Virus record (IMG/VR): IMGVR_UViG_3300022777_000060
From: a virus
DNA: 22,370 bases
Direction: 5' to 3' (one strand)
The translations under genes and the position numbers were made by a program. How positions within the stretch are numbered: the first letter of the stretch is position 1; every line of letters begins with the position of its first letter. The notes below the pieces were generated by a model. That model saw only the letters and a list, made by a program, of their open reading frames with translations, did no database searches and was not told the DNA's origin. Below, in pieces: positions 1 to 22,370 of the stretch.

Positions 1-20
1 TTCATTCCGAACGTTCAATC

Positions 21-251
21 ATGATTTTTGTTTCGTCTATGGCGATGACGTTTCTCGCGGTTTCGCTCGTCATATACTTTTACGAAACATTTTATAAAAT
101 CGGTCCAGTAGGAAAGGGCGTTCGCGATGGAACGCTCGCGGCGAGCCTTTACCTGTTTGCGGTTCACCACTTCTTCGTAGCTGGAACCATTTGGTTGGGA
201 GTAGTTTCGTTTATTGTAGCTACCTTATTGGTAATCAACGCCCTTTTATGA
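21..251 (+). CDS. small 3-TM membrane protein (resembles 2390-3109 cluster)
   Basis: 76 aa with three hydrophobic segments; stop overlaps next start (ATGA at 248-251). Confidence 0.75.
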   Translation: MIFVSSMAMTFLAVSLVIYFYETFYKIGPVGKGVRDGTLAASLYLFAVHHFFVAGTIWLGVVSFIVATLLVINALL

Positions 252-724
252 AAGTACACACGCTTTCTCGTGCGCAAGCCGAGAACGTCACAGACCATTA
301 CCCGCAGTACTTCAAGGACGACATTCGCGTGTCAATCATTTCGATTGGCCCGCCGGGGAAAACGACCGCCGATCTAGACGAGAGCCTGTTTGACAACGTG
401 CTTCGGCTTCACTTCCACGACGCAGATCCAAACGTGGAGCACGGGCGGGTGGAAGGGTTGAAGCTCATGGACTCTTCGCAGACAGAAGAGATCTGGCGCT
501 TCATTGACCTCACTTCTCCGGACGTGCTTTTCGTCCAGTGCCAGGCAGGGCAAAGCCGAAGCTGTGGAGTCGCTTATGCGATTCACGAGCACTTCAACGA
601 CGGCGACCTCAAGCAAGGCTGGGACAACTATAATAAGTTCGTCAAAGAAATGGTGTCCGAAAGACTTCGCGGATATAAAAAAGACAAAGATTATTATAAC
701 GATATATTCAAAAATGATGAATAA
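248..724 (+). CDS. protein-tyrosine/dual-specificity phosphatase-like protein (CX5R)
   Basis: VQCQAGQSRS P-loop (CX5R), upstream LRLHFHD acid-loop motif and IISI start typical of small phage PTP-like proteins; start chosen at ATG 248, coupled to the upstream stop. Confidence 0.8.
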   Translation: MKVHTLSRAQAENVTDHYPQYFKDDIRVSIISIGPPGKTTADLDESLFDNVLRLHFHDADPNVEHGRVEGLKLMDSSQTEEIWRFIDLTSPDVLFVQCQAGQSRSCGVAYAIHEHFNDGDLKQGWDNYNKFVKEMVSERLRGYKKDKDYYNDIFKNDE

Positions 725-1139
725 AGTAATCCTATACGAAAACCCAAAGTCTGCTCAACTTGTATTTGATGTATCAACCGAAGAAAAGCGGAAAGAGGCT
801 TACAGGCAACTCTTCGAAACGATTGATAAATACAAAGGATTTTTCTTCTCTAAGAAAAGAGCAGAAGAAAGACTCGATCGGCTTCAAAACCCGGAGATTG
901 AGTATGAAGATTCTGTAATGGTTGAATCCAATAAAGAAGGTTACGTAAAGAAAATCTCAAAAGAGAAGTGGAGAGACAAAATTGAATCCACCAAAGAGGA
1001 AATATCCTCCGTTCAAGAGAAGCAAAAGACATACGAGTCTGCGAAAAAGGGGGATATTGAATCAATTCGAAGCATTCTAAACACCGTAAAGGGACAACCG
1101 TATGCAGACTTCCGTGAACTTGAAATCCAAAATCAATAA
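714..1139 (+). CDS. hypothetical protein, charged/coiled-coil, AT-rich
   Basis: ATG 714/717 overlaps the end of the phosphatase gene; ORF fills the gap to 1143. Confidence 0.7.
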   Translation: MMNKVILYENPKSAQLVFDVSTEEKRKEAYRQLFETIDKYKGFFFSKKRAEERLDRLQNPEIEYEDSVMVESNKEGYVKKISKEKWRDKIESTKEEISSVQEKQKTYESAKKGDIESIRSILNTVKGQPYADFRELEIQNQ

Positions 1140-1142
1140 AAT

Positions 1143-1556
1143 ATGAACTCAAAACTACTCGAACTCGAAGAGGAAGGAAAGATCGTCGGCGTAGAAGACA
1201 CTTTCACTGCAAAAATCTATATCGGAACTTACGACACCGAAAAAGACTTCACTCGGCCAGTTGCCGAAGTAAAAGAGGCGTGTCAGTTTTACGTCAATGA
1301 CACTGGCTTATGCGTGAACGTGCAGGACACGTGGTACGCGTATTCCGATGGAAGCGGAAACGGTGGGAATGAACGGGGAGCAGTCGTGGAGCTGATTCAA
1401 TATCCCCGGTTCCCGAAACCAGAGGAAGATATCACCGAACTCGCCTTGGAGCTGGCAGAAATCCTCATGGAACGGATGAACCAAAAGCGGGTGAGCGTTA
1501 TTACAACTAATAAGACGTATACACTTCAAAATCCCGAACACCCAGAAGTTGACTGA
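1143..1556 (+). CDS. phage hypothetical protein; target gene of the GIY-YIG cassette
   Basis: 137 aa ORF with normal codon usage; last 14 codons (including stop) duplicated at 2365-2406. Confidence 0.8.
   Translation: MNSKLLELEEEGKIVGVEDTFTAKIYIGTYDTEKDFTRPVAEVKEACQFYVNDTGLCVNVQDTWYAYSDGSGNGGNERGAVVELIQYPRFPKPEEDITELALELAEILMERMNQKRVSVITTNKTYTLQNPEHPEVD
1515..1556 (+). repeat. current (recoded) 3' end of gene 1143-1556, TYTLQNPEHPEVD*
   Basis: 22/26 nt identical between 1515-1540 and 2365-2390, all mismatches at codon position 3; same 42-nt length to the stop. Confidence 0.85.
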
Positions 1557-1563
1557 TATATAA
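1556..1563 (+). promoter_or_regulatory. ATATATAA putative late-promoter box
   Basis: Same octamer precedes the 611-aa nuclease-MTase gene and the scaffold-capsid leader; resembles the T4 late TATAAATA box. Confidence 0.5.
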
Positions 1564-1565
1564 TA

Positions 1566-1659
1566 ATGAAGCCGTGGAGGGCTTTCATACAGAACTATTC
1601 AACACCCGGCTTGGCAAACAGCCCCCTCCACGGCTTCGTCAAGTCGGGTTTTTGTATGA
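1566..1659 (+). ncRNA. structured leader RNA (pseudoknot or alternative-fold switch) upstream of GIY-YIG gene
   Basis: 1566-1581 pairs with 1624-1639 (16 bp, one G-U); 1604-1615 with 1638-1649; 1585-1594 with 1650-1659. Confidence 0.65.
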
Positions 1660-1675
1660 TGGGTAAAACAGTATA

Positions 1676-2365
1676 ATGAACAACAAACGTTTTTACGTTT
1701 ATGGTTTATTTGATCCAAGTGAAACGTTTCCGTTTTACATAGGAAAAGGAACTGGAAACAGAATGAAAAGACATTTCTTCAAAGGCGGAACAAACTGTAA
1801 TGAGCATAAAAAACACAAAATAGAGAAAGTAAAACGACAAGGTAGAGAGCCTTACGCAGAAAAACTTTACGAAGACCTTACCGAAGAACAAGCTTATGTC
1901 CGAGAATGGTGTTTGATAAACGTGTTTTTTGGCCGATTGACAAATATAGATGAAAGTTACGGAACAGGTTTTACTCATACAAAAAGAACGAGAAAGATAA
2001 TATCTCGCAAAATGAAAGGAGAAAATAATCCGATGTATGGAAAATCTCGAAATCTATCAAAAGAACACAAGCAAAAAATACGAGAAGCCCAAGAAGGAAC
2101 TACCCTTACAGAAGAACACATACAAAAACTAACGGGAAGAGAGTTTAGCGAAGAACACAGACAAAATATGGCCGAAGCTAAGAAGGGGGAGAAAAATCCG
2201 GAAGCTAAACTCAACCGTAAGGAAGCAGCAGAAATAAAGTGGTTGAATGAAAATACAAGCCTATATCAATATGAGATAGCGGAAAACTACAATATAGATC
2301 AAGCGCTTGTATCCAAGATAAGCAGAGAAAAGAACTGGAGAAATGTTACTTCAAGAAAGCCATAA
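1676..2365 (+). CDS. free-standing GIY-YIG homing endonuclease with NUMOD3-like repeats and C-terminal HTH
   Basis: FYVYGL...PFYIGKG.GNR...H motif; repeated (H/L/F)(T/S)xE(H/T)xxK units; GENNPMYGK; C-terminal EIAENYNIDQALVSKI helix-turn-helix. Confidence 0.9.
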   Translation: MNNKRFYVYGLFDPSETFPFYIGKGTGNRMKRHFFKGGTNCNEHKKHKIEKVKRQGREPYAEKLYEDLTEEQAYVREWCLINVFFGRLTNIDESYGTGFTHTKRTRKIISRKMKGENNPMYGKSRNLSKEHKQKIREAQEGTTLTEEHIQKLTGREFSEEHRQNMAEAKKGEKNPEAKLNRKEAAEIKWLNENTSLYQYEIAENYNIDQALVSKISREKNWRNVTSRKP

Positions 2366-2406
2366 CCTACACACTTCAAAATCCAGACCATGATGATGTT
2401 TCTTGA
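2365..2406 (+). pseudogene. stranded former 3' end of gene 1143-1556, TYTLQNPDHDDVS*
   Basis: Begins at the last base of the HEG stop codon; ACC TAC ACA CTT CAA AAT CCA GAC CAT ... TGA; overlaps the start of gene 2390. Confidence 0.8.
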
Positions 2407-2617
2407 GATCGGAACACTTGCTGTCGCGATTCTTCTGGTCGTGATATCGGCAGTCTACCTGTTTTACGATCCTATGAGTCCGAAACCGCACGGGATTCTC
2501 GCTATTGCCGCGATTTTCCTCTTCGTGAACAAGTTGCTTTTGGGAATGCCTTTGGTATCTCTCATTGACGTCGGCCTCTTCATCTGGAACGCTCACATAT
2601 TCCTGAAAAGACGATGA
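2390..2617 (+). CDS. small 3-TM membrane protein
   Basis: 75 aa, hydrophobic, ATGA-coupled to the next gene. Confidence 0.75.
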   Translation: MMMFLEIGTLAVAILLVVISAVYLFYDPMSPKPHGILAIAAIFLFVNKLLLGMPLVSLIDVGLFIWNAHIFLKRR

Positions 2618-2850
2618 CAGTTCCAATCCTTACAGTTGTTGGCGGCCTTTTGCTTATATTTGGGGCGCTCAATCTCATACAGCATTTGGCGATGGAAGAA
2701 CCCGCCGTCGCACTCCCGTTTGAAGCGACCGCCGTGATTCTGATTTTTGCTCACGGCGCGCTTGGCTTCGCCGGGGTTTTCAGCAGCATGTTCTGGCTCG
2801 CTATTATCAACTTCACTCTCTGTTTCGTTAACCTCAATCACGTCGTTTGA
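2614..2850 (+). CDS. small 3-TM membrane protein
   Basis: 78 aa, hydrophobic, coupled to the upstream gene. Confidence 0.75.
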   Translation: MTVPILTVVGGLLLIFGALNLIQHLAMEEPAVALPFEATAVILIFAHGALGFAGVFSSMFWLAIINFTLCFVNLNHVV

Positions 2851-2851
2851 T

Positions 2852-3109
2852 ATGGGCACTTTCATGATTCTCTCGATTCCGTTTCTTATTGTGGCGGCGG
2901 TGCTTATGGTTTATCGCCTGTCTACAGGAAACGAAGAGTTTTACGCTCCGGAAACGATATCCATTGGGACTTGCCTCGCCCTTCAAGCCGTCCACTTTTT
3001 CGGTTTCGGAACGTTTGGATCGATCGCGTGGGCTTCGATCTTAATGGTTTTGGCTTTGATCAATCTGCTCGGAGTGTTCAAAGTTTCTTCACACTCCGGT
3101 CGGAACTGA
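2852..3109 (+). CDS. small 3-TM membrane protein
   Basis: ATG 1 nt after the previous stop; AVHFFGFGT...LINLL resembles 21-251. Confidence 0.75.
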   Translation: MGTFMILSIPFLIVAAVLMVYRLSTGNEEFYAPETISIGTCLALQAVHFFGFGTFGSIAWASILMVLALINLLGVFKVSSHSGRN

Positions 3110-3149
3110 TTGCGGCCTGGCGCGTGTAAGCCACTGCATTACAAGACGG
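3075..3149 (+). promoter_or_regulatory. repeated promoter-like cassette, copy 1
   Basis: TGTTCA-N5-TCTTCACA(3086)-N8-GGAAC(3102)-N16-CGTGTAAG(3123)-N4-TGCATTACAAGACGG; ATG at 3169. Confidence 0.8.
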
Positions 3150-3168
3150 AACCAACCAACCGAAACCC

Positions 3169-3411
3169 ATGAAGCAGCAGTTCACCGACAAGCACATTCA
3201 GGTTGAAAGCGGAAACGACGTGTTCGACGGCGTTCCGCGACAGGTCGTTCGGCGTGAGTTTGAGCAAGGCGTCTTGTGGTTCGAGAAGCCCATTGTGATG
3301 GGCGAAAACATGGATCGGCTGGAACGTTCCAAGGCCGAAGTGCTCGAACGGCAGTTTGCCGAAGCCTTTGGCGAGAGCGGCCGCCAGATCGTCACTCCCC
3401 AAGACTTTTAG
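3169..3411 (+). CDS. hypothetical protein
   Basis: 80 aa directly downstream of cassette 1. Confidence 0.75.
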   Translation: MKQQFTDKHIQVESGNDVFDGVPRQVVRREFEQGVLWFEKPIVMGENMDRLERSKAEVLERQFAEAFGESGRQIVTPQDF

Positions 3412-3422
3412 TACGTAGTCCA

Positions 3423-3722
3423 ATGGACATTTCAAGCATTGAAGGAAACTGGGTTCGTGGCACAGTCACGGTGAACAGTCGGCTGTATGCCTTTTCCGCA
3501 AAGGTGTATCCAGAGCCGAGCGAAGGCTTCGGCATCACCGATCTTGGCGGGGACGGCCACATTAGCAAGCTGACCGTGACCGATGAACGGAATGAGAACA
3601 CGGTGATGAACTATGACCGTGGTTGGGACTTCAACATCATTCCGGAAACCGCACCCGGAATCATTTCTCAGATTGAGAGCTATTACGTTCTCGACGCCGT
3701 TGAGAAAGAGCTTTCTTCATAA
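3423..3722 (+). CDS. small conserved phage protein of unknown function (AKVYxEPSxxFGI..GxISKL..NYDRGWD motif)
   Basis: Motif recalled from a widespread small phage/MGE family; start at ATG 3423. Confidence 0.7.
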   Translation: MDISSIEGNWVRGTVTVNSRLYAFSAKVYPEPSEGFGITDLGGDGHISKLTVTDERNENTVMNYDRGWDFNIIPETAPGIISQIESYYVLDAVEKELSS

Positions 3723-3789
3723 CGTCTTCACACGGGCGCAGGGAACCAACCTTGCGTCCATGCGTGTAAAAGGGTGCATTACAAGACGG
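3714..3789 (+). promoter_or_regulatory. repeated promoter-like cassette, copy 2
   Basis: TCTTCA-N5-TCTTCACA(3725)-N9-GGAAC(3742)-N16-CGTGTAA(3763)-N5-TGCATTACAAGACGG. Confidence 0.8.
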
Positions 3790-3827
3790 GGCGCTTTCAA
3801 CACACGCTGACAAAAACCTTTGGGACA

Positions 3828-4001
3828 ATGATTGGACGCATGAGCCAAGGCGAAGACATTGAGTTTTACGCCGACAAGCACGAAGAGCGGCAGGAGGTTC
3901 TTCGCCAGATGCACGAGTCCAGCGATCAGCGGGAAAGTTTCCCCGAAGAGGATGCTCGTGAGAGCCGCAAGACAGCGGCACAGCAAAGCGCTATTTACTA
4001 G
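3828..4001 (+). CDS. hypothetical protein
   Basis: First ATG after cassette 2 (alternative ATG 3840); charged, 57 aa. Confidence 0.6.
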   Translation: MIGRMSQGEDIEFYADKHEERQEVLRQMHESSDQRESFPEEDARESRKTAAQQSAIY

Positions 4002-4044
4002 CGCAATGCTTCGGAATCTTCTTCTTCAAGATCACAGTGAAAAC

Positions 4045-4236
4045 ATGAACACAGACAGCAAGTACGCGATCTGGACCGGAAACGGAGGATACTTCGCTGG
4101 CGTTTTTGGCGGGGGCGCTGACTTTCGTGACGACCCGATGATGGCGGTGAAGTACGACACTGAACACGAAGCGGAAGAGGCCGCCGACAAGATTGGACTC
4201 GATCCCGAAGAGTTTGAAATCCGTCAAGTCCGATGA
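4045..4236 (+). CDS. hypothetical acidic protein
   Basis: A-rich start context at 4045 (alternative 4006); ATGA-coupled to the next gene. Confidence 0.65.
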   Translation: MNTDSKYAIWTGNGGYFAGVFGGGADFRDDPMMAVKYDTEHEAEEAADKIGLDPEEFEIRQVR

Positions 4237-4433
4237 AAAAACGAGCCAAACGACTCGCAAACAAGATTGACGGCGCAACTTCGGACTCCACGAAGGTTTG
4301 GAGCGAAGGAACTGAAGTGAAAGTTGACGACGGTTCTGAAGAAGTGTCAATGCCGTGGAGGGTAGCTGATTGGACTTGGGACCTTCATGAATCCGGCGAA
4401 ATCGATAATATCACAGAGTTTATCAAGAAATGA
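4233..4433 (+). CDS. hypothetical protein
   Basis: ATGA overlaps at both ends. Confidence 0.7.
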   Translation: MKKRAKRLANKIDGATSDSTKVWSEGTEVKVDDGSEEVSMPWRVADWTWDLHESGEIDNITEFIKK

Positions 4434-4687
4434 TTGCAGAAAAGTTGACATATTCGGATTACAAGATCTGCCGAAAACGGCAAAGCAGGATCGATCCGAA
4501 CAACACGATCACGGACACGACCATGAAATGCCCGTCCTGCAAAATGGAGAGGCAAGAAGCCAAACACGGAGAGATTGAAACGTGTGACAATTGTGGGCTT
4601 TTCATGCGGCGTTTCGGAAACTCTTTGCAGTGCATTCAAGCGAAAAGCTTGAGCGAGGCAAAGAACTACCTTCCAAGTCCTGAATAA
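4430..4687 (+). CDS. small zinc-ribbon protein
   Basis: CPSC...CDNC; coupled start. Confidence 0.7.
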   Translation: MIAEKLTYSDYKICRKRQSRIDPNNTITDTTMKCPSCKMERQEAKHGEIETCDNCGLFMRRFGNSLQCIQAKSLSEAKNYLPSPE

Positions 4688-4703
4688 CCAACCAACCGAA
4701 ACA

Positions 4704-4979
4704 ATGATAGGCACCAAAAGAATAATAGGCAACGAGAAGCGTGACAATCGGTTCACATACGAAGCAAACGCAATCGTGGAGGGAACCCAAAGCGAAGAAA
4801 CGAACTTCGTTCACAACCGAAGTGAGACGCCCGAAGGCGCAAAGAGAGGGCTTCGCTCCACGGCACGGGTCCAGCATCCTTACGGTTACGACGAAAACGA
4901 AGAACTGAACCTTGAGAACTTGGAGATCTGGAAGCTGGATCCCGACAACGACTTCAAACCCGTTGAACAGGTAGAGTAG
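4704..4979 (+). CDS. hypothetical acidic protein
   Basis: Preceded by an AACCAACCAACCGAAAC leader like that after cassette 1; followed by a terminator. Confidence 0.75.
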   Translation: MIGTKRIIGNEKRDNRFTYEANAIVEGTQSEETNFVHNRSETPEGAKRGLRSTARVQHPYGYDENEELNLENLEIWKLDPDNDFKPVEQVE

Positions 4980-5001
4980 CAAAGAGTGGTTGGTTGGCGC
5001 T

Positions 5002-5045
5002 GAACGGCGCAGTTCCTTCACGGGGGCTGCGCCGTTTGCGTTTTT
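5002..5045 (+). terminator. intrinsic terminator
   Basis: Stem 5002-5017/5022-5037 (GC-rich with G-U pairs) followed by GCGTTTTT. Confidence 0.75.
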
Positions 5046-5115
5046 ATACTGTCTTCACAAAACCCTTGGAACCGATTGCCGCCATGCGCGTGTAAGTAAG
5101 TGCATTATAAGACGG
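5041..5115 (+). promoter_or_regulatory. repeated promoter-like cassette, copy 3
   Basis: TTTTTA-N5-TCTTCACA(5052)-N8-GGAAC(5068)-N16-CGTGTAAG(5089)-N4-TGCATTATAAGACGG; ATG 5135. Confidence 0.8.
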
Positions 5116-5134
5116 AACCGACCAGCCGAAACCC

Positions 5135-5371
5135 ATGAACAAGTTTCGCAAGATGGCGACTGAAACCAACGACGCAATGAAGCGAAGTCTTTACAGCTTC
5201 GCCGCTCGTGCAGAAGAGGCGGGATACAGCGCCAAGGTCACTCCCCGTGGCGTGATCGTTTCACTGAACAACCGCAAGGTGTCGAAGAAGGAACTGAAAA
5301 GTGAGGTTCCCGACACCGACGAAGCCACCATGCGGCGCATCGGCGGCAAGGTGAAGGTTCGCCTCTTTTAA
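5135..5371 (+). CDS. hypothetical basic protein
   Basis: Single gene between cassettes 3 and 4. Confidence 0.75.
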   Translation: MNKFRKMATETNDAMKRSLYSFAARAEEAGYSAKVTPRGVIVSLNNRKVSKKELKSEVPDTDEATMRRIGGKVKVRLF

Positions 5372-5439
5372 ACAATCTTCACAGAGGCGGGGGGAACTCC
5401 CTTGCCTCTTGCGCGTGTAAGCCAATGCACTATTTGACG
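5365..5439 (+). promoter_or_regulatory. repeated promoter-like cassette, copy 4
   Basis: CTTTTA-N5-TCTTCACA(5376)-N9-GGAAC(5393)-N16-CGTGTAAG(5414)-N4-TGCACTATTTGACG; ATG 5460. Confidence 0.75.
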
Positions 5440-5459
5440 AACCGACCCCACAAAGAAAG

Positions 5460-5672
5460 ATGGAAAACGTTGTTTATCACGTTTCTGACAACGAAGACCA
5501 CTCAAACTCGGGTGTTTACCGGCCGCGAGAGTTTCGCCGCCGTTATCCGCACGTTCACAAGGTATTCGTTGAGCGCGGCATTGAGTACATTCAGTTTGAT
5601 TCGGGCGACGGAAACGTTATCGTGACCGAAGAAGACGCCGACAAATTTGCCGATGACGTGATTAGTTCATAA
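5460..5672 (+). CDS. hypothetical protein
   Basis: Single gene between cassettes 4 and 5. Confidence 0.75.
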   Translation: MENVVYHVSDNEDHSNSGVYRPREFRRRYPHVHKVFVERGIEYIQFDSGDGNVIVTEEDADKFADDVISS

Positions 5673-5739
5673 ACTCTTCACACGAGTAAGGAAACTGATT
5701 ACTTCATTGCACGTGTAAGCCTGTGCATTATCAAGACGG
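5664..5739 (+). promoter_or_regulatory. repeated promoter-like cassette, copy 5
   Basis: AGTTCA-N5-TCTTCACA(5675)-N8-GAAAC(5691)-N16-CGTGTAAG(5712)-N4-TGCATTATCAAGACGG; ATG 5757. Confidence 0.8.
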
Positions 5740-5756
5740 ACAAACTTCCCTTCGCA

Positions 5757-6053
5757 ATGAAACGCTTTCTCGACGCTTTCATCCGAACACTTCATTTCGT
5801 TTGCCCGTCACTGTTCGAGCGGATCGATGTGGCGGTACGCTCAAGAGTGAAGTATCGGCAACTTCGCCGCAACCGCCCGATGGATCCGAACCAGGTATAC
5901 GATCCTGAACGAAACCCGGCGGAAACCGCTGAAATCCAACTTCGGAAAATCGAGCGGTGGAAGCGGCACTTGAGCCGTTATGCTCGAATGTACGAAAAAG
6001 CGCGGTTTCCCTTCATCGATCCTCCAGCCAACGACATTTTCCGCAAGCCATGA
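5757..6053 (+). CDS. hypothetical Arg-rich protein
   Basis: First gene after cassette 5; ATGA-coupled to the next gene. Confidence 0.7.
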   Translation: MKRFLDAFIRTLHFVCPSLFERIDVAVRSRVKYRQLRRNRPMDPNQVYDPERNPAETAEIQLRKIERWKRHLSRYARMYEKARFPFIDPPANDIFRKP

Positions 6054-6409
6054 TTGAGATTGAAGGACACTTCGGTTCCAGCACAACGCTTTCTGAGCTT
6101 CCCGTTCGTGCGGAAGATACAGGAACCAAGGTTCGGCGGGTTCGCCGCCGCCTTGAGCAAAACACACGCCTTCGGGGCGACGGTGCCATTGTGATGGACG
6201 AATCGGGAAACATCTTGCCCCCGTCCATCATTGAAGAGCACGCCCGCCTTGAAGTCCCCGACAGCCACCGTGAAGCGTTTCGGCGGCACGAGCGAAACCA
6301 GTCGGCTTCTCAGGAACCGACCGCCGAGCAGCGCTTTGAAATGCGAAGCGCATTCGGAGAAGGCCAAACTGTCATCGACGCCACAACTGGACAGACATAC
6401 ACGACATGA
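6050..6409 (+). CDS. hypothetical protein (C-terminal EMRxAFGxGxTVxDxxTG motif)
   Basis: ATG 6050 overlaps the upstream stop; ATGA at the end. Confidence 0.7.
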   Translation: MIEIEGHFGSSTTLSELPVRAEDTGTKVRRVRRRLEQNTRLRGDGAIVMDESGNILPPSIIEEHARLEVPDSHREAFRRHERNQSASQEPTAEQRFEMRSAFGEGQTVIDATTGQTYTT

Positions 6410-6543
6410 AACGTCCCGACTCATACTCTGAAAGCCCGACGACTGCTGACTCAGTGGTTGAGATCGGAGCGGGAATCGGCTTTGCCCTCACCACGTTTAT
6501 CGCGATCGGACTCATTCTCTTCGCATTGATTCTCTTCGCGTGA
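6406..6543 (+). CDS. 45-aa single-TM membrane protein (not in the supplied ORF track)
   Basis: MKRPDSYSESPTTADSVVEIGAGIGFALTTFIAIGLILFALILFA*; ATGA overlap upstream and TGATG overlap downstream. Confidence 0.7.
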   Translation: MKRPDSYSESPTTADSVVEIGAGIGFALTTFIAIGLILFALILFA

Positions 6544-7076
6544 TGCTTCGATACGTCATGACGCTTGCCGTTGGAGCGCTGATTGGGATTGGGTTCCAAC
6601 AGTACACACAGCCGAAAACCGTTGCGGTGTTCGACAAAGAAACGAAGTATGAACGTGCGGCAGAGTGGATTGCTCGTGCGCTGTACTCCGAATCGAAGCT
6701 TCTGTCGAACTACGAGTACATCGCGTGGACGATCCGAAACCGCATGACTTCCGGTGATTATCCGGCTACAGCAAAGCAAGTTGTACTCCAAGAGGATCAG
6801 TTCAGCGCCTTCAACGACCCCAATAAGGTTGATGAACTGACGGCGATGACCTATCCGGAGACGAAGAGCACATATTTCCGAAGGGCATACCGAATCGCCT
6901 TGTACGTGCTCAACTCTGACCGATCTGTGAACCCTATGCCCGGAGTCACGCACTTTTACATGGAAGATACGATGGAAGAAGTCCACGGCGTTGAGAAGCC
7001 TCATTGGGCACGTGGGCGGGAACCTTACTTCTCGAACGGCCAAACTAACTACTTCAAAAACGTTCAGGCACCATGA
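6543..7076 (+). CDS. SleB-like cell wall hydrolase (Hydrolase_2 family) with N-terminal signal anchor
   Basis: IARALYSES (catalytic Glu), IAWTIRNR, YPAT..QVV.Q..QFS, THFY, PHWA motifs. Confidence 0.85.
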   Translation: MLRYVMTLAVGALIGIGFQQYTQPKTVAVFDKETKYERAAEWIARALYSESKLLSNYEYIAWTIRNRMTSGDYPATAKQVVLQEDQFSAFNDPNKVDELTAMTYPETKSTYFRRAYRIALYVLNSDRSVNPMPGVTHFYMEDTMEEVHGVEKPHWARGREPYFSNGQTNYFKNVQAP

Positions 7077-7309
7077 AACAAGGAAACGTTTGGGACAACC
7101 GAATGACTGGATACCAAGTCGACGAGTTCAAGTTGACTTTTGACGGCCGAGACTGGACTGTTCGCCGGATCACGTATCACGACACCGGCGACGTCGAGTA
7201 CAAGCGGCGCAACATCAATCAGTTTCATACTCGGTTTGAAGAGCCGCCAGAAGAATGGAAAGACGCGATTGACCGTGTGATTGACGAAGACAAGCCCTTC
7301 AAGGTATGA
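7073..7309 (+). CDS. hypothetical protein
   Basis: ATGA overlaps at both ends. Confidence 0.7.
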   Translation: MKQGNVWDNRMTGYQVDEFKLTFDGRDWTVRRITYHDTGDVEYKRRNINQFHTRFEEPPEEWKDAIDRVIDEDKPFKV

Positions 7310-7587
7310 TTACAGCAAGAGCCACATTTGAGTCACCGGGTGGCCATTTCACCATTCAAAAAGCGATTGCCGCGCCCGAGACGTTCGGAGAAATGATCCA
7401 CCTATTTTTCCGGAAAGGATACACGATCGGAAATCACGAACAAGAAGATCACTGGTATCCCGTGTTCGATCGGGAAGTCTCGGCTACGTATTCGCCAGAG
7501 CTTCGAGAACGAATCGCGAAGCAAAAGTATTGGGAATCAGAACTCCATCCAGTAACATTCAACGGGTATCCATATGAAAACGACTGA
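7306..7587 (+). CDS. hypothetical protein
   Basis: Coupled start; fits the operon. Confidence 0.7.
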   Translation: MITARATFESPGGHFTIQKAIAAPETFGEMIHLFFRKGYTIGNHEQEDHWYPVFDREVSATYSPELRERIAKQKYWESELHPVTFNGYPYEND

Positions 7588-7893
7588 CTTCACAGGGCTG
7601 ATTATTCCAACGGTTTCAATGATTTTGGCGAGCCTTACCTTTTCCGGAATCATGTGGTCGGGATATATTCTCGGCGTCCTTGGGCTGTTTGCGATTTCGA
7701 TAAGTGCTGCAGTTCCAATGATGATGACATCGGCTGATCAATTGAACTTCGCGTTCGGAATCGTTGAGCTTGCTATAAACGGATATTAACTGCCGGAATG
7801 CTTATATTTTCCGGCTGGTTTCTTCCTGCTTTGTTTTATTCGGTTTCGGTTATGATTGACGCCGCACTTTTTTTGGTAGCAAACAATGATTGA
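7574..7893 (+). pseudogene. multi-TM membrane protein gene split by a 1-nt frameshift near 7783 (or sequencing error)
   Basis: Frame 1 stops at 7789; the -1 frame continues ILTAGMLIFSGWFLPALFYSVSVMIDAALFLVANND* to 7893, overlapping the next start. Confidence 0.6.
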
Positions 7894-8137
7894 TAAAGGT
7901 AAATTAGTATGTTTGGGTAGGGTTATTAGTGGGGGGAATTCATATCCAGTTGTGATTGGGAAAGTAGTGCTTTCACATGAAGAATGGGTGGTTGTGGAGA
8001 CAACTTACCCAAAAAACTTCAACAAAACTTCTTGTGGAAAGAAAGTTGATGGCTTGATTGTCGACAATTATGAAAGCTGTATTAAATTTCAACAGTTGGA
8101 GTCTTTATTGATGACGCACGAAAAACGATACAAATGA
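7886..8137 (+). CDS. hypothetical protein, AT-rich; last + strand gene
   Basis: 83 aa ORF in operon position. Confidence 0.6.
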   Translation: MIDKGKLVCLGRVISGGNSYPVVIGKVVLSHEEWVVVETTYPKNFNKTSCGKKVDGLIVDNYESCIKFQQLESLLMTHEKRYK

Positions 8138-8149
8138 GAAAGCTTTCTC

Positions 8150-8184
8150 CGCTTGGGAAAGGATCAAGCATCCTGGTTGCCGAT
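8150..8184 (-). pseudogene. stranded former 3' end and trailer of the major capsid gene (IGNQD)
   Basis: Minus strand ATC GGC AAC CAG GAT GCTTGA..CCTTTCCCAA GCG versus capsid end ATT GGA AAT CAA GAC (CGG GTA TAA) GCTTGA..CCCTTCCCAA AAGCG. Confidence 0.7.
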
Positions 8185-8220
8185 AAATTAAACTATTTCA
8201 CTATACGTCATTCCGAAACA

Positions 8221-10056
8221 TCAATTGACTTTCCATACCATTTCTTTCGAAGCATTTCCAAAGTGGCTTTGGCTTTTTGCCAATGGCCACTTTTTCTTTT
8301 TGTTGGTGATCATATCTTCGCGAACTTTCAAAAACAGATTTTCAAAACGAGAAAGTCCGGTCAAGAAGTCGTTCCAATTTGAAAGATCGTGGCCATTCGA
8401 ATAGATCTCTGTATTTGGATAAGGTGGAGAAGTAAATGTCATGTCCGGATCTGGAAGAGACTTCGGTGAAATTGATTGTTGTTTGTCATTGATTACTTGA
8501 AATTCTCCTGGAAGCTCTTTTCCCAATGATTCAAGTTCCTTACATGTTTCTGGATTTTGTTCGATGCCAATATATATTCCATTTGGATAAAGGCTTTTAA
8601 ATCCAAGAAGACGAGATCCAAATCCCGCACATGGATCAATGACGGTTGGATTGTTTGTTTCCAGAAAGAAGTCATAAATGGAAGCAGCAACAAGAGGTTT
8701 CAGAAAACTAACAACATACCTCATTGACGCCATTCCTCTTCGAATGGATTTCATTGAAATGTCAAACACTTCTCCACGTTCATTGAGTCCAATTCGGTCT
8801 CGAATCACTTTTCTCAATTTCAAACGATCATTCCAACATTCAACTGGACTGTCAGAGTTGGTGAATGACGTTTTCCAAAAGCTTTCAAACCTTGATTTCA
8901 GCAGCGAATTTCCGACTGACCAAATGTTATTTCGAAATCCTGTTTTCGTTCGAGTTCGAGACAAATCATAATTCCGAATTTCATCGACCACCTCGTTCAA
9001 ATTTCTCTTTGAAGATGGCATCGGAAAATCATCAATTACATCTTGACAAAAAGTTGTAATTGATCCAGAAATGTCTCGAAGCTTTTGATCATCAGATACT
9101 TGATTTAGATAATTCGAAGAGATAATGACATCTGAATCTGACCACTCATATGAAGCATCATAAGCAAATTTCGGAATGTCATTTATAGACTGAATACTGT
9201 CGATACTGTGCGGCCGAATTCGAAATAAAGGATCGATTGCTTGATCTTTTTTGTAATCGTTTATGACTCCACGAAGACGTTTATTGTTAAGTTTTGTTTT
9301 ATCATCTGGGTGCCAGTATTCTCCATCCACTTCAACATACCATTGTTTGTCCGGAAAGTAGAAGTCGACAATTCCGGCTTTCGTTTCATGTTGTTTTTCG
9401 CAATCAAATTTTGAATAGAACTCTTTTTCAGGTTTTGTCTCTTTTGTTTGTGGAGACCCTCTGGAAATGGCCTTTTTTTTCATTTCTTTTTTTGATCTCT
9501 GATCATGGTGTCGGCCATACATTGGGTTGTTTTTTCCTTTTGTATTATGACCATTTACATAATCTCGAAAATACGGATGATTATGTACAAAAGAAGTTTT
9601 TTCTCCACAGCCGCATTCGCATTTTGGATGATTGCCGTTATGAATATACTTGACGGCGTATTTCTCTTTTGATGAAATCTTGTGATCTTTTTTTAGATGA
9701 TATGTTAGTTTTTTTTCACTAGCCAGTTTTTCGTTGCAAATTCGGCATTCAACGTCGTCATATTTTTGTTCGCGAAGTTTCTTTTTCCGAAACTCAGAAT
9801 GATTTTCAACATACTCATCAACTGTCAATCCATGACTGTGTTTGAGATGAGTCGCCATTCCAACTGAAGAATACGTGTTTTCACAAATCTCACATTCTAC
9901 ATTTGAGGTTTTCCTTTCTCCTTTTGACGAACGATCTTTTCGAAATTCACCAAATTGACTTACATATTTTTCTATGGAGATTTCATGACTGTGTTTGATG
10001 TGATTTGGAAATCCTTGTGGAGAAAATTCGTCATCGCACATTTCACATTCAATCAT
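8221..10056 (-). CDS. fusion: 3x C2H2-like Zn fingers + NUMOD3-like + Vsr/DUF559-like PD-(D/E)XK nuclease + amino-DNA methyltransferase
   Basis: CxxC..HxKxxH x3; PKCECGCG..NGHN..NNPMYG; TKPE..VDFY..VEVDGEYWH..KD; IDPCAGFG (motif I) and TSPPY (motif IV). Confidence 0.85.
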   Translation of the reverse strand: MIECEMCDDEFSPQGFPNHIKHSHEISIEKYVSQFGEFRKDRSSKGERKTSNVECEICENTYSSVGMATHLKHSHGLTVDEYVENHSEFRKKKLREQKYDDVECRICNEKLASEKKLTYHLKKDHKISSKEKYAVKYIHNGNHPKCECGCGEKTSFVHNHPYFRDYVNGHNTKGKNNPMYGRHHDQRSKKEMKKKAISRGSPQTKETKPEKEFYSKFDCEKQHETKAGIVDFYFPDKQWYVEVDGEYWHPDDKTKLNNKRLRGVINDYKKDQAIDPLFRIRPHSIDSIQSINDIPKFAYDASYEWSDSDVIISSNYLNQVSDDQKLRDISGSITTFCQDVIDDFPMPSSKRNLNEVVDEIRNYDLSRTRTKTGFRNNIWSVGNSLLKSRFESFWKTSFTNSDSPVECWNDRLKLRKVIRDRIGLNERGEVFDISMKSIRRGMASMRYVVSFLKPLVAASIYDFFLETNNPTVIDPCAGFGSRLLGFKSLYPNGIYIGIEQNPETCKELESLGKELPGEFQVINDKQQSISPKSLPDPDMTFTSPPYPNTEIYSNGHDLSNWNDFLTGLSRFENLFLKVREDMITNKKKKWPLAKSQSHFGNASKEMVWKVN

Positions 10057-10068
10057 TATACTTTTTGG

Positions 10069-10076
10069 TTATATAT
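10069..10076 (-). promoter_or_regulatory. ATATATAA putative late-promoter box
   Basis: 12 nt upstream of the ATG and downstream of the capsid terminator. Confidence 0.55.
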
Positions 10077-10115
10077 GAGATATGCCAAGTGGATTATTGA
10101 ACCAGAATGTGAAAT

Positions 10116-10152
10116 AAAAAAAAAGCGTCTCGGTGAATACCGAGACGCTTTT
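10116..10152 (-). terminator. intrinsic terminator of the capsid operon
   Basis: Perfect 14-bp inverted repeat 10121-10134/10139-10152 with a U9 tail on the minus strand. Confidence 0.9.
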
Positions 10153-10178
10153 GGGAAGGGTTCGCTTAGTTTTCAAGC

Positions 10179-11948
10179 TTATACCCGGTCTTGATTTCCA
10201 ATAATTACGAGCCCGTAGAACTCTGGCCTGACGATCCGCTTCGCGTAGCGCGTCATGACTCCACGTCGTGGCGTGAAGTTGTTTGGATCATACACAATAG
10301 GAGTCATCATGAGTGGCACGTAAGGTGCGTACACTGCGCCGGTTTCAAGGAAGTTCTCACCTCGGAATCCGACGAGCATGATGTCCTCAAGCATGTAAGG
10401 GTTCTTGTAAACCTGGAAACGGTTGTAGAGCGTACCAACTCGCTGAACGCCCATAGCGAAGTTGAACTCGTCACCGCCCGTGTCTACGCGATATCCTTCA
10501 ATGCTCTCAAGGATTGTAGCAACGTCAGGGGAGCAGACGATGAAGTTCGCTCCACCACGCATTGTCTTCTGGTGGATTCGGTTGCTTACACGCTGGATCT
10601 TGTTTCCAAGGGTCTCGAACCACTCACTCTTCGTTCCCGTGTGAGTGCCAAGATCCTCAAAGTTTCCAGTGTTCGGGTTGTACTCGTATCCAGGAAGTGC
10701 GCTCCAGTACTCCTTGGTAAGCGCGTTCTGAATGAGCATGTCAAGGATCTCAAGGTCAATCTCCATGCTGATGTACTCACTGAGCATCGATGTCAGCTCA
10801 GCCTCAGCGTCAATGGAGTGATAAGCGTTGAGGTCCTGTGCAAGCTCCGGAGTCCAGACTGCCTTGAGCTTACGGGTCTTCGCAACAATCGGCTGCTGCT
10901 CAAGATCGAAGTCGATCTCTGGAATGTCCAGAATCTCGTAGGTCTCGTTCTGGAGACTGTCAGGTCCGTGCGTGCTTCCGCCAGCGACGTTAGGGTTAGG
11001 AGATTGATCCTCAAAATCACCCCTGTCGAAGTCTTGTGGCTGCTGGTGCCAGATTACCGTCACTTCGGAAGGTGGGGTATCAATCGTGTTTGGAATAGTA
11101 GTTCCATCCGGAGTAGTACTTCCACTGTCACCAGATGTGATGCTACTATCAAACTCAACGACGAACTCGACTTCGCTCACGTCAGATCCCGGCCCTTGAT
11201 TACGTGGGTTCGGGTTCGATCCGTTGTTGTGGATCGTGTGGCGTGGGAAGAACTGAACGATGTCGTCGTGCTCGACAACAAACGCTCGAATACCTTCGAA
11301 GTCTGCCGTGTCATTCACGTTGACCGTAAGGAATCCGAGATTTGCGAGTCGCTGCTGGGTGCTTCCGTCACCGATTTGAAGAAGGTTCTCGTCACCCTCA
11401 AGCCGTTCCAAAAGGAACTCGCCAGCTGGAAGCTGACTTGCAAGTGTTGCATTCACAACGCTTGCGGAGTTGTCGGTGCGGTCGTTGATGGAGTATCCGA
11501 AGCGTCCTTCACCGTAAAGACCGCCCTCTGGCTCGTCCTCGACGGAAGTATCTCCATGAACGAAGTCACCAGAGTTGAACTGGGACTGGCTCGTTCCGTA
11601 CTTGAAGTCAAGGTAGAAGATAAGGCCGGACGGAAGGTTCATCGGCTGGACGGAAACAAACTCCTTCGCTACGATTTCACCGAAAATACGGCGAACGAGC
11701 GGAAGGGCGACTCCAGACCATTCCTCAGATCCCTCTGCGGTTCCGGTTCGAGTTGCCTCTTGAATAAGTTGGTTGTACTGGTTCTCAAGCAGGATAGACA
11801 CGCCGTGAACCTCGTGGTCATCCTCAAGGCCGTCAAGCAGCCCGGTCGGTGCCCATTTGTTCACAAGCTCGCGACTCTGTTCGAGAAGAGCCTTCTGAGG
11901 GGAGCTACCCTGCGAGAACTTGGAAAGATCAAGTTGAGTATTACTCAT
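10179..11948 (-). CDS. major capsid protein, T4 gp23-like
   Basis: LPLVRR, VSVQPMNLPSGLIFYL, AKTRKLKAVWTPELAQDLNAYHSIDAEAEL, YAPYVPL, PRRGVMTRY motifs. Confidence 0.97.
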   Translation of the reverse strand: MSNTQLDLSKFSQGSSPQKALLEQSRELVNKWAPTGLLDGLEDDHEVHGVSILLENQYNQLIQEATRTGTAEGSEEWSGVALPLVRRIFGEIVAKEFVSVQPMNLPSGLIFYLDFKYGTSQSQFNSGDFVHGDTSVEDEPEGGLYGEGRFGYSINDRTDNSASVVNATLASQLPAGEFLLERLEGDENLLQIGDGSTQQRLANLGFLTVNVNDTADFEGIRAFVVEHDDIVQFFPRHTIHNNGSNPNPRNQGPGSDVSEVEFVVEFDSSITSGDSGSTTPDGTTIPNTIDTPPSEVTVIWHQQPQDFDRGDFEDQSPNPNVAGGSTHGPDSLQNETYEILDIPEIDFDLEQQPIVAKTRKLKAVWTPELAQDLNAYHSIDAEAELTSMLSEYISMEIDLEILDMLIQNALTKEYWSALPGYEYNPNTGNFEDLGTHTGTKSEWFETLGNKIQRVSNRIHQKTMRGGANFIVCSPDVATILESIEGYRVDTGGDEFNFAMGVQRVGTLYNRFQVYKNPYMLEDIMLVGFRGENFLETGAVYAPYVPLMMTPIVYDPNNFTPRRGVMTRYAKRIVRPEFYGLVIIGNQDRV

Positions 11949-12026
11949 AGTTTTTATAGGTTTTGTGATTCAGTTCGTGTAACTTTCTATTGAATCTCTG
12001 TGTGTAATGCAAGCTGAAGTGGCTGC

Positions 12027-13622
12027 TTACTTGAGGTTAGCGAGCTTCTGGAAGCGATCCTTCAGGTCACTATTCTCGTTCAGGATTTGCTTCTGATCGT
12101 CGGATGGCGTCGTGGAACCACCTGTCTTCTCAGAACCAAGGCCACTTTCAAGTGCTTCAACAAGCTTTTCCTTCTTGTCGGACTTGCGGCTCTCGTTTAC
12201 CTGCTCGGTGGAGCCGTTCTTTTGCTTATTGAAGTTCTCGGCAAGAGTTGTGTAAATCAACTTTGCCTCACGAGTGTTGGAAGCGCGATCGAACGATTCG
12301 ATCACCTTCATCTTCTGACGGTCATTCAAGCCGAACTTCTTGAATAGCCGGTTCGTGTAGAGAAGCTTGCTGTTAATGAGATTCGTCTCATTGATCTTTT
12401 CTCGCAGGATTTTGATAGCCTGGCGATGCTTACCTAGCTCCTCTTTAAGCTCTTCGTTTTCGTGGCGAAGCTGCTCTGCTTCGTTGAGTTCGTCGACCGT
12501 CGATTCGTCCTCTTCAAGAAGAGCGGAAAGGTCGTACTCGATATCTTCCTCGTACATGTTCTCCGTGTCGTCGAGAGGCTGGTCAAGACCTTCGGTTCCG
12601 CTTCTCTCATCGGATCCGCCTCCCGGAGCCTCTGGATCATATCCACCTCCACCTACGTCAACACCCTCGCCAGCTTCGGCGTCGATGCCTGGATCGGTTT
12701 CGGTGTCATATGGACCGGAAACGTCAGCCATTCCATCCATGGCCTCACGGTCAGTGTCAGTAACCCCAAACTCGTTGAGGTCAACGTCAAAGACCGTCTC
12801 GTTTTCTTCCATAGAATCCATAGAGTCCATATCCATCATATCCATGAACTCTCCCTTGGACATATCCATGTGGTCCATGAATTCGCCCATAGACATGTTC
12901 TCCATATCCATAGAGTCCATGTCCATGTTGTCCATAGACTCACCTTCGTCAAGTACCTCAAGGAAGGCTTCGACCATTTCGTCTTCAAGCTCTTCTTGAA
13001 GCTCGGTTTCTTCTTCTAGTTCTTGTGCGATTTTGTTTACGTCGTCCATAATGGCAGATTGGTTATCTGATTCATATCCGTCCTCGAATTCTCCGGTGTC
13101 GAGCATGTCGTCGTCGTACATGTATTCGTTGTCGTCCGAAAGGTCGTCGGACGTATCTGGATTGTCGTGGCGGTCGTCCATTGACGCCGCTTCAAGGAAC
13201 TCCATCACACTTTCGAGATCGAGTTCATCTTGATCCGTGATTTCCTCCATTTCTTCTTCGTCTTCGGGCTCTTCTTCACCCTCTGGTTCCTCATCCCCGT
13301 CTTCGATGTCGACTTCAACGTCTTCGTCGTCGCCGTCACCATCAACGTCGGATTCGGTTTCACCTTCGTCGTCGATGTCGGAAAGGTCAAGCTCGACCTC
13401 ATCCTCTTCGCCTTCAGGATCTTCTTCGTAGTCCATCTCTTCGTCTTCGTCTCCCTCCATCTCTTGCTGGATGGTTTGAGAGAGCATCGACTGAAGCTTC
13501 GGAGTGAAAGCCTCTTCAAGATGGTCTTTTGCGTTTTCAATCGCTGTCTCACGGATCGTCTGTGCGTCAGCGACGGCCTCTCGGAAAAACTCCGAATCAA
13601 ATTCTTTGTTTTGTTCGCTCAT
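12027..13622 (-). CDS. prohead core/scaffold protein
   Basis: Directly upstream of the capsid gene; EAVADA..AIENAK..LEEAFTPKLQSML N-terminus, very acidic middle, coiled coil and LxE-rich C-terminus; start placed at ATG 13622. Confidence 0.8.
   Translation of the reverse strand: MSEQNKEFDSEFFREAVADAQTIRETAIENAKDHLEEAFTPKLQSMLSQTIQQEMEGDEDEEMDYEEDPEGEEDEVELDLSDIDDEGETESDVDGDGDDEDVEVDIEDGDEEPEGEEEPEDEEEMEEITDQDELDLESVMEFLEAASMDDRHDNPDTSDDLSDDNEYMYDDDMLDTGEFEDGYESDNQSAIMDDVNKIAQELEEETELQEELEDEMVEAFLEVLDEGESMDNMDMDSMDMENMSMGEFMDHMDMSKGEFMDMMDMDSMDSMEENETVFDVDLNEFGVTDTDREAMDGMADVSGPYDTETDPGIDAEAGEGVDVGGGGYDPEAPGGGSDERSGTEGLDQPLDDTENMYEEDIEYDLSALLEEDESTVDELNEAEQLRHENEELKEELGKHRQAIKILREKINETNLINSKLLYTNRLFKKFGLNDRQKMKVIESFDRASNTREAKLIYTTLAENFNKQKNGSTEQVNESRKSDKKEKLVEALESGLGSEKTGGSTTPSDDQKQILNENSDLKDRFQKLANLK
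12807..12935 (-). repeat. Met/Asp-rich low-complexity tract in the scaffold
   Basis: MDNMDMDSMDMENMSMGEFMDHMDMSKGEFMDMMDMDSMDSME: 16 Met in 43 aa. Confidence 0.9.
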
Positions 13623-13653
13623 TGTATTGAGGAATGGATATCGTTGTGCGCTA

Positions 13654-13756
13654 TCGACATTATTAGGAATGTCGAGTTGGCCGAAAGTGAAAGTCGCACC
13701 CTGTATTGGACGACAGAGTATTCGACGGTTGGCGAAAGATCGCCAATGCTTCACCC
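13654..13756 (-). promoter_or_regulatory. structured 5' leader of the scaffold-capsid mRNA
   Basis: Hairpins at 13729-13746, 13693-13726 and 13654-13675 between the ATATATAA box and ATG 13622. Confidence 0.6.
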
Positions 13757-13764
13757 TTATATAT
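13757..13764 (-). promoter_or_regulatory. ATATATAA putative late-promoter box
   Basis: Intergenic, immediately 5' of the structured leader of the main structural operon. Confidence 0.6.
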
Positions 13765-13865
13765 GTTTTGTTAACTTATCTTTCATACACTTCAACCGAC
13801 CTATCACGCCATGCTGTCAAACTGCCTCGTGATAGGCTTTCATCGGTCATTTAGGGCACACTCTG

Positions 13866-14195
13866 TCACTTCATAATCTCAAGAAGTCGGCCGAAAAGTC
13901 CTGCAGGATCCGGCAACTTTGATGTTTCTTCAATCTTTCGGCCGTTGCTGTTAAGGTAGTGAACTTCCCCGCCCTGCATGACTCTGGCGGTAGCGGCTGC
14001 ACTTCCATTCCTTCGCGCTTCAACCTTCAACGCGTATCCGTAGTCTCCCATGTAGTTTTTCTCAATGAAAATGGTCGCGTTTGGAAGATACGGAAAGTCA
14101 TAAACGCCACTTCCGTTTGAGCCGCCAAGGTACTGCTCAAGATCTCTCTTGTAGTTTTCTAGTGCCGATTCCAGCAGGATCTGTTTGAACTTCAT
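13866..14195 (-). CDS. hypothetical head-module protein (MKFKQILLE N-terminus)
   Basis: TAATG coupling with the upstream gene. Confidence 0.75.
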   Translation of the reverse strand: MKFKQILLESALENYKRDLEQYLGGSNGSGVYDFPYLPNATIFIEKNYMGDYGYALKVEARRNGSAAATARVMQGGEVHYLNSNGRKIEETSKLPDPAGLFGRLLEIMK

Positions 14196-14887
14196 TATCG
14201 GTAAGCGGTTTGCCCGCCGGTTGCTCTTTCAACGAGTGCGTCAACAACTTGCTGTGGGCCGGTGTAACGTACTTTATCTCGTTTTGGCCTGCCGCCTTTG
14301 ATAGCAGAAGGCTCTTGAAAAACAACTTGCCCGCCTTCAATCTTCGCGCTTACAACGCTTTCACTGTCATTTCTATTTCGAAACACATTGACGAAGACGG
14401 CCATACCGCCCATCGGGTCAATGTGGAAGTGTAGTCCTTCGTATTCATAAGTGTCCATTCCAGTAGAAAGTCCGTTGTTCGCCAAATAGCGGTGAATGTC
14501 TTGCCCCGCCTTTGGCATTGATCCTTCCGTCGCTGGATCCACTGCTGCAGCGCCACCGGCTTCGTGAAGAATGGTCCGAATAGCTTTCCGAACCTCTGTA
14601 ATCTTCAAAAAGTCGGCGATCTTATCAGCGGCTCGATCTTTACTCACAGTTTCTTCTTTACTGCCAACGGAAACCTGGACGTTGCCGTGGCTCATTTCGC
14701 GAACATAAGCCCTCTGTCCGGTTCCAAACTCAATGTATTGGAGGTTCATATCCTCTTTCCCCCAGTCTGTGATTCGAAGACCGTGCTTCATCTTCAGCTT
14801 CTTTCGGATCCGCTGAAAGGTGGCAGGGTGGACCTCATTGAGTTCTTCCCGAATGATTTGTCGCAGCTTTTGCTCTGTTAGTTTCAT
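14195..14887 (-). CDS. putative internal head protein with MKLTE tag (two modules)
   Basis: MKLTEQKLRQIIREELNE; internal KITEVRKAIRTILHE. Confidence 0.75.
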   Translation of the reverse strand: MKLTEQKLRQIIREELNEVHPATFQRIRKKLKMKHGLRITDWGKEDMNLQYIEFGTGQRAYVREMSHGNVQVSVGSKEETVSKDRAADKIADFLKITEVRKAIRTILHEAGGAAAVDPATEGSMPKAGQDIHRYLANNGLSTGMDTYEYEGLHFHIDPMGGMAVFVNVFRNRNDSESVVSAKIEGGQVVFQEPSAIKGGRPKRDKVRYTGPQQVVDALVERATGGQTAYR

Positions 14888-14897
14888 CGTAGTTTGG

Positions 14898-15254
14898 TTA
14901 TGGCCATATTTTGTGAAAAGTGACGCTTTCGGTTGGCGTCATTGACTCTCGTGGATTATCAAAACTGCCCCAAATCTCTCCTGCGCTCGTCACGTCACCT
15001 CCCCTTGGATGCTTTTTGAAGAAGATCGCCTGAAAGTTGTTCATGTACCTATCGTTCACATCCGTTTGGCGCACGATTTTGTCTGTCATCGTGTCCCAAA
15101 GCTGGCCACCTCGCTTGCGGGTCATGTATGATCCTTCGTCTCCGAACTTATCTTTGAGGCGGCCGAAGTTCATGCGATCCTCTCCACGTGCTTCGGAAAG
15201 CCGTTCAATCTCTTCTCGAATAATAGTGCGAAGGTTGCTTTCGGTAAGTTTCAT
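14898..15254 (-). CDS. putative internal head protein with MKLTE tag
   Basis: MKLTESNLRTIIREEIERLSE. Confidence 0.75.
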   Translation of the reverse strand: MKLTESNLRTIIREEIERLSEARGEDRMNFGRLKDKFGDEGSYMTRKRGGQLWDTMTDKIVRQTDVNDRYMNNFQAIFFKKHPRGGDVTSAGEIWGSFDNPRESMTPTESVTFHKIWP

Positions 15255-15257
15255 GTG

Positions 15258-15848
15258 TTATCGTTTGCGTTTTTCACCAGTCACTTCCCAGTTGTTTGCT
15301 TTCAGCCACCGGGAAGCCTTGGCGAGTGATTCAAAGGACTTGTCGTACTTCATCGTGCTGAAGATATAGTCGTTGCCATAGGTGTAAAACTCTCCGCGTC
15401 CGACCTTCGGTGGAGCATCGGGGCTTGAAAGCGTAAGAGCCGTTTGCTCGACTCTATCGACCTTACCAAGCTGCCTCTCAGTCGGCTCTCCAAGCTCGGT
15501 GAGTTTTTGGATCTCTTGCTCTACGATTCTTCGGAGCTTGCTTTCAGTAAGCTTCTCTGTGCCTGAAGCCATTTTGGATTCATCCTTTCCTCGCCAATCG
15601 GTGGTGCCCAAATACTCGTCTTTCAGAGAAGCGCAAAACGCTTCGGGGTCGTCGAACTTATCTTCAACCTCGTCCATGCAGGCACTGAAAAAGCCTTCTT
15701 CACCTTCCTGCCCCGTAAGGTTTTGGGCGAAGCTCTCGACGGAGTCTTCATCCCAACCGTCCGGCAAGTTGTCCCAACCGATATCGTCTTCACGAAGAAC
15801 CTCTTCGTGGATTATCTTCCGAAGCCTGCAAGGCGTGAGTTTTTGCAT
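15258..15848 (-). CDS. putative internal head protein with two tag copies
   Basis: MQKLTPCRLRKIIHEEVLRE and internal KLTESKLRRIVEQEIQKLTE. Confidence 0.75.
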   Translation of the reverse strand: MQKLTPCRLRKIIHEEVLREDDIGWDNLPDGWDEDSVESFAQNLTGQEGEEGFFSACMDEVEDKFDDPEAFCASLKDEYLGTTDWRGKDESKMASGTEKLTESKLRRIVEQEIQKLTELGEPTERQLGKVDRVEQTALTLSSPDAPPKVGRGEFYTYGNDYIFSTMKYDKSFESLAKASRWLKANNWEVTGEKRKR

Positions 15849-15849
15849 A

Positions 15850-16005
15850 TCACTGTATCTTTATAGTCGTGTACTCGTCGGTTTGCTCTTCAATCTGAAC
15901 CTTCACCTTCTTCTCGGGAAGGAACTCACCGTCAATGAAGAGCATGTCGTGTCCGTTGAAGTTCCAGCTTGTACCATCGAAGACTTCAGGCTCTTCCTCA
16001 CCTAC
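15850..16005 (-). CDS. -1 frame C-terminal extension of the S8 protease (51 aa)
   Basis: After the A12 run: VGEEEPEVFDGTSWNFNGHDMLFIDGEFLPEKKVKVQIEEQTDEYTTIKIQ*, ending 1 nt before the next ATG. Confidence 0.7.
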   Translation of the reverse strand, partial: VGEEEPEVFDGTSWNFNGHDMLFIDGEFLPEKKVKVQIEEQTDEYTTIKIQ

Positions 16006-16895
16006 TTTTTTTTTTTTGAGACAGCATCTTCAAGAAGCAAGATTCCGGCTCCGTCTTTTTTCACGCCGGGAATGTCATTTGCGGTGTCCATGAACCGCTG
16101 ATCCCAACTCTGTCGCTTCGACTGAAGAGCGTTCGCGTAAGCTGCAGCAACGTAAGGTGCGGCAAAACTGGTTCCTGAAGCCTTGATGAAGTCGCTGTCA
16201 AGAACAGTTCCCATCGAAGCCTCTGTCGACTTAGCCATCTTCACGTCTTTTCCGACTGCCGCAACATCCGGGTTGCCTTTCTCCGGATCGAAGCTAGAGA
16301 ACCGAGTTGGAGCTTCGCTTTCATCAATAGCTCCTGCACTGAACGCGTTTTTCGCTGTCGCTGGACTCCCGCCGTCCCCGCCAGTGTTTCCAGCAGCAAC
16401 CACGTCTGCTACGCCCATATCCATAAGGCCGTCGTGAAGCCGGTTGATTTGTGGAATGTCACGCCGGGCTCCCCAGCTCATATTCACGATATCGATTTCG
16501 TTTCCGTGATCCAAGAGCCATTGGTATGCCCTTTCGATTGCTGGAAACCCTCCAGTGCCGTTATCTCCAAAGATCCGGACGCTGTATAGCTCCACGTTCT
16601 CAACGTTTTTCGCTACAATCGAGCCGACACCTGTTCCGTGTCCCACGACGTCGACGCCTTCGTTTCCACTGCGAGTTGCGTCGTACCTCTTGGTTACGTC
16701 AACGCCTTCGAACCACGGGTGATTTTGCTCTGCAGCATCATCGATGCCAGAGTCCATGATAGCGACGGTAATCTTCTCGCCTCTGGTCTGTTGGGGCCGA
16801 ATCTCGTGAATGCGCCGCGCTTCTTCTGGCGTAATCACTGACCCGTGGCTGGAAGTGGTAACTGCTTCATCAATGCGAATCTCAAACTCTTTCAT
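16002..16895 (-). CDS. subtilisin-like S8 serine protease
   Basis: VAIMDSGID, GHGTGVG, VNMSWG, AAGN, SGTSFAAP catalytic motifs; no signal peptide visible. Confidence 0.93.
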   Translation of the reverse strand: MKEFEIRIDEAVTTSSHGSVITPEEARRIHEIRPQQTRGEKITVAIMDSGIDDAAEQNHPWFEGVDVTKRYDATRSGNEGVDVVGHGTGVGSIVAKNVENVELYSVRIFGDNGTGGFPAIERAYQWLLDHGNEIDIVNMSWGARRDIPQINRLHDGLMDMGVADVVAAGNTGGDGGSPATAKNAFSAGAIDESEAPTRFSSFDPEKGNPDVAAVGKDVKMAKSTEASMGTVLDSDFIKASGTSFAAPYVAAAYANALQSKRQSWDQRFMDTANDIPGVKKDGAGILLLEDAVSKKKK

Positions 16896-16914
16896 AATGG
16901 TTGGTTACTTTTGT

Positions 16915-17247
16915 TTATGGTTGTGCCATGAACTCGGCGTCAATCTTTTCTGCGTTTCCACGTTGGATTTGCCTCTTTACCCATTCGTCATCGATTTCGC
17001 CGCGAACAGGTCGGCCGCTGGAAAATCCAAGAATGCGTTCGACGCTAATCCGGTCGCCTCTTCTCACAATGTCAACAGCAAGCGGTTCTCGCTCTCCGTG
17101 TCGTGAGTTCGGGTTTGGCAGCTTGTATACCTCTCCACGCCCTTCAGCCGATCGGCGGCCGCCAACTCCGGTTCGTGCGGGTGCTTCCGCGAGCTTTGAC
17201 AACTCTTCTCGAATAATGGATCGTAGTTTCGTTTCGGTAAGTTTCAT
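16915..17247 (-). CDS. putative internal head protein with MKLTE tag
   Basis: MKLTETKLRSIIREELSKLAE. Confidence 0.75.
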   Translation of the reverse strand: MKLTETKLRSIIREELSKLAEAPARTGVGGRRSAEGRGEVYKLPNPNSRHGEREPLAVDIVRRGDRISVERILGFSSGRPVRGEIDDEWVKRQIQRGNAEKIDAEFMAQP

Positions 17248-17261
17248 CGTTTGTTGTTGAT

Positions 17262-17645
17262 TTACAGTGCAGAGACTCTTGTGGAACGTTCAATGACGAC
17301 TCGAACTTTGTCGGCGTCGGCATTCACGTCCAGTTGTGCGCGTACGTATTTTCCAAGCAACGGGATTTCAACAGGACTGACCGATTCTTGAGCGTCAGCG
17401 GATTTCGTGTCACTAATGTCCACCTCTCGGGTGCTTTCCGTCGGCCCGTCAATCGTTTGCTCAATCGTGAGAGTCGCGCTTACTGAACTTCCAGCAGTCT
17501 GCGCGATTACATATCCAGTGACAGAGCTGTGCCCCGCCGCTGGTTTCCAGTTGGACTCGAAAGTCTTGCCGCTTGATACATTCTCACGGTTTAGCTCCAT
17601 AAGGGAGTCTCGCGGCAAAAATGAGTCGACGCTTGAGGTAGGCAT
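17262..17645 (-). CDS. hypothetical beta-rich protein, possibly virion-associated
   Basis: Ser/Thr/Val-rich alternating pattern; position in the head module. Confidence 0.6.
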   Translation of the reverse strand: MPTSSVDSFLPRDSLMELNRENVSSGKTFESNWKPAAGHSSVTGYVIAQTAGSSVSATLTIEQTIDGPTESTREVDISDTKSADAQESVSPVEIPLLGKYVRAQLDVNADADKVRVVIERSTRVSAL

Positions 17646-17739
17646 ATTCTATTCAATAAAGTTTAGTCGTTCAAGATTTTTCTTTGCGAGAAAACGCAAC
17701 CATTTTGTTGATTCTTATCGTGGAATTACTTCCTTCATA

Positions 17740-18846
17740 TCAGTTCAGATACTTTTTTGGGATTCCAAGTTTTCGTCCAACCTTCACAAACTGCTTGTTG
17801 TGTGTCGGGTTATTCGCCTGTGCAAGCACAAAGTGAATGAGTTCATGCTTGATCACTGACTTTAAGTATTCAACGTCTTTCGAAAATGCCTGCGGGTGAA
17901 CGTCAATGATTCCGTAGTCGGTGATATCGGTTTTGTTTGTGTTGTGCCCGACCTTGCCCGGAGGAAGATTTATGCTTGAAACTCCAAATGACACGTAGGG
18001 AATGTTCTTGACTTCATTTCCCGTCACGTCTTTGTAAGCTCTGACAACATCCGGAAGAAACTTGTGCGCAACTTTGGTTATGACAGCAGACTTCTTCTTT
18101 CGTTTCTTGAGATTTTGAATAACGTCAGAGTAATCGTAGCCGTCTGTTTGAAGTATTTCAGCAACTCGAATCGTCCATCCGAGAGTTCTTTGCCAGTGAT
18201 CGGGACTACCATACGTCCGATCAAACTTTGAAAAATCAAGGTCGCGAGTTGAGTAGATGGTCGTGTTGAGTGTCCAAACGTCGTCGTGAAGAATCGAATG
18301 GCAGTTGATGGCAACTGGAGCATTCATCTCTGGAACCACGAGCCGCCAATCCTTTCCGTCCATATCTTCACGGGTTGACGTGTCGTATTTGTACCATCCT
18401 GCGCTCTCTATGCCAAGCTCTTCGGCCACTTTCGCAAGCTCATAATGAAAAAGCTCGATGCCGTCCCAACTCGGCCCGTAATAGTCGTGTTGAGTTTGCC
18501 AGTGAGTGAGAACGTCCCGAATCTGTTGCGCCTTCGCAGAGTCTGCGTGAATATCTTCTACGTAGTGTTTCATCACGTAGAAGTCTTTCTTCGGAGCATA
18601 GATCGTGTTTTCCGTTCCCTTAATCTTTGCCCTGTACCCGATGATCTGATTGAACTTCGTGTAAACGCCAGTAATCTTGACCATCTTCCCCCGCTTATCA
18701 GCGAGCACTTCATTGGCGTTTTCGTTTATCTGAGCTTCCTTGCCGACGTGTGAGTGATCGGTTCGAAGGTCTCGCTGGATATCAACTTCAAGTGGAAAGT
18801 TCCAGTCACCGATCTCTCTATTTTGTAGATACTCAGATATTTTCAT
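17740..18846 (-). CDS. multidomain protein with C-terminal SprT-like zinc metalloprotease
   Basis: VIKHELIH...THNKQF...LG (HExxH plus third His). Confidence 0.7.
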   Translation of the reverse strand: MKISEYLQNREIGDWNFPLEVDIQRDLRTDHSHVGKEAQINENANEVLADKRGKMVKITGVYTKFNQIIGYRAKIKGTENTIYAPKKDFYVMKHYVEDIHADSAKAQQIRDVLTHWQTQHDYYGPSWDGIELFHYELAKVAEELGIESAGWYKYDTSTREDMDGKDWRLVVPEMNAPVAINCHSILHDDVWTLNTTIYSTRDLDFSKFDRTYGSPDHWQRTLGWTIRVAEILQTDGYDYSDVIQNLKKRKKKSAVITKVAHKFLPDVVRAYKDVTGNEVKNIPYVSFGVSSINLPPGKVGHNTNKTDITDYGIIDVHPQAFSKDVEYLKSVIKHELIHFVLAQANNPTHNKQFVKVGRKLGIPKKYLN

Positions 18847-18850
18847 ATTG

Positions 18851-19102
18851 TCAACTCAAATGCTGTTCTGCTTTCCACCACTGATTTTCGGCGGCATATT
18901 TTTTCGCGTTGTGCTTTTTGCGTTTGCGTTCTTCGCGACGCTTTTTGGAAGGCTTTGTGTAATACTGGTTCTTCTTCCATTTGAGCATTCGCTTACACTT
19001 TCTCACGCGCCGGTCGAAAACTTCAAGTGCTTTTTCGACGTCATCGTTTTTCACTTCTACGCCGTAAGCGTTGTTGTAATTTGCTTTGTTACGATCTCCC
19101 AT
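18851..19102 (-). CDS. rpsU: phage-encoded ribosomal protein bS21
   Basis: VEVKNDDVEKALEVFDRRVRK...KKNQYYTKPSKKRR matches the bS21 signature; start placed at ATG 19102 because the longer ORF overlaps the upstream gene. Confidence 0.85.
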   Translation of the reverse strand: MGDRNKANYNNAYGVEVKNDDVEKALEVFDRRVRKCKRMLKWKKNQYYTKPSKKRREERKRKKHNAKKYAAENQWWKAEQHLS

Positions 19103-19124
19103 GTTTATATAGACAGATTTTGAT

Positions 19125-19385
19125 TCATTCTTCAGTTCGATTCTGCGATTGTCGTTGAGTTTGCGATTTCGGCGAGCCAAGCTTGATGCCTTGGTTCGCA
19201 AAGTGCTCAAAAGAGTTTCCTGCAACGTAAATCGCGAAGAGCCACTTCGAGAAGTTTACCCACTGTTCGGGCGGCAGCAGCCCCCAATAGAAAAAGAGAG
19301 TTGCCGAAACATACCCGACTAGTGTAACGTGGAACTTGCGTGACGTGAGCTTTTCCCACGCAAGATCCCGAATCTCTTCTTTCAC
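19125..19385 (-). CDS. small 2-TM membrane protein, holin-like
   Basis: KLTSRKF followed by two hydrophobic segments, YVAGNSFEH and a polar tail; GTG start coupled to the upstream stop. Confidence 0.5.
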   Translation of the reverse strand: MKEEIRDLAWEKLTSRKFHVTLVGYVSATLFFYWGLLPPEQWVNFSKWLFAIYVAGNSFEHFANQGIKLGSPKSQTQRQSQNRTEE

Positions 19386-19657
19386 TCTTCTTGTAGGTCT
19401 TTGGCAATGATTCGTGCATCTCCGAGTGCGTCCAAAAGTTCTTTCACCTCTTTTCGCCCAAGTTCGCTGTACTCCAGCTCAAGCCCAATACCCTCTGCCG
19501 CGTGAAGCATTGAACGAATGTGCATCAGTCCCACATCCGAATCGTCAGATGCCTTTTCAAATGCTTCATCGGCAACCTTTTGGTACTCTCGGCTAAGTTT
19601 GTAGCCGCTCATTTCTTCTCGAATGATTCGTCGTAGCTTTTCTTCTGTGAGTTTCAT
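19382..19657 (-). CDS. putative internal head protein with MKLTE tag
   Basis: MKLTEEKLRRIIREE. Confidence 0.75.
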   Translation of the reverse strand: MKLTEEKLRRIIREEMSGYKLSREYQKVADEAFEKASDDSDVGLMHIRSMLHAAEGIGLELEYSELGRKEVKELLDALGDARIIAKDLQEE

Positions 19658-20298
19658 CGGCTCTGTGTTTGCTGGTATTTGCGTTCAAGCTGGCTGTCTC
19701 CGAGCACGTACCCGTTGAAGATGGTTCGAAGCGTGTGGTTGGAGGGATCCTGTGGATCCCTGGACTCGTCTCTAATGACGTGACGAATGAACTTGTCTTT
19801 GTCAGCTAGATTGAGCATCTTCTGCCTGTCAAACTCAACTCTTTGCTCTGAAAGGATTCCCTTCAACTCTTCCCGCACGAGTCCCCGAAGTTGAGTCTCG
19901 GTAACTTGAACGGATTCATTGATGGTGTCGGACTTTCCTTCTTCCGCACCGCCGACGTCGAAGTATCGGTTGAACTTCATTCCGATGTCGTCATAAAGAG
20001 CGGTCAGCCGGTCCTGGTGCTTCTGAACTTTATCAGCTTCTTTCTTGAACTTGCGAACCTTCTTCTCAATCTCTTTGAGATTGCGGTTCACCGTCACCGA
20101 ATCGAAGCTGTTCTCTTTCTCGTTCAAATAGCGTTTCGCATACTCAGTGATTGCGGCGAACTTCTTCGCGATTTTCCGCAGATCCTTCTCTTGGTATACC
20201 GCTTTCCCGTATTCGTCAAACTTTTTCAGCTCGTTGTACAGAACCCTTTTTTCGTCTTCACTGAGCTTTTTGTGATCTTCAAACCAACTGTCGTCCAT
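19654..20298 (-). CDS. coiled-coil head-module protein with internal tag
   Basis: Helical N-terminal domain, then INE^SVQVTETQLRGLVREELKGILSE. Confidence 0.75.
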   Translation of the reverse strand: MDDSWFEDHKKLSEDEKRVLYNELKKFDEYGKAVYQEKDLRKIAKKFAAITEYAKRYLNEKENSFDSVTVNRNLKEIEKKVRKFKKEADKVQKHQDRLTALYDDIGMKFNRYFDVGGAEEGKSDTINESVQVTETQLRGLVREELKGILSEQRVEFDRQKMLNLADKDKFIRHVIRDESRDPQDPSNHTLRTIFNGYVLGDSQLERKYQQTQSR

Positions 20299-20309
20299 AG
20301 GTCTTTGTT

Positions 20310-20750
20310 TTATCCGTCAAGTTGTGTAAGCCTTCGGCCGTCAAATCGCCAGTCCCAGATGCTTTCGGAACCTTCTGGCGGCTCTTCGATAGAGTATCCT
20401 TGTTCGTCGGCGTAGTCTTTCACTTGCCGCAGCACTCGCTGTTCATCGTTTCCTCGAAACGTGCGCTCGATTTCGGCGTCTTCATTGCCTGAAGCGATCA
20501 GCCCAACTTTAACTCGGCCGACCCCTTTCGTCGCTTCCAAAACTACTTCACGAGCGGCAGCACGAAGTTTGTGCTCGACCAGCTTTCGGTCGTCTTCGGA
20601 GTACTCATACAGCTCCCATGCGGCGCGTTCAACGCCGTCTGGAAGCTCCTGGCGCTCTTCTAGCCGCCTCTTTGCTTTCTCCATACCCGGTGGCATGAAC
20701 GTCTCGAAAAGGTGGCTGAGCGTGCGGTCAATGAACGTTTCTTTATGCAT
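20310..20750 (-). CDS. hypothetical head-module protein
   Basis: Internal KLRAAAREVVLE; overlapping start. Confidence 0.7.
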   Translation of the reverse strand: MHKETFIDRTLSHLFETFMPPGMEKAKRRLEERQELPDGVERAAWELYEYSEDDRKLVEHKLRAAAREVVLEATKGVGRVKVGLIASGNEDAEIERTFRGNDEQRVLRQVKDYADEQGYSIEEPPEGSESIWDWRFDGRRLTQLDG

Positions 20751-21582
20751 CTCTTTGGAGTTTTTCGTTTATGCTGTTGTCCTCTGGAACTCTCGAAACT
20801 GCACGCTGAAGCGCATTGCGCTCTTCGGGAGACAGGGTGACGACTTCATTTTCCCGAAGCCGCCTGGCGAGAACGTCAATCGTGACGTTTTCAAGCCTCG
20901 ACATGTCGTCTTCGTGTAGCTGCCTGTATCTCAGTGCCCGCCGTGCGAGTCCATTTTCTTCTTCGGTAAGGTTGATTTCAAAGTTTCGCCTGCCTGAAAG
21001 AACCTCTTCAAGCTCGCTGTGAACCAACTCGCTCATCTTTCGCTGAATGGCAAGGCGAATGTTTTGCTCTTCATCCTCTTCCTCGTCTTTCTCTTCGCTC
21101 TCGTCAATGCGCTCGATAGGGGTTTCCCCAAGGTTTCGAGTGTATGCAGGTCGAACCTCACGAAGCGAATCGAACGGATCCTCAACGATGCCGTTTGCTT
21201 GCTCTTCGCTCATAGCGACTCGCCCTGCCCCCGGAATCGACATATCGGTGAAGCGGTAGTCCTTTTTGAACCCACGAGCGGTTTTGAGGCCGAATGTCGC
21301 GACGCAGTCTTCGTCGATCTGACTGAAGGCTTCGGCGTCGTCTTTCGGCCACGTCACCATGATGTTCAGGGGCTCGTTATAGAGCACCTTATCGAATCCA
21401 TCTTCTTCGTAGTGAGTGCGATATGTCGTGTTGTATAGCTCCGTCAAGTCCATCCAACTTCCGCTTCCTCCACTTACCCGGCCGCCAGTGTAATAGTTTG
21501 TTTGCGAAAACGGCGAGCGCACTGGAGTCGTGCGGTAGCTGGACTTGAGGTAGCTTTCAACAAGTCGTTTAAGGTCTGCCAT
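20743..21582 (-). CDS. hypothetical head-module protein
   Basis: MADLKRLVE N-terminus; acidic linker. Confidence 0.75.
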   Translation of the reverse strand: MADLKRLVESYLKSSYRTTPVRSPFSQTNYYTGGRVSGGSGSWMDLTELYNTTYRTHYEEDGFDKVLYNEPLNIMVTWPKDDAEAFSQIDEDCVATFGLKTARGFKKDYRFTDMSIPGAGRVAMSEEQANGIVEDPFDSLREVRPAYTRNLGETPIERIDESEEKDEEEDEEQNIRLAIQRKMSELVHSELEEVLSGRRNFEINLTEEENGLARRALRYRQLHEDDMSRLENVTIDVLARRLRENEVVTLSPEERNALQRAVSRVPEDNSINEKLQRDA

Positions 21583-21590
21583 AAGAGTGT

Positions 21591-22316
21591 TTATGTTATT
21601 TGTTTCCAGAACCCATAGAGGCGGTTCACAAGACGTTTTTCTTGATCGTCGCTTATGTTGTACTGCATTCGGGGCGGAATGTGTTCATCAAAAAACCAAT
21701 CCTTGAAGTCCCGAAAGTTTCCGTTCCAATCATCTTCCATTCTCGTATCCAAAAGGCCGGGAACTTCCAAGGTGTGTTCAAGTTGGGCGAGTCCGGACTG
21801 AAAGTATGCATTCACTTCAAAGGGGTCAGTGAAGTATGTTTCCCAACTCTTCTCTTTCCCCGGCTCGTAGGTTGCCAAGTCTTGTATGTTCGCTTCTGTT
21901 CGGCGGTCGTCAAGGTAATGAACGTACTCGTGCATGAAAATCTTCGCGACATCTTCAAGATTCTTTCTCATCACGAATCGTGCGTCGTCCTCTGTGTCAA
22001 AGATTGCTCTGCCCAAAACGTAAAGCCGAATCTCCGGGTCCCCTCCATTCTTTACATATTTGGCGTCGGCCGGATCCATTCCTTCAGCAAACCACTTGAT
22101 TTTCAATGGCGTTGAAGCTCGCTCTTCCAAGTCTGTAAACTGATCGATCCGAATAGATCTTGCAGCACCTTCTCGCTGAAACTCACCGCCGGACTTGAGA
22201 TAGTCAACGAGCTTTTTATATACGTCAAGTGCCTGTTCCCGAAAAAGCCGGTCTTGCTCGGCGTCTTCGTGAAGACGCCGGATTACTCGCTCTGTGACTT
22301 TCTCAACTAGCTTCAT
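21591..22316 (-). CDS. zincin-like metallopeptidase with tag-like N-terminus
   Basis: FMHEYVHYLD...YFTDPFEVNAY (HExxH plus downstream E); MKLVEKVTERVIRRLHE. Confidence 0.7.
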   Translation of the reverse strand: MKLVEKVTERVIRRLHEDAEQDRLFREQALDVYKKLVDYLKSGGEFQREGAARSIRIDQFTDLEERASTPLKIKWFAEGMDPADAKYVKNGGDPEIRLYVLGRAIFDTEDDARFVMRKNLEDVAKIFMHEYVHYLDDRRTEANIQDLATYEPGKEKSWETYFTDPFEVNAYFQSGLAQLEHTLEVPGLLDTRMEDDWNGNFRDFKDWFFDEHIPPRMQYNISDDQEKRLVNRLYGFWKQIT

Positions 22317-22370
22317 TGAAGAGTAGCTTATCGGGATTCTGAATCAAGAGTGTTTCGTTGTTGGGAAACT

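What the first reader, a model, noticed from the sequence alone, without database searches (positions are those of the whole stretch)
8150..10210. Second 3'-end-replacement cassette, at the major capsid gene
Seen: the capsid gene ends ATT GGA AAT CAA GAC CGG GTA TAA GCTTGA...CCCTTCCCAA. On the far side of the 611-aa nuclease-MTase gene (minus strand 8184-8150) lies ATC GGC AAC CAG GAT GCTTGA T CCTTTCCCAA: the same IGNQD peptide with all five third positions changed, plus the same trailer fragments. The stranded copy mostly uses C/G-ending codons like the capsid body, while the current tail (GTA ATT ATT GGA AAT CAA) is A/T-ending like the inserted gene. Inference: the capsid C-terminus and its terminator were imported with the element. 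Two unrelated nuclease families using the same strategy within 9 kb suggests a general and probably under-recognised class of non-splicing gene-tail-replacing elements in these phages.
Basis: partly seen in the sequence, partly recalled or inferred. Interest (0 to 1): 0.85.

Follow-up and report, generated by a model that had tools for sequence, protein, structure and literature searches.

The report
Capsid-tail stub behind a homing nuclease
A selfish nuclease gene sits just after the head-protein gene of an uncultured T4-like phage, followed by a short leftover copy of that gene's last codons, probably a scar of the insertion; this is a phage version of a trick known from yeast.

Summary
The sequence is as described. 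The gp23-type capsid gene (11948-10179, minus strand) ends IGNQDRV*. It is followed by a strong terminator and an AT-rich 611-aa gene (zinc fingers, NUMOD3, Vsr/I-Bth0305I-like nuclease, methyltransferase-like end). Thirty-six bases after that gene lies ATC GGC AAC CAG GAT GCTTGA T CCTTTCCCAA (8184-8153).

The peptide echo has p about 0.005 by score and 3e-4 as an exact 5-mer. The collinear trailer echo adds p about 0.01-0.03. Nucleotide alignment alone is not significant, and the codon-bias argument is weak.

New context: about 38 homologues of this gene in IMG/VR all sit 54-226 nt after a gp23-like gene. Phages with 92-97% identical capsids carry homologues only 36-56% identical. The closest relative with DNA (L003) has none. 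This is a capsid-flank-specific homing family.

Two other phage types show clear duplications around such genes: L071 (last five codons, stop and terminator) and L208/L209 (56-nt perfect terminator repeat). Most loci show none.

The best reading is a relic of a displaced capsid 3' end, as in yeast WHO elements (confidence 0.6). Which copy was imported is unproven, because DNA of the 97-99% capsid relatives could not be fetched. The scan had already confirmed the sister case in this genome (e1-5595033).

The parts
10179..11948 (-). Major capsid protein gene, T4 gp23 type, 589 aa, ending EFYGLVIIGNQDRV*
   Evidence: Pfam Gp23 E 3.5e-81. It is 63% identical overall to the LR756508 capsid. Relatives 97-99% identical end in the same peptide.
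10179..10208 (-). Live capsid tail GTA ATT ATT GGA AAT CAA GAC CGG GTA TAA. This is the stretch proposed to have come in with the element.
   Evidence: GC3 drops from 0.9 to 0.2 at 10210. The nine codons fit the 611-aa gene's codon usage 183 times better than the capsid body's. The weight is weak, because 4 of 20 other genes have equally AT3-rich tails.
10121..10178 (-). Trailer A: GCTTGA small hairpin, CCTTCCCAA, then a strong intrinsic terminator (14-bp stem at 10152-10121, followed by a T run)
   Evidence: Terminator scan; fold of -26.3 kcal/mol.
10057..10120 (-). AT-rich (26% GC) leader of the nuclease gene
   Evidence: No promoter was established.
8221..10056 (-). 611-aa free-standing homing-endonuclease-type gene: three C2H2/BED zinc fingers, Cys cluster plus NUMOD3, Vsr/I-Bth0305I-like nuclease, and a C-terminal methyltransferase-like domain (DPCAGFG, TSPPY)
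   Evidence: Pfam hits (Vsr in 18 of 24 family members, NUMOD3 in 10). The family profile matches PDB 3r3p 'mobile intron protein' at E 1.7e-6. GC is 37% against 51% for the backbone.
8185..8220 (-). 36-nt AT-rich spacer (28% GC) between the nuclease stop codon and the stub. The similarity to the live tail may start at TAATT(T)AT, 8190-8183.
8164..8184 (-). Stub ATC GGC AAC CAG GAT GCT TGA, reading IGNQD then the trailer hexamer. It lacks the nine bases CGG GTA TAA of the live copy.
8136..8163 (-). Trailer B: T, CCTTTCCCAA, GCG, then a short palindrome GAGAAAGCTTTCTC. It has the same two-hairpin layout as trailer A but a weak second hairpin.
   Evidence: Together with the stub it is 51% GC, higher than any 49-nt window inside the nuclease gene.
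7886..8137 (+). Convergent 83-aa gene with no homologues, AT-rich (36% GC). Its stop codon lies in the trailer B palindrome. It is probably a separate acquisition flanking the relic.

Best explanation
The 611-aa gene is a free-standing homing endonuclease gene. It belongs to a family whose home is the 3' flank of the gp23-type capsid gene of T4-like phages.

Inferred mechanism: in a mixed infection the nuclease cut an element-free capsid allele near codons 579-582. The break was repaired from the donor genome. On the left, repair used capsid homology. It copied the donor's last capsid codons, stop codon, trailer, terminator and nuclease gene. On the right, repair rejoined at or near the broken end.

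The recipient's own last codons and trailer were therefore pushed behind the nuclease gene. They no longer serve any function and have decayed: a 9-nt loss of Arg-Val-stop, a 13-nt trailer indel and a weak hairpin.

The live tail encodes the same peptide through different codons, which would also make the resident allele a poor substrate.

Shown: the insertion, its nuclease family, its site specificity and turnover, the relic, and equivalent duplications in other phages. Inferred: the cleavage site, the direction of import, and resistance of the resident allele.
For: - The stub and trailer echo sit 36 nt after the nuclease stop codon, on the same strand and in the same order as in the live copy. 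Joint p is about 1e-4.
- The relic is a 51% GC islet of backbone composition between AT-rich blocks.
- All five differences in IGNQD are synonymous. This is expected for two alleles that diverged while both were coding.
- L003, the closest relative with DNA, has capsid, terminator, then convergent genes, with no nuclease gene. Its tail uses ATC GCC AAC, with C-ending codons as in the stub.
- Family survey: about 38 IMG/VR homologues all start 54-226 nt after a gp23-like stop codon.
- Capsids 92-97% identical carry homologues only 36-56% identical, which means repeated independent invasions.
- L071 has a 70-nt duplication (last 5 codons, stop, trailer and terminator, one synonymous change) bracketing a related zinc-finger/nuclease gene.
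- L209 has a 56/56-nt terminator repeat bracketing a family member.
- The GIY-YIG cassette in the same window leaves a 14-residue stub, TYTLQNPDHDDVS* echoing TYTLQNPEHPEVD*.
- The WHO model describes exactly this outcome (PMC7282813).
Against: - The match is short. Nucleotide-only statistics are marginal.
- By BLOSUM score over 300 nt, 3 of 39 loci reach p < 0.03, against about 1 expected.
- Exact 5-mer echoes within 6.5 kb downstream occur at about the chance rate across 205 capsid loci. Only the position and the trailer make this one special.
- The stub lacks the final Arg-Val-stop.
- The live tail peptide is the clade's normal one, and its AT3-rich codons are not unusual for gene ends here.
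- AT-rich DNA continues beyond the stub (7700-8137), so the right edge of the imported DNA is uncertain.
- No insert-free DNA within the 97-99% capsid clade was available.
Confidence: 0.6

Rival explanations
1. The stub is a true duplicate, but this phage's own tail was not displaced in this phage. One option is that the whole AT-rich block 7700-10210 (live tail, terminator, nuclease gene, stub and the 83-aa gene) was imported together from a donor that already carried the stub. In that case the stub would be a downstream homology arm, as in WHO donors. The other option is that recombination between repeated terminator cassettes made the duplication.
For: - Low GC runs from about 7700 to 10210 on both sides of the stub.
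- The 83-aa gene has no homologue except a fragment of itself.
- In the WHO model the donor already holds a downstream fragment.
- L209 shows a perfect terminator repeat without any coding tail.
- Several other capsid loci repeat their terminator 0.5-0.8 kb downstream.
Against: - The stub islet has backbone-like GC and C/G-ending codons like the capsid body and like L003.
- The two trailers are too diverged for a recent in-place duplication.
Confidence: 0.2
2. The match is chance. The nuclease gene simply inserted downstream of the capsid terminator, as in most family members, and the capsid tail is native and untouched.
For: - Only five residues match.
- Nucleotide-only p is 0.02-0.06.
- About 36 of 39 family loci have no stub.
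- 5-mer echoes occur at the chance rate across loci.
- The live tail fits the family rule of ten residues after EFYG ending in V, I or L, and matches close relatives.
- AT3-rich gene ends are common here.
Against: - The joint peptide and trailer p is about 1e-4, at the one place the hypothesis predicts.
- The stub sits in a GC islet.
- Clear precedents exist in L071, L209 and the neighbouring GIY-YIG cassette.
Confidence: 0.15

Closest known systems
WHO elements of Torulaspora and Lachancea yeasts (PMC7282813; bioRxiv 10.64898/2026.08.13.744650)
   Same: - The nuclease gene lies just downstream of an essential host gene.
- The element unit includes a replacement 3' end of that gene.
- The old 3' end is pushed behind the nuclease gene and decays.
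- Divergent family members repeatedly invade one locus, and tandem clusters form (LR756508 carries two nuclease genes after its capsid gene).
   Different: - The nuclease here is Vsr/I-Bth0305I-like with C2H2 fingers, not intein-derived LAGLIDADG.
- The host is a lytic phage.
- The relic is about 21-50 nt, not about 400 bp.
- Most family loci show no relic.
- Cleavage and resistance are untested here.
Free-standing homing endonuclease genes of T4 (seg and mob genes), in particular segD between genes 23 and 24 (PMC2988022)
   Same: - It is an intergenic nuclease gene immediately after the major capsid gene, with terminators on both sides.
- segD is antisense, as is the L071 gene.
- Spread would be by cutting a neighbouring gene and co-converting the flanks.
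   Different: - segD is GIY-YIG and its target is unknown.
- No duplicated capsid tail is reported for T4 in that review.
- This family carries an extra methyltransferase-like domain.
I-Bth0305I (PDB 3r3p), the Vsr-like (EDxHD) homing endonuclease of a Bacillus phage intron
   Same: The nuclease domain is homologous by profile (E 1.7e-6). Pfam Vsr matches 18 of 24 family members.
   Different: I-Bth0305I is intron-encoded. This gene is free-standing, with zinc fingers and NUMOD3 in front and a methyltransferase-like domain behind.
Mitochondrial endonuclease ORFs that bring a substitute gene end (Allomyces atp6, Ophiostoma rps3). This comparison is recalled from memory and was not checked here.
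   Same: An in-frame replacement C-terminus arrives with the endonuclease gene, and the displaced original end remains downstream.
   Different: These are organelle genomes with LAGLIDADG or GIY-YIG enzymes. In those cases the endonuclease is often fused in frame to the host gene.

Membership tests
Free-standing homing endonuclease gene (phage type) | Encodes a nuclease domain of a recognised homing-endonuclease family, together with DNA-binding modules | tested here: met
   The family profile matches 3r3p (I-Bth0305I) at E 1.7e-6. Pfam Vsr matches 18 of 24 members and NUMOD3 matches 10 of 24; zinc fingers are present.
Free-standing homing endonuclease gene (phage type) | Sporadic presence at one conserved genomic site among related genomes | tested here: met
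   About 38 loci all have the gene 54-226 nt after a gp23-like gene. It is absent in L003. Only 1 of 80 capsid loci in the first IMG/VR set carries one (L018 = L218). Capsids 92-97% identical carry nuclease genes 36-56% identical.
Free-standing homing endonuclease gene (phage type) | The enzyme cuts element-free alleles, and the resident allele is resistant | not testable with these tools
   This needs protein and substrates.
Free-standing homing endonuclease gene (phage type) | Preferential inheritance with co-conversion of flanks in mixed infection | not testable with these tools
   The phage is uncultured. Identity profiles between capsid pairs with different nuclease genes showed no sharp 3' drop, which is uninformative at about 80% nucleotide identity.
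WHO-like 3'-end-replacing homing element (by mechanism) | A duplicated fragment of the host gene's 3' end lies downstream of the nuclease gene | tested here: met
   The stub and trailer at 8184-8136 have a joint p of about 1e-4. The fragment is short and decayed. Clear equivalents exist in L071 and in the GIY-YIG cassette.
WHO-like 3'-end-replacing homing element (by mechanism) | Allele identity falls sharply 3' of the cut site between element-bearing and element-free alleles | tested here: inconclusive
   The blastn alignment to L003 ends at 10201 and the GC3 shift is at 10210.
WHO family proper | Intein-derived LAGLIDADG nuclease fused to a zinc finger domain, related to HO and VDE | tested here: not met
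   The nuclease is Vsr/I-Bth0305I-like. The element works like a WHO element but is not a member of that family.
Class I SAM-dependent DNA methyltransferase (C-terminal domain) | Motif I (FxGxG-like) and motif IV ((D/N/S)PP(Y/F)-like) | tested here: inconclusive
   D474, P475, G478 and F479 of DPCAGFG, and T542, S543 and P545 of TSxPY, are invariant in 24 sequences; C476 and Y546 are conserved in at least 90%. Only 4 of 24 members give weak Pfam Methyltransf_25 hits. No fold was computed.

The most novel reading that the evidence does not exclude
T4-like phages host a hitherto undescribed family of single-chain zinc-finger / Vsr-type nuclease / methyltransferase homing elements that is dedicated to the 3' end of the major capsid gene. 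It spreads WHO-style, bringing its own capsid tail and terminator. The fused methyltransferase would give methylation-based self-immunity at the target, making it a homing element with built-in restriction-modification logic.
Probability: 0.2. Interest if true: 0.75.

Novelty: new variant of a known kind. Interest (0 to 1): 0.55.

Why it matters
If this reading holds, homing endonucleases in phages do more than sit between genes. They can overwrite the end of an essential structural gene and its terminator, which makes the capsid 3' end a recombination boundary and a source of mosaicism.

The survey also defines a large nuclease family tied to one conserved target, the gp23 3' flank. The family turns over rapidly and carries an unexplained methyltransferase-like domain. 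That gives a concrete enzyme-and-target pair to test.

It would also explain why the g23/g24 junction of T4 holds segD.

The principle itself is already published for yeast WHO elements, and another follow-up confirmed it for the GIY-YIG cassette of this same genome. The gain here is breadth and a new family, not a new principle.

Tried and rejected
- The single metagenome scan and the genome scans returned only distant T4-like capsids.
- A degenerate pattern for the IGNQD(R/Q)V* tail found nothing in IMG/VR or in genomes.
- No whole genome is held for this window.
- Nucleotide-only local alignment of the capsid tail region against the post-gene region was not significant. blastn-short also missed it.
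- The codon-usage likelihood ratio of 183 looked strong. I discounted it after finding equally AT3-rich tails in 4 of 20 other genes.
- A search for stubs behind 38 other family members was negative apart from chance-level scores.
- No stub was found in LR756508 between or after its two nuclease genes.
- The L210 echo was judged low-complexity chance.
- Identity gradients along capsid genes of pairs with different nuclease genes gave no co-conversion signal.
- The flanking small genes (7073-8137) have no homologues in any fetched locus.
- Contig-length matching suggests an 8120-nt contig holds a 99% capsid and a homologue of the 7073-7309 gene but no nuclease gene. This is indirect evidence.
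- No structure prediction or complex prediction was run.
Full report
**What is there**

On the minus strand the window holds a gp23-type major capsid gene at 11948-10179 (589 aa, Pfam Gp23 E 3.5e-81). It ends EFYGLVIIGNQDRV*. After the stop codon come GCTTGA, CCTTCCCAA and a 14-bp-stem terminator with a T run. Next is a 26% GC leader, then a 611-aa ORF at 10056-8221.

Thirty-six bases after that ORF lies ATC GGC AAC CAG GAT GCTTGA T CCTTTCCCAA GCG, followed by the palindrome GAGAAAGCTTTCTC (8184-8136). The stop codon of a convergent 83-aa gene (7886-8137, plus strand) lies inside that palindrome.

**Is it more than chance?**

- An exact 5-residue echo of the last 15 capsid residues in the 131 nt behind the ORF occurred in 20 of 60000 dinucleotide shuffles. 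It is the only other tail 5-mer in all six frames of the window.
- Scored with ungapped BLOSUM62, p is 0.005.
- Given that anchor, the collinear trailer match (GCTTGA directly after the peptide, then CCTT(T)CCCAA) has p 0.002-0.03 under four scoring schemes.
- The joint value is about 1e-4, perhaps 1e-3 after allowing for free choices.
- Nucleotide-only alignment is marginal (p 0.02-0.06).
- Across 205 capsid loci, 5-mer echoes somewhere in 6.5 kb downstream occur at about the chance rate. What counts here is the position and the trailer.
- The stub plus trailer B is 51% GC, like the backbone. No 49-nt window inside the 37% GC nuclease gene is as high, and it lies between 28% and 36% GC flanks.
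The live tail has GC3 0.22 and fits the nuclease gene's codon usage far better than the capsid's. However, 4 of 20 other genes end just as AT3-rich.

**What the inserted gene is**

- The ORF has three C2H2/BED fingers, a Cys cluster with NUMOD3 and a Vsr-like nuclease. Its C-terminal region carries DPCAGFG and TSxPY motifs whose core positions are invariant or at least 90% conserved.
- A profile of 24 homologues matches PDB 3r3p, the catalytic domain deposited as 'mobile intron protein', at E 1.7e-6. From memory, this is homing endonuclease I-Bth0305I.
- Its best homologue anywhere is 51% identical.

**Context from relatives**

- L003, the closest relative with DNA (capsid C-terminal part 93% identical), has capsid, terminator and convergent genes, with no nuclease gene. 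Its tail is GTT ATC GCC AAC..., with C-ending codons as in the stub.
- Capsids 97-99% identical exist in the protein collection, and all end (V/I)IGNQDRV. The peptide is therefore clade-native.
- None of their contigs appears among the contigs of nuclease homologues.
- An 8120-nt contig seems to hold a 99% capsid and a homologue of the 7073-7309 gene but no nuclease gene. This evidence is indirect.
- The huge phage LR756508 has two nuclease genes in tandem after its capsid gene. The second is 44% identical to this one.

**The family survey**

- Using the alignment as query, about 38 IMG/VR loci carry a homologue. In every one it starts 54-226 nt after the stop codon of a gp23-like gene, on the same strand. 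Those capsids are only 33-70% identical to the window's capsid.
- Eighteen locus pairs with 89-97% identical capsid C-terminal parts carry homologues only 36-57% identical. The site is therefore invaded again and again by diverged family members.
- This makes the family a site-specific homing family of the capsid 3' flank. In T4 the same junction, between genes 23 and 24, holds the free-standing segD (PMC2988022).

**Do other members leave relics?**

- Mostly not. Behind 38 other members, nothing exceeds chance.
- L071 is a clear exception. Its capsid ends GGA TTA ACC GCC GTG TAA plus trailer and terminator. An antisense 596-aa zinc-finger/nuclease gene follows, and then GGA TTA ACC GCA GTG TAA plus a matching trailer and terminator. 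The repeat is about 70 nt and about 80% identical.
- The L071 gene belongs to a second family. It is homologous to the first LR756508 gene, and its finger and nuclease part is distantly related to the window's gene.
- In L208/L209 a family member is bracketed by a 56/56-nt repeat of the capsid terminator region. That repeat does not reach the coding tail.
- In this window the GIY-YIG gene at 1676-2365 is followed by TYTLQNPDHDDVS*, echoing the upstream gene's TYTLQNPEHPEVD*. This agrees with the earlier follow-up e1-5595033.

**Mechanism**

The pattern fits the model worked out for yeast WHO elements (PMC7282813). In that model the element unit is the nuclease gene plus a resistant replacement 3' end of the host gene. 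Integration pushes the old 3' end behind the nuclease gene, where it decays.

Here the inferred cut lies near capsid codons 579-582. The imported part would run from about 10208 to about 8185. The relic has since lost Arg-Val-stop and part of its trailer.

The insertion, the nuclease family, the site specificity, the turnover and the duplications are shown. The cut site, the direction of import and the resistance of the recoded tail are inferred.

Two rivals remain. In the first, the relic is real but arrived with a larger AT-rich block (7700-10210), or arose by terminator-repeat recombination (0.2). In the second, the match is chance (0.15).

**Novelty**

The principle is known from WHO elements, from mitochondrial cases that I recall but did not check, and from the sister cassette in this genome. 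Two things appear to be new. One is a large capsid-flank-specific zinc-finger / Vsr-type nuclease / methyltransferase-like family. The other is evidence that such phage elements sometimes overwrite the capsid tail or its terminator.

The decisive test is the DNA of the element-free 97-99% capsid relatives.

Noticed in passing
L071:6835-6905 and L071:8687-8755: There is an unambiguous direct repeat of about 70 nt. It covers the last five capsid codons, the stop codon, the trailer and the terminator. It brackets an antisense 596-aa zinc-finger/nuclease gene (6896-8686), and the coding part differs by one synonymous change.
   Followed up: partly
L209:4898-4953 and 6953-7008 (same in L208): A perfect 56-nt repeat of the capsid terminator region brackets a 648-aa family member. 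Shorter 17-nt copies recur at 8408 and 8479, after the next gene.
   Followed up: partly
L001:4937-8688 (LR756508): Two different zinc-finger/nuclease genes (570 aa and 644 aa) lie in tandem directly after the capsid gene of a 484-kb phage. This resembles a WHO-style cluster, but no relic was seen.
   Followed up: partly
L066, L113, L129, L132, L133 (capsid trailers): The capsid terminator segment (30-34 nt, 91-100% identical) is repeated 0.5-0.8 kb downstream. This suggests small gene cassettes bounded by repeated terminators.
   Followed up: no
L178:3937-4734 and L190: The capsid reading frame hits a stop codon at 4077, yet the tblastn match continues to 4734. This could be a recoded stop codon or a sequence error in these contigs.
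   Followed up: no
window 13800-18850: About 5 kb of the head module has no counterpart between the flanking syntenic genes of L003. This suggests further insertions or replacements.
   Followed up: no
window 7886-8137 (+): This AT-rich 83-aa gene has no homologue among 5.8 billion clustered proteins except a fragment of itself on a 4131-nt contig. It abuts the relic from the other side.
   Followed up: partly
L130:2396 and L130:4058: Two gp23-like gene ends with the identical tail PEFYGKVIVADVNYV* lie 1.6 kb apart. This is a tandem capsid duplication or an assembly repeat.
   Followed up: no
window 2366-2420: The stub behind the GIY-YIG gene reads TYTLQNPDHDDVS*, against the upstream gene's tail TYTLQNPEHPEVD*. 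It is much longer and clearer than the capsid stub.
   Followed up: partly

What the first reader, a model, noticed from the sequence alone, without database searches (positions are those of the whole stretch)
13866..22316. Modular MKLTExxLRxIIREE..LxE tag on many unrelated head-module proteins: candidate capsid cargo-loading system
Seen: near-identical N-terminal peptides start the genes at 14887, 15254, 17247 and 19657 (MKLTE-x-[KN]LR-x-IIREE). A variant starts 15848. Internal copies occur at about 15513-15554, 19868-19912 and 14562-14606, and weaker forms in the genes at 14195, 20750, 21582 and 22316. Codons vary synonymously, so the peptide rather than the DNA appears to be conserved. The downstream domains look unrelated, and most tags end in L-x-E (LNE, LSE, LRE, LAE, LHE, LLE). 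Known: T4 prohead protease gp21 cleaves after (L/I)-x-E, and T4 internal proteins use a short N-terminal capsid-targeting sequence. Inference: a plug-in amphipathic helix docks diverse cargo onto the prohead core and is then cut off. Internal copies would create polyproteins releasing several effectors for injection. It could be usable for engineered protein packaging.
Basis: partly seen in the sequence, partly recalled or inferred. Interest (0 to 1): 0.8.

Follow-up and report, generated by a model that had tools for sequence, protein, structure and literature searches.

The report
Capsid-loading leader tag on phage proteins
Many unrelated small proteins of this uncultured T4-like phage begin with the same 15-21-residue helix, which most likely docks them into the forming phage head and is then cut off by the head protease, as phage T4's 10-residue capsid-targeting sequence is, but here on hundreds of protein families and with no bench test so far.

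Summary
Six strict copies and one looser copy of K-[LI]-T-E-x-x-L-R-x-I-[IV]-R-E-E lie in minus-strand genes between 14.8 and 19.9 kb. None occurs elsewhere in six frames, and none in 300 shuffles. Two further internal copies are degenerate and visible only by homology.

The window is the head operon of a far-T4-like phage: gp23-type capsid protein, acidic scaffold, bS21. Syntenic close relatives carry a T4-type portal and a gp21-type (S77) prohead protease just beyond the window's right edge.

The tag is clade-wide. A related 484-kb phage has 28 copies, 43 IMG/VR stretches carry it, and 764 protein clusters match in public data. It sits at residue 1 in about 90% of cases, on about 80 unrelated small cargo families.

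Three [LIVM]-x-E sites, the T4 gp21 cleavage motif, sit at fixed tag positions. The capsid protein keeps T4's cleavage site.

Best reading (about 0.6): a sequence-distinct, scaled-up analogue of T4's capsid-targeting sequence. Packaging and cleavage are inferred, not shown.

- Internal copies are gene fusions.
- Three of the four "weak" N-terminal forms fail the profile; the fourth is really an internal copy.
- In relatives many tagged genes lie far from the head genes.

I found no paper describing the tag. This scan noted the same tag on other DNA (e1-5783507, e1-5631645).

The parts
14825..14887 (-). Canonical N-terminal tag (21 residues) of gene 14195-14887; L-N-E at tag positions 16-18
   Evidence: 38.7 bits with the tag profile
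15192..15254 (-). Canonical N-terminal tag of gene 14898-15254; L-S-E at positions 19-21, followed by A
   Evidence: 43.1 bits
17185..17247 (-). Canonical N-terminal tag of gene 16915-17247; L-A-E at positions 19-21, followed by A
   Evidence: 45.2 bits; tagged orthologues in L062 and L066
19595..19657 (-). Canonical N-terminal tag of gene 19382-19657; no third [LIVM]-x-E site
   Evidence: 43.3 bits; weak homologue of the tagged gene just upstream of the S77 protease in L001
15786..15848 (-). Variant N-terminal tag (P at position 5, H at 13) of gene 15258-15848; the variant is conserved in the L066 orthologue
   Evidence: (41.6 bits)
15495..15557 (-). Internal tag copy inside gene 15258-15848, with L-T-E at positions 19-21. 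It marks a fusion of two tagged modules. Relative P0003 has the same first module fused to a different second one.
   Evidence: (33.7 bits)
19846..19911 (-). Internal tag copy inside gene 19654-20298; there is no start codon at this point. In relatives the N-terminal part is a separate 147-149 aa head-operon protein, and the C-terminal module belongs to a family of free 81-83 aa tagged proteins.
   Evidence: (33.1 bits)
14561..14605 (-). Degenerate internal tag at the junction of the two domains of gene 14195-14887. L-H-E followed by A-G-G is kept, and the model is disordered just after it.
   Evidence: alignment A5, with L107 and E109 invariant; AF2 model with pLDDT below 50 at residues 106-122
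20526..20585 (-). Degenerate internal tag in gene 20310-20750 (residues 56-75); it aligns with residue 2 onward of a free tagged protein of L001
   Evidence: E = 4e-11
10179..11948 (-). gp23-type major capsid protein. I62-Q63-E64 (11757-11765) aligns with the T4 gp23 L-T-E/A maturation site.
   Evidence: Pfam PF07068, 3.5e-81; alignment A4
12027..13622 (-). Acidic scaffold (gp22 position), the likely docking partner of the tag (inferred)
   Evidence: homologues directly upstream of the capsid gene in L001, L002, L056 and L066
16002..16895 (-). Untagged S8 subtilase inside the tagged-gene block; it is not the general partner of the tag
   Evidence: Pfam PF00082, 2e-33; absent from G007, G013, G037 and G019
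21591..22316 (-). Edge gene of the window. In close relatives its orthologue lies one gene downstream of the S77 prohead protease.

Best explanation
The motif is a detachable N-terminal leader of 15-21 residues. Residues 1-16 form a conserved amphipathic helix (M-K-[LI]-T-E-x-x-L-R-x-I-[IV]-R-E-E-[LI]). About 70% of copies then carry a [LIV]-x-E site near position 21, often followed by A, S or G.

It most likely works like the T4 capsid-targeting sequence. The helix docks the newly made protein onto the prohead core (scaffold or protease) of a T4-type head. The gp21-type S77 protease then cuts after Glu at one or more of three [LIVM]-x-E sites (E5, E14, about E21). The small cargo domain is freed inside the capsid and would later leave with the DNA.

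The leader is portable. It heads about 80 unrelated cargo families. Tagged modules come and go between close relatives. Neighbouring tagged genes sometimes fuse, and then the inner tag decays while its L-x-E junction is kept.

Shown: the anatomy, the N-terminal position, the clade restriction, the head-operon context, the site enrichment and the fusions. Inferred: docking, cleavage, packaging and injection.
For: 1. T4-type head context. The capsid protein is gp23-like. Syntenic relatives at 56-68% identity have the order portal gp20, tagged genes, S77 protease, tagged gene, orthologue of the window's edge gene. LR756508.1 has an S77 protease amid tagged genes.
2. N-terminal position. The tag starts at residue 4 or earlier in 132 of 149 of the best-scoring public clusters, and directly after the start codon in nearly all of 130 locus hits.
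3. Cleavage logic. [LIVM]-x-E ends at tag position 5 in 80%, at position 14 in 90% and at positions 18-22 in about 70%, against 2% per position further downstream. In the representative set 74 of 167 tags have it exactly at position 21, and the next residue is A, S or G in 53%. The T4 gp23 L-T-E/A site aligns with an invariant Glu, with L, I or V two residues before it, in all 10 clade capsid proteins. T4 gp21 cuts after L/I-x-E (PMC9026906).
4. In fused genes the inner tag decays but L-x-E stays invariant, and the AF2 model is disordered right after it.
5. Cargo is small (median 123 aa) and diverse, mostly without any family; one NUDIX and one GNAT were found.
6. Clade link. All 10 tag-bearing IMG/VR contigs that hold a capsid gene hold this capsid lineage. 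All four large records hold S77.
7. The peptide, not the DNA, is conserved.
Against: There is no virion proteomics, no N-terminal sequencing and no cultured member.

The S77 protease is not inside the window; it is inferred from synteny.

In G013, G037 and G011 most tagged genes sit in islands more than 100 kb from the capsid gene, next to genes with no head role. T4's internal-protein genes also lie outside its head cluster, as I recall (not checked here), so this weakens the reading without refuting it.

The tag is longer than T4's 10-residue sequence, far more conserved, and shows no sequence similarity to it.

The E5 and E14 'sites' could simply be helix residues in a Glu-rich peptide. About 25-30% of tags lack a third site.

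Cultured relatives with the same capsid lineage lack the tag: Mel-JY01 and RM378 show none, and immuto has a single 16-bit match.

A similar helix recurs as a repeat in unrelated EF-hand-like cellular proteins, so short-motif resemblance can arise independently.
Confidence: 0.6

Rival explanations
1. The leader does send proteins to the prohead core and is cut there, but the tagged proteins are disposable core or scaffold accessories, like T4 gp67 and gp68. They would be degraded and expelled during maturation rather than delivered as effectors to the next host.
For: In the window's relatives, tagged genes of 63-136 aa lie on both sides of the S77 protease, between it and the portal or just after it, the region where T4 has genes 67 and 68. 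In L025, L027 and L039 a tagged gene directly follows the protease. Many cargo parts are acidic and helical, with no enzyme family.
Against: Eighty unrelated cargo families and up to 28 tagged genes per genome are far more than a core needs. Some cargo parts are folded enzymes or domains: NUDIX, GNAT and the two alpha/beta domains of the 230-aa protein. Tagged modules vary between close relatives, unlike core parts.
Confidence: 0.15
2. The helix is a general partner-binding or oligomerisation handle unrelated to the capsid. For example, it could be a shared adaptor that brings many small host-takeover proteins to one host or phage target, or a tag for a chaperone or for timed degradation.
For: In G013, G037 and G011 tagged genes form islands far from the head genes, next to an RNA-ligase-like and a thioredoxin-like gene; I judged both by eye from motifs in the printed sequences. 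Polar residues T4, R9, R13, E14 and E15 are nearly invariant, which suggests one specific partner. Tag-like helices occur as repeats in cellular EF-hand-like proteins.
Against: This reading does not explain the strict N-terminal position, the [LIVM]-x-E plus A/S/G pattern at position 21, or its retention at fusion junctions when the rest of the tag decays. It also does not explain the restriction to gp23/S77 phages or the placement between portal, protease and capsid genes.
Confidence: 0.17
3. The tag is a leader peptide for the neighbouring S8 subtilase, as in leader removal from lanthipeptide-like precursors. The variable parts would then be secreted or modified peptides.
For: An S8 subtilase sits in the middle of the tagged genes in the window and in L062 and L066. 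The layout is many tandem genes with a conserved leader and variable remainder.
Against: S8 is absent from G007, G013, G037 and G019. In LR756508.1 it lies about 110 kb from the tag cluster. No modification enzymes are nearby. Cargo parts are 60-350 aa folded domains, including NUDIX and GNAT, not short core peptides.
Confidence: 0.03
4. It is a nucleotide-level or translation-level signal: an A-rich start region favoured by ribosomes that carry the phage bS21, in a host without Shine-Dalgarno pairing.
For: The genes lack Shine-Dalgarno sequences and have A-rich leaders. A phage bS21 gene lies in the same operon.
Against: Codons vary synonymously while 15 residues stay fixed. Conservation reaches codon 16-21. 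Internal copies in fusion proteins keep the peptide.
Confidence: 0.03

Closest known systems
Phage T4 capsid-targeting sequence (CTS) of internal proteins IPI, IPII and IPIII (and Alt), removed by prohead protease gp21
   Same: Both are short N-terminal peptides shared by otherwise unrelated proteins of a phage with gp20, gp21, gp22 and gp23-type head genes. Both start M-K and end in hydrophobic-x-Glu. The protease family (S77) and the capsid protein's own cleavage site are conserved (PMC9026906).
   Different: There is no sequence similarity: the tag profile finds nothing in T4. The tag has 15-21 residues against 10, and far stronger conservation across a whole clade. It carries three candidate cleavage sites. 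Up to 28 or more tagged genes occur per genome and at least 764 clusters overall, against four or five proteins in T4. Function is untested here, whereas the T4 CTS was proven by fusions and mutants.
Propeptides of head and ejection proteins of giant phages phiKZ, 201phi2-1 and SPN3US, cut by gp21-like proteases (gp175, gp245)
   Same: Large phages load many proteins into the head. Propeptides are cut after Glu at a minimal three-residue motif, with redundant sites within a propeptide (PMC9026906; PMC7411985 and PMC10052503 listed).
   Different: Those propeptides are long and differ from protein to protein, and the motif is S/A-x-E. No single shared leader has been reported there. The capsid lineage is also different.
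Encapsulin cargo-loading peptides (from my own knowledge, not tested here)
   Same: A short terminal peptide on diverse cargo enzymes docks them inside an HK97-fold shell, and it is portable to foreign proteins.
   Different: It is usually C-terminal, extended rather than helical and not cleaved. The shell is a cellular nanocompartment without scaffold or protease.
Phage P1 Dar anti-restriction proteins packaged into the head (PMC9024508, listed; not read)
   Same: Non-structural proteins are loaded into a capsid and delivered with the DNA to counter host defence.
   Different: As far as I recall, packaging there depends on an ordered chain of partner proteins, not on one shared cleavable leader.

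Membership tests
T4-type capsid-targeting / gp21-processed propeptide system | The phage has the T4-type head set: gp23-like capsid protein, gp20 portal, gp22-like scaffold and S77 (gp21) protease | tested here: met
   The capsid protein (PF07068, 3.5e-81) and the scaffold are in the window. The portal (PF07230, 8e-68) and S77 (PF03420, 9e-33) are in syntenic close relatives L062 and L063, one gene beyond the window's edge gene. S77 itself is not inside the window.
T4-type capsid-targeting / gp21-processed propeptide system | One short N-terminal peptide shared by proteins that are otherwise unrelated | tested here: met
   the tag is at residue 1 in about 90% of cases, and there are 80 cargo clusters among 103.
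T4-type capsid-targeting / gp21-processed propeptide system | The peptide contains or ends in the protease's (L/I)-x-E site | tested here: met
   Sites at positions 5, 14 and about 21 are enriched 10-40 fold over background. L-x-E is invariant at a fusion junction. The capsid protein's site is conserved.
T4-type capsid-targeting / gp21-processed propeptide system | Sequence relatedness to the T4 CTS (the ten-residue IPII/IPIII leader) | tested here: not met
   The tag profile gives no match in the whole T4 genome. T4 leaders were read from the record. The likeness is therefore functional, not membership by descent.
T4-type capsid-targeting / gp21-processed propeptide system | Tagged proteins are present in virions with the leader removed | not testable with these tools
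   No cultured member exists. I found no proteomic data.
T4-type capsid-targeting / gp21-processed propeptide system | The leader alone suffices to load a foreign protein | not testable with these tools
   This needs a bench experiment.
EF-hand calcium-binding motif | The helix is followed by a 12-residue Asp/Gly-rich calcium loop and a second helix | tested here: not met
   No EF-hand family is found in any of 91 tagged proteins. Only unrelated long repeat proteins (P0023, P0056) hit S_100 or EF-hand_14.
RiPP-type leader peptide with S8 leader peptidase | The leader co-occurs with its peptidase and modification enzymes, and the cores are short | tested here: not met
   S8 is absent from 4 of 5 large tag-bearing records. 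Cargo parts are folded domains of 60-350 aa.

The most novel reading that the evidence does not exclude
The leader is a universal address label that marks the whole set of proteins a large, widespread clade of uncultured T4-like phages (probably of Bacteroidota) packs into its heads and injects with the DNA. The 764 or more tagged clusters would then be a ready-made catalogue of first-minute effectors, probably rich in anti-defence and host-takeover functions (a tagged NUDIX and a tagged GNAT are among them). The 15-21-residue leader would be a portable handle for loading foreign proteins into these capsids.
Probability: 0.35. Interest if true: 0.8.

Novelty: new variant of a known kind. Interest (0 to 1): 0.62.

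Why it matters
Injected phage proteins act before any phage gene is expressed. T4 IPI, for example, blocks a restriction enzyme. Such proteins are almost impossible to predict from sequence.

If this leader is a packaging signal, a single short profile would pick out the injected proteins of a whole clade of abundant, uncultured large phages. That is hundreds of unknown families, with up to 28 or more per genome. Their role in the arms race with host defences would then become directly testable.

It would also show that the T4 'CTS' principle has been scaled up in larger phage genomes. And it would offer a well-defined, highly conserved tag for protein loading into capsids.

Tried and rejected
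- tblastn of a 25-residue tag against cultured phages found only chance hits. Short queries are too weak, so I used a DNA pattern scan and profile searches instead.
- No whole genome is held for the window.
- An exact-match scan of metagenome contigs for the window's end found nothing. A protein-based scan then gave five syntenic relatives.
- The search for related loci in IMG/VR with the edge gene found nothing.
- PHROGs gave no family for any tagged protein, and Pfam gave none for the window's tagged proteins.
- The ESM Atlas gave only low-score short hits and a poor model.
- Foldseek of the AF2 model of the 230-aa protein against the PDB gave nothing better than E = 4e-3 at TM 0.19 (polo-box-like topology, not meaningful).
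- The T4 late-promoter word TATAAATA is absent from the window. CTATAAA lies just upstream of the capsid, bS21 and 15848 genes, but the cases are too few to call a promoter.
- Literature searches for the motif and for a shared leader in huge or T4-like phages found nothing.
- Rejected: the S8 subtilase as the tag's peptidase; an EF-hand reading; a nucleotide-level signal.

Full report
WHAT IS IN THE WINDOW

From 22316 down to 10179 the minus strand carries a tightly packed operon, with gaps of 2-15 nt or ATGA overlaps and no Shine-Dalgarno sequences. Its landmarks:
- A gp23-type major capsid protein at 10179-11948 (Pfam PF07068, 3.5e-81; PHROG 138 major head protein).
- A 530-575-residue acidic scaffold at 12027-13622, or to 13754 from an upstream GTG.
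- An S8 subtilase at 16002-16895.
- A SprT-like protein with an HExxH motif at 17740-18846.
- A ribosomal protein bS21 at 18851-19102.

The plus-strand block at 1-8 kb holds a GIY-YIG endonuclease, a cell-wall hydrolase and small unknown genes.

The nearest deposited phages by capsid protein are the 484-kb uncultured phage LR756508.1 (61%), Microcystis phage Mel-JY01 (51%), Flavobacterium immuto phages and Rhodothermus phage RM378. This is a 'far-T4' lineage. The window's contig is about 111 kb.

The pattern K-[LI]-T-[EP]-x-x-L-R-x-x-[IV]-x-x-E occurs six times and a looser form once. All copies are in minus-strand genes between 14.8 and 19.9 kb, and none occurs elsewhere in six frames. Shuffled translations gave 0 hits in 300.

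Four copies follow the ATG directly (14887, 15254, 17247, 19657). One is a variant after M-Q (15848). Two are internal (15557, 19911).

The four canonical copies differ at 34 synonymous and 20 non-synonymous codon pairs, so the peptide is what is conserved.

The gene starting at 20750 has a degenerate copy at residues 56-75, not at its start. The N-termini of the genes starting at 14195, 21582 and 22316 score below zero with a tag profile.

THE TAG IS A CLADE-WIDE FEATURE

- In 41 kb around the capsid gene of LR756508.1 about two dozen genes start with the motif or close variants. A profile of the seven window copies finds 28 places in the whole 484-kb record. All are on the capsid strand, and 26 lie between 143 and 243 kb.
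- A degenerate DNA pattern for the motif hit 43 stretches of IMG/VR, almost always directly after a start codon.
- A profile of 42 tags searched against 1.84 billion cluster representatives gave 764 clusters at E <= 0.001. Of the 150 best, 132 carry the tag at residue 4 or earlier, 18 of these have a second internal copy, and 16 have it only internally, mostly with a Met just before it.
- A few long cellular repeat proteins with EF-hand-like hits also match (P0008, P0023, P0056). I take these as look-alikes.
- Cultured relatives essentially lack the tag: Mel-JY01, RM378, cyanophage S-ShM2 and T4 show nothing credible, and immuto has a single 16-bit match.
- I found no paper that describes the motif.
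- This scan has noted the same tag on other DNA and read it the same way (e1-5783507, e1-5631645). That is not independent evidence.

CARGO

The parts after the tag, 103 sequences from the window and fetched loci, fall into 80 BLAST clusters with 66 singletons. The median protein length is 123 aa and the maximum 365 aa.

Of 91 tagged proteins only four have Pfam families: one NUDIX, one GNAT, one HTH_63 and one DUF5710. By sequence motif, the NUDIX is the gene at L044:8080, which lies about 1.8 kb downstream of the capsid gene with another tagged gene between them.

An AF2 model of the 230-aa window protein has mean pLDDT 77. It shows:
- a low-confidence N-terminal helix, residues 5-19;
- two alpha/beta domains;
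- a disordered linker at residues 106-122.
It has no meaningful PDB neighbour.

LINK TO THE T4-TYPE HEAD AND ITS PROTEASE

The window holds no S77 protease. Five ENA contigs encode orthologues of the window's edge gene (56-68% identity) in the same gene order. L062 reads as follows:
1. portal gp20 (PF07230, 8e-68)
2. a 294-aa gene
3. a tagged gene
4. a 194-aa gene
5. a 63-aa tagged variant
6. S77 prohead protease with an intein (PF03420, 1.3e-26)
7. a tagged gene
8. the edge-gene orthologue
9. orthologues of the window genes at 20743-21582, 20310-20750 and 19654-20298 (N-terminal part only), an 86-90-aa membrane protein (no BLAST match, same position) and bS21
10. an orthologue of the 17262-17645 gene and an unmatched 86-aa gene
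11. the tagged orthologue of 16915-17247
12. the S8 subtilase

L063 has an intein-free S77 (8.9e-33). LR756508.1 likewise has an intein-bearing S77 amid tagged genes.

Among 39 tag-bearing IMG/VR records, all fragments, 9 hold S77 and 10 hold a capsid gene, always of this lineage at 49-66% identity. All three records over 200 kb hold both. In L025, L027 and L039 a tagged gene directly follows the protease.

By contrast S8 is absent from G007, G013, G037 and G019 and lies far from the tags in LR756508.1.

CLEAVAGE LOGIC

T4 gp21 cuts after Glu in L/I-x-E, and the first ten residues of IPIII suffice for head targeting (PMC9026906, read). The T4 record confirms the shared ten-residue start of ipII and ipIII and the gp24 and gp23 N-termini.

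In an alignment of ten clade capsid proteins with T4 gp23, the T4 site L-T-E/A falls on an invariant Glu (E64 in the window). L, I or V stands two residues before it and A, S or T after it. The protease specificity is therefore probably retained.

Within 109 unique tags, [LIVM]-x-E ends at these positions:

| Tag position | Share of tags |
|---|---|
| 5 | 80% |
| 14 | 90% |
| 18-22 | about 70% |
| per position further downstream | 2% |

In the independent representative set, 129 of 167 tags have such a site at positions 18-29, 74 of them exactly at position 21. The following residue is A, S or G in 53%.

The leader thus has a conserved helix (positions 1-16), then a processing site, then small residues.

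INTERNAL COPIES ARE GENE FUSIONS

- **Gene 14195-14887.** It is [tag-domain A][degenerate tag-domain B]. Domain A exists as a free 111-aa tagged protein (P0001). Domain B exists as free 134-141-aa tagged proteins (P0153, P0088, P0154, P0155). At the junction the docking part has decayed, but L-x-E is invariant across all seven sequences, and the model is disordered right after it.
- **Gene 19654-20298.** It joins a conserved untagged head-operon protein, which is 147-149 aa and separate in L062 and L064-L066, to a tagged module from a family of free 81-83-aa proteins. There is no start codon at the junction.
- **Gene 15258-15848.** It has two tags. Its relative P0003 keeps the first module but carries a different second one.
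- **Gene 20310-20750.** From residue 56 it aligns with a free tagged protein.

Fusion proteins could be separated by the protease, but that is inference.

WHAT SPEAKS AGAINST THE READING, OR IS OPEN

- In G013, G037 and G011 the tagged genes form tandem islands more than 100 kb from the capsid gene, among genes with no head role.
- The tag is not similar in sequence to the T4 CTS.
- About a quarter of tags lack the third site.
- There is no expression, proteomic or biochemical evidence.

VERDICT

The best explanation is a cleavable prohead-targeting leader that works like the T4 CTS, at a confidence of about 0.6. It differs from the T4 CTS in sequence, is longer, and is used on a far larger scale.

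The main rivals are:
- the same targeting, but for disposable core proteins rather than injected cargo;
- a partner-binding helix unrelated to the capsid.

The S8-leader, EF-hand and nucleotide-signal readings are rejected on the tests above. I rate it a new variant of a known kind.

Noticed in passing
window 16002-16895 (-); L066:3405-5519: An untagged S8 subtilase sits inside the head operon among the tagged genes. It is conserved in close relatives L062 and L066. In L066 it is interrupted by an intein with a Vsr/DUF559-type endonuclease. Its role in a T4-type head operon is unexplained.
   Followed up: partly
L001:4568-6292; L062:4385-6115; L064:290-2020: The gp21-type S77 prohead protease carries an intein with a LAGLIDADG domain in L001 and L062 (Pfam); L064's 576-aa form has the same length and N-terminus but was not scanned. 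L063 has the intein-free 220-aa form.
   Followed up: partly
window 13866-14195 (-); L001:25784-31663: A second, shorter N-terminal motif, M-[KR]-[FL]-K-x-[IL]-L-x-E, resembles T4's ten-residue CTS in style. It starts the window gene just upstream of the scaffold and five of six ~250-280-aa paralogues downstream of the capsid gene in LR756508.1. Those share a Y-R-G-T-like motif and might be ADP-ribosyltransferase-like; this was not tested. An earlier scan note (e1-5908547) describes a similar short motif elsewhere.
   Followed up: no
window 18851-19102 (-): Ribosomal protein bS21 is encoded inside the head operon on the same strand as the capsid gene, as in Mel-JY01. In the bS21 phages of PMC9723584 it is on the opposite strand.
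   Followed up: partly
window 17740-18846 (-) and 21591-22316 (-): Two head-operon proteins carry H-E-x-x-H motifs. One is a weak SprT-like hit (E = 3e-4). The other is the conserved edge gene, whose motif was used as a search pattern. They may be metallopeptidases of unknown role.
   Followed up: no
P0008, P0023, P0056 (public proteins): Long cellular proteins, two of them with N-terminal membrane segments, carry several spaced repeats of a tag-like helix (L-T-x-[DE]-[DE]-L-R-x-[IL]-I-x-[DE]-E-L): 5-6, 9 and 14 matched stretches. P0023 and P0056 give weak EF-hand/S-100 profile hits; P0008 has no Pfam hit. This shows the helix type can recur outside phages.
   Followed up: partly
window 8221-10056 (-); L001:23627-25561: A low-GC (35-38%) 611-aa gene lies right after the capsid gene. 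It has BED/C2H2 zinc fingers, a NUMOD3 motif and a Vsr-like segment. Its C-terminal part looks methyltransferase-like by eye (no family hit). It is conserved at 44% identity at a similar position in LR756508.1, 2 kb past the capsid gene after one intervening 570-aa gene, and is probably a mobile element.
   Followed up: no
window 11958, 15865, 19109 (minus strand): The word CTATAAA lies 7-17 nt upstream of the capsid, bS21 and 15848 start codons. The T4 late word TATAAATA is absent. This may be a late promoter core, but there are too few cases to judge.
   Followed up: partly
L044:8080-8532: A NUDIX hydrolase carries the leader as a ~22-residue N-terminal extension. It sits about 1.8 kb downstream of the capsid gene, after another tagged gene, and is a concrete candidate for a packaged enzyme.
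   Followed up: partly
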